Source: Octopus sinensis (Eukaryota). From it: a stretch of 64,000 bases of DNA. Both the position numbers and the translations under genes were made by a program. Positions 1 through 64,000 of this stretch are shown here, piece by piece. The notes under the pieces are model-generated. The model searched no databases. It was given only the letters and a program-made list of their open reading frames with translations, and was not told the origin of the DNA. The DNA lies in NCBI RefSeq assembly GCF_006345805.1, contig NC_043006.1, forward strand, positions 27,032,001 to 27,096,000, written 5' to 3'. Each line of letters opens with the position of its first letter. Position 1 is the stretch's first letter.

Positions 1-159
1 TGGGTCAGTTGTGGTTTTTAGCGCAAGAGGATATATTCTCTATGTGCCTGGTGTAACATATAAGACACCTGAAATTAAGTCACAGTGAAGTGAAACAACT
101 CACACCAGGTCCTTTCTTGGAGTGACAGACATCAATGCTAAACCATTTAGTATGTTTTC

Positions 160-345
160 ATAGTCAGCATAAAGACAAAAAACACCTGTGCTGGTGCTGC
201 ATTTAAAGCACCCAGTACACTCTGTAAAGTGGTTGGTGTTAGGAAGGGCATCCAGCCATAGAGACCATGCCAAAACAGACATGGAGCCTGGGCAACTCTT
301 CAGCTGGCCAGCTCCTGATAAACTGTTCGACATGTGTTGTAAAAT
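160..345 (+). mobile_element. RTE LINE 3' tail copy
   Basis: aaagcacccagtacactc...gtggttggtgttaggaagggcatccagcc. Confidence 0.75.
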
Positions 346-425
346 GGGTTCCTCCCACTGGTGTGATGTGCTATGTGTACTGTAGTTGCTGTTTTACGCT
401 AGTAGCCAAAATAGTTACTAGCCCA

Positions 426-562
426 TTATTTACATTTGACAGATATTTGTACTCATTTTGTTTGTTGTTAATACGTTTTGGCTGATATACCCTCGAGCCT
501 TCATCAGGTGTCTTGGGGAAATTTCAAACCTGGGTTCTCATTCCTAAGGTATTTTTTGATGA

Positions 563-601
<39 letters not shown>

Positions 602-612
602 TATTATTATGT
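426..612 (-). mobile_element. Inverted tail-only copy of the hammerhead-bearing element
   Basis: Reverse complement of the 900-1010 tail, with tcatcag at 501-507 and (TTA)n at ~560-610; GAAA has decayed to AAAA. Confidence 0.7.
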
Positions 613-799
613 GCTGCTTCTTTTAGTTTTTTGTATTTTCCAGTGGTGTTCTCTGTCTATCATTTTAACTTCATCCCACAGGGGCACATATGCTAGGACA
701 CAACAATTTCCCAAGCAGACCAAGTACAAATATGAATAGCATATGGGAACCGGTATTGAGGAAGGATAGGAAAATATTAGATTTATAAGCCCTAAAATT

Positions 800-1041
800 C
801 ACTCCATAATTGCCCACAGGCATATGGCATAGTGGTTAAGAGTGTGGGCTAACCCCGAGTTCGATTCCAGGAAGTGACCTGAATGATAATAATAATAATT
901 AACAATAACAAAAACATCAAAAAATACCTTAGGAACCCAGGTTCGAAAATTTCCCCAAGACACCTGATGAAGGCTGGAGGGTATATCAGCCGAAACGTGT
1001 AAATAATGTACATAATTCCTCATCTCTTAAATATAGAACTG
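800..1041 (+). mobile_element. SINE-like element: tRNA-like head + (AAT)n linker + hammerhead-like tail
   Basis: Box A TGGCATAGTGG (825-835), box B GTTCGATTC (859-867); CTGATGA (964-970), GGCTG/CAGCC stem, GAAAC (992-996). The cleavage-site/stem I segment is deleted in this copy. Confidence 0.7.
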
Positions 1042-1082
1042 TAGTTACTAGTCATCGGATACCATTGTATCTCTTCATACTG
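1041..1082 (-). ncRNA. Degenerate hammerhead motif (probably inactive)
   Basis: Minus strand: CAGU-AUGAAGA-GAUAC(AAUG)GUAUC-CGAUG-ACUAGU-A-ACU. Stem II and a palindromic stem III are kept; both core boxes are mutated. Confidence 0.45.
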
Positions 1083-1304
1083 GAATTGTAATACACTAAC
1101 TTCTGTCTTATTATCGCTGATAGACACCGACTACAAATGTTGACTCTCGACTCTTTGGCTCTGGACCCTTCTTTGACGACTGGCTACTGGTCTATTTATA
1201 ATGGCTGGTGCCTACCACTTTTTACTGAGTTGGGTATATAGTTTCACTATACAACACCATACTAGCATATAAAATGGATGTAAAATGATGATGATGATGA
1301 TGAT

Positions 1305-1480
1305 ATGTCTTGTTTCAGACATTCAACTGTGGACATGCTGGAGTATGATCTTCAAGAGTATCAATCAATCCCAGTACTTCTTTCAAGTTTAGTACTTATT
1401 CTGTCAGTTACTATTGCCAAACTGTTAAGTTACGGGAACATAAACAAATCAAAACCAGTTATCAAATGGTGGTGGAGGAC
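1305..1480 (-). mobile_element. SINE family 1, 3' half
   Basis: Reverse-complement match to the tail of the 1493-1871 copy. Confidence 0.75.
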
Positions 1481-1492
1481 AAAAAAGTATAA

Positions 1493-1871
1493 GAGTGGCT
1501 GTGTGGTAAGTAGCTTGTTTACCAACCACATGGTTCCAGGTTCAGTCCTGCTGCGTGGCACCTTGGGCAAGTGTCTTCTACTATAGCCTCAGGCTGACCA
1601 AAGCCTTGTGAGTGGATTTGGTAGACAGAAACTGAAAGAAGCCTGTTTTATATATATGTGTATGTGTGTCTGTGTTTGTCCCCACCACCATCACTTGACA
1701 ATCGAGGTTGGTGTGTTCACATCCCCATAACTTAGTGATTTGGCAAAAGAGACCAATAGAATAAGTACTAGGCTTACAAAGAACAAGTCCTGGGGTTTAT
1801 TTGCTCAACTACTGGTGGTGCTCCAGCATGGCCGCAGTCAAATGGCTGGAACAAGTAAAAGAATAAAAGAA
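1493..1871 (+). mobile_element. tRNA-derived SINE family 1, full length
   Basis: Head GAGTGGCTGTGTGGTAAG...GGTTCAGTCC, central GGCACCTTGGGCAAGTG...GTGGATTTGGTAGACAGAAACTGAAAGAAGCC, TA/TG microsatellite, tail CCAGCATGGCCGCAGTCAAATG...GTAAAAGAATAAAAGAAT. Confidence 0.9.
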
Positions 1872-2042
1872 TATATATACGATGGGCTTCTTTTCAGTTT
1901 CTGTCTTTCAAATCCACTCATAAGGCTTTGGTTGGCCTGGGGGTGTAGTAGAAGACATTGCTCAATGTGTCACACAGTGGGACTAGACCTGGAACAATGT
2001 GCTTGAGAAGCAAACTTCTAACTAAGCAGCCACACCTGTGCC
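1872..2042 (-). mobile_element. SINE family 1, 5' half, abutting the plus copy
   Basis: gatgggcttc...aaatccactcataaggc...gcagccacacc is the reverse complement of the head and central domain. Confidence 0.8.
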
Positions 2043-2519
2043 TACATATATATATATATAGATATATATATAAAGAGAGAGAGAAAGAGAGGGTGGGTAG
2101 GGAGAAGAAGTGTATTCCCACACAGGAAAGAATATAGGAGAATTTGTTTTGAGGTTTCAAAATGCACCTAAATTTCAAAACATGTCACTATAAAATTTTG
2201 TAATAGACTTATTCAAATGTCAAACTGGTTATGACAATTTTTTGTTTATCAATGTTAAAAATAAAAATAGTAAATAAGAAAAAGGTTTGGGAGAGTTGAA
2301 AATTACATGTTTAGCAGGTTTCACAGAGATAGACAGTAATATGAGATCAAATGTTCAATGAAGTTCATAACAGTCATACATGATTGAAAGTTCAGAAACA
2401 TTGAATTATATTAACAATTAGATACAAAGTTTTTAAAAAGAGTAAGAGAAATTAATGGAGAGGAAGAAAAACGTTTTTACACTTTCTGTTATAGTGCATG
2501 AATGGTTTTGCTGGTAACA

Positions 2520-3950
2520 GTTTAAAATGTTTCGTTTTTGGATTTGGTTTGCAAGATTCTTTATGTGAGTTCATGTGTTGAAGCATATTCTGTTGTGTCT
2601 GGAGAGAGTCATTTTCTTTTCGTGGTCACTTATGTGTGGGTTGAACATTTTGATTCCTTGTTCTTGATCAGTAGAAGTCCAATGCTCTGGCTGGGTGATT
2701 TTCTGCTTAAGTCAAAGAACTTGGTAACTTGCCTTTTCCTGATAGTCATCTAGCGTTATTTAATTCCCTTAAAAGGCCACTAGTTTGGTTAACTCAGTGT
2801 TTATTTGTCTTAAGGTTCCAGGATTTGACCAGAGAACAATCTCATTGGCTCAGTCTGGGGTGACATGGGCAACTGATGTTTGAGAAGGTATGTTGTTGTA
2901 CAGTAGTTTGAATTTAGGGTTTTGAATCCCCGAGGAAGCCTGTTACTTAAACTTTTGATTTATATATGTTGTCCCTGGCTGTCTTCCATGAATAAATTCT
3001 TGTTTTATATCCTATATTCAGTTGTGATTTATATTTTTTGATAAACATATTTTCCTTATTTAATTGGACTTGGGCTGAAGCGTTTCCAGTGCATTGATAA
3101 AGAGGGACATTCATCTAGGTGTTTACTTATAGGAATTTTCCTCATTGTGGGGTCCCAAACCTGTTGCCTGTGTACAGTCATTCTGTCCCTCAAGGTCAAG
3201 CTCATTTGACCTATGTAGTCACCACTACACCTGCCACATTTGAAGACATAAATTAAGTTCCTTGGTGCACTGATAAAATGACTTTTTTCTGGTTATACAA
3301 AATAATTTTTTTAACTTCAACAACAGCACCTACAGACAGCCCAGTGCAGTTTGTGGTGACTCTGTCTGACAAGCCCCATTTATACAAACAACCACTCATT
3401 AGCTTTGCTGATGAAACTAATGAATTTCAGGTAATAAAGAACCCCCCACTACTACTGCAAACCTACAGCAAAACCTTAATGCAATCTATAAGTGGGTCGA
3501 AGAAATAATTTAGCACTACAAATTTCCAAGATCTTTGCTATCAGTTCACAACCATCATACTCAGGATATGGAAGAATTCTAAATTTCAGTCAGTTACTGA
3601 AAAAGCAGTAACCTATGTTGCTTTCATGAAGAACATTTGTTCTTAGCCACTCAGCTTGTTTAGGAAAGCAATGAGCTGCTCAGAAGCAGTCTTTACAATT
3701 TGGATGATAGATATTTAGGGCTGGTAATGTAGAGTGAAAACTATCCAGTTTGTAGAGGTGGGTGACTTACTACAAACTTTGTAGTCTGTTTTCTGTCTTA
3801 ACTACTTTGCTAAAGTAGTGATCAGATGACCTGCTTGGTGTAGAGATGATGATGGCAGAGGCTGGGTTAGGAAGTGAGAAAGAGATCAGTGGTATTTAGA
3901 GTGTCAATATGTCTGAAATTCCATACAATGTACCCAGTGCAAACTATGGA
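2520..3950 (-). mobile_element. Penelope-like retroelement remnant with GIY-YIG endonuclease (~3005-3275)
   Basis: Minus-strand frame reads NLIYVFKCGRCSGDYIGQMSLTLRDRMTVHRQQVWDPTMRKIPISKHLDEC, then after a frameshift KENMFIKKYKSQLN: the IY..C..C..YIG...R...H signature of PLE GIY-YIG domains. Outer limits are approximate. Confidence 0.8.
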
Positions 3951-4019
3951 CATATACAGGGTGCAGTAAAATCACAAGATTAACAGAGAGAGAGAGAGAG
4001 AGAGTAGTCGTTGTGGAAA

Positions 4020-4570
4020 ATGCACAACGAGAAATACATTTTCTTAAATAATCAAAAGAGCCCTTAGAGGTAATTTCTGTAATCTAATAAGCAGTATAAA
4101 AGAACATTTTGAAAGTATAGTTCTTAGAATAACAACTAGATGGAAAAGGTTCAGACACCTATTACCTCTGTTGATCACAAAAAGTCTCTCCTTCAGAGTG
4201 AAAATTAGATTGTGTGAAGCTTCCATATGAATAGCAATAGTACATGAAAGTGAAATGTAGGCTGTAATGCAGAGAACATGTGAAAACTAGAAATAAATGA
4301 AAATAGCTTGCACGGCTGATGTGCAACATCAGTGAACATGTACAATGAAGTGCAAACATAAGAGAAAAAGTTGAGCATAAAATTTATCAGATGTAGTGTG
4401 CAAGTGAGAAATGTACTGTTGTGGTCATGCGATGTGGACAGCTGTATAAAGACATGCCAATCACTGAAAGTGGATAGGTCCTGTGAAAGAGAGAAACCTA
4501 GGAAGACAAAAGCTGAGGTAGTAAAGATTAACTTCAGGATGCTGGGCCTTATGGAAGAGATGATAAACCA
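4020..4570 (+). mobile_element. RTE LINE RT C-terminal fragment
   Basis: Decayed WKRFRHLLPLL..SLSFRVK and PRKTKAEVVK motifs. Confidence 0.7.
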
Positions 4571-6267
4571 GATGATTGGCAATTTGCTGTACTTGAAAAA
4601 AACCAATGCATCTCAACAAAAAATGGTCCTAAAAGCATATTGTTTATGCCTATCTGTCTCTTTCATGCCTTCCCCACAATTCACCTTCCTAACATCCATC
4701 TAACTAGAGCCCTATTTACTCAAGTACTGTAATTATATGAGAGTAGAATTGCACATATTCCATATCTACTTTTGTGATACCTGTTATCCCTCTTCTTAAA
4801 ACCACTTCCATTTGTTAACCATTCAAACATTTTCAATCTCTGCCTTAACTACTTTATTTTCCATTGAATGTCCCTTTACCATGTACATCCTTTAATGTCG
4901 CCATCAATCATCCCCAATACCTTTATCATTCCCTTTTTCCACCTCTGCACTGTATCTATGCACCCCTCTCACCCTCACTATTTTTCATTTATCTAGTTTT
5001 ATCTCCTTCTTCACCCACTATTTCCTTCACCTTCCTGCTGGCAAAAAACTGATATTCACTACTGAATATCACCACCGCCTTTATTTTCCATTCATCTTTA
5101 AACATGTTACTCTTTCACTCTCACAAACCTATCCATCCAAGATCCTCTGTCCCTATTCTCTCTTTATCCACCTTTTTGTGCCTTGAAGTTATACCCTGAT
5201 ACCTCACCTTCACCAAATTCAAGCAAGGAAGCATCATATTGATATCATATAAAATGATGATCTAGGAACAGATTATTAATCACAGGCCATCTCACTTTTT
5301 CAGTGTTGACAAGCATTAACCCTCATATTTTATTCTTTGTACTAATTGAAATTAGTACAAACATAAAAATAGTTCATTAAAAGACACCAGCCAATTATAC
5401 AGAAATAATAGTATTTAACAATTTTTCTGAATATATTTGGTAACACCTGAATACTGCATATAGTGAAATTAGTTGTACATGTTTATCTTACAGCATTTAT
5501 TCCTATTTTACTCCTTATGAAACTATGACTTACATAAGTCAAGCATTCCCAGTTTGGTGGTGGATCCATCTGGGACAAATAAATGCAGTTGATGTTGACA
5601 TTACATTACAGGAAAAACTCTAAGTTACAGCGCAATCAAACAGCAGAAGCAAGATTCAAGCACATTATTAGAATATTTTGTTTGTAACAATTCCTTTGTA
5701 AAAAAAAGTATGCATTATTAAAATTGATTTTTGACAGTCTTTGTAAACTGAGATAGATTAGGTTTAGGAAGTAGTTAAGAATGGAAAAATATTGAGAACC
5801 ACTGTTCTAGAATATAAATCATATCTTCCCAAATTAAACACAACAACAAAAGCTAAACTAAATCTATTTTAACAAGGAAGGAACAGAGATGAAACTCTAG
5901 TATTGAAAGAGGAACCTTCTTTATAATGCCAATCCACATTTCAAGTGAATGCAAAGGCAGCCCAAAAACCTATGGAAAAAAATACACAATAAGACAACCA
6001 GATTTTCTCTCTGGTTGTGTGCAAGCTGGTAAAGGAATGTGAACAAGTGACTTATCCAACCCATGCCAGCCAAGATCCACCACCCTCCAAAAAAAAAAAA
6101 AAAAAAAAAAACTCAGATATTAAAGAAAATTCTTTTTCTCTTTTTTGAAAATCAATACATCTTATCTGAGTAGGCTGTGTTTTTAAGATTATTTTGCAAC
6201 TGGTCCCATTGTGTAAATGCTTTTTAACATAGATTGAGCTGATCAAAACTTTGCAAGTGGAAATATA

Positions 6268-6480
6268 TCATCATCATTTTATATCTACCTTTCATGCTGA
6301 AAAGGGTTAGGCAGCTCAGCTGGATTCCAAGTCAGAACTGCATCATGCTCCAATGACTCAGATTTGACATGGTTCCTGCAGTTGGATGTCCTTTCTAATA
6401 TCAACCATTTAGCAAAAAATACTAGATGCCTTTTAGTGGTGCCAGCACTAGTGAGGTTGCCTTGTACTGGCAAGACTAAA
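6268..6480 (-). mobile_element. RTE LINE 3' tail copy
   Basis: (ATC)n then ctttcatgctg...gttggatgtcctttctaat...cactagtgagg. Confidence 0.7.
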
Positions 6481-6987
6481 GAATCACAGCTGAAAGGAGA
6501 ATAGGAGAGATGATGAAAATAACAGAGGAGCCACTGCTGAGAGACAGAAGAATGGAAGGGGCAGGGAAAGGGTAGCATCAAGGGTTAATGAGAAAGAGTA
6601 GAAAGAGGAATGGGAGGAATCCAGTACTATAAAGATGAATAAGAGTGGATGGGGTATGAGAAAGTGATAAAGAAAAGTTTCATGGGGGAAGAGGATAACG
6701 AAACAGGAAGTGAAAGCTGTAAAAGAAGTTAAAGGGGACCAAAGAAGAGGCAGGAGGAGCACCTCAACTACTCCTCTTGTTAGCATACTCTATGCTATGC
6801 AGCATGTTGTTAATTGTTGTCATCACTTGTAATTTCTGTATCTTTTTGCCATATCATCCTATATCTTCCTCTTCCATAGGTACTATCCACTAAAGCAGCT
6901 GACAATATCTAACCTCTGATGCCCCCCTCCCCACCTCATCTAAGTAACACTATAGATAATTCATGGAAGAGGTAATAAGTTCCAAAT

Positions 6988-7235
6988 CATCATCATCATT
7001 TAACGTCCGTTCTCCATGCTAGCATGGGTTGGACGGTTCGACCGGGGATCTGGGAAGCCAGGAGGCTGCACCAGGCCCAGTCTGATCTAGCAATGTTTCT
7101 ACGGCTGGATGCCCTTCCTAACGCCAACCACTCCGTGAGTGTAGTGGGTGCTTTTTATGTGCCAGACAGGGCTGGCAAACGGCCACGGTCAGATGGTGCT
7201 TTTTACATGCCACCGGCATGGGGGCCAGGTGAGGC
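6988..7235 (-). mobile_element. RTE LINE 3' tail copy (young)
   Basis: atcatcatcatcattttaacgtccgttctccatgctagcatgggttggacgg...ctggatgcccttcctaacgccaacc. Confidence 0.9.
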
Positions 7236-7741
7236 TAAGAAATAAAAGGGACTCTAACCTCTTTAGTGACTGTGGAATAGTAAAATGTATCCAGCCTGTC
7301 TTAAGACATAAGTTTTGATCTGTCTTTTGTGTCAAGTGATGAAAGACTAAGAGTAATACTAACAAATATGTAGGCAAGTAAGTGCACACAGAATAGATAA
7401 AAAACTTCACACATCTTATGCCAAAAAGAAAGTTAAAATAATATTCAAAGAAACCTGTAATCAGTTTGGTATTAGAATTATATTTCAATCACTATAAGTT
7501 ATTTTATCCTGATCAAAATTATAGCAATAATCAAGCCAATAATCAATATTCATAAAATAGCCTTTAAATCATGTAATTTCTTTAAAAGAAAAAGCGTAAA
7601 AACATTGGGGCAACAGTAGATTTCAGTTTGTTCACTTTAAGTACAACTATTGTAAAGATAAAAATGATTTGTTTGTTAAATCTATTTTCCTATTCAAATG
7701 CGGCATATATAAATCTCCAAATTGGAACATTTATTAATTTA

Positions 7742-8078
7742 TTTGTTTCAGTCATTTGACTGTGGTCATGCTGAAGCACCACCTTGAACAGTTGTAGTTG
7801 AACAAATCAACCCCAAGACTTATTTCTTGAGCCCAGTACTTATTTTATCAGTCTCTTTAGCTGAACTGCTAAGTTATGGAGACGTAAACACACCAACACT
7901 GGTTGTCAAGTGGTGATGAGGGGATAAACACATATACATATATACAATGGGCTTCTTTCAGTTTCTATCTACCAATTCCACTTGCAAGGCTTTGGTTGGC
8001 CTGAGGCTATAGTAGAAGACACTTGCCCAAAGTATCATGTGGTTTGGAAGCAAGCTTTTTACCACACAGCCACACCTG
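7742..8078 (-). mobile_element. SINE family 1
   Basis: gtttcagtcatttgactgtgg...ttaccacacagccacacc. Confidence 0.9.
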
Positions 8079-8952
8079 CACCTCTTTACCAAAAGAGCTT
8101 TCAGTCAGATGTCCTTCCCAGAAATGTTAGTGGTTAGAGGAAATGCTTTGAGAAAGTTCCAACAACAATTTGTCAATTACAAAACTAAAATGAATTTGGT
8201 TAATAGAATAGATTTTTATACTATAACATTAATGAGTTTTAAAGAATACAATTTAAATAATCATGGCTTATTGTGTTCAAGGTTTAAAAAAATACTAATT
8301 ACTGAAAAGACTTTTGTAGATTTTAATGGGCTAGAATCCACTTTCCGAAACTAATAAAGATTTTATTTCTGATGAAATTATATGAGATATCAAATGTATG
8401 GAATCAAAACAAAATACAAGACTGTCAGAAAAGAATAAAAATTTTATTACCATTTATTTCAACAGAGTGTATTTGTAAGAATATGTTTGCTGATATTTAT
8501 TTCAAGTATTTTCTGAAATTACAACAATTGGTTTCGATTTCCATCATCTTTATACCTGTCCACTACAAACTATTGAACAATCTACAATTCAAGGGAAGAC
8601 ATCTGATTTTTATCTAATATAAATGAATACCAAATTAACAAACATAAACAGTTGTGCAGTTTATTATCAAACCAAGATTTCATTACATGAGGATCAGTAT
8701 CAACTCAAAATATTTTTTTGTTAGTCACAAATGGCTGCATGAAAATAAAAAGTGTTGTATGAAGAAAATTAATTTAATGAATGAAAAAAATGTAATGTTA
8801 CAATCTCACTTTTGACTAAATGCAGTTTTTTTTCCTCTTAACTAATAAACAATGTAAAATGAGAAACTAAATAATAAGAGTAACTGAGATCATTACTCAG
8901 ATGTAATTAGATAAGATAGAAGAATATAGATTAAGTTAATATTTCTCAAAAA

Positions 8953-8958
8953 TTTATT
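8953..8958 (-). terminator. Candidate polyadenylation signal (AATAAA) for HPRT
   Basis: First AATAAA on the minus strand after the stop (~140 nt downstream). More occur near 8360-8460, so the site actually used is unknown in this AT-rich region. Confidence 0.35.
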
Positions 8959-9095
8959 GAAAAAAAAAATAAATAAAATCAGGAAAGTAATTGGAAAAAT
9001 AAGATTTTAATATATTTTGTCACTAGGTGTTAAATGTCTTTTGACAAAAAAAAAGTCAGATTCATTTCACATCTGAGATAGGCTGTCTCAGATTT

Positions 9096-9149
9096 TTAGG
9101 ATGCCACAGCATATTTTTTCTTTCCATTTTCATTAATCACACAAATATG
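9096..9149 (-). CDS. HPRT1: HPRT coding exon 8, terminal (HICVINENGKKKYAVAS*)
   Basis: tatttatag acceptor; TAA at 9098-9096; matches human HVCVISETGKAKYKA. The eight exons sum to 699 nt = 232 aa + stop with consistent phases. Confidence 0.96.
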   Translation of the reverse strand, partial: HICVINENGKKKYAVAS

Positions 9150-9779
9150 CTATAAATATAAAATATAATATATATGAATGTTTAATTCAGCATATTTTTA
9201 ATATAATATTCAAAACAATATAAAGTAAAAACATCTTTTATTGTTAATAAAAGTATCAGATTTTAGTGGTACAATGAAATATGATATTCAACAAAAGAAC
9301 ATGCAGTATAAGCTAAGAATTTAACAGAATAATTGTAATTACAATGAATAAATAAATTCAACCAATTTTGAAAAGTTTTTTTTTTTTATTTCATTTTCAT
9401 CTGCTGAAGGACAGAATAGAAATATTTGCAGCACACATTTATTAAACACAAAAGGTTCTAATTAGAAAACTAATTTAAAATTTTAACATTGACTTAGAAG
9501 TTCACAGAACTTCTCTAAAAGAACTCCTTGACACACAGTTTAAAAAATTTCATCTGTAAACTAATTGCGCATGCTCTAAGGTTGTTGGCTAAAAAATGAT
9601 ATTATACTGATTGACTACACCAAGAAATACTGTGAACAAAACTTAGAAGTAAAAGCTTGCCTGTTTGGCAAACACTTGTATGTGCTACACAACCGCAGCT
9701 TAGAGGCTATTCTTGATATTTCTTCTGATGAAACACATACTTAGCATAGCTAAGAACAAGTGACAAGCTTTTCTTTTTA

Positions 9780-10200
9780 GGTTCAGAAAATATTTCATCC
9801 TCCAACAGCTAACACCCTAGATCACATCCAGAGAAGGGCCACCCAACTGGGTACATAGGTGTGTACCAGAGGCTTAAGTGTGTCCTTTTGTAATGGAGTA
9901 CCAATCAGTTCAGTGGCCCTACAAAAATCCACTTGCCTCTCCACCTATTTTCACTCTTGGTGCATCCAACTCCCCTTTCCTTACACTAACTGTTGTCTTG
10001 CAGATGTTGACCTGCAATAGCTCAAATGGAATATTAATGGCATCAATCTCACCTCTCTTGGAGGGCCTGCCTAAGTCGCAGGTTCTGCTCCTTCTTCCAC
10101 ACTCAGCAAGTGATGAGAAAGAATACCAAAATTCAATTTGATGCCCCCACCAAAAAATGGAATTGGAGATCTGGACTCACTTAAAATTGATCTACCCAGA
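9780..10200 (+). mobile_element. Old CR1/L2-like LINE remnant
   Basis: Shares atccag.aaagggccaccca and cttgcagatgttgac.tgcaa with 34730-35400; resembles decayed IQRRAT motif. Confidence 0.45.
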
Positions 10201-12666
10201 TTTATCTCTACCCTTTCACCAGATATTAAACCTGGAAATTTAAATTATCTGATGCCAATTTTATTTGATCAGAAATAAACAGAATGTTCAGAGAAGACAT
10301 TATTAAGCCAAGTCATTTGTTAACAGTAACAGCAAAAGGAAAGTAGTAGATTACTCCTAAATTATTAATAAACTCACCTTACTCAGATGACTTGGTTAAC
10401 AAAACATTTTACAAGAAAGTTATTATTGATTAATGTAGTACATGCTATTATGGCATTAATTCTTCATTTCAATCGTACAAATAAGTAGCATTGTGTTTCC
10501 ACTGAATTGTAGATAATGATGTTTGTGGAAATGAGTTGGAAAGCATATACAGCAATAAACATGGTAATACCACAGAGGAACATAATAAAAAAAAAAGAAG
10601 CTATCTAAATCATAGAAAGTTGATGACAGAATTCATGTCAGTGAACAACAATGAATGTAAATTATCAATTAAATCTGTCTGCATTCTAAGTTATCAAATT
10701 AGCCGTATTGAATTGTGTCACAAGTCACTCCTATTTAAGTCAGCTGAAAAATAAAAAAAAAACCATGCCTGAACCTGCTAATAAACAATCCTTATCTCAA
10801 ATAACTTGTGTTTGCTTATTTTTCCCAATGAGTTTCTCACTTTTCTGAAAAAAAATATAACCTCTTATTAATGACTTAAAAATAGTCATTTCAGAGGCTG
10901 CCATTAGAACTACAATTAATCAAGATGGCAGGCCTGTAGCACTCTTTTCTTGATACAGTTCCCTTGAGAAAAAGCATTGTTAGGTAGAGAAAAAGGCTTA
11001 TGAAATATCTGAGGTTATCAAAAGGTGACACTACTTTTTGTTAGGCAGACGATTTCCCTTAATAACTGATCAGAAATCAATGAGAAAGTATCATACAGAA
11101 GATCAGAACTCATACTATTCTGTTACATATCTTTTAAAATTCCCCAATTCTCTGCTAGCTTAGCATGACAAGGTTGATTGGCACATTTTGTTTCTAAATC
11201 TTTCATTTTAGTGGATGACATGCAATACATTTACAGAGTCCCCTGATACTATTATTCAAAACCCACATCAGTTCATCAGATGTATGCACTCTTTTGACTG
11301 CATACAAATTGATTTTTAAGGACCATCAAGTAATAAATTTCTGTTGATTGTTGCCAGTGAATATTTTCCTTAGCTTTTCCTTGTTGTGAATGGATGTTTT
11401 GCTGTGTACAACATTGGTAGATTCTTTTGGTAAGGCATCAAACGGTCCAGTTACTATTTTAGTGCAGGGAGAACTTGCAGTCAGTGCAATGCATGAAGAC
11501 TATTTTTGCTTTATGAAGGGTAAAGTAAAAGATGCCTTTGAATGGTATTTTTGCAAGAGTTGTGATAATAAATAAGAGGCATTTGGCAGAGGTGAGATAT
11601 TTTTTCAATACTTTGAAAAAAAAAAGTCACACATCCCTTCTACCAATGTGTACTGCTACAGTGTATCTAAGTAAACTAGTTTGGGATTTGAGTGATAAGC
11701 TTTGGTTATGTGAGGTATATGAGAGTCATACCTCAGAATATGGTTTTGATCACCTGCTTACTATTTGTCAAAGGGTGAAGGACATTTGTTGCCAGTTATA
11801 ATTAATTGGCTGTCAGAGTAGGTAGTCATGACTGAATACTGGTGATAGGATGTCATAGGTGTAGAGACAGTTGTAATTTAATAAAATTGAGATTAGAGGG
11901 TGTCTTTATGAAGATCAGAGATAAGTGTGAGTATCTAACTGCCTCACTTTCCCCATACAAACACACATGTGGTCCTTCTCCGGAACTACAATTCTCTTGA
12001 ACATTGACCTACAAATCAAATCAAACATTAATTGCATCATTCTTACTTGTTTGGGAGGAGTTGCAAAGGGCATAAATATTACCCTTCTTCCCTTTATTAA
12101 CTTATCTTTGAATTTCACCTCTTACGCGACACATAAATAGTCATATACTTTACATAAAAGGTAAGTACACAAACTCCCTAAACAAATTCCTTTTCTGGAT
12201 TACAACACTTGAATTCAAATTTCCTCATTGGCTGATCCTTTATAACAAATCACTAATTCCTCCCATACCTATTCTGATGAAACAATCCTCCATTCTGCTA
12301 GTTTGCTTTCAATGTTGGTCAGTATTATATATTAGTAGCCCTCATCAACATAAACACCTCTGTCAATGTAAATCTGGCAATATATTCATACAGAAACTTA
12401 AATTATTTATGGGAAGAACCACACTATATTATCAATTCTCACAGACAATTTTGAACATAAAAGAGTGTGGACCCTGTCAAAAAAAGACTTTGTCAAACTA
12501 AAAGATGTAAAATAGAATTTTTATTCTCTCTCACACAAACATACAAATGCATATTTCTTTTCACTGCAGTAGAAAAATAATCCATATTGATTTCAATATT
12601 CAAAAATTTTCAAAAGCAGAATAGAATGCAGAATGACTGAACTATTAATATATTAGAAATACTTAC

Positions 12667-12743
12667 ACTCAAATCTCTAAAATGCTCATTATAATCAAGA
12701 GCATATCCAACTACAAACTCATCAGGGATTTCAAAGCCTGTAA
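12667..12743 (-). CDS. HPRT1: HPRT coding exon 7 ([26 protein letters not shown])
   Basis: cttacag acceptor, gtaagt donor; 77 nt, as human exon 8; GYALDYNE motif. Confidence 0.98.
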
Positions 12744-13475
12744 CTGTAAGACATAATTACAAATAAATAAATAAAACACATTTCATATGGATACTGTATA
12801 ACCTGATGTAAAGAAAACAAAAAATGAGGAAGGGGATTAATCATTGCAATTATCACTAATATAACAAAACAATGAAAATATAAACACTGAAAAAAATGAT
12901 AGTATTTCATTTATAATTATCTCTAACTAAATAATTAAAGAGAAATCATTCTTCTTCCATTGTGAACATGAAAGAGAAGAGAAATTTACTTTACTAAATC
13001 TCATAATTTACAAATATTTACAGTCCATGCACATTAGTCTGAAGCTAAGTTTCAATTCAGAAATATAAACTTAGATTAATTGCTTGAATTTAAACAATCA
13101 TCAAAAACTCTTTCCTATGAAATTTGGCATTTTTGAAAACTTAGGCCTATTGAATTATTAAGCACTATAAATTTGAAGTCAAAGTATCAGACAACTTCCA
13201 CTTCATTATTAAATAGTAAATTTAATTTCAGACAAACAGTCTATTTTTCAACATTATATCATTTTATAAATCTAATCAAACACATTCCTACTTACTTCAA
13301 TTAACTATGCTAAATCACATTAATAGTCTTTTATAGTCTGAGTTCCTTCTCTTGCTAACATGAAGTCAGGTTAGAAGAAAGTGAAGGAAAATCCAGAACT
13401 CATGAAGGTAAGAAAGTGATTTTTACTGACTATCAAAAAAATTCATTACAAAAGATAATGGGGTGAATTACTCAC

Positions 13476-13522
13476 AGTCAGGTTTATATCCACAATTGCG
13501 AGCACTTCGCTTCACCAACAAG
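13476..13522 (-). CDS. HPRT1: HPRT coding exon 6 (LLVKRSARNCGYKPD)
   Basis: cttctag acceptor, gtgagt donor; 47 nt, as human exon 7 (LLVKRTPRSVGYKPD). Confidence 0.97.
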
Positions 13523-13887
13523 CTAGAAGTATTAACACACAAAAAAAAAAAAAGAAAGAAAGAATTGCTATGATTAGTCATTTAACAAATTCAGAATAAA
13601 GAAATTAAAGTTTAAATTATGTTCCAATGTAAACAAGTGTAAATTGATGGCATCTTAACTGTCTATTTGTGAAAAGATTTATTGAACAGCTTTAAGTTGT
13701 TCAATAAATTTGTTGACGGGAACAGAAGAAGTTTATTAGAATCTTTTTATTTCATTTGCAAAAGCTATCTATACAGAGCAAGCAATGTAGTGTTTCAGTT
13801 AGAAATAGTCATTCACAACTAGACAGACATAGGTATCATTGCTTTTGTTAGGAAGCTGGAGACCCAATGTCAAGGAAAGGTATATTA

Positions 13888-16064
13888 TACAAGTATACAA
13901 AATGATTTAAAGAAGAGATATCATTATCCAAATTCTCAACGACAAATACATCTATGATTAAAATGAACGTAGATGCACTATATTTGACCCTAGGTCAAAG
14001 TACAAATTCATTGAGTTCTAGTTTATTCAACTAACAACCAATTGTACAACCAATTTGGGAACCTTAATAGACACTTGAGTTGCTAAAAATAGCAGGCAAA
14101 TCACCCTAAAATCATTCCTTACTATTTTCAAACAAGAAGGACACACTAAACATACCGTATGGAAAAAAAAAAGATAAAAGTCATAAAAATGCTTTTCACC
14201 AAAGGTTAGTTCAACCATTGCTTTTCTTACTATTGTTAGCTGATTAGTGGAAATAAGTGCACTCAACTGTAAAAACAATTGCACCAGCAAAATGTAAAAG
14301 CATCTTACTAGCTTAGAAAAATATATTCATGTTGCACCCAAGTTTTTTTTAACTTTGCAACATAGTATCAGCTATGACTTTGTAATTTGAACACTTATTG
14401 TTTCCCCAAAATTCTTGATAACACATTTGAAGCTCACCCATGCCTGTTTTTGAAATTCGCTCATAGATTTCCCATAATCTGGACTAACAAATATTCCTGC
14501 TTTAATTTTCTCCCTGGTTATATTTGGGAATCTTTTTGAGAGATACTGCAAGCATGGTCCATCTGCAGGCAAAGATTTAATGAACTGTTTCATCAAACTC
14601 AGTTTGATGTGCAATGGTGATAGCAATACTTTTGTAGGTTCAATCAAGGGCTTATGCATAATGTTTTTGCCTCCAGGTAACAAACTTCTTTGTGGCCAGT
14701 TTTTAACCATTAACTCTGCTGTCCCATTCACATAAGAAACAATTTTGTGTAGCCTGCCTGCTGGCCTAAAAGCATGCCTATAATTTTGAAATTTCTGCAC
14801 ACTTGCCAGCGGTATTCTGCATACTTTATATTTAACAAAAGTTCATTTTATATGTCTCCTTTAGTTGTACAGAATGTGCCACTGGAACGGATGAAGACTT
14901 ATTTCCTTTGTTTATCAAGACAGCCTTCAAACGCTTTTTGGAGGAATCAATGAATAGCCTCTGTTCTAAGGGATTGCTTTCAATCTCAAAATAGTTTAGC
15001 AGGTTTGGAATATTACGGCAAAACACCAGATTCATCCTGAGCAAAGAATGGTAACAACTCGTGTTTCCTGTGATGGTACCAAGAGAAGGTTCCCCGGTAA
15101 CAAAAGCTTTTTCGTTGTTAGCCTAGAACCAAGAAGTTCCACTGCATCCTTCGGTAGGTTCAAATCTCTCACCAAATCAGTGAGCCCTTCCTTTGTAAAT
15201 AACTTTTGACTTTGTCAGGAGTGTAGTCATCACCTTCACATTTATCTTCTTCATCACAATCTGATGTAACATTCTTCAAAGCAAATGTGTGGACAGGAAC
15301 TCGAATGATAACCCCATGTGCAATAGGCCGTATAACCAAGGGAATACTACGATACACTATCTTATGTTCATTTTTTGCACTGTACCTATCAACTTTAGTA
15401 ATGCAGAAATAACAATCAACAGCGTGGTTACTTGGCTCTCACCATGCCATTGGTATTCCAAAATGCATTTCATCTTTCCTACCAGCTTTCCAGAGTGTCA
15501 GCCCTTCCGTGAAGCCCAAGGTTTGTTTTCATAACCGAGTTGAACACCAAAATAAGCAAAGTATAGACTTGTTACAAGATCAGTTATATTTTGCCCCTGC
15601 TTAATGACAACATATCTGTCACAAATGCAGCAGAATATGACTGGATTGTTCACGCACTTACATCTATATGTACACATTTTAAATGGAGTTTATACGTAAA
15701 TATCACAACTGATTTCTGAAACTACTAAAACAACACTAAAGCGTCAGTTAGCAATCATGTACACAGCATTTCAAGGTCACATCATCCATCAGAGTTGCCA
15801 ACAACTGTTTGATTGGCTGCTATTTTACTTTTACTAATATTAGGTGAGCATTGGTTTATAGTAATCTATTTTGTTCAGCAAAATAAATCAGATAATTACT
15901 GTCATCTGATTTTCTGGTACCATAATACAGAAAAAAATCAAAGCTTCATTACAGAAAAACTAGACCTAATGGAGAAAAACTAATAACATATCTGAAATCA
16001 GCATTAAAAATTATCCTAAAAAGTTATGTAGACATTTAAACATCAAAAATCATGCAGACTTGTG
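13888..16064 (-). mobile_element. Degraded CMC-superfamily (Chapaev3-like) DNA transposon filling HPRT intron 5
   Basis: Minus-strand transposase remnants EPSNHAVDCYFC, RPIAHG, RLFIDSSK..LKAVL, LSPLHIKLSLMKQFIKSL, KIKAGIFV; degenerate TIRs TACAAGTATACAAAATGATT (13888) and ATCATGCAGACTTGTG (ending 16064). The family name is from memory of these motifs. Confidence 0.7.
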
Positions 16065-16164
16065 TAATCTATTCATTCTGGGATCAGTAGAATTGTTTTA
16101 AAAAAGGAAATTGAAATGATGAACTAAAATTTACAAAAGCACTTTTGAGAATAAAAATATTTAC

Positions 16165-16265
16165 CTGGCTACTTTAACACACTTTGGTTCATGCTTAGCA
16201 AGCAATTCCTTTAGTTTGATCATAGTTCCACCAGTATCTATAATATCTTCTACTACGAGAACACA
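16165..16265 (-). CDS. HPRT1: HPRT coding exon 5 (CVLVVEDIIDTGGTMIKLKELLAKHEPKCVKVAS)
   Basis: atttcacag acceptor, CAG|gtaaat donor; 101 nt = human exons 5+6 (18+83); PRPP-binding motif VLVVEDIIDTGGT. Confidence 0.98.
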
Positions 16266-16699
16266 CTGTGAAATAGAGATTTAATAAGCTACTGATGACC
16301 ATTAAAGCGTAAGAAATATTTGAATGACAAATATAGAAAGAAATAATAGAGATGAAACTGGAAATAAGGAAGACATATTCGATTTTATATCAAGCATATG
16401 CAATGCAAGCAGTTTCTTTAGAAAATGCTACATTTTCATCTTACAAAAGAAAGTTAATATTAATAGTCAATGACAGAAAATGATGGGTTGAAGAAAATAG
16501 ATCTTTATATCTGAAAATATATACAATAAAATATATCTAAAAATTTCTTTTTTATTTCTCTCTTGTTCTCACATATGGAAGAACCTCCGTCTATTGATCA
16601 TTGAAAAGGTCCAAGAAAATCAAAACATGTCCGTTGACATAACTAGGACTGTTCAAAAGATGAGAATGTTCATTTTTTAAAATGTTAATTTAACATTGA

Positions 16700-18060
16700 A
16701 CTGAATGAGATGCTTGTTGTTAGTGGTAGCAGCTTCCTGAACTTTTCCAGCCTCTTTTTACCATGGCTACTATACTTTGGAGTAACGATCTCTCCTGCTT
16801 ATTATGTCTCCAAGAAAATAAAAGCTATCATCTACTCCTAGTGAGTCATCAATGCATTTAAGAGAATCTACTTCTAGTTTGCTCATAGTATATACTGCTC
16901 CTGTGCATCCTTCACAGATAAAAATTCACTCCCTGTTAGTCTACCTGTGGTTCCACTACACCGCTTACGTGTCCATAGCTTATATTGAGTATAGCGTACG
17001 GAGTTTATGCCTACACTTTTTCTGCATATCAAGCAAGACCTTGAAGATACTAGGGTCCTGTCTTCTTTCCTGCTAAGTTTACCTTAAGACCTCATGATTG
17101 TAGGTTTAGCTTCCATTTCCTCCTTTAATTCCACTGAAGATTCTACTATGAAAACTTGATCATCAACATATAGGAGTTCTCATGGACAACCAGTTTTAAA
17201 CTCCTCTGTGATGGCTTGTAGGAATGTGATGAATAGAAGAGGGTTGAAGACTAAGCGTTGATGGACTCCTATTTTCATGTTAATTTATCACTGAAAGTGT
17301 TGACTCTTACTGCATCTTTGCACATTGCTTGTACAGCCCTCACAAGCCATTCACATATGCTTAGTTTCTTTATTGACCACCAAATTACTGAACATGGCAA
17401 CATGTCAAGTACTTTCTCAAAGACAATGAATGCCAGGAATAGTGATTTAATCTTATTTAGGTATTTCTCTTGCAGTTTCATCACAAGGAAGATTGCACCT
17501 GTGGTACTTACTTTGGGCACAAAGCCAAATGGCATCACACCTGAGTTTTATATCATGGGTCAATTCAGCTATGACGCTCTCCATGACTTTCATAATCTAA
17601 CCCAGTAGTTTGGTTCCTCTGTTGTTTCCTCTCGTTAAGGCATCTCCTTTGATTTTGTAGCAGTTTACAACCATACTGCAATGTCTGTTATTGGATATGA
17701 CACCTTATATAACTGGATTAGCTAACTCACCAAATATTTTGAACATCTCTGCAAATATTCCAGATGGAGTCACACGTTTCCCACACTTCACATCCTTAAT
17801 TGCTTTATCTACCACATTGCTGTATCATCAGGAGGTAGGCCTGCTTTATCCTAGGAATTCTTTATATTCAGCTAGCCTCTCCTAATAGCATTTCCATGTC
17901 ATTTTCTCGTCTTCTAAATCCATGGTGAGCTTGCCAGCATCATTCTGAATATACTTCTCACCAATGATTTCTCAATTATCTCTACTACACTATCTGGCAC
18001 ACCTTTGATTCTCATGTTACAGGACATCTGCAAATTTTTACCTTTTGCTTCATGCAATAT
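16700..18060 (-). mobile_element. Degraded RTE LINE RT fragment (HPRT intron 4)
   Basis: ORF 17275-17538: FGFVPKVSTTGAIFLVMKLQEKYL...FEKVLD...IWWSIKKL, homologous to the 63500-63700 RT. Confidence 0.85.
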
Positions 18061-18266
18061 CAAGACAAGAAGAGACAAATATACACGTACTCACTATCAC
18101 ACACACGTCTGTATGTATGGAACATACATGCATGAGAGTGTGTGATTTTGTGTCTCCTTTTTCTTGACAGCACATGATAGTTGTAAATGAATGTCACTGT
18201 CATTCGTTTCCAATATTCTGCTTTAAACATATCTAACAATGGGGAAATATATTTAACTTAAAATTA

Positions 18267-19794
18267 CTGTAAAAACCCATGTAATTTGTGCACCTGTGTA
18301 ATTTATGCAGGTGATTTTCAAGATAAAAATTGTTAAAAAAAAAAGCTTCTACTCACGTAAAATTCACACCCAAAAGTTTTCAGAATTGCCAGTATGGCCA
18401 GGTAGAAAAGGTCTTAGTTGTATTTAGCATAATTTCACTTACTTATGATTAGATTTTATTAAATTTTCATTAAATAAAAATAATTTCTGCTTAACAGGTG
18501 TCACATTGACAGATATTAAATTGCGAGGTGTTTGTGTTGTTTATAATAAACTTTATTTTATATTTCTTGCCCACAAGAGATTATATCCAATCTTTAGCAT
18601 ACTTCTGTATGTCATCTCAAATCACGATCACAAGAAAAGTTTTTGATAATTCTTATCAACAAAAACAAAGCTGATAAATATGCACAAGTGTTGCAAAATA
18701 AGTTTAATTACCAATGAACATCAGCTTGGATGACACTTTACTCAATCAACACAGGAAGGTGACTGATCAAACTGATTATGTAAACAGAATTCTGATTGGT
18801 CGAAAGTGTCTTGTCTCAAGCTCTGATTTTCTGCCTATTCTTGTCGGAACCTTTGATACAGAGTATTGAAATTTTAATCCCTTTCACACTTATAAAATGT
18901 CAAACAAACTTAAAAATTTGTCATTACTGTTTTAGCTGGGAGACCAAACTGATAGTTTGGTAACCAACCAAAATAAAGAGCTTTGCAAGTTTAACTCAGT
19001 GTTTATTGAACAAGAGAGGTGTGAAATTTAAGAAGCGACTCGTTAGAATATACACTTCTACGAGGAGACATAAACAAGAATAGCAAAAATCTGCTATACC
19101 AAAAGAACTGCTAATACATACATTACAAGTGTTCTATGAAGAGAACATAAGATTGCAGCATAATTCAACATGAATATGAAATGACATTAAACATCGTATA
19201 AGGTAAATGAAGGTTTCTGTAGGAATGCTAAGTCATATTCACTTAGTGAGTTTACATGCGCAAGGATGAATTATGATGTTGATGTTAGATGCAGTAAGAC
19301 CTGATAGTGGCGATATCAGCAGTGAGAAGTTTCATTGTGCCGTAACGTAGTGAAAGCAAGCAAATAGCTTCCTGGTGCAAATGCAAGCTAGACTCCCTAA
19401 GTAGAGAAAAACTGATCTATTTAAGGAATTGCTGGGTTCCATTGCTATGGGTAGAAACTCAAAGCAATGTAAAATATGGCTCAGACCGTGATTACCAGCA
19501 TGAATGTCAAACTTCAAAAAGTAGTTAACCATTTAATGGTTTTAGTAAATTTATACAGTAAAAGTAAGCATTATACCACTCAGCATAAATAAAAGACTAC
19601 TTCATTACATTTTTTCTGTATTCTGACATTAAATGAGTCAACTTCCCATACGAATATTTACATTTGTAAGTCCTTTTCCAACAAAAAAATTTCTAAAAAA
19701 ATTCTGGAAATGATCTACTCATGTAATTTATGCCCCCGCTAAAGTTTTTATTTTTTTGTGAAAAAAAGTGCATAAATTACATGGGGTTTTACAA
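18267..19794. mobile_element. Non-autonomous TIR DNA transposon (pogo/Tc1-mariner-like ends), ~1.5 kb
   Basis: Left CTGTAAAAACCCATGTAATTTGTGCAC after TA vs right GTGCATAAATTACATGGGGTTTTACA; subterminal GTAATTTATGC repeats at both ends; no intact ORF. Confidence 0.7.
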
Positions 19795-20063
19795 AGACCT
19801 AATATCTTAGCTTTTAGTATCATCATTTCCTCCTTTATTTTCAGGAATATTTTCTTAGATCATTATTACTTGAAGTTCTAGGAGTCACTGATTGTTAAAA
19901 TTTAATGCACTGTCAAATTTCTATTTACCTTCTTATCTGTGACATATGAAAAAGTTTCCACTTTTCCAGAATTTATCTGGAAATAATTTTGATAAAAGAA
20001 GAAATGAAAATAATTTTTTACATTCAAAGTTGTTTTCTGTAAAAAAAAAAATTCTCCACTCAC

Positions 20064-20129
20064 TTTGCCTTTTAAATTTTCCAGTCGGTCACCACCAATA
20101 ACTTGAATGGAACCTTGAGATTTGTCATT
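20064..20129 (-). CDS. HPRT1: HPRT coding exon 4 (NDKSQGSIQVIGGDRLENLKGK)
   Basis: ctctttcag acceptor, AAA|gtgagt donor; 66 nt, as human exon 4 ([22 protein letters not shown]). Confidence 0.97.
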
Positions 20130-20199
20130 CTGAAAGAGATTGTGAAAAGTAAGCAAATTATTATTTCTTGAAGGAAAACTATAGAAATGTAAAGGATTT

Positions 20200-21900
20200 G
20201 TGTAACTATCAACATTCTGTACAGAGTGTACTGGATGCTTTTTTTTTCTTTTTTGTGGCACCAACACTAGTGAGGTCATTGTGTCAAGTCCAAGTCTAAA
20301 AGAATAAAAGACAGAGGGGGACACAGAGAGAGGCTAAAATTATAAGAGGAACAAATGTATAGTTGGGACAGCATCATAGCATAGAGAGAAACAGAGAAGA
20401 AAGTGTATGGAAAGAAAAGGGGAAAGGAGTCAGAGATTAGTATCAGGTGTTAGTGAGAAAGGGAGGGATGAAGTGGTAGGGGTGATTTTCCTAAAGGCAT
20501 CAGTTTTTCCTTATTTTCTACGTATAGCTTTAGTCTTGGTTAAGTTTACCTTAAGATGCCTCAATTCCAGGTTTTGCTACCATGTTTGGAATTTCTTCTT
20601 CAAATCCTCCACAGATTTCACTGTAAAACAAGGTCATTAGCATACAGAAGTTCCCAGGGACATCCACTTTTGAACTCCTGTTATGACTTGGAGGATTATA
20701 ATAAAAAAGAAAGGAACCCTACCTGCATGCTAAATTCATTACTGAACTCATTAACTCTCACCTTGCTGGCTGCATCTATGTACATATCTTGTACATCCCT
20801 CCCTAGTCATTCATCTACCCTTAACTCCCAAGTGCCCACCAGATGACAAAGCAAGGCACCCTGTTTAAAGCCTTCTCCACGTCAACAAATACCAGGTACA
20901 GAGGATTACTTATTACTTCTAGCTAAGTCTTTTTCTTGCAGCTGTCTCACTATGAAGATAAACTAAGCAGTATCTCATCTTGGCTAATCCTGTTCCAAAT
21001 CAATTTTGAAAACTCTTTCTGTAACTTTTATGACCTGGTCCAACAGTTTGATGTCTCTGTAATTTCATCTGTCCAGAGCATCTGATTTTATAACAGTTTG
21101 CAATAATGCTGCTACAACAGTCACTGGTATTACCTGACTGACTATTCAGGTGATTAAACCATAGCCTACCTCACTTAATATTTTAAGGATCTCAGCAACT
21201 ATTTTCTATGGGCTAGATGCTTTCCTTGCCATCACATCCTTACCTGCCTTATCTACCATACTACTGTCAACCTGAATGGCCAATTCACTCTCTTTGGTCT
21301 ACTTGGGGTAAACTCTGGCTCTCCCATGCAATTGTCACATGCAGTTTCACACCTCTTTCTTTTCAGTGTCAGTGTGTGATTAAACTACTCTCTGATGAGA
21401 GCTTAATTGTCTCTAGTACACTGTCTTGCTATTTTGAACACCTTGCAAATCTGATCTGTGCACCAAAAAAGCATGTGCAATTCTACCTGATGTCAAACTT
21501 TTACTCCTGTCATTTCCTTTCATCCAGTTTGCCAAAGCTTGTCTCATCATTTATAACCCTATGAACAATGCTATCCCACCACTATGCCACATTTTGTCTG
21601 TCTGAGGCCAGTGATAAAGCTAGAGTGTGGTCAGCCCAGGATACCCATTGAGTTTGGTGCCTCTTCCTGCCCTCTACATAGGTATATACAGCAGACCCAA
21701 AAGTGCCATTCTCATAAAAGTATCACCTGGAGCAGACATTAACTCCAGCTGTGCCACAAACTGAAACCTTGCTCCAACTACACATCTGGTCCATGGTCTT
21801 TAGCAAGTTATCCAGTAGAAACTCCCAGTTTTCCTCTACATTTTATCTCCTCATTCATCAGATGCTTCAAGTAGAACTCTTAGCCTCTAATTTACTGGCT
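20200..21900 (-). mobile_element. Degraded RTE LINE fragments (HPRT intron 3)
   Basis: Tail motif at ~20200-20290 and RT-region homology (acagtttgatgtctctgtaatt) at ~20900-21750. Confidence 0.65.
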
Positions 21901-22399
21901 GCCTCTTTGAGCGTTCATGTGTGTGTGTTTGTGTACACACACACATACTTATAAAAAGTTCTTTGGTTACATAAGAATTTTTTTCATCCTGCTAATCTTG
22001 TAAATTGAGTTGCTTTCACCTTGTATGTTAGAAATCAATATGTACAGTCCTGAAAATTTTCTGAGGAAAAGTTCTCTTCAGTATAACATTATGTTGTTAT
22101 GTGTGCATATATATATTAATACATATACATGAAGTATGCACCTTTAAATTGAATGTGTATGAGAACATACAGGATTAAATATTTGTTACTTCTCACTTCT
22201 GAATTTTAACTGGTTATTATTATACACTTCACAACAGTGTTTCCTGGATTTTCAGGGGCATGGTAAATCCCTATATAATGTGCAGTAGCAATGTATCCCT
22301 TCTGTAGTAGGTCACCTATGTTTGTCCCTCTACCATACTTAGCCTTGGCTTAAAGCCACTTCATCACATTCAAATCACTCTCCATTATCTAGTAGTGGG

Positions 22400-22640
22400 A
22401 GATTTTCTGCTATCATTCTCTTGCAAGTTACATGGTAACCACACTTGTGCCAGTGACATGAAAAAGTACCCAATGCATGCTAAAATAGTTGGCATTAGGA
22501 AGGGCATCCAGCTGTAGAAACCATACCAAAGCTGACACTGGATATTGGCACATCTCTGTGGCTCACTGTATCCAGTCAAACCATCCAACCCATGCTAGCA
22601 TGGAAAATACACCTTAAATGATGATAATGATATATATATA
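22400..22640 (+). mobile_element. RTE LINE 3' tail copy
   Basis: gttggcattaggaagggcatccagctgtagaaacc...catgctagcatggaaa...(GAT)n. Confidence 0.85.
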
Positions 22641-22887
22641 TATATACTAACACACACAGACAAATCATCATCATTATTATAATAATCATTTTGATATCCA
22701 CTTTTCCATACTTAAATGAGTGAGATAGATGGAAAGGCAATTTTGAAGATTTATCTGGTTCAAATTACAGAAAAATATATTTTAGAAATTTTAAAACTAA
22801 GGAATTTCAGTATATTCTTCATAAAAAATTATTTCTTTATTTTTATTTATCATTTTTTTCAGCAGTAATTTGATATGGATTACTTAC

Positions 22888-23080
22888 CTTATAGCTTTGT
22901 AAACGGATGAAATCAATAGAAATTGGGATGGATTCTTCACTGTTGCGATTTAACTGTTTAATCTTATCTAACAAATCAGCGAAGAACTTATAGCCTCCTT
23001 TTAGTACACACAGAACCACAATTCCTCGATTTTCTTGAGGGATTATATCTTGAACAATATCACGAGCTATTCGTTCAATT
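22888..23080 (-). CDS. HPRT1: HPRT coding exon 3 ([64 protein letters not shown])
   Basis: ttttatag acceptor, AAG|gtaagt donor; 193 nt; contains CVLKGG and the flexible-loop SY motif. Confidence 0.98.
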
Positions 23081-23858
23081 CTATAAAATTATATAATATA
23101 AAATGTATTTTTAGATAAGGATTAAACATCATTTAAATAAAAATATAAGACAACAGCCCTTATGGTTTTTGAATTACTTACAGCAGCAGATATCCCACTG
23201 TAATTACTTCACAAGTCATGTTTGAATAAAGCTGAGTTTTGTTTATATAATAATTGTTCCTTCCACATACTAACTACATAAATTACTTCATTAAATTCCT
23301 AGTTTCATTTATTTCATTTATTCATTTTAACATTATCAGTCTAAAGAATATGACCAATAATAACACAAAATAAGGAAAATCATTTGATGACAACATTACA
23401 AAAGAAATGTACAACTATATTCCAAATGCTAAGGAACATCCTAAGACCACAATCTCACACCACCTTTCAGCTAAAGTTTTCTGATAGATCAATTCATCTA
23501 CACACACGCGCGCACACACAAACTTTTTCCCAAGCTAGCTTAAGCAAAACACTACACAACTGAATAGTTACATATTGTAAGACTAATAGGTTTTAATGCT
23601 GGAGCCCTTCTTTCTTTTAACATCATGTCATAAAATATGAGTGAATCTAATTGACAGTTGGATAAACTGAGATAGTTAAAACAATATTATCTATCCAGAG
23701 GTACAATACCACAGCTATTGTAAGATATACAATTCTCAGTGATGGAGCAAACACAGATTCTAATATCCCTGTATATACTTAATTGAATATTTCTAAACAT
23801 TTGTAATGTTTTAAGTAATTAATAAACTGAATTTCAGAACATGAGAAAAAAAAAACTT

Positions 23859-24272
23859 AGGAGTGGCTGTGTGGTAAGTAGCTTGCTAACCAACCACATG
23901 GTTCCGGGTTCAGTCCCACTGCGTGGCATCTTGGGCAAGTGTTTTCTGCTATAGCCCCGGGCCGACCAATGCCTTGTGAGTGGATTTGGTAGACGGAAAC
24001 TGAAAGAAGCCTGTCGTATATATGTATATATGTATGTGCGTGTGTGTTTGCGTGTCTGTGTTTGTCCCCCTAGCATTGCTTGACAACTGATGCTGGTGTG
24101 TTTACGTCCCTGTCACTTAACGGTTTGGCAAAAAAAAAAAGAGGCCGATAGAATAAGTACTGGGCTTACAAAGAATAAGTCCCGGGGTCGATTTGCTCGA
24201 CTAAAGGCAGTGCTCCAGCATAGCCGCAGTCAAATGACTGAAACAAGTAAAAGAGTAGAGAGAGTAAAAGAG
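23859..24272 (+). mobile_element. SINE family 1, young full-length copy in HPRT intron 2
   Basis: Complete head, central domain and tail; retains many CpGs, unlike flanking intron. Confidence 0.93.
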
Positions 24273-25525
24273 TAACTGACTTATACATATAGATTTGAAA
24301 ATTCTTGAGTTTCCAAGATACCACATGATTGATTTCACATGCAACTGAAGACATGACTCGATTATATGGTCAATCATTGGTACACAATTATAAAAATAAA
24401 CAGTTGTCCAAATTTTAGGAACTATTCAACTCATACACAAAAACAAGTAAAATGAAAATATACACATAAACCCTTTTGTTACTATATTTCTAACCGAAAT
24501 ACACTCCTTATGTGTTTCAAATTTTAAAATAATCATGAATTCAGACATCTCTGACTTGTTTATTTACACACACACAAAATATTCCTAAAAGTGCTTGTAT
24601 TTCTAACTTTCTTTCAAGTGTGCAGGAAACCTCAAAATATTTTTTTTTACCTCTTTATTTATGTTTTGCATGACAACTTGTTTCTGCAATAATCGATCCA
24701 AAGGAAAAAGTTTAAAAAATAATCTAATGGTATTGTTTTTTTGCAAAGACTGAAACTAGATCTAATATATCTCCCAAAAAATAACTAAGATAAACAGTTT
24801 TTAAATTCTTACTAAATTCAGGTATGATTTCCATTTTTTTATATTTATCACTATCAAAATTATTGCTGGTATTTTTTCACTTTCAGAAAAAGAAATATCT
24901 GATTCATAATCATACACGGGGTTTTTACGTTTGTTGTATATTTTCTTGAACTTTTCTTTGTCTCCTTTTGAAAATACTTTGAATTCAAACTTGCAGTTTG
25001 ACTACATGAAACGGTATCAATTTTCATTCCGTAGCAAAACATTTCAGAAGATTGAAGTGGAAAAAAATGGGGGAAAAAAATCTCCAAAAATTCATAGCAC
25101 TCTGATAGCAAGTACAAAAATGAAGGACAGTGTAACTTGATTGTTTACATGGTAAAATTATGTTTTTACAAAATATCCATTAAAATATAGGTCATTCAGT
25201 TGGTTTTGGGCAGTATGGTAATGAAAGGGTTAATAGCTCTAAACACTAAATTAATAAATCAATTTCTTAGAGTCAATAAAAGTTAATTCATTTATAATAA
25301 AAATCAGCAGAAAAAATACATATAATGTGCATTTTACAGCTAGCAAGTAAAATACACATTATACAGCATTGCCACAAGAATGTAAAAAGTGTAGAGATAC
25401 AAAATCTGCTGCACTGGAATAAGAAATAGAATTAAGGCTATGGAATAAAGGAAAATAGATAATATCACATGCTATTTTGATGAACAATTAAAAACATAGC
25501 TATGGTTAAATTAGATTACACTTAC

Positions 25526-25632
25526 CTATCATTAATGAGTCCTGCAGGTATCATAATATCAGTCAAATCAGCTTCATAATGTTTAGGAACACAGAACATA
25601 TTCAAAGGGTAGCCAGCATAATCATCTTTAAT
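25526..25632 (-). CDS. HPRT1: HPRT coding exon 2 (IKDDYAGYPLNMFCVPKHYEADLTDIMIPAGLINDR)
   Basis: ttttacag acceptor, AG|gtaagt donor; 107 nt, same length as human HPRT1 exon 2; translation matches the HPRT N-terminus. Confidence 0.97.
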
Positions 25633-26149
25633 CTGTAAAAAGGACAACTTAACAATTAGCACACTTGCTAGTTATTTCTCCACAATAATTTATTTTCTAT
25701 TATAAGTCCCCCCCCCCAACTCACCTCGTTACATCACTTTCATTTTAAATAGGAGATTGCACATATTTTCCAGCAATATAATCGAATCCCAGCAGAATCT
25801 CATCTCACACTTCACGAACCAATACAGTATATCTAATTTTTAACTCTTCCCTTATTTAATCAACTTTTCATGTGCTTCTTTTTGATGGATCAAGAGAGTT
25901 TCATACTGGTTTCATGTGATGTAAGTTCATTCAAAGTATTGTGCAGTATATTATACAAGTGTTAATATCTACACCATAAAGTGTTGTTATCCACACCATG
26001 GAGATTCATGGTTTGAGGGAGGATATTAAAAAGATACAGAACTTTTAACATTATAATATTGCAATATCTAACCCTATTCTAGAAGAAAAAGACTAAAACT
26101 TTAGAAATCATGACATATATATCAGGTACATACATATGTATGTCTCTCT

Positions 26150-26720
26150 GTGTGTATGTCTCTATGCACTACATTACTCTTTTTGTACTCTATTTGGAGT
26201 CGGTTCCTGCAATGAGGAGGGAAATAAGCTACTGGAGTCCTGCGATACAAATGATCTGCAACACTAACTTCAGGAAACCAGCCAGTCACCTGTTCACCTA
26301 CCAATCTAGTGGCCACACAAGCCCGATTGACTACACTCTCGACAGAGACCAGGGAAAGTAGTTGCTTATAAATGTAAAGACCTTCCTAGGTGAAGAGTGC
26401 ACTCATTAGTCATTAGTGACATCATACTTTGGGTTACAAGGATTCCAAGAAGCAAACCAATCTGAAAGAGAAAGATCTGGAAACTAAAGGATCCTCTCAA
26501 TAGTTAGAAATTTAAAAACATTTTAATTGAAGCATTTGGCAAAGAGGGGATAGTGACATATAGCATTGAGGACAACTGGAAGTTCTTACAAAACAAATTA
26601 ATGAAAGCTACTGACCAAATCTGTGGCTGGTGCAAAGCCCCATTCAACCTATGGTGGTGGAACATTGTAGCAGACAGGGTCATTAGTGTAAAGAAACAGG
26701 CCTGGAAGAGGGGCGACAGT
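26150..26720 (+). mobile_element. RTE LINE fragment, end of AP endonuclease region
   Basis: CNTNFRKPASHLFTYQSSGHTSPIDY in ORF 26110-26361. Confidence 0.75.
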
Positions 26721-27019
26721 AGAGAACTATATCAGATAGCCCCCCCCCCTCCATCCCCTTTATACTATTTATAAGCCCACCCCCGTTCACTATGGGTAGG
26801 CCCCAATACTCTCCAAGACCATCTATTTCTCTCTCTCTCTCATTCTGGCTCTCTATCTCTTTCCTACCTTCCTTCTCCTGCTGGGGTAGTCAAATATCTC
26901 CTCTATAATAAGACAACCATGTCTGTCCTTCTATCATACTTTGACCTCTCGCCTGGCACACAGCCACTTCCCTCGGTTCCACTCCCTCTCTCAACTAAGA
27001 GGCTTTTGTCGTGAAAGTT

Positions 27020-27210
27020 ACTTGGCAATCCCACTGGTGCTGGTGTTATGTAAAAAAACTTGTACTGATGCCGTATAAAAAGCACCCAGCCATAGAAACA
27101 AAGCCAAAACAGACAATTGGAGCCTGGTTAGCTCTCTGGCTTGCTAGCTCCCGTCAAACTGTCCAACCCATACCAATATGGAAAATAGATGATGATGAAG
27201 AATGTGATTA
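27020..27210 (+). mobile_element. RTE LINE 3' tail copy
   Basis: ataaaaagcacccagcc...ccaaccca...(GAT)n. Confidence 0.75.
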
Positions 27211-27299
27211 AGAGAACACAATTTTCAGAGTACAAAAATAGAATGTGATCCAACTAGAAAATTGCAATCCTTCAGTTCTTGAGCACTTGCTTATACCAG

Positions 27300-28060
27300 A
27301 GCTTATAATCCTATTTTCCTTCATATATTATCCATAAGAACTCCTATATGCTGATGATCTAGTTCTCATAGGGGAATTTAAGAGGATATTCTGGAACCTA
27401 GAATCAAGACGTCTTACGATAAACTTAATTGAGACAAAGGCTTTAGTAAGAATGAAGACAGGACCCTGGTATCTTCAGGGAAAGGAGTATGAATAAATTC
27501 CATAAACTGTACACCATATAAGCTATGAAAACAGCTTTGTATGTGACAGATGCACTGGAACAGTACATACTATGAACACACTGGACTCTTTTGAATGCCT
27601 GGATGGCTAACTAGTAGTAGTTGATAGCTTCTATTACCTAAGGGATGTAATTAGCGAGGGAGGTGGCTGCTCCAAAAGAATAGTAGCCAGAGTAAAAGTG
27701 GGTTAGAGAAAGTTGAAAGAGCTACTACCACTGTTGGCAACAAAGGTTTATTCCCCACAGGGTGAAGGGCAGATTGTATGATGCTTGTGTTAGAATTGTA
27801 ATGCTGTATGGTAGTGATAGATGGGTTTTAAGCATAAGAGGACTTGAGAAAACTGGAAAAGAAGTGAAGTGAGCATATGCTGTTGGATGTGCTGAGAGTA
27901 AAACTGGGCATAAGAGGAATCGAATGTAGTGTGCACGAAAGAAGACTGCACTGGTGTGGACATGTGGTGGTATATATGGGTGATGACAGCTGCATAAGTA
28001 GTGGTTGGAGTTTATGGAAGAGGGAAAACCAAGAAGACATATACATATAACACACACGGT
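27300..28060 (+). mobile_element. RTE LINE RT C-terminal fragment
   Basis: gaactcctatatgctgatgatcta (ELLYADDL) at ~27340 and downstream decayed RT motifs. Confidence 0.8.
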
Positions 28061-29189
28061 GATTGCACCATATTCACAGATGATTGCTGTCTCCTTGTTC
28101 TTCTTCATTGTCAGTGCGTCATTTCTGACTTTTCATCCATGACTCTCATCATCATCATCATTTAACGTCTGCTTTCCATGCTAGCATGGGTTGGACGATT
28201 TTGACTGAGGGCTGGCGAACCAGATGGCTGCACCAGGCTCGACTATTTAGTTCTGTTGCACATCTGCATGGTTTGAAGCATAGGTAACAACATACATAAG
28301 TTGGAACTTACAATGTGCTTCTGCACAGTAAGTTACAACATTTTCCAATCACCACAGGACTTTCAGCAGATGGGATGACAAATAAGATCACCATAAAGAG
28401 ACATTTGTACATCATTGGATTACAGTGATATACACTTGTAGAACATGAGTACCAGAATTAGAACCGAGTGACAGGCCAAAGAAAGATGGCCCATAATCAC
28501 ATAAAATTGCAGGCTTTGCATCAATGTGTTCCTCTCATGACAACTACAGGTCCCTCACTCCCAATGGCTTTACTTTATCCTCTGACATCAACCAAGTGTA
28601 TGTCTGTATCTCTGCACTGAAATGGAATGTCATCACATATGCTAGTTAACTCACAACCAGGACCATGACAGGTGCTACTTACTACTCTAGGTCAGAGTTG
28701 ACCTGGAGACAATAGTGGCTAAGAGGTGGTTCCACACTCCTCAAGACCCTTGAACTCCTGAACCAGAGCCCCACTACAGCATTTAGTTTAAAGTTATACC
28801 CTGGACATACACAAAGCTTTACTCTGCCATTACCTTCTGGATTTTATTTAGAGATGTTTGTACTATTGTTTTAATTGTGGACATTTTCTGTTTTTGGTGG
28901 ATATAGTTCTTCATGGTGTCTGGTCAGTTTGTATTCTTCTCCATCAATCTTAAAACAACCTTCAAGCAGTGAAGTAATTCATATGTTACAAGTAACATCT
29001 TACAATACATATTCAAAACTACCCCTGAAAAAACCCAGATAGCTCAAGAGGGTCTCAAAAGATTATGTAGTGTCTCTAGCCAAATACAAAGTTGCTGAAA
29101 CTGTATGTAAACAATGACCACCAGTACAAAACGGAAGGGCCACATAGAAATGATAGGCCACATTCACACAAGTCATTTTACGTAAGTAA

Positions 29190-29335
29190 CCACTCGTGGC
29201 ATGACACTTGGGGTAAGTGTTTTTTACTATAACCCTGGGCCAACTAAAAGCTTGAGTGGATTCAGTAGACAGAAATTGAAAGAAGCCCATCATATGTGTG
29301 AGTGTGTGTCTCCTCATCTTGACATCACATGATGG
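29190..29335 (+). mobile_element. SINE family 1, central fragment
   Basis: gtggattcagtagacagaaattgaaagaagccc motif. Confidence 0.7.
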
Positions 29336-29439
29336 CTGTAAATGACACCACTGCTATACAAGCAGTATCCTTCATTTCCAAACAGTGACTCCTTAGACTA
29401 AGATTAAACAAAACTGGAAAATGGAATGTCACAAATGAT

Positions 29440-29650
29440 GATGATGATGGTGACATCATTATCATCATCATCATCAAACATCCATCTTTTATGCTGGAAT
29501 GGGTTGGACTGTTCAACAAGATCTGATAAGTCAAAAGATAGTTTAGAGCTCCAATGTCTGTTTTGGCAAGATTTCTATGGCTTGATGTCCTTCCTAATGC
29601 TAACCACTTTACAGAGTGGTATCAGCACTAGTGAGGTCACCAAGTTATTC
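29440..29650 (-). mobile_element. RTE LINE 3' tail copy
   Basis: (ATC)n...gatgtccttcctaatgctaaccac...cactagtgaggtc. Confidence 0.75.
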
Positions 29651-30653
29651 AATCGAACAGGAGTATAGTATAGAAGGAAGCAGCTTTATACTATATGACA
29701 GAGGGACAGGAATAGATTTGTTGCAGAAGAGGAGATACATGGCCACCACCTGTAACACCTGAAGAAAACCAGCTTAGTGATATTTAAAAAATTGCTTATT
29801 ACAAATCTCTGTTACTCATTATATCATACATTGTGTATTGTTTCCTAAAATAACTTCTATAGCATCACACACAACCATTTATGAGATAAAGAAAAGAATT
29901 ATGCCTACATAAATTATTTATATATCAAAATTGATTTAATTTTAATTTATGCTGTAACAATTTTATACTAGCCAAGCAATTACTTCATAATAATTATCTG
30001 TAAACAATGCTTAAAGCTACTCTGTCTACCACAGTTGATTCTTGGTACATATTTTCCCAATCCACAAATAGTAAAAATTAAAGTTTTAACAGGATTAAGC
30101 TCAGATATTGATGCAGTAAATTTTGACATTATAAAACTTTTATGCTATTATGAATACACTCAATTTTGTATAACAATTTCAACAACAGCACTCAAAATCA
30201 TCACTAGCTTACAAAGACATGTAAAGGTACATAACAGATAATACATATAACAGATAATAACATCATAGGGATGTTGTGAAGTAGGTTTTCATTGGCAATA
30301 AATCATAACTGATAAAACTAAAAGAAAATAAAATCTAAGAGACATAAACACAAATAAACCAATATTTTACAGACCTAAAAATTCATACTTTTGACTAGTG
30401 AGCCATGTGCTTATATCTATAATGAACAGTAGTCAATAAATAGAATGCTGTATAAATTTTTTTTTTAAATGTCTTGAGAAAACAACTTTAAAATTTATTA
30501 TTTTTTTTTAAATGACATTCTAATTATGTACCTTATGAAAGAAGATTATAATTGTTTAAAATAAATTTTGTAAAAACAGCAAATTCATCATTTAGCTTTT
30601 TAGAGATATATAATAAAAGAACAAAACAGTATTATATACAGATATAAACATAC

Positions 30654-30700
30654 CTCCATTATACTCCAGTAGCAATAACAAAATGAATTAAGACAAAATC
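30654..30700 (-). other. Candidate alternative HPRT exon in intron 1 (47 nt) ending ATG GAG in frame with exon 2
   Basis: tttaaatag|GATTTTG...GTATAATGGAG|gtatgt; ATG at 30659-30657 has A at -3 and G at +4. Confidence 0.35.
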
Positions 30701-32565
30701 CTATTTAAATTAGATGAAATTTTTTTAAAAAAGATAACTTCATTTTGCTGGCTCACTACTGAAATGTCTCAGTTTACCTGCATGTTTTAAATGACTACTA
30801 GAGTAATGAAACGTAGCAAGCAAAGTAAAGAATAGGGAGAGTGAGAGTCAAAAGAAATCAATAGAATTACTAAGTAATCAGAAGGGATTATTTCAAACAA
30901 TCGCTTACTATAATCATCTATTAAATGAACTGTGATGAGCAAGGACAGAAAAAGCAGGACACCTTTTAGTATGTCATTCTTTTGTCAACATCCATTAGTT
31001 TTAGTTGCAATAAGAAAATTAACATAACAGTATTTAAATATAATCACTCAAATACCCAGATCATAAAGTAAGTTTGTTTGGACTATTTTTTTTTGTTTGA
31101 GACAGCCACTAAAATCCAGTTAGCAAAGAAAATCACTGGATTATTTTATTAAAATATTAGACTAGTTCTTTGCAAAAACATTCATAATTTTTAAATGCAT
31201 TCCATACTAACATAAAATACTAACATACTGTTTTATAAGAACATTTATTTGAATACTTGAGTATTACACATCTGTTAAGTTAATTCAATGATATATTTAT
31301 GTAAGAGTTATTCTAGCTTCTATCAGTAGTATAGAAATAAAGCCTTTATCCTCCATTTATTCAGCTTTAAACAGTTGTTTTAATGTTTATTTTCCATTCT
31401 GAACATAAGAGTAAATTGCTACTTCATACAATGTCATTTCTTCAGTAACACATTTTGAAATCTAACCTCACAGCTTCCTCCCATGTCTTCCTCTGTGAAG
31501 GATACTGTCCACAGCCACCATACAGCAATTTTTCACCAAGCATGCATTAGCTAAAACCTCTAATACCTAGCTGCCATTTCAGCTCATTCACATTCCACTT
31601 GTCATACAAATTAATATTACATATCAAATAGATCGTGCATAACTTAGCTTACTCCAGCCTCCATTTTTTTTTTTTTATATTAAGTACTCATGTTCATTAC
31701 CATGAGGTATCATATTTCGTATGTATTAAATTTCATATGTATCATACAGTTTTCCATTTGCCTGAAAAATACCTTGTTAATAGCTCCCAAAAATATACTT
31801 TGACTACGACTTACACCAGTTAGGTTGCACAGGTAATAGAAACTATCTACTACATCTAATATAGTCATGGTTTCTTTCATGGTCAACTGTATCTGAACTG
31901 TTCCATGTAAGTAGGAGAAATAATCTATACATATTAACACACACAACATAGGATAAACTGCTTATAAAGAGATTGTATATCAAATATTTGAAATTTTACT
32001 TCATCTGAAATCATATTCAAGTAAAAAAAAAATTTTTTTTTAATCAGACTCGAAGGAAAGTTAACTTCTAAAGACTATAATCTTATATATAATATCCTTT
32101 AGAAAGGTATGAAGAAGAGTCCTCAATGTATGTAACTTGACACAGGATATTATAAAATACTGAAATTATATTTTTGTAAACTTAAAAGTTTCAAATAAAT
32201 GCAAAACTGTGGTTATATAAGTAACTCTAGTACTGAAACAAAGACTATATATATATAAATTGGGATATCGACTATTTCTTACATTGCATATATCAAGGGA
32301 TTCCCACATGGTTCCAGTGTTTTACTTTAACTTCTAAACTTCCTTTTTCATGTTACAGGTACCATCTGTATTACAGAAATGTTGCCTTCATGAAAATCTT
32401 GCAACAATATGGAATTCCACATCACAAAATCTTTTTTTCCATTGACTTCTATATAATATGGGAAGTTGATAAAAAAATAGATTTTGTGTTCTGGAATTAC
32501 ACGTTACCACAACATTTCTGTATTGTGAGAGATGACTGTATTCCACTAGTGATTAAAAATAAACG

Positions 32566-32895
32566 TGTCCCATTCTATCTTGAATTTGAGTTTTCTTTTC
32601 TGCTTTTCATGGTTACAGAAAGCGGGTCTATTTCAGATGAAAATATCCATTGAAAAAAAAAACAGTATAATGAAGAAAAGATTTTAAAAAAATTGTGTAA
32701 TACACTCATTTTGAATGTTTTAAATGTTCAAAATGAGTGTACTATGTAAATTTTCTTCCTTTTTAATTTTTTCTTCAGTGTATTGTTTTTTTTCAATAGA
32801 TAGTTTCATCTGAAACAGACTCACTTTCTGCAATCATATAAGAAAAAAGAAAAAGAAAAAAAAATGAAAAATCAAATTCAAGACAGAATGGAACA
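32566..32895. repeat. Degenerate ~330-bp foldback in HPRT intron 1
   Basis: Nested arms: tgtcccattctatcttgaatttga / tcaaattcaagacagaatggaaca; ttcagatgaaa / tttcatctgaa; tacactcattttgaa / ttcaaaatgagtgta. Confidence 0.8.
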
Positions 32896-32908
32896 AATCA
32901 ATTTTGAA

Positions 32909-33133
32909 CCCTTTAGCATTTAAACCGGCCGTATATGACCCAAGTATTTTATCTGTTTTATGTTCAAACCAACAAGAGCAGATCTCTCCCTCACACCTAC
33001 TCTACAATCTCATTCTAAGAATGCAACTATCACATTATTGAACTCTCAAAGCTACAAGACAATGCCTAATAAATTCAAAACAATGTGAATAAATAAGTTT
33101 AACATTTGATAAAGAAATCTGAATACTAAAGGG
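32909..33133. mobile_element. piggyBac-like MITE (CCCTTTAG...CTAAAGGG ends)
   Basis: CCCTTTAGCATTT / AATACTAAAGGG termini; flanks are degenerate TTAA (tgaa / ttta). A lone right end (aaagggttaa) also occurs near 25226-25235. Confidence 0.6.
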
Positions 33134-33584
33134 TTTATCACTGATACAATTTGTTTGCATAATGCCAGGAATTATAAATAGGAACAAAAAAATCCAAATT
33201 AAAAATTAGTTCAAAAGCTATTTTGTATGTTTCAATTTGTTATTATGACATATCAATTATTGGAAAGCTCAAACCAAACCTTGATGTGATTGTTTAACTA
33301 ATTGTAAATCTTTATCAAATAACACCCAACTATATAAACCAAAAAAGGCAATGGATATTGCTACCTTATATATGCCTGTAGAAAAAGATGGGATAATCAC
33401 AGTTGGAATAACAATGATTATAGATCATATTCATCATGGTTAACCTAGAGCTGAACAACAACAATTACAGAATATTTTATGAATTCTCTCAAGAATACTG
33501 TCTTCAGCATTTTAAATCAAGTCTATGATTTGTCCAATAGTAAAACTTGCAAGTAAAATCAAACTTAGCTACAAAACTTATTAC

Positions 33585-33737
33585 ATCATCATCATCATTG
33601 TTTAACGTCCGCTTTCCATGCTAGCATGGGTTGGATGGTTCAACTGGGGTCTGGGAAGCCAGAAGGCTGCACCAGGCCCAGTCTGATCTGGCAGTGTTTC
33701 TACAGCTGGATGCCCTTCCTAACGCCAACCACTCCTT
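33585..33737 (-). mobile_element. RTE LINE 3' tail copy (young)
   Basis: Near-identical to 6988-7135. Confidence 0.9.
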
Positions 33738-34479
33738 GTTATAAAATTATAACTGTTTAAAGAGTTCTTCAAAATATTCCACAAATTGTTTTCTGGACTC
33801 TTGAAGGAGTATATGTGTTAATACAGCTGATATTTTTATTCACAAAGTTAATTCTGTTACCATTTAACTCTTTTGAGTGACAGTATATAAAATCAAGTGT
33901 AAATACAAAATTTTTCTAACAAATAGATAAATAATTCTTTGTTCGATTAACAACTACAGTAAAAAGTACTTGAAAGAAGTATTTCCACAGTATGTCTACA
34001 GTAACCACAACTGGTCTGGCTAAAATAGAATAACGAAAGCTCCAGGGCCCACTGATTATGTCTTTAGTGCTGGTTTCATGATAAGCACACTTGGTCCACA
34101 CCATAGTGAAAATTGATAAGAAAAACCCTCATCCAGTCATAAAAATAAAACACAACCAAATTCTATGAAAAAGTAGAGCTGATAAAACCAAAAATTCTCT
34201 GAAGAACTTATCAGAGGAAAAGAGAAAGCTATTCAAATTTGTGTTCAATCCAGATAAAATGCTGCTTTTTTTGAAATTTGTCCAATATATGAAACAAAGA
34301 AAATACACATGCTGATGATTTTCAAGCAAACAGTTAACAAGAGACTTATCACCCAAACAGTAACCTTTTCTCCACAGCTATACTATCTACAAAAAGATAA
34401 AATGTAAAGAGAATATTCCAAAACATTGTCCTTCAAGATCTTGCATAATGTTCTCCAACCATACACCACCTACATGCAA

Positions 34480-35400
34480 GCTAGACACCACACACCAAAC
34501 CAACATTGAGTGATTCCATGAACAGAGGCCTTCAAACCATCTTCCAATGGGAACGTCAATCTTGACTCTTTCAACAGCAAGAAAATGAACTCACATCAAG
34601 AAAACATTGTATCATACTCCTCTTGAATCAGGAGCAGCTTGCAATTAGAATCCTCATAATTGCTTCAACTGTTGGGTTTAACTATTAACAAGGATCTCTC
34701 TTCACAAAAGTACATCCTCGATATAGCCACGATTACATCTCAATGACAAGCCCATCTCTTAACTGCCAGAACATACTTCAGCCCCTAACAATTACTAATA
34801 CTCTACAAAGCTCAGGTGGAACATTGCTTTCATATCGGGGACACTTGTTCTGCTGCACACACAAACATTTTAGACTGCATCCAGAAAAGGCCACCCAAAT
34901 GACTGACATGAAGTCATCATCATCATTGTTTAACATCCGCTTTTCATGCCGGCATTGGTTGGATGGTTTCACTGAGGAGTAACTCACAGATATGCTTAAG
35001 CCTCTTTTGCAACTACTATAATAGCTTCTTCCCCATGGAGCTGGCTGGGCTCAAACCACTTCTACTCAAGATTCTTGACTCACCCGTTTCTCCTTTCTAT
35101 TACCCTTGTTGTGTCCACTCAACACCTGCCCCCATGCCCTGCACTAATCACCATGCCCTGATCTTCTTTCCCAGAATATTGGTCCTCTAGAATTCCCCTC
35201 TAGCTTGTGTTTTTCTTGCAGATGTTGACTTGCAAAAATTCATGAGGATTAACTGACATCAATCTCATCAATCTTGGAAGATCTGTGAAGGTCATGATCA
35301 CTGCCCCTTCCTCCAAATGCAGGAAAAAAGATCTAGTTACCATAATCAACTAAACAAAATGTTAACAAGTCTGTTAGTGTCCCAATATCAAGGAAGCAAA
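34480..35400 (+). mobile_element. Old CR1/L2-like LINE remnant interrupted by an RTE tail fragment (~34915-34975)
   Basis: Homologous to 9780-10200. Confidence 0.45.
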
Positions 35401-35809
35401 CTTGCACTCCAACTGAAAGCTTCAAAGTCAATACAAATTCTTGACTTCAAAATCCTTTATACTTTCTGATGACAACCCCACAACTATAACATTGCCGAAA
35501 TTGCAAATTTGAAAATATTTTAGTTTTGATTTTCTATTTTTACCATGAATCATACCCTCTCCAAACAATGCACAAAATACCAACCCTATCATTCTTCCTC
35601 ACAACTTTCGGCCTTTGGGAATCATCCCACGCCCATTTTTTTTCTGCAAGCATCACTCTGCAGAGCCTGAATATCAACTGCATTGTCCTAAGTTTGGCAG
35701 GGACTTCAAAAGATTGTAGGTGTTGCTCAACCAACTAAATTAAAATTGAAAAGCCTTATATCTACAAATCCATTTTGTTTTAACTATACTAAGAAACTTG
35801 TTTGTCATT

Positions 35810-36480
35810 CATCATTTAGAATCATTTTTCATGATGGCATGGATTGGACTTGACAGGAACACACCAGGTTCCATTGTCTGTTTTGGATTGGTTTCTACAG
35901 CTGGATGCCCTTCCTAATGCCAACCACTCTACAGAGTGGTTAGCACCATCACCAGTGCTTTTTACGTGGCACCTCAGTCTTAGGATCTCAATTCTATTGC
36001 GGTGGGCAGGTCTTAAGTACAGCAATGCACCACATAATCTTTCTCCTGTTATCTCTTTTGTAAGATTCAATGTTTTGAGATGAACCTTCAGTACTTCATC
36101 TCATGTCTTCCTGGGCCTCCCTCTTCAACAACTTCCCTCCACTTTAAGCTGTCTTCATCCATCTACATTACATGACCAAACCAGTGCACAGTCTCCTCTT
36201 ATGCCCAACTCTCTCAATACAACAATGCTCTTTTGCACATGCACACTGACATTGCACACCCAGCAGAGCATGCTAGCTTTGTTCCTCTCCAACCTTCACA
36301 TGTCCTCCACATTCAGGCCCCATGTCTCACAATCATGCAGTGTTGTAGTTTGTACACATGCATCATACAATTTTCCCTTCATTGAAAGAGGGAAATCTTT
36401 GGTTGCAAACAAAGGTAAAAGCTCTCTGAACTATTCTTAGTCTAGCAATTACACTTTCTGTATAACCTCCTTCACTGCTA
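35810..36480 (-). mobile_element. RTE LINE 3' fragment
   Basis: Tail motif ctggatgcccttcctaatgccaacc plus decayed RT C-terminus. Confidence 0.75.
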
Positions 36481-36489
36481 ATTAGGTTA

Positions 36490-37235
36490 CATCATCATCG
36501 TTTAACGTCTGTTTTCCATGCTAGCATGGGTTGAACGGTTCGACTGGGGTTTGGGAAGCCAGGAGGCTGCACCAGGCTCCAGTGTGATCTGGCAGTGTTT
36601 CTACAGCTGGATGCCCTTCCTAACACCAACTACTCCGTGAGTGTAGTGGGTGCTTTTTACATGCCACCGGCACAGAGGCCAGAGGAGGCTGGCAACAGCC
36701 ATGATCAGTTGGTGCTTTTTATGTGCCACCGGCACAGAAGCCAGTCAAGACGGCGCTGGCATGGGCCATATTCGGATGGTGCCTTTTACATGCCACCGGC
36801 ATGGGTATCACAACTACAATTTCCATTTGATGTTGATGTACTTGACTCAAGCACAGCAGGTCACCCTACAATCCAAGATACTTTTGAATGGGCTGGAGCT
36901 GGTTATGTGAAACTGGATACAGCCGTGAACTCACTTTATTTGCCGGGTCTTTGCAGTCACAGCATATCTTCAGAAGTTTCTGTCCTTTGTCATTGCCTCT
37001 GTGAGGCCAAGTGTTCAAAGGTCGTGCTTGACCACCTCGTCCCATGTCTTCCTGGGTCTACCGCTACTCTGGATTCCTTCAACTGTTTGGGAGTGGCACT
37101 TCTTCACACATCTCTCTTCATCCATCCGTAGTATACGACCATACCAGAGCAAACGTCTCTCTAGCATGCCACATCCTATGCTTCTTATGTCCAACATTTC
37201 TCTCAGGTCACAACTTCCAGAGAGCCAGTGGGACT
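36490..37235 (-). mobile_element. RTE-clade LINE 3' end (RT C-terminus + 3' UTR + (GAT)n tail)
   Basis: ORF 37015-37197 contains GRPRKTWDEVVKHDL, contiguous with the repeat-bearing UTR. This links the many short 'tail' repeats to this LINE. Confidence 0.9.
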
Positions 37236-38029
37236 TTTAACTAAAATAAAAGTTCAAGTTCTTTTCTATAATGTTTTCCATCACATAGTTACTAAATTAC
37301 TTAAATTAATTAATATGGCTTTTAAATAAGAAATGTAAAGTCATATACCCAAAATAGTTCCCAAGCAAAGAAATTCAGCTTACCACAAATAATAACTTAA
37401 AATTCATATTTCTTGTTCACTGCAATTCATACTGTAGACTACAATAAAAGGCTTTTTTTACCCTCTGGGATCCCCCCCCCCCCTATATTCTAGAACTTTC
37501 TCTCCAGAATTCAACTGTTTACATTCTACCCCACTCCACCCATTCCTGCACCTTTTTCACTTCAGTGGAGTACAGAGTTTGAGAGACAACTAGTTCAAAA
37601 CTTTTGTACAGCAAAATTTTGGTATAATTTCTTAATTTTTCTTCAACCTTAGTCATTCTCAACGAATTCAGTAAGTATTTTCTATTAGTGCAACAAGTTT
37701 TCTGAAAAATATTTTAGGATGCTTTACATTTGTTTTGAACTATGCGTTCCTTCACTTTTCATCCGACTCCAAGGGATTTGCATCAGTTTACCACATTTAA
37801 TGAGCAGCAGAAGCTGATGTCTAAATAGTAATTTACTATCTCAACCAAAGTGATCTTGATAAAATTGCATACATGGCTGTTGACATAAGAGATGACATTG
37901 GTTGTTTTGACAGCAATTATCAAAAACACTGACAGGTTGATGATAATAATAATAATAATGTGTGTGTGTACACACGCATATATGTATTTATATATATGTA
38001 TATAAGTTTAACTACAGATGTTTATACTC

Positions 38030-38700
38030 CCGCTTTTGTTGCCTCATAACTTCCAGAAAATTGGATACTTTTTAACGGAATTTTCAACAAATAATGGCTT
38101 AGATCCTGTAGATTGAGTGTATGTAAAGATTTGTTGGGAAAACTTTTTCCAAGAGGTTGGGGAGAGGAGTTTCGGAAAATTCATACGACTCAACATTTTC
38201 CCTTTCATAACTTTTTATGATTTTTTTATCCCCACTCCCTGCTCCCGATTGTTTCTATTTACATAATTCTAAAATATTGGAAAGCCTGAGAAGATTATTG
38301 TTGGGATTTATCCAGAGTGATTTTTAACAAGAGATATGCAAAAGATGATTTATTTTAATACTTTTTCTTACACACACGCATACACGGCCTCGCTCAGTTG
38401 GAGTGCGAATAAAAATTAAAAATTTTTAAAATTTGTTTATATCCCAGCAATGAACTACGTGTGTTACTTTGACATTATCATTCCATTAAATGTGTTTATG
38501 GGGAGAAAAATATTGAAAAACATCGATAGATGTGAGAGTGGGAAACAAAGATGCCTCCCATCGTTCCGACTTATGTGGGCCGTTCTGATCCGAAACTCCG
38601 TTTTCCAGAAACTCCTCTCCCCGCCCTCTTCAAAAACCTTTTACCTACAAATTTCTTTGTACTCGTAATCTAGACCGTCTGAAAGGTATCTGTATAAAAT
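38030..38700. mobile_element. Non-autonomous element with long subterminal inverted repeats
   Basis: ~38100-38180 is inverted relative to ~38600-38680; internal attccatta.atgtgttta.ggggagaaaaata shared with 44130-44575. Confidence 0.6.
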
Positions 38701-38744
38701 GTCATGTATACAAATTTCCTGCCTGTACATACACACACACACAC

Positions 38745-38870
38745 AAGAAAGGCAACTGAAATAAAGTACCAGTTACGCACTGGGGTCGATGTAATCGACT
38801 TAACTCCTTTGTCTGTCCTTGTTTGTCCCCTCTATGTTTATCCCCTTGTGGGCAGTAAAGAAATATATAT
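38745..38870 (+). mobile_element. SINE family 2, 3' fragment
   Basis: ataaagtaccagttacgcactggggtcgatgtaatcgacttaa...ccccttgtgggcagtaaagaaata. Confidence 0.7.
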
Positions 38871-39848
38871 ATATAACTGAATTTAACCGCTATTAGATTC
38901 AATGTAATTTTTTTCTTTGGTCAGCACCAACTATTATTTCACTAAGATTGCTAATGTAAATAAAGGGACAGAGATGAGAGGGAAAGAGCTATCGAAAAAT
39001 AAATGTCATTAGACGACAAAACGACATATAATTATCCAAAGAAAGATACAGTAAAACAACGATGTAATAAAAGCATAAGTAGTCAGGGTTCGAAAATGGA
39101 GAAATATTGATTTCTTTCATAAACGGAAAGACAGAATGTGACATTGATTAGCGACATCACAAAGTCTTGGAGATAGAATCGAGCAATAAAATCATTATCT
39201 ATTAAAATAACAAATCTAAAACAAATATCGTTTAAAAATAAGAATATTGAAGTGGTCGAAGGTCATATTTTGGGAGGCAAAATATATGAGGAAGTTACAT
39301 AACGAAAGAATTTTGCAATTACGATTCGTCCTTTAAAATTTAAAACATTATCTCATCAAGTCAGAAAGTAAAACAGAACAACACAATTTTGTTGGAATAT
39401 TCTACAATAGGGCCTGCAATCCTTTCATGTAATATATTAAACATATCAAACAGCGGCTAAGCTATCTTCTAACACCACAAGGTGGATCATTACTGACTGA
39501 TTAAACAAGACAAGCGATAAATACGGTTTATAGAAGATTACGCTAACCTTGTCAACAAAACGACTCTCTTACAGAATAGCCAACCATCAAAATAACGAAA
39601 GTAATCGTCTTTCACTTTCCGACAAGAAATAGCAATAGTTTTATTACTAATGGACTGTTCCGTTTAAGGTTTTAGATTTAATTCATATAGGACACTCGTT
39701 GACGCACTTTCTCTAAACTTATTTCCTATTTACTATAACATCGCGGTTTATTATTTAAGCTTAACATTACACACGCGTATATGTATATACATTTTTATTC
39801 TTTTATATGTTTCAGCGCTGAGGCTGTGGCCATGCTGGGGCACCTCCA

Positions 39849-40055
39849 ATATTAATCTAAGAGTACACGGCCGATCTTACGAATCGGTTTCGCACTAGTT
39901 GTTCAACGGAATGTTAGGTAACAGTCCGACTATGTAACCCTGCGCAGGGTTACATAATCGAACTGTTACCTAACACTCCGTTGAACCCCTGGTGCAAAAC
40001 CGATTCGTAAGATCGGTCGTAATGGATATATAATACTGTACTCTTCGATTAATAT
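39849..40055. repeat. Loop-less palindrome (154-bp core 39867-40020 plus 18-bp outer arms)
   Basis: Centre TGCGCA (39941-39946); 8 mismatches in 77 bp by manual alignment; outer arms ATATTAATCTAAGAGTAC / GTACTCTTCGATTAATAT with a 17-nt bulge. Confidence 0.92.
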
Positions 40056-40458
40056 ATCAACTCAACTGACAGACATACGAGTGCATTTTTTCCTGATTTA
40101 TGGACTCTTAGACGGCTCACACACACACATAAACTGTCAATAGTTTACATATCCGAAAAAGAAGCACACTCTAAAGCATTAGAGCAATAATATATTTAAT
40201 ATATTTTTTTAGGAAGTGTGAAACCAATGTTCGCTCTATGATTGGCCATAACTTTAAATTTCCTATATATATATATTATCCGAAAAGTATAGTGTTAAAT
40301 ATCTATCCCGTCGGCAAAACATAAATTGAAGAAGCACACTCTAAGTTATAGAACGCAATATAATATATATATATATATATAAGTTGTATCCGTGAGCATC
40401 GGTGGTGCCCCAGCATGGCCGCGGCCTTCGGGCTAAAACATTTTAAAGGATTTTAAGG

Positions 40459-40506
<48 letters not shown>

Positions 40507-40519
40507 GTGTTTTTTTAAT

Positions 40520-40895
40520 GCCTTTTTGACTATGAGACAAAATATATTTTTTACAAATGTTCACCAACTTGCAAAAACTATATAAGCTAGGCAAATGACT
40601 TTTTAAAAATTCATTAAAACCTATAACACATTCAGAACACTATTGCAGAAAATTATCACCGTTCTCTTTGAGCATATATACATGACAAATTAAGCTGGGG
40701 CAAAATGAGTAAGACAAGACAAGGTAATTTTGCTGCTTCAATTCTCCAAAATTACATTTGAAAACAGACTCATACACATCACTATCCATCCTTAAACATC
40801 AGAATGATAAGAAATGCAAAATTTAAAATATTTAGATCAAATGAAAGAGGGTCATGGAAAATGGTACAGGATAGGAAATTAACGAAACTAGACTA
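40520..40895 (+). repeat. Unclassified dispersed repeat (~370 bp)
   Basis: Colinear with 62172-62512: tgagacaaaata...acaaatgttcac...gaaaacagactcatacacatc...tcaaatgaaagagg...gaaact.gac. Confidence 0.75.
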
Positions 40896-41418
40896 AAAAA
40901 TTAAAACAAAGAAATAAATAAATAACTTTACGTAATATATTATCTGAAGCTTCTGCACGATCTGCTGGTGCGATTCTCTTCCCGATATATTTACGCACCA
41001 TGCAGTTAAAATGAAGAAATTATTGAAATTAGATATTACTGATTCTGCCCCATTTTAGACTTTTTCCTTGAAACTTGAAAATGATCAAATTGGACATTAG
41101 TGAGGGTAAAACTGACTTGGACACCAACAGAGAAAAGAATATTGATTATTGAACACAAAAAATTATCCAGATATTATTTCATTAACAACCTCAATCACAA
41201 TCGGGTCGAAGTGGAGGAAATAATTCTTGAAAAAAATACGTCACCTGGCTATATTGAAACTAGCTCGACTTCAATAATAACCATAGTGACCAAGTATTAC
41301 TTCCCAGGATGATGTAATACTTGCAATATAATGGTTTCAAACAGGTGTATGTGGAGGGTAAACGAGAAATCAGAAATTACACATCTGACCCCGGTTACTA
41401 ATTTTGCTCCACTTCTAT

Positions 41419-41483
<65 letters not shown>

Positions 41484-41710
41484 CACACTAAACGTTTCGA
41501 ATATGCAAATAAAGCTCCTATTCCATTATGCCGTCCATAGTCTAATTATGCTGATTGGTGAACCAGGTTTTGGGGTCGCATTGAGCAGTACAGATATAAT
41601 GTAGGATAAATATAGTAATAACAATAATTCTTGGATGGAATTTATAAACATTTAATGCATCGCTACGCGCGTTTCCACAAATCACACGTCTCTCAAGATA
41701 GCAGGGATGA

Positions 41711-41744
41711 CTAGTGTAGTCCGTTGTACCCGTGAGCATCGGGT
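41711..41744 (-). mobile_element. Helitron-like 3' terminus
   Basis: Minus strand: hairpin ACCCG-ATGCTCA-CGGGT, 13-nt spacer, CTAG followed by T. A second copy of the hairpin (ccgtgagcatcgg) lies at 40390-40402. 5' end not identified. Confidence 0.6.
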
Positions 41745-42739
41745 AGGTCATCTTCATGGATTCATTTCTTCGGGTGGTATAACATTAATGGATGTTTACC
41801 ACTTTTGATCAGTGCGAAGGTTGATTGAGTTATTGAGTTAACTCAACCAACCTTCTCAAAATGTTGTCAAATCAAATGAGCAGAAAGATAATATCATGGT
41901 ATAAATTAATGTTGACTGCACGTGGAATTATATAATCCACCTTAAAAAATGAAAACAACACTTTAAATGTTACTGACGTGTTCTCTCAATGGTTTTCGAG
42001 TCAAATGTGAACCACGTGCCTAAAATATATTTAGCTTGCATTGGTAAATACATTTTCATTAAAAAAAAAATTTAAGCATTTCAAATTTTCTAAAAGGGAA
42101 ACTAACAATGTCTAATGCTTACATTATTGAATGCACATTACTTTCATCGGATATTCTATAGTACAAACGAAGAAACAACCCCTAGTCAAATATCTCCTTT
42201 ATTTAAGATAAAGTGGAAGCAGATTTGGCTGCTACTTCCAACAGGTCGAGATTCCCTCGTGGTGAAATTAGGCTTGAAAATAAAACATCGTAAACATTGA
42301 GTAACAGTAAACAGAAAGTACATAGCACACTCGCACACATTTATGACTGAAGATATTCTTGTTGATACTATCAATAGAGATAGATTGCAATGCCCTATCG
42401 TCATACCAAAATCTATAATAAGCAATTCACTTCATTCCATTCATTACACACTGCATGAAACTAACACTAAAACATCACCATTAAACGAACTATGCTTTCA
42501 ATAGTTAAATAGTTGCAGACAAATATTATAATGAAAAGTCTGAGTTTTACAACACCAGCAGGATCTTTTATAGATTAAAAAAAAAAAAACACGGTAAAAT
42601 CTAGTAAAAGGAAAATAATGGTTTAAGTGATTGTTAGACGTTGTGGAAATTTCAGGTAAGAACATGCTACACGTGATACAAAGCATAAAAGAAAAACAGA
42701 AATTAAATTTCGAAAGGTTACCATACAAAATCTACTTAC

Positions 42740-42793
42740 CACAATACCAATTTCTGGTTTCCCTTTTAAGGTGCCATTTTTTGACGATGCCAT
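42740..42793 (-). CDS. HPRT1: HPRT coding exon 1 (MASSKNGTLKGKPEIGIV)
   Basis: ATG at 42793-42791 (context gagaattATGG), 54 nt open, ends GTG|gtaagt; phase 0 joins exon 2 (IKDDY), equivalent to human 'VV|ISDDE'. Confidence 0.85.
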
Positions 42794-43600
42794 AATTCTC
42801 CGTCCACTTCATACACTTCAAAGAAAACTAGTCGCCACACGATGAGGTGTCCACAAAACTGCAGAATTAGGTCATTCCGATTCGGTTATTCTCAAGAATT
42901 TAGCGTTCGTCAAAATTGTTCCGTCATTCACATGTTACCTAATACAGTGAATTATAAAAGCAAGAGGGAATGAATTCAATTGAGCAGCACGAAATTATTT
43001 TAGCTTCTTATTTTCTAAACTGAAACTGAAATTTCAAATAATTTTAAACGAAATTACTATCAAGCTTTATCCTTTCACTTTTATTTCGACAAAGCGGTGT
43101 TTCACGATGTAATATCCGCTGTTTAATGTTTCAAAACATGTTTTTATTTACCACCAAAATTTGAAATCCTTAATTGCCCACAAAAGAGTATCACTGAGGA
43201 ATAAATTCTAAGGAGTCACTGGCATTTTTTTTATCAAGCAGTTTGATTTATAAGAACTTAAATGAAGTGAAAGCTGAATGCCTCATATTTACTGTTCATA
43301 TAACCTCACATCAGCTCTGATCGAGTATACCTACGACTAAATGCCTTCCATCCGTGACAGTCTCATCTTATTTATCTACGATTACATTATCCGATGTTTC
43401 CTTTTTAAGAGAAGTGTGATTTAATTATATTTGGCGTTTAATTTGAAATAAAGGTATTTCTTTTCACTACAAATATTTCGATTTAAAAAAAAATACAATA
43501 TTTAAACTAAGTTTTCGTTTAGTATATACCAAAAAGAATTTTTAAATAAACGTTCGCGTTCATTAAAAAAAATGTCTTAAAATTTTTATTCAAGTTCAAA
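42794..43600 (-). promoter_or_regulatory. Probable HPRT 5' UTR / proximal promoter
   Basis: Non-repetitive sequence directly upstream of the ATG with visibly retained CpGs compared with the CpG-poor introns. TSS not determinable. Confidence 0.5.
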
Positions 43601-44129
43601 ACTAAACAACACACTTGAATTAATTGTATTAAAATTCTTTTCATAGCTAAGCTGCTTGCTAGGAATATACTTGACTTCATTGTACAGCTGTCCACTACAG
43701 ACCCTGTCTGTCATCTTTTGGGGGAAATGGTCATACTTCATCGTAGGTCAAGCATACAGTCTTCACAAAGAAAAGGGTGGTTCGTTACACGTTACTATAT
43801 TCATGACTGGTGGCAAACAGTGTGTATTTGCTAGTAACAACACCGAATGCATTTTTGATATCACTCTTAGTTGTGGCCTTTGTTATGTTTACACTGTAAT
43901 CAGCAAACCCTACAAAATGTGTAAACAATTTTTTATTTTGCTCTAAAATGATTGAGGGGATATAATTCCGAGAAAAAAACACAGGATTGCGATACCTGAC
44001 GATAGTCCAAAGTCACAGCTAGTACCGGTTTAAGGTACAGCAACACTGGGTTGGTTTGTCGGAAGCCCCACGAGCCTAAGGGCTCAATGCTAATCTGTGT
44101 AAAGAGCCCTTGGCGGAATTTTGGTTTAA

Positions 44130-44575
44130 GCACCCCTTAACTTTTTTTTCATTTTTTGGAATATTCAGAAAATTTTTGCGAATTTGTGTTCTACACATGT
44201 GAATTCATACGATTATGAAAAAAAGAATTCTAAATTTTTAAACACCCCCATCCCTCATAGCCACCTCATCCCATAATTCCTGAGAGTTCCACTCTTTTTG
44301 GAAACTTTAAAAATCAGAGTTTAAAGTACGGACAGTCTGAATTTTTTGCTTAAAACCCTCGGGTGCATCATTATTCCATTAGATGTGTTTACGGGGAGAA
44401 AAATAACGAGGAAGGTGGTTGTGAAATTGCTAAAAATAACAGCTAAATCGCCCTTAAATCACACAAAACTTTTTCTATAACCGTATGAATTCCCGCGTGT
44501 AGAACATAAATTCGCAAAAATTTTCCGAAAATTCCAAAAACTAAAAAGAAGGTTATAAAGGGTTATAACCAGAAT
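44130..44575. mobile_element. Related element with long inverted arms
   Basis: 44158-44225 (ggaatattcagaaaatttttgcgaatttgtgttctacac...) is inverted relative to 44468-44537; shares a core with 38030-38700. Confidence 0.65.
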
Positions 44576-45767
44576 TCTGCTAAGCCCTTAATCCCTAGAG
44601 GGTCTCAGAAGTTTTTTCTTTCTTTTTTTTTTAATAAGTGAATATTTCTGCAACCTCTGATTAAAAAGAGTGTATAAAAATCTTCGTTCTATGTTGCATG
44701 GAATTCTTGGCTTTCGAGACAAAAAGAACGAAAACAAACTGTATCTAGTCCAAAAGAAGAAAAATTCCCAAGGAACATTAACTGTGAAATAAAAAAAAAA
44801 AAAAACATTGATTACCGGACGAAAAATTGACAACACCCATAAAACGCAAAACAAAAACCGTGCCAAAGATTGTACTAATGATAACGCGCGTGTATACATA
44901 CATATGCACACGTATTTGTGTGTTTGATGTGCATGTGTATGAATGTGTAGTTGCCTCTATGTATGCCTAAATGCTTGTTAGAAACGTAGGTAGGTCTATA
45001 CACCAACAGAAAATTTATATTTACCGAATCTCATTAAAAAAGCTAATTGAAAATTCACTTTGAAGCAAGCTTTTAACACTAATCCCTAAATTTGATCTAT
45101 CTTTGGCGTACACTCATATAGATCTGAACTATCACATGTTTATTTATAAACATTCCTGTATGAATCTTAAAAGTAGCATAACACCTACCTTCAACCTCTT
45201 ACACTAACAAACCTTTAAGAAATTATAAACAGATCTAACAAAACCCACAAGTTGTGTCCTGAAAGCAATCTATCTACCACATGAACTAGACAAATCTAAC
45301 TCACAGCACCTGGTTTTACATACATGCTCAACTGTATTCAAACAACAATCCCCACCACCACTTCTAAATATAACCATTCAGCAGTTCCTATATGATACAA
45401 ATACAACCTCTTTTTGTGAAACCAGTAAAAATATATCTATCATCCTTACCTCTGCATCCCACTCTATAAATGCCTATTTTTTCTCTTCTCCTTACCTCTT
45501 CTTATACAATTACTTCTTTCTCCCCACTAGGTTACATCACACCTAATGTTCATATACATCACTACACCACACACCCTTCTAAATGAAAATATATATAATG
45601 AAACCATATTATACGGCATAAAAAAAAATCAAGGTAAATTTCGATCTGCAAGTAAACCAAAACTTTAAAGTCATTGTAAAACTTTTCCTTGTGAAAATAA
45701 ATACGGTGCTCTAGTGTTCAATTGTTTTTATGTATAACTTGACATAAAATAAACGTGTGTGTACATA

Positions 45768-45882
<115 letters not shown>

Positions 45883-46382
45883 TAAATATTGATGTAGATA
45901 TACAAAAGCTAAGAGAACTAACTCAGAATGGCTGGTGGTGGTGGTGTGTATTTGAAAAGCAAATACAGATATGTTAAATACCATGTAGCATAAATTCTTG
46001 ATGGATGAGAGAGAGAGAGAGATGTCATGTAGATGGGTAAATTGCAAGAGGGTAAGGGGAGAGGCAGCATAGTGCATGGAGAGAGAGTGAGAAATGTATG
46101 ATGGTTAAAGAGAGATAATTTGATAGTACCTGATGGTGATCAATGTAAAATGTGGGTTAAGAGTAACGGTATTAATGAAGGCTGGATATCAAGTGAAATG
46201 TTTTTTGGTAGTAAGACAGATAAATGGTATCAGGGAAAACTAGTGAAATATGCAATTTTGATCATATTTAATTATAGCAGCAGAACATTGAATTATGCAG
46301 GTTATAGAGGAGCTGATGATAGAGAGATGATGGACGGTGAGGGGGCTTATGGGTGAGGACCCCAGTTGTGCATATATATATA

Positions 46383-46628
46383 GCAAATAAGAAAATGGAG
46401 GAGAACAATAGTTGGTTCATCAACTTTAGGACATTAAAAATGTTAACTTATTTATTTATTAAACTGATAATTATAATAACAACATACATATAGCATATTA
46501 TTCAATGCATATAAAATAAGGATACAAGTAATTATTAAAAATATCAGTTTAATAAATTAATAAATTAACATTTTTAATGTCCTAAAGTTGATGAACCAAC
46601 TAATGTTCTCCTCTATTTTCTTATTTGC
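46383..46628. repeat. Inverted repeat, 87-bp arms with 72-nt spacer
   Basis: 46383-46469 vs 46542-46628, 4 mismatches by manual alignment. Confidence 0.9.
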
Positions 46629-46720
46629 AACATAAATTAATGGTGAAATATCTCTTTACCTTCACCCATTTAATACACTAGGTAAGTTAATTGCAATGCA
46701 ATAAAAAGGAGATCGAAAAT

Positions 46721-46763
46721 CCACCTGACGAATGTCATTGAAGACATGAAACGATTGTAGTGG
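46721..46763 (+). ncRNA. Minimal type I hammerhead ribozyme motif (intact core)
   Basis: CCAC-CUGACGA-AUGUC(AUUGAA)GACAU-GAAA-C(GAUU)G-UA-GUGG: stem I CCAC/GUGG, stem II 5 bp, 2-bp stem III, GUA triplet, predicted cut after 46759. Confidence 0.8.
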
Positions 46764-46879
46764 CGGTTTATTTCTTTATATTAAAAATTTTTATGTATTG
46801 ATTAAGTCTTTCCTTGTTTGTATTGCAAAATAGTGGTTTTGTCTCGAATTAATATTATATATATATATATTGTGCTTCC

Positions 46880-47110
46880 AAAATCTCAATTTTGTTGAGA
46901 TGGATGGGTCTTCTCAGGAGCCATATGCCACCAGTCGTCCTGCTCCTTTGTCATCTACTCACTAGGGTTCAAAGTCCTAGGAGCAATCTTTACTACTTCG
47001 TCTCATGTTTTGCTTTCCATAAGCTTCATCCACATTAAGGGATTAGCACTTCATTATACAGCTGTCCTTATCCTTGTGAATCACATGTCCATATTAGTAC
47101 AGTGTTTTTG
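46880..47110 (-). mobile_element. RTE LINE short fragment
   Basis: Similar to 52100-52300 and 16780-16990. Confidence 0.5.
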
Positions 47111-47761
47111 CATCTATTTACAAGATATTGATTTCCTAATTAAGTCATTAATAAATAAATAAAAATAAATCATTATTGAATAATATCACCCTTTGAGGTA
47201 GAATGTAATGCATCTGATGCAAATATTTCAGACAACCTTAACTAATGAGAACAGCCTATAGTGTTCATGTTAATAATGCTACAAGGAAGCTAATTACACT
47301 ACTACATTGCAGAGAAAGAAGCAACTGCTATTATTGAGGCAGTGCAAAAAACAGTGCCACTGTAACCTGATTTCTCATCAGAGGTCAGTGACACAATAGG
47401 GTGTACAAAAATAATGCAAAGATTTGGGAGTGGAGACTGGATCTTCAGCATTAAGCTACAGAATGAATTATTGACACATTTAATCAAGCTTACACCTGTT
47501 CAGTTTTAACTATTTCCAAGTTTATTGACATACACGATAGACTATGTCATTCAAGATTAAAATATCTACTGCATTTTATTGGAGCAAAGAATCTCCCTTC
47601 TCTACAGAAGATGTGAGGAAGATTTGTGCATCTTATGGGTCTATGCTGGGCTATCACTCTCAAGAAGACACTCTTATCAAAGCAACAAAGTCTATGGAAC
47701 ACCTGAGTATGGACTTCAAGGGATCTTTGTCCACTGCTTCACATAATTCATACTTACTATT

Positions 47762-48070
47762 CTATATTTTTGAGATGAGGAATTATGTACATTATTTACA
47801 ATGGATGGATAGGTATACTCACCTTGTTTGTTGTTATCACATTTCAGCTAATGTACTCTCCAACCTTCATCAGGTGTTCTGGTGGAATTTCGAACCCAAA
47901 CCTTCATTTGACTAATGGGGTACACTGTTCTCATTCCTAAGGCATGTTGCTGATGTTATTTTTCTGTTGATTCACTCTATAATTGCCCACGGGCATACAG
48001 CATAGTGGATAAGAGTGTGGGCTACTAACCCTTGGATTCTAAGTTCAATCCCAGACAGGGACTTGAAAAA
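47762..48070. mobile_element. Second locus of the same element: minus-strand hammerhead tail (47762-47960) abutting a plus-strand tRNA-like head (47973-48070)
   Basis: tcatcag at 47867-47873 in a tail homologous to 426-560 and 1000-1040; head 'cactctataattgcccacgggcatacagcatagtggataag...gttcaatccc' homologous to 800-870. Confidence 0.65.
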
Positions 48071-48095
48071 TAATCTCTTGCTTCAAGTTCTAGAC

Positions 48096-48265
48096 CAGTG
48101 GTTCCCAACCCTTTTATTTAAATTAGTTTTCTCACAGACCCCTTTTAATATGCTTATCCTTATGTATGTATATATATAGGAAATTTTGAATTTAGTTCAC
48201 AGACCCCTTCAGTACTACCTTTGCGGATCACCAGGGGTCTGTGGACCCTAGTTTGGGAACCACTG
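48096..48265. mobile_element. hAT (Charlie-like) MITE, 170 bp, perfect 8-bp TSD
   Basis: TIRs CAGTGGTTCCCAA / TTGGGAACCACTG; TSD TTCTAGAC at 48088-48095 and 48266-48273. Confidence 0.93.
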
Positions 48266-49239
48266 TTCTAGACACTCCCCACATTTGTTGTGGAACAAAA
48301 TAAAACTGAAAACTGATAGTTCTAGGATCAGATGATAAAGAAGATATGACATATCACAGTGAAGAGAATAATGAAAGAAATCCACTTGACTAAAGCCTCT
48401 CAATCCATATAAGTGGTTCTGTAAAATTGTTTGATACTAATAAAACTTTTCTTTTCTAAGAAGGCAGAACATAATATTACTAATAATTGGTGCGCATATG
48501 TAAAGTTTTCCATACTTAGAAAGTGAAACTTGCAACTAGAAGTTGTCTGACTATAATATAAAATAACTGCATGTATACCATAATATTTTAGACTGAAATT
48601 AAACAATAGATTTGAATAAAACTTGGAAAGCAGCCACCAAGTTTTTTTTTTTTTTTATCATTACAATCTGTATTACTTTTTCTCTTTTTTTTATACATTG
48701 ATGGAATATTCTGGTATCATCTTCAGAAAAAAGATGCTGAGGTCAAGCATCTGTTTAATCATTGTGACATTTTGATTTTATTCAGACACTGGACAGAAGA
48801 TAAAAGTCAAGAAGAGAGGCAAAAGGACTGAATTTAAAAAATGAAGAAACTAGAGATAATCTTTCTGGGAATTCCTTGGAATGACATTTCCAAAAGAGTG
48901 AATAAAACAGTCTTGCAATTAGAAGATGTGAACATAGTTGTTGCAATGAATCTTCTTGAGTCTGAAAATTTTCAGAAAATTAAAAACAAATGTAGTGAAT
49001 ATGAATTGAATACCAGGAGGTGTACAGATTATAGCTATTTTTTTTTCATTTTATCTAGTTTCAGCTGTGGCCATGCTGGGACACCGCCATTCACACCGCT
49101 ATGTGTGAAAAAAAAAAAAAGAACACGGCTGAAGTGTATGTCTTACAAGATATAATACGTCAGAAGAAACAATGTTTATCAGTGAAAGGTGGAAACATTT
49201 CTCTTTGTTCTGGGCTCTCTAATCTCTGAACAGATAAAG

Positions 49240-51015
49240 CATGCAGTCCAATCTAGTGATAAAGGATGAAATTTGGCCTCATCTTTATGATCCAGAAATG
49301 AAGGCTCAGTCCATGAAAAGGCATCACAATTCTTCACTAAGACCTAAAAAGTTTAGGAACCAGCAACTAGCACAGAATTTTCTGGAATGTGATTGTACCA
49401 TGAACAGTGAGCAGTACACTGAGATGCCTAAAAAGCATAGAAAAACCAACAGGATGAAGAGACTGAACAAGAATCTGAAAATGATCTACATTTACCATGA
49501 CAATGTGTGACCACACATAACTTTATCGATTAATCAGACAACAAATCGGGTTGGTAAGTGATCCCCCATTCACTATATGAGCCCAAATCTGGTACCTTCT
49601 GACCTTCCACATGTTTGGTTCAATGTAGGACAGTCTTTGATGATAAAGTAGGTTTAATAGTGCACACCTGAATTTTCTCCAAAGAGGATTCAGAAATTGA
49701 GTTCAGTGAATGTGCAAATATTAGGTTGCTCTGAAAATAATGACCACTCTAAGTGTTGTGTTTTGAAATGTAATTTTATCATAGCATTATAATTATATTT
49801 TAGGTGAATTTCGACATACTTAATAATTGATGTATGCTCTTTAATAATTTTTTACTTATTTCAGATGGAAAACATTCTTGAAGCATAGGTGCCCTTAATT
49901 ATGAACATGACAAAAAAGGACCTTTGCTTACTTTTCTTGCATGAGTTCAAGCTTGGGCACAATGCCTCCCAAACTGCTGCCAATATCAACAGAGCATGGG
50001 GAGAGGAGTCCACAAGTGATCGTACAGTATGAAGGTGGTTTCAAAAATTCCATAGTAGTGATGACAGCCTTGAAGAAGATAGAAGATGGTCATGCAGTTT
50101 TGACAATGAACAATTAAAAGCAATTGTTGAACAAAACTTACAATGTGTCAGAGAAATATCTCAGGCCTTTGGTGTCGGTATTGCAATGGTCTGATGCAAT
50201 CTGCAGAAGATTGGCAAGGTAAAAGCTCAATAAATGGGTACCACATGAGCTCAATGAAAATCAAAAAGTTTTGCGTTTTGAAGGGTGCTCAATGCTTTTT
50301 CTGCAAAACACTAATGATCTTTTTCTTGATTGAATAGTCACTTGTGACGAAAAGTGGATCCTTTATGATAACCATAAACAATCAGGTCAATGGCTTGATT
50401 GTGATGAGTCCCCCAAACATTTTCCAAAGCCAAAGTTGCATCAGCAAAAGATTATGGTGACTGCCTGGTGGTCTGCAATTGGTGTTGTCCATTACAGCTT
50501 TCTAGAAGCCAATCAGAGAATTACAGCAGAGGTTTACTGCAATCAACCTGCTGAAATGCATATTCACTTGCAAAAAATAAGACCTGCATTGGTGAATTGG
50601 CATGGCCCAATTCTGCTCCACAATAATGCAAAGCCACATGTTGCAAGAATGACACTGCAGAAACTCACAGACTTGGGATATGAGACTTTACCACATCCTC
50701 TTGATCTTTCACCCACTGACTACCATTTTTTAAGCATTTAAACATGTTTTTAAATGATAACACTTTCAGGTCCAAACCAAAGGTGGAATCAACTTTCAAA
50801 GATTTCTTAGCATCTAAGCCAATAAGTTTTTATCAGCGAGGCATAAATAATTCTCGTTGAATTGTGGAAGAGATGCATAGATGTTCACAGCTCATACTTT
50901 GACTAATCAAAACATTTCTATTGTTAATTTTTCCAGAATAAAATTATGTTTCTGAAATCTGCTATTATTTTTAAAACAATCTAATTCATTGCTTGTTGTG
51001 GTGTGTATGCTGAGT
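49240..51015 (+). mobile_element. Older mariner remnant (DETW..YDPE type) split by the 49721-50984 element
   Basis: DEIWPHLYDPEMKAQSM...PKKF (ORF 49241-49510), SPNLVPSD-like at ~49580, GIQKL-like just before 49721, and IA..G.Y.E*-like end resuming at 50987-51015. Confidence 0.65.
49721..50984 (+). mobile_element. Full-length inactive mariner (HsMar1/cecropia-like) with TIRs
   Basis: TIRs TTAGGTTGCTCTGAAAATAAT / ATTATTTTTAAAACAATCTAA after a TA; 1264 bp. Decayed transposase 49901-50906 with LHEFKLGHNASQTAANINRAWG, KWVPHEL, TCDEKWILYDN, HNNAKPH (second catalytic D changed to N), SPTDYHF; stops and frameshifts. Confidence 0.92.
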
Positions 51016-51337
51016 AATACCTTTGTATAGGAGAAAAGTCACTCTACTAACATGTGCAATTTGAATGACTTATGTCATTAAATCAAAAAGCTATACTTGC
51101 CTTTGCATTACTTTCAAGATAACCCTAATAGATTTAAAACCCTAAACTTCTTCCTTTAAAGAAAATACAACTCTCTGTTATTATAAAGAACTTTCTGAGT
51201 TGTTTCAAGTTTTATAGCTTATCATTCTTAATTCTTGCAGTACCTGTTTTTACTTTTTTTAAAGATCAAATGTAAGGTTAGGCTAGGAGCTGCAAAATAT
51301 TAGACCAACATGTTTTTTCATACAGCTAAAGCTTGTC

Positions 51338-51560
51338 ATCATCATTACTACCTAATGTCCATCTTCCATGCTGATATGGATAGTTTGACAGGATCCAATT
51401 AGTCAGAGGACACTGTCATGTGTCAATGACTGCAATGGTACAGTTTCTATGGCTAGATGCCCTTCCTAATTAATACCAACCAGTTTACAGAGAGTACTGA
51501 GTACTTTTTTCATGGCACCAGTACTAGTGAAGTCACCACATAACTCACAAGACTAAAATC
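51338..51560 (-). mobile_element. RTE LINE 3' tail copy
   Basis: gctagatgcccttcctaat...cagtactagtgaagtcacc. Confidence 0.75.
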
Positions 51561-52069
51561 TCCTTCAAATGAGTGAGAGTGTAGTACAGAGAGGAGTGGG
51601 TTTATGTCAGATGAACATATGAAAGAAGGTGCAAGAACAGATTTCTTGTAAAGGAGATGCAATGGCTACCCCATATTATATAAAGGTGGGTGGATGTATT
51701 TGAGAGACACAAGTTGAAGTGGTCAGAGGTATATAATGGGTAAATGAATAGGAGGTGATTCAAAAGAGAGGAAGAAATAATGGGAGTATACAGATGATGG
51801 TCAATGGAAAATGTGATGAGGAAGGACGATATTCAGAATGAAAGATGGATGCCAAAGAAAGTGGAATGAGGGATTAGAAGAGATAACTGGCAGCACAGAA
51901 AAGTATGATGAAATATGTAGTTCTGCTCTCATGTAATTACAGCCTCAAAATACTGCAGTAGTTAGGAGGGTGATGGATGGATGAGTGATAAGGAGATGAG
52001 GGAGTGGTGAGAAAAGTTTGACAGAGATAAGCTGAGCAAGAGGTTCAGTTATGTGTATGCACATTAGCT

Positions 52070-53780
52070 TCCAGGACTTCTGTATTTCTGTGATGGACAG
52101 GTCTTCTTGGGTACTGCATATCACCAATAATCTTGCCCCTTTGTCATCTACCCTAAAAGACTCAAATTTCTGAGATCAGCCATGTTGTCATGGTTTCCTT
52201 CTTCCACAAGCTTCCACATTAAGTGATTGGCATTTTTTTATACTGTTGCTTTCATCCATACATATCACATGTCCATACCAGCATAGTCTTCTCTATTGCC
52301 CACTGCATTCGATTTCTCTTATGCCTAGTACTTTGTCATTCATACAGACATTGCACTCCACTGGAGGATATTAGCATCATTTCTTTCTAGTTTTCATAAG
52401 TATTTTTCATTCATGGCCCACAGCTCACTAACATACAGCAATGCAATTTGTACAAAAACCTCAGGCAATCTACTTTCATGCTAAGACAGAAATCTTTTGT
52501 TACCAACAGAGTAATAGCTCTCAGAACTTTCTCCAACGTGCTTTTATTCTAGCTACTATACTTTCAGAACATAGCTAATTTGGTCACCTAAGTAACAGAA
52601 GCTTTCTTGGTATATCTGGGGATCCTCCCAGACTTTTAAGAAAATCTATTTTTCATTTTCCTCTTGCATATATGTAGAAAATTGCTTCTGCACATCTGCC
52701 ACAAAGTTTACTTTTTCTGTTAATTTACTCATGATACAACTGCTTGTGTGTACCCATTGTTTGTATTGAGTACACCAAATAGAATTTCTACATATTGAGC
52801 AAGGCCGTTTCTCTAGTGGAAATAGAGTCCTGCCTATTTTTCTAGCTTGTAAAACTTTGGGCTTTGTAAATCTAACTTTAAGACTCTTTGATTCAAGGTT
52901 TGCTTGCACACGTGGAATTTCCTTTCTGATTCTACTACAGATTCAGTTATAAAAATGTAGTCACCATATAGCAGTTCCCATGGGTAGCCAGTCTTAAACT
53001 CCTATATTATGACCTGGAGGTCTATGATGAATAGGAAGAGATTGAGTGGACCCCTACTTGCTCACTGAATTTGTTGCAGTACTTGTTGGCTAACTGTCAC
53101 CTTACTGACAGTACCTCTGTACATGGTTTGTATGGCCCTCACAAGCCATTCATCACTGAATTTTCTCAGTAACCACTAGATCACAGAGCAAGACACCATG
53201 TTGAAAGCTTTCTCCAGGTCAATAAATGCTAAGTACAGGGGCTTACTTTTTACTAAATACTTCTTATGCAATTGCCTCCTCACTAAGAAGAGAGCATCAG
53301 TAGCATTTTCCCCTGGTAAAAACCAAACTGTACCTAATCTCAGTTAATTTTCTTTCTAATTAAGTGATAACTTTTTTCCATAACTTTCATGACCTGGTTC
53401 AGCTATTTGATACCCCTGTTACTTTACCTCTGTAACGGTTAACTATGAAATTGCTACACCAGCCATTGGGTATGATACTTTCCTGTACAACCTGATTACT
53501 TATATGAATGAGTAAGCTGTACCCCAAGTATCTCAGTGGTAATTCCTGATTGTTGAGAGGCTTTTCCTGTCTTCATATCCTTAATAGCTTTATTGTATTG
53601 CTAGAGTGGTTGGTCTCTCTGTAGAATCCATATTTGGAAGATTCTCTTTCTCCTCATAGCACTTCTATACCTTTCTTTTCCCAGGATCACCGAGTGCAAG
53701 CATACCATTATGCATCTGCATTCACTTCTCATCTGGTGCTTTGATTCTCTCTGATATATTACCCTGCAATCAAGAAAATC
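52070..53780 (-). mobile_element. Degraded RTE LINE fragments
   Basis: ORF 52646-52909 (LESKSLKV..TKPKV...PCSICR) and decayed FVDLEKAF region near 53200-53260. Confidence 0.7.
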
Positions 53781-54519
53781 CATCATACATATACATAAGT
53801 ATACACATATGCATACATATATACATAACATACACACACATATATGCATGTACAGGTAGATTAATAATTTATTTTTGATTAAAAGAGAATAAAATTATTC
53901 ATATTAATTAATTACATAAAAAATTAACATGCTTACAGTAGAAATATCAATTTAATTTAATGTTTACATATAGCATGAGCAAACTAATTTTTAACTCTGG
54001 ATTTGAATATTTTCGTAGAAATCTCCGTCCAATATACATAAATGCAAGATAGTTCAATCTACTCTGATTTATAAGATATCTTTGCTTATTTTGTATTGTT
54101 TTGAAATTTGAAAATAACAGTCCATCACTGAATTATCTTTTACATTTAACCATATTTGTAATCTAGTTTTGATTTTGAAAAGAAAATTTCAGGTACTTTT
54201 CCATTATCAGGTAGCAAAACTGAAGCTCTACAGTATGATTAGGTTTCTTAGGTTCACTGAATTTCAGTTTTGCTGTCTTCCAAAATATTCAGGATTTATA
54301 TTGACAAGATGAAAAGACTTTTTTTTTTGCAATGTTTCTGATTAAAAGAAATAACTTAAGTGTATCATTCAGTTTCTGATAAGCTTTTAAATGCTTTGAC
54401 ATAACAGGACACAGATTATCTGTAATAACAAGAGATATTTCATTTTAAAGAAAGAGTTTGAATTTCAAAATTTAAGAAAAAAAAATTGGGGGGGGATAAA
54501 AACAGAACCAAAAAAGCTG

Positions 54520-54905
54520 TAGATGGCAGAATCAATAGAACACAGAACAAAATGTCGTTACATTTAGTGGACTTCCTTTATATTTTGCTTTTCATTTTTC
54601 TCTGGGGTTGATGAAAACAGGATTAATTTAATAGAATGCTTACAATTCCCAAATATATGCCTTTATTAGGTATCAATACAACCTGGTAAATTTAGATGGT
54701 AAACTGGCAGAATCATTAACATGCCAGACAAAATGCTTAGATGCATTTTGTCTGTCTACATTCTGAGTTCAAATTCCATGATGGTCAACTTTGCCTTTCA
54801 TCATTTTGGGGTTGATAAAATAAGTACCCGTTTAGCACCGAGGTCAATGTAATCGATTTATCCCTCCCCTGAAATTGCTGGCCTTGTATCAAAATTTGAA
54901 ACCAA
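54520..54905 (+). mobile_element. tRNA-derived SINE family 2, a degenerate copy followed by a full copy
   Basis: ggcagaatc...aaaatgcttag...ctgagttcaaattcc...tttgcctttcatc...ggggttgataaaataagtacc...aatcga; the ggcagaatca head appears twice (~54525, ~54705). Confidence 0.75.
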
Positions 54906-55084
54906 TTTTACCAGATAGATCTGTTTGGGTTTATAGCTCATAATTACCATTGTTAACAAGATCTTTGGCTTTCTGCTTTATGTTTAAAGAAGTAGATTGA
55001 ATCACTTGAGTGTAAAATATTACTGCTTATTTAAAATTGCTTCAGTGCTTGACTCCCCACTCCAATTGTTTTTCTACATCAGAT

Positions 55085-56225
55085 CTATAAAAGAAATTCC
55101 AGGTGTGGAAACACTAGAATCTAAGGGCTTTAAGGCTAACTTAGCAAAAACCTAAGGTTTTAGATAGCAAGAAAATAGACAAGACTCTACCTGCTTCAGG
55201 TGAATGGCCCTGCTTGATATGTAGGAAATGTGTAGGCAGGAATAAGGTGTACCCAGTGTAAGCTGTGGACACACAAGAGGTGCAGTGGAACAATAGGAAG
55301 GTTATCAGAGTAGTGTTCATATGTAGAAGATAAACAGGAGCCATAAAATTACAAATACTCGGAAAGTTAATTTCCTCAAATGCCCTGGAGCTAACTTGGG
55401 AACTAAATTAGTAGTGGGGGAGGTTGTATGGAAAGTGTAATAGCTAAAATAAGAATAAGATGAAGAAAATTCAGAGAACATTTACTTCTGTTTGCAACCA
55501 AAGGTCTCTCTTTTCAGATGAAAAGAAGATTGTATGGTGTATGTATATGAACAGCAATTCTAGATGGTAGTGAGACATGGGCCCTGAATGAGGAGTACAT
55601 GTGAGGGCTAGAGAGGAATGAGGCTGGTATGCTTTACTGGATGTACAATATCAATGTATATGTTCAACTGAGTGCTAGAGTATTAACAGAAAATTTAGGC
55701 ATAAGAGGAATTAGATGCAGTGTGCAAGAGAGAAGACCGCATTGGTTTAGTCATATGATGCACATGGATGTAGATAGCTCTATAAAGAAATGCTGATCAC
55801 TCAAAGTGGATGGAACTCATAGAAGAGGGAGACCCAGAAAAACATGGGATGAAGTACTGAAAGACAATCTCAAGACACTAAACCTTAAAGAGGAGATGAC
55901 AAAGGACTGATATATCTGGCACCTTGCTGTACCCAAGAAGACCTGTCCTCTACAGTAGGGGTTAATGCTGCTCTCCCTGCTGAAGCGGATTGGCCTGCAA
56001 GAGCCCTGTGCTGATGCCACATAAAAAGTACCCATGCCAGCACCACATAAAAACACCTGTACCAGTGTCATATAAAAAGCACCCAGCACACCCTTAAGTT
56101 GTTGGCATTAGGAAGGGCATCCAGCCATAGAAACCAAACCAAATCTGGTGCAGCTCCTCTGCTCGCCAGCTCTGATCAAACCGTCCAACCCATGCCAGCA
56201 TGAAAAATGGATGTTAAAGGAAAAT
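55085..56225 (+). mobile_element. RTE-clade LINE 3' portion with 3' UTR
   Basis: Decayed LESKG..LAKTKV and GRPRKTWDEVLK motifs, then the ATAAAAAGCACCC repeats and GGAAGGGCATCCAGCC tail. Confidence 0.85.
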
Positions 56226-56379
56226 GATATGTTTTTATACAATTGTCCTCATCATAGATGTTTACTGTCACCGATACTGACACAATATTTTGATTAGTAT
56301 TGTTTCCAACCATCTTCAGGTTCTAAGTTTTATCTTTGAGCTGGTCTAGGAATGTCCAATTAAAATAAATAATAAATGG

Positions 56380-56720
56380 ATAGGGAAATGAGGAAAGCTT
56401 CTAACAATGTGGACAGGTAAGTTGAAAAACCTTTATATATTTCAGGTACAAAGACCCGTCTTCAGAAGGATACAGTTAAAAAAATGTGAGTTTACATATA
56501 TCCTGTCATTTGGATAACTGAATGGGCAGTGACATCACTTAGCCTGGTGAGTGTGCTAGCGGTAGCATTTCCTCCAAAAGATGGTGTTGTTGATGCTGTA
56601 ATGGTGACAGTGGGGGTGGTGATGGAAATAGTCTGGAAGGAAATAGTCTGAAAGGAAAAGTCTGAAGGAAAAGTCTGAAAACAAACATCAGTATAAACAA
56701 CTTATCTAAAAAGCAAAAAA
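56380..56720 (-). mobile_element. Probable PLE terminal-repeat fragment carrying the hammerhead; includes an ~14-bp minisatellite at 56626-56680
   Basis: ACC-rich tract upstream of the hammerhead on the minus strand; four AAA(T)AGTCTG(G)AAGG units. Confidence 0.45.
56430..56469 (-). ncRNA. Minimal type I hammerhead ribozyme motif with palindromic stem III
   Basis: Minus strand reads CCUU-CUGAAGA-C-GGGU(CUUUGU)ACCU-GAA-AUAUAU-A-AAGG: stem I CCUU/AAGG, self-complementary AUAUAU stem III, AUA triplet. Confidence 0.7.
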
Positions 56721-57164
56721 AATATAGGCAATATGGGGACGATGCTTAAATGCCTTGAAATTACACTTTTAACTTGTTGTTTCCTCTACATACAGTTGTA
56801 TAGTAATACAATATTATTAAATCCTCTGCAACAATAGGTCAAGGGACTAGAACAACACCCCCAGTCATTAAATAAAGGCTCCAGATTTTACATCACACCT
56901 AACTCAAGAATATTTAATGCAGCACCTGAAATATGTCTGGCATTGCATTGCCTAGTTAATACTAATTAATTCAAGTATTATTTTTCTTGTAGATGACATC
57001 TTGGAATTATTTATTGTCTAAATGATTCTATTTTTTTATACTAACCAAACTACCATATTGTAAAATAATTTACTGTTTCTTTCATTACTATTTCAGTCTC
57101 TTCAGCTGAGATCCGAATAAGTATATATGATGAATGAAAAACATTAAAATATACCTAGATGGTG

Positions 57165-57345
57165 CACTGACAGAAGTGTTACCACGCTGAGAAATGTTTA
57201 GTTGCATTTCTTGCAATTTCATGTTCTAAGTTTAAATGCCACTGGGGTTGACTTTGTCTTTCATCCTTTCAGGGGTCAATAAAATAAGTACCAGTCAAAC
57301 TCTCCTACCTCAAAATTGCTGGTCTTATACCAAAAGTTGAAACAG
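57165..57345 (+). mobile_element. SINE family 2
   Basis: ctaagtttaaat...gactttgtctttcatcctttcaggggtcaataaaataagtaccagtc...aaaagttgaaac. Confidence 0.7.
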
Positions 57346-57451
57346 GTATTAAAACACATCTGGAATTCTCTCCCATGTTTGCATGCATGCTAAAATAATT
57401 AGACTAATCTTAGTCATTGATTAATGTAGCTTTTTCCTTACTGTATACTCT

Positions 57452-57843
57452 TTACTCTTTTACTGGTTTCAGTCATTTGACTGTGGCCATGCTGGAGCAC
57501 CGCCTTTAATCGAGCAACTCGACCCCGGGACTTATTCTTTTGTAAGCCCAGTACTTATTCTATCGGTCTCTTTTGCCAAACCGCTAAGTAACGGGGACAT
57601 AAACACATCAGCATCGGTTGTCAAGCAATGCTAGGGGGACAAACACACACACACACACATATATATATATACATATATACAATGGGCTTCTTTCAGTTTC
57701 CGTCTACCAAATCCACTCACAAGGCTTTGGTCGACCCGAGGCTATAGTAGAAGACACTTGCTCAAGGTACCACGCAGTGGGACTGAACCCGGAACCATGT
57801 GGTTGGTAAACAAGCTACTTACCACACAGCCACTCCTGCGCCT
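57452..57843 (-). mobile_element. SINE family 1, young full-length copy
   Basis: Near-identical reverse complement of the 23859-24272 copy. Confidence 0.93.
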
Positions 57844-59329
57844 GTATAGTTATTTCTTGCTAATTTTTCAATGACCCCCCCCACCTCCACAGCATTAAGT
57901 ATGTTAATACTAACATATTTTCTTTTTCCTTTTAGCCTTCTTTACATTTCTAGAACAATCACTAAATTTTCTAGAAACAAATAATGTTGTGCATCAGCAG
58001 AAGATGAGATGAAATTATATGAGAAGAGGAAATTTGTAATACTTCATATAGATCTTTTTATAGAAGAACAAGTAAACACTAGCAGAACCCATATTTCATA
58101 GAATTAATGGTGAACTTATTGGGTTATTTCTGAAAACTTTAGTCAAAAAGCCTGAAAGCATATCTTGTGTTGTGTCTGTATGGAAAGATAGTTGTTGCTC
58201 ATCTGTTACTCATTGGAAAGTGAAAGAAATTGGAATATGACAATTACTTGATGCACTTTATATACTTTATACACAGTTTTATAGACTTAATAAAATAAAT
58301 ATTCACTGTTATTTTTCCATTTTTCCCATAAAGAAAAAATACCTGCACATATGATACAACCTTCAGTTAAATTGCATATACCTGCCATGTTAAATAAGTG
58401 TGACTATTTTATGGAATTGCCTTTATGCCCATGCGTTAAGTAATAGGTGATATAAAAAATTTAGTTCAATTAAAGAAAATATACTTTTCACTATCCAATC
58501 ACCACCACTACCACCTCTCTCTGCCTTCCTTTAACCTCACCATTAGAACATCACCCCTCTGCTAAACTTATAATTTTAACTTTCCGCCTCTACCTTCAAC
58601 TAATTTTTTAACCACGTTCCCCCTCCCTCACGTCATGGGTGACTCTCTCTCCCTCTTTCTGTCTTACTCATCACCTTATCTTCTTTTTCTGTCTCCTCTC
58701 TTTCCCTTCAACTAATCACATGAAAGCATTACAATTACATTCATTTTACCTCACATAATGGACACCTCTCTCCCTCCTTTTCTCTAATCATGTGAAAGCA
58801 TTACAGACGGGCTAAGTAACAGAAAGACAAGCAGAATTATTATGAGATAGTGAGTCAGATTACCGGGAAAAGAGGAAGAGTTAGTGGAAAATTGAATGTG
58901 AAATTATAAGATAATGAAAGAAAGGGTGCAGCATATATAGGAAGAGTAGGTATGCAAGAGGAATTGAAAGGGATTATAATACATGCTTTTACAAAATAAC
59001 ATATGCACATGCTAAAGCACAAGGCTCCTAAAATACAAGCCTCAAAGTATTTGTTACTATTTGCTCATATAGAAGATTTGGTTAGCTGGATGTTCACTGT
59101 TTGGTAGGATTGAATTGAGTTGTGCTGTTTCCTATATACAATCAAGTTCATCTTAGATTTTTGATGAGACCATTTATTTATACATAAACTATACATATTA
59201 AAGATTTGTAGGTATGTGGTATTTCATTATGCAACCATAACATACTATACAGTATATTAGATGTTTTTATAAGTCATTACCACGATCTACTGTGTTAATA
59301 ATTGCACTGGTTACTTACTGGAGGATGGA

Positions 59330-60090
59330 TCACTGTTTAGCAGTAGAGTCATGAATATTGTCGACAGTGATTTGCGTTGGACAAAACACATCGCTAAAAT
59401 TGTCAAGAAGGCTGAGGGTGTCTTGGCATCACTCACCAAATCCTTTGTGAGCCGCTCTCCGGTTATCTATCTGCGGCTTTATATAGCTATGGTAAGACCT
59501 CACCTGGAATTTGCATCACCGGTCTGGAACCCCTATCTTGCCCAGGATATCAATCGTCTGGAAGCTGTTCAGCGACGTGCAACCAAAAGAATACCCTCCA
59601 TCAGGCAATTGCCATATCCTGAACGCCTGACTTCCCTGGGCATGGACACATTGAAACTCCGACGTCTGGCAGCTGACTTGGCAGACACCCATAAAATTAT
59701 CAACCATCGTACAAACAATAACTCTGAGCACCTTTTCAAACTCCACCCATCTAACACCTGTGGACATATTTACAAAGTCAGAAAACAACACAGTTCCCAT
59801 GACTTCAGGAAACATTTTTTCACGCTGAGAGTTGCTGAAGCATGGAACAAACTGCCGGCATCAGTTGTTAGTTGTCGGAGCACTGCATCCTTCAAAACTT
59901 CCATGCTTTCTGAGATTCGCCAACACAACACCTGATTTTCTCCCCTCCATACACACACAGGCATGTATCTGACTCATACATTGTTCGCTTTCCAGACATT
60001 TTTACATTACTGCATGTACTTTATATGCACTTTCTGACAAGTTGTGGTGCACCTGAGCACTGTATACAATAATTTCATTATTATTATATG
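59330..60090 (+). mobile_element. CR1-clade LINE, 5'-truncated (RT C-terminus, 3' UTR, (TTA)n tail)
   Basis: ORF 59351-59935 (194 aa, uninterrupted): VRPHLEFASPVWNP, LEAVQRRATK, YPERL..LGM.TL..RR, FF..RV..AWN.LP; short ATT tail near 60078-60088. Confidence 0.92.
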
Positions 60091-61226
60091 TTGTGTTACA
60101 GCTAAGAATTAAACAGTTATTTGTTTGTGTTTTGAGAGGTAGAAAATTATATAGTCATGGTGGACAAACATTTCTTTAACACATGATATAGCAGTGACCT
60201 AGAAACCTGTTTTCACATGGACCTTCTCTGATTTGACTGTGGAGCAAAACTTGAATTCTTAGCCAAGTTTTATATTGTAATATAAGAAATTTTTCACTCA
60301 GTGTCGTACAATTGAATGACTGCAGATGAAATACTATTGGTTGACAATTAGGCCGATATCACCTGATAGCAGTGATCTCTCTTTAATAAGTTAATGCAGT
60401 TTCAGTTTTAAATCCTGCTCAGTGTGTTAGCCAGCTCAATGCCCTGAAATGTAGATTGTTATCAAACTACTTACTGCCATTTAAGTGTCAGTTTTATATT
60501 ATTTTGTATTTACAGATATTAGCAGGTGACCTTGAGTGAAGATGATACAACATTAGCCAATTCCGAAAAGCAGAGATCATTGTAGTGGTGGTGGTGGTGG
60601 TGAGAGAGAGAGAGAGAGTTAAATAATGCACAAATATAAAGCAATCACATGTTCAGCATGTGGCTAATAAAAAGAAGTGTACACTTTATGGACGAAGGCA
60701 GTTTTACCTGGGCCTCACTCTCTTGAAAACAAACCTCAATAAACTCAGAAATACACAAACCAGTGAAGTCAAATCTGTACATAACGACTTCTCATACAAA
60801 AAAGGAATCACATAGAAACATGCCATATTCACTCAATTTACAAATAAATCATTATTTTACACAAGCAGAAGTGGACTGAGCCGTCGGTCAACTGGGCACC
60901 CCCCGAGGGTCTAGAGCACTGAGGGACCCGCCCTCAACATGTTATCTCTACTAAAACGCACATTCAAAGGTAAACAGTTATACCCAAGGGCTCTTAATAC
61001 TCTCAGTTGGCCCCTATACCTAAGTGACTACAAAGATTAATTAAACGAAGTTAATCATCGTTTTATGGTATATTTTACCAACATAAAACAGTACATTTTA
61101 GAATATTTTAAGGTAAACGAGGATTCCATAATTCCAGTGAAAATATTTTATGAATCAATGAGGGAACCAGACTAATTAAACTGACTTAATTAACCGTGTT
61201 ATAGTATATTTTATAAACAATAAAAT

Positions 61227-62031
61227 GATCTTTTCCTTTTGAACAGCACATATCAACACAATTTCTAGTTAACTAAACACTTTTAAACTTCGTATACTGG
61301 TAGAATGTGTTTATAAAACATCATTCTTTCTTGGCTTTATTGAGAAAATTCTATAGTTTGTAAGATATTTCATCTGAAATTTCGAGCATTTCGGCAATTT
61401 TAACCAATCACTGACCTCCATTTGGGGTGAAAACATTCCATGCTGTATGAATATGTCCCTCGTTTAAGAAACAGATTGGGTTTATTTACATTTGCGAAGA
61501 AAAAAGATACCCTTCCCCCACCCCTAACCCTAAATCTTACCCTAAATCTAAAATAGATTGAAATGCAATAGAGCGACACTAGGGTTATAATTATGGGTGA
61601 CATTTTCATTTGACACCGCTAGAAAAAAATCCCATTTTCCGTAGCGGTGTCGTATGAAATTGTCACCCATAATTATAACCCTAGTATCGATCTATCGCAT
61701 TTCAATCTATTTTAGATTTAGGGTTAGGGTTAGGGGTGGGGGAAGGGTTTCTTTTTTTCTTCGCAAATGTAAATAAACCCAATCTGTTTCTTAAACGAGG
61801 GACATATTCATACAGCACGGAATGTTTTCACCCCAAATGGAGGTCAGCGATTGGTTAAAATTGCCAAAATGCTTGAAATTAAAGTGGAAATACGTTACAA
61901 CATATAGAATTTTCTCAATAAAGCCAAGAAAAAATGAAGTTTTATAAACACATTCTACCAGTATACGAAGTTTAAAAGTATTTAGTTAACTAGAAATTGT
62001 GTTGATATGTGCCGTTCAAAAGGAAAAGATC
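61227..62031. mobile_element. 805-bp foldback (palindromic) element
   Basis: ~390-bp arms starting GATCTTTTCCTTTTGAAC and ending GTTCAAAAGGAAAAGATC, loop near 61622-61641; arms carry (CCCTAA)/(TTAGGG) motifs and CCAAT boxes. Confidence 0.9.
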
Positions 62032-62171
62032 CCAATAAAATGCTATACTTTAGAATTTCTGTAAACATTTGGGGATTCCAGCAAGTTGTTCCTTAACAGA
62101 CCCTTCCGTTTTGTACTGGAAATCAAACGAACATTGGGGGTGGGATTAGGTTTTTACTGCAATTTTGATTT

Positions 62172-62512
62172 TGAGACAAAATATTTTTTTTTTTACAAAT
62201 GTTCACTACCTCACAAAAACTAAACCAGCTAAGCAAATAGCTTTCCCTAAATGCATTAAAAGCATTGTTTCAGAAAATTGTTGCCCATTTCTTTGAACAT
62301 GTAAAAAACAAATTTAGCTGTGGCAAAATAAGTAAGTACAAGATAAAGTAAATTTGCGGTTTCAGTTCTCCAGAAAACAGACTCATACACATCAACATCC
62401 TTCCCTAAGACATCAGAAAGATCAGATATGTAAAAAAAAAATGTAATATCTGGGTCAAATGAAAGAGGATCAAGGAAAAAATGGCATGTAACGAAATTAA
62501 TGAAACTCGACT
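62172..62512 (+). repeat. Unclassified dispersed repeat, second copy
   Basis: See 40520-40895. Confidence 0.75.
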
Positions 62513-62667
62513 ATATATATATATATATTATATATATATATTATATATATATATATATTTATATAAATTAGGATAAGATCGTTAATTTAAATATCGATCT
62601 CAAGTGGCTAGGATGGGAATAAAAACCTTCAAAGGTAATAATTATATATATATATATATATATATAT

Positions 62668-64000
62668 GAGGGAGGAGGAGCTACAGACGTTGGACATAGA
62701 AGGTAGCTGGAAATTCCTACGGGACAGCTTGCTGAGTGCCACAGACCAAGTCTGTGGATGGTGCAAAGTCCCTTCCAGACCTAGAGTTACGTGGTGGTAG
62801 ATAGTGCCATTAGTGCAAAGAAACAGGCCTGGAAAGCCTGGAGGGATGGGGGTAGCAGGGAACTGTACCAAGTAGCTAAAAGGGAGGCTGGGCGGCAGGT
62901 ATATAGCCAAAGATGTAGCAGAAAAGAAGAAGTTTGCCAATGTCCAGCGACGTGAGGACCAAAGAACTGAGGTATTTCGGATTGCTAGACAGTGTGTGAG
63001 AGAAAATAGTGATGTTACAGGAGAGAAATGTGTTCGCATGGATGATGGGGCACTTGCTTTTAATGTTGGTGAAAAGAAAGAGGCTTGGAGAAGCCATTAT
63101 GAAAGACTGCTGAATGTGGAGAATGAATGGGAGGAGGAGAGCCTGCCAAATGTTGACCCAGTAGAGGGACAAGCTATCCGAATAGACAGCTCCCTTGTAG
63201 TTAAGGCAATTAAGGGTATGAAACCAGGTAAAGCCCCCGGCCCATCAGGAATCACGGCTGAGATGCTTAAAACAGCTGGTTATGTGGGCTATGGCCTAGT
63301 CACCCGCATTGTAAACCAGGTAGTTCATAATGGAGTCATACCCAATGACTGGTGTAGCAGCACCAAGTCAACTGCTACAAGGGTAAGGGTGATGCTCTAG
63401 ACAGAAATAACTACAGGGGTATTAAACTGTTGGATCAGGTGATGAAGGTCACACAGAGGGTCATAACCCATCTCATTAGGTAGAGAATTTGCTTAGATGA
63501 GTTCGGTTTTGTGCCGGGTAGAAGCACCACTGATGCTATATTCCTGGTCCGACAACTGCAGGAGAAGTACCTAGCTAAAGATAAACCCCTCTACATAGCT
63601 TTTGTGGACTTGGAGAAAGCCTTTGACAGGGTCCCCCGATCCCTTATCTGGTGGTCGATGCGGAAACTGGAGATTGACGAATGGCTAATAAGGGCTGTAC
63701 AGGCCTTATACAGAGAGGCTGTCAGCAAGGTGAGGATTGGCAACGAATATAGTGAAGAATTCCGGGTAGAAGTAGGTGTAGACCAAGGTTCAGCCCTCAG
63801 TCCCCTTTTATTCCTCATAGTCCTCCAGGCAATAATAGAGGAATTCAAAACAGGTTGCCCCTGGGAGCTCCTCTATGCTGATGACCTGGCCCTCATAGCA
63901 GAATCATTACCGGAACTAGAAAAGAAATTTCGGGTGTGGAAGCAAGGGTTAGAATCAAAGGGCCTTAGAGTAAATGTAGCAAAGACCAAAGTTATAGTAA
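62668..64000 (+). mobile_element. RTE-clade LINE, 5'-truncated, reverse transcriptase region (runs off window)
   Basis: FVDLEKAFDRV, QGSALSPLLF and ELLYADDL (YADD at 63874-63885) motifs; frameshift/stop near 63360-63490; starts at a (TA)n tract. Confidence 0.95.

Follow-up and report, generated by a model that had tools for sequence, protein, structure and literature searches.

A minimal type I hammerhead motif in a lineage-specific microsatellite insertion upstream of HPRT in Octopus sinensis

Minimal hammerhead ribozymes linked to Penelope-like elements (PLEs) are present in thousands of copies in many invertebrate genomes. Exapted hammerheads of amniotes, namely the intronic HH9 and HH10 of Rfam and the discontinuous hammerhead of the CLEC2 3′UTR, are single-copy and lie near or within a host gene. 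These amniote hammerheads are deeply conserved, stable as monomers, equipped with long helices and tertiary contacts, and located inside transcripts.

In canonical PLEs, hammerheads are placed close to the 3′ end of the element (PMC4209133, PMC8557442). Most of the PLE minimal hammerheads are single dispersed copies that have been attributed to truncated PLEs (PMC4209133), PLE copies are often 5′-truncated, and (TA)n is the preferred target of some PLE clades (PMC8557442). This (TA)n targeting was observed for the Naiads, which are without canonical hammerheads, and hypothesised for Neptune (PMC8557442). In vitro, a single PLE hammerhead from Schistosoma gave no detectable cleavage, and dimers and trimers displayed only weak activity (PMC4209133). 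Non-LTR retrozymes are tandem repeats of ~170-400 bp with a type I hammerhead in each unit (PMC7229834; bioRxiv 10.64898/2026.07.22.740005). In O. vulgaris, PLEs of 190 families make up 6.83% of the genome (191 Mb), and 336 of their insertions are recent (PMC13282606 and its Supplementary Table 1); PLE activity in this species is documented after its split from O. bimaculoides 13-33 Mya (PMC13282606).

Here a hammerhead motif is described from the window, meaning the whole 64,000-nucleotide stretch of O. sinensis DNA that was analysed. The sequence at 46721-46763 is a genuine minimal type I hammerhead motif of a known kind, and its origin is considered below from its architecture, its chance expectation and its genomic context.

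Architecture, chance expectation and predicted folding of the motif

The plus-strand sequence at 46721-46763, CCACCTGACGAATGTCATTGAAGACATGAAACGATTGTAGTGG, parses by direct reading as a complete minimal type I hammerhead with the layout CCAC / CUGACGA / AUGUC-AUUGAA-GACAU / GAA / ACGAUUGU / A^ / GUGG, and the predicted cut falls after 46759. Helix I is formed by CCAC at 46721-46724 and GUGG at 46760-46763 in 4 Watson-Crick base pairs. The core box CUGACGA, positions C3 to A9, is found at 46725-46731 and the core nucleotides G12 A13 A14 (GAA) at 46748-46750, both by direct reading and by alignment to the Rfam RF00163 core. Between them lies the helix II hairpin at 46732-46747, with AUGUC, the loop AUUGAA and GACAU making 5 Watson-Crick base pairs of which 10.1-11.1 is A-U, and this hairpin was recovered in all predicted folds. 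The helix III segment ACGAUUGU at 46751-46758, running from A15.1 to U16.1, is self-complementary with two G.U pairs and can as a monomer form only 2-3 base pairs round a loop of 2-4 nt. The nucleotide at 46759 is A17 of the GUA triplet in hammerhead numbering, the putative cleavage nucleotide with the cut predicted 3′ of the base. All the general type I core positions were thus found in place (C3 U4 G5 A6 N7 G8 A9, G12-A14, A15.1-U16.1 and an H17, here A), as was the type I topology of three helices round the core with helix I open and both ends of the motif in helix I.

The motif was recovered by a descriptor scan written by the authors. The initial annotation had proposed an Infernal search with the Rfam hammerhead models, and in this search RF00163 (Hammerhead_1) aligned in register to 46721-46763 with 10.8 bits (E 6.8, 86 nt searched), below the gathering threshold of 34 bits. 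No match to Rfam was obtained in the whole window at gathering thresholds, and at E<=10 over 701 nt no hammerhead was reported, only a sub-threshold MIR2630-like match on a neighbouring inverted repeat. That the hammerhead core and stems are in place, as initially annotated, is borne out by the sequence, the descriptor scan and the in-register alignment. At the DNA level stem III indeed differs from a palindrome by one C-to-T change, as also annotated, and in RNA the 8 nt are fully self-complementary through G.U pairs.

The chance expectation was estimated with a first-order Markov null of window composition, scanning both strands of 17,000 simulated 64-kb windows. The base descriptor (helix I of at least 4 bp, helix II of at least 4 bp, 0-1 bulged nucleotides and helix III of 4-12 nt) was matched by chance about 0.004-0.005 times per simulated window of 64 kb, a rate that fell to 0.0005-0.0008 per window when helix III also had to be self-complementary. 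Candidate quality, defined as all pairs Watson-Crick, helix II of at least 5 bp and an 8-nt self-complementary helix III, was reached in none of 12,000 simulated windows. Extrapolated to a genome of 2.8 Gb, the null leads one to expect roughly 20-35 motifs whose helix III is self-complementary, and 150-200 of the looser kind. Since 20-35 chance motifs are still expected in 2.8 Gb, the motif alone is not decisive and evidence from its context is needed.

The same descriptor scan turned up another complete minimal type I motif, without sequence relationship to the first, at 56469-56430 on the minus strand (CCUU/CUGAAGA/C/GGGU-CUUUGU-ACCU/GAA/AUAUAU/A/AAGG). Its features are the PLE-typical unpaired C after A9, a G.U pair at 10.1-11.1 and a helix III, AUAUAU, that is perfectly palindromic. 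By chance such a motif would arise with a probability of about 0.0005-0.005, which counts in full, because the window was not selected for it. No Rfam match and no paralogue in the octopus DNA compared were found for this motif, which is the nearest other one to 46721-46763, being 9.7 kb off, on the opposite strand and with an incompatible helix III. Another hammerhead-like motif was seen with a relaxed descriptor in O. bimaculoides, at 49618-49665 (+) of the orthologous locus L001 in a species-specific stretch of HPRT intron; its helix I has 7 bp, its helix III is a perfect ACUAGU, position 17 is C and helix II consists of only 3 A-U base pairs, and the chance rate of this relaxed class is about 0.0065 per 64 kb.

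As a monomer, the motif was predicted to adopt the hammerhead fold at -5.1 kcal/mol versus -7.8 kcal/mol for the minimum-energy fold, in which part of the CUGACGA box is paired with the helix III segment. For two copies, the minimum-energy structure given by RNAcofold, at -20.8 kcal/mol, is a double hammerhead with both helix II hairpins, an 8-bp intermolecular helix III in which ACGAUUGU pairs with itself including the two G.U pairs, helix I of 4 bp and both cores unpaired. The predicted double hammerhead matches the dimer model for PLE hammerheads (PMC4209133), which was likewise proposed for amphibian hammerheads, and it backs the initial reading of a PLE-type minimal hammerhead with a short self-complementary helix III suited to dimers. 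Folding energies were not better than those of shuffled sequences (z = 0.02 for the motif and z = -0.75 for the 205 nt that carry it), and because these z-scores are unremarkable, thermodynamic stability supports neither side.

The insertion upstream of HPRT and its surroundings

HPRT is located on the minus strand of the window, with the last coding exon near 9.1 kb and the start of the gene mapped through the orthologous O. vulgaris locus (L002). Coding exon 1 (MASSKNGTLKGKPEIGIV) was placed at 42737-42793 by tblastn with the O. vulgaris HPRT protein P0001. Its start codon at 42793 puts the motif 3.93 kb upstream on the opposite strand, in agreement with the ~4 kb first annotated. The window's HPRT exons share 97% identity with O. 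vulgaris HPRT, and over the orthologous loci the window shows 97.3-99.2% identity to O. vulgaris and about 90% identity to O. bimaculoides (L001), which places it in the O. vulgaris/sinensis complex. No other gene is called in the 10-kb flank upstream of HPRT in either of these references. The DNA divergence of the window from the O. vulgaris assembly is about 2%, and in HPRT exon 3, at 23082-22888 (-), the window encodes Arg where P0001 of O. vulgaris and O. bimaculoides has Gln (ENRGIV vs ENQGIV). Taken together, these two differences point to O. sinensis or a divergent haplotype as the probable source of the window.

A 205-bp segment at 46642-46846 (+), in which the motif takes up positions 80-122, forms the body of a lineage-specific insertion and is 99% identical in O. 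vulgaris. The segment contains no ORF, and the predicted cut site lies 87 nt from its 3′ end. Identical AATTAAT heptamers, read directly at 46635-46641 and 46847-46853, may form a 7-bp target-site duplication, evidence that is weak because the flanking DNA is AT-rich. Remnants of an (AT)n microsatellite, the putative insertion target, are present on the left at 46372-46382, where the O. bimaculoides alignment stops, and on the right at 46854-46870 (46852-46870 by Tandem Repeats Finder). The same microsatellite holds, next to the motif segment, a 246-bp MITE-like element at 46383-46628, which was recognised as inverted repeat I5 with 106-nt arms of 92% complementarity and is likewise absent in O. 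bimaculoides. This element gave the sub-threshold Rfam match to the plant MIR2630 hairpin family mentioned above (51.5 bits versus a gathering threshold of 144), which was taken as an artefact of composition and hairpin structure.

Over 300 bp, the orthologous O. vulgaris sequence matches the window at 99.3% identity with only two substitutions, one of which is inside the motif. The O. vulgaris motif is otherwise intact, the alteration being C46752->U in position 15.2, a CpG-to-TpG change by which the pair is kept as U.G. With this variant the minimum-energy structure of the dimer is no longer a hammerhead. As the dimer fold is lost in O. vulgaris and one of the two substitutions falls in the motif, there is no sign of constraint.

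The O. bimaculoides alignment halts in the (AT)n at 46372-46382 and resumes at ~46868, and nothing between these points is alignable to that species even with 7-nt words. The O. bimaculoides site (L001 ~5073-6114) contains its own 5′-truncated LINE fragment with a SINE-like, (GAT)n-tailed 3′ end, and the (GAT)n tail abuts the right flank directly. Leaving this LINE insertion aside, (TA)n adjoins the right flank in O. bimaculoides too, and the simplest reconstruction of the ancestral state would be a (TA)n microsatellite joined to TGTGCTTCC. The same stretch of L001 also contains an assembly gap, which leaves loss in O. bimaculoides, instead of gain in the vulgaris/sinensis lineage, as a less likely alternative. 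Altogether one microsatellite was used by three different elements across two lineages.

Searches for relatives of the segment were negative within their scope. Neither regular expressions nor tblastn revealed a trace of reverse-transcriptase or GIY-YIG coding sequence beside the motif. No second copy of the segment or motif was found in the window by self-BLAST or by a search allowing 3 mismatches, and repeat searches, Tandem Repeats Finder and the descriptor scan found no tandem or nearby same-strand partner of the motif in the window. The 205-bp segment had no paralogue in the ~300 kb of octopus DNA compared (the window with L001, L002 and L004-L006), which constrains its copy number only to fewer than about ten thousand. 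Three distinct 20-kb loci recovered with a LINE ORF of the window contained no paralogue, PLE ORF or hammerhead motif. The exact pattern had 0 matches in JGI metagenomes and IMG/VR viral contigs, as expected since neither collection includes octopus DNA. Kinship of the 205-bp segment to the PLE-like repeats called family A was considered and rejected, the local alignment score being inside the shuffle null; a 17/20 match around TCGAAA(A/T)TCCACC was therewith dropped and is not evidence of relatedness.

Other repeats in the window were also recorded. A repeat family resembling a PLE 3′ end occurs at 440-700 (-), 870-1060 (+) and 47740-47930 (-), with orthologs in L001 at 61330-61500, 60880-61060 and 4010-4200. 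The repeats have an ORF tail of the form WDEVK[MI]IDREHHW..KLKEAAH..(N)n..LRNENPGSKFPQDT that ends in UGA UGA, and these stop codons form a CUGAUGA box followed by a bulged A, a helix II of GGCUG/CAGCC and then GAAAC. Two of the copies are an inverted pair ~420 bp apart, an arrangement described for PLEs. The CUGAUGA...GAAAC module does not fit the full hammerhead descriptor, position 17 being G or A and helix I being absent. These repeats are putative PLE 3′ ends, a label which we take to be a lead only, coming from a 13-aa tblastn match (E 0.2-0.35) to a consensus sequence, and a 53-aa consensus of the ORF tail used as protein query gave no candidates. A reading of the repeats as tRNA-derived SINEs, suggested by their GGTTCGAA box, was rejected, since the spacing is unfit for a B box and an ORF tail resembling the C-terminus of a PLE endonuclease precedes the GGTTCGAA box. 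A mariner-type transposase remnant and two ORFs for C-terminal parts of LINE reverse transcriptase were seen at 50334-50738 (+), 59351-59935 (+) and 62996-63400 (+). Relatives of the 194-aa ORF among these, 72-94% identical, are annotated in both O. sinensis and O. vulgaris. Two ORFs of the window had no match in exact look-ups, and many SINE copies with (ATC)n-type tails are scattered across the window.

Origin of the motif

The motif probably derives from a PLE or a PLE-dependent retroelement that inserted in a TA microsatellite in the O. vulgaris lineage. The 205-bp segment would be what is left of the 3′ end of a PLE or of a short, PLE-mobilised non-autonomous element. Its insertion into the (AT)n microsatellite, 3.9 kb upstream of HPRT, would have happened in the vulgaris/sinensis lineage once this had separated from O. 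bimaculoides. With 87 nt between the cut site of the motif and the 3′ end of the (AT)n insertion, and no ORF remnant adjoining, the arrangement fits a 5′-truncated PLE copy. In the parent element the pseudo-LTR would hold the ribozyme, close to the 3′ end. On a read-through or tandem transcript with two copies, the short self-complementary helix III segments of these would pair to give the double hammerhead, each core of which would cut after H17 so that the transcript is trimmed to unit length. A solitary copy has no partner and is therefore expected to be nearly or completely inactive. The copy at 46721-46763 is probably such an inactive relic, young and still intact, its intactness presumably a matter of youth and not of selection, and no effect on HPRT would be expected.

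A variant of the main reading, possible and held tentatively, is that 46642-46846 is a complete short non-autonomous element, a solo retrozyme-like monomer mobilised by PLEs. The 205 bp fall within the 170-400-bp range of metazoan retrozyme units and have no coding remnant, the possible 7-bp flanking repeats suggest a discrete unit, and both helix III and the missing bulge after A9 resemble canonical metazoan type I hammerheads (RF00163 alignment; PMC7229834). Retrozymes have moreover been reported as PLE pseudo-LTR derivatives that also occur as solo monomers (bioRxiv 10.64898/2026.07.22.740005). However, Tandem Repeats Finder and repeat searches of the window show a single copy at the site and no tandem array, the 205-nt RNA is without unusual self-complementarity (z = -0.75), and the boundaries of the unit are not defined by any second copy in the ~300 kb compared. 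The Rfam score is also far under threshold, so the loop-loop features of canonical retrozymes are probably absent. A further and rather doubtful proposal is that the segment represents an undescribed cephalopod hammerhead element, a retrozyme- or SINE-like passenger of PLEs that targets AT microsatellites and was mobile after the split. If true, such an element would have a hammerhead variant with A10.1-U11.1 and no bulge after A9.

Chance, in which AT-rich intergenic or unrelated transposon DNA happens to fit a short consensus without any ribozyme ancestry, is an unlikely origin. The motif holds only about 30 bits, the 20-35 motifs (150-200 looser) expected in 2.8 Gb leave room for it, and the window was chosen since a reader had noticed the motif, which is a selection effect. 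A chance match would also be in keeping with the lack of a paralogue in ~300 kb, of an adjacent PLE ORF, of G10.1-C11.1 and of the bulge after A9, and with the low Rfam score and unremarkable folding energy. Against this, candidate quality was reached in 0/12,000 simulated windows, a second independent motif occurs within the same 64 kb, and the motif lies in a lineage-specific microsatellite insertion at the expected distance from the 3′ end. PLEs make up 6.83% of the O. vulgaris genome (PMC13282606), and motifs truly derived from PLEs should therefore be more numerous than chance ones by orders of magnitude. The context evidence, that is the second motif, the abundance of PLEs in O. vulgaris and the genomic setting, supports a non-chance origin.

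It is very improbable that the motif was exapted by the host to cut plus-strand transcripts, divergent or upstream antisense, that arise at the HPRT promoter region, for although the motif is intact, retained in O. vulgaris as well as in the window species and oriented for a plus-strand transcript running away from the promoter, it is missing from the O. bimaculoides locus and thus not a conserved feature of it, one of the two substitutions in 300 bp versus O. vulgaris hits the motif and thus gives no sign of constraint, the start codon is 3.9 kb off and the 10 kb upstream are free of gene calls, solitary minimal hammerheads had no activity in vitro (PMC4209133), and the predicted monomer fold pairs part of the core. 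The cutting of divergent HPRT-promoter transcripts suggested in the initial annotation is accordingly unsupported for this solitary copy.

Significance and comparison with known hammerheads

The motif carries little weight for the biology of HPRT, being probably one more PLE relic of the sort expected in a PLE-rich octopus genome. Its modest value lies in a dated insertion specific to one lineage: the vulgaris complex carries it and the O. bimaculoides site is empty, which suggests that hammerhead-bearing elements were recently mobile in octopus. The site also illustrates how a (TA)n microsatellite captured a hammerhead segment, a MITE-like element and, in O. bimaculoides, a LINE.

Compared with the HH9, HH10 and CLEC2 hammerheads of amniotes, the octopus motif is likewise single-copy and near a host gene, whereas it is lineage-specific, minimal and intergenic and shows no sign of constraint. 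Unlike the hammerheads of retrozymes and satellites, it lies outside a tandem array, and tertiary contacts between loop 1 and loop 2 are not evident. With canonical metazoan type I hammerheads (RF00163; PMC7229834) it shares the CUGAcGA...GAAAC-G..-..GU-H layout, which aligns in register, and a helix III of 2-3 bp with a small palindromic loop, but it differs in scoring 10.8 bits against 34 and in having a helix I of 4 bp instead of 6 bp. Amphibian hammerhead motifs need a dimer for activity, as the octopus motif would by its predicted fold.

Relative to the PLE minimal hammerheads (PMC4209133), the octopus motif has A10.1-U11.1 where G10.1-C11.1 is highly conserved, lacks the unpaired nucleotide between A9 and 10.1, and has a helix II of 5 bp with a 6-nt loop where that of PLEs has 6-8 bp. 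The flanks show neither a reverse-transcriptase/GIY-YIG ORF nor a second copy of a pseudo-LTR. In the A9 junction, 10.1-11.1, helix II and helix III the motif thus looks more like a canonical metazoan type I hammerhead. The helix II pair and the missing bulge depart from the PLE consensus, and if confirmed by paralogues they would define a cephalopod variant. With the PLE minimal hammerheads (PMC4209133, PMC8557442) it has in common the type I topology, a 4-bp helix I (4-5 bp in PLEs) without recognisable loop-loop contacts, and a very short self-complementary helix III that gives an extended helix III from two copies. It shares with them also the position near the 3′ end of a short retroelement-like insertion, the occurrence mostly as single dispersed copies, the (TA)n microsatellite target and a PLE-rich host genome.
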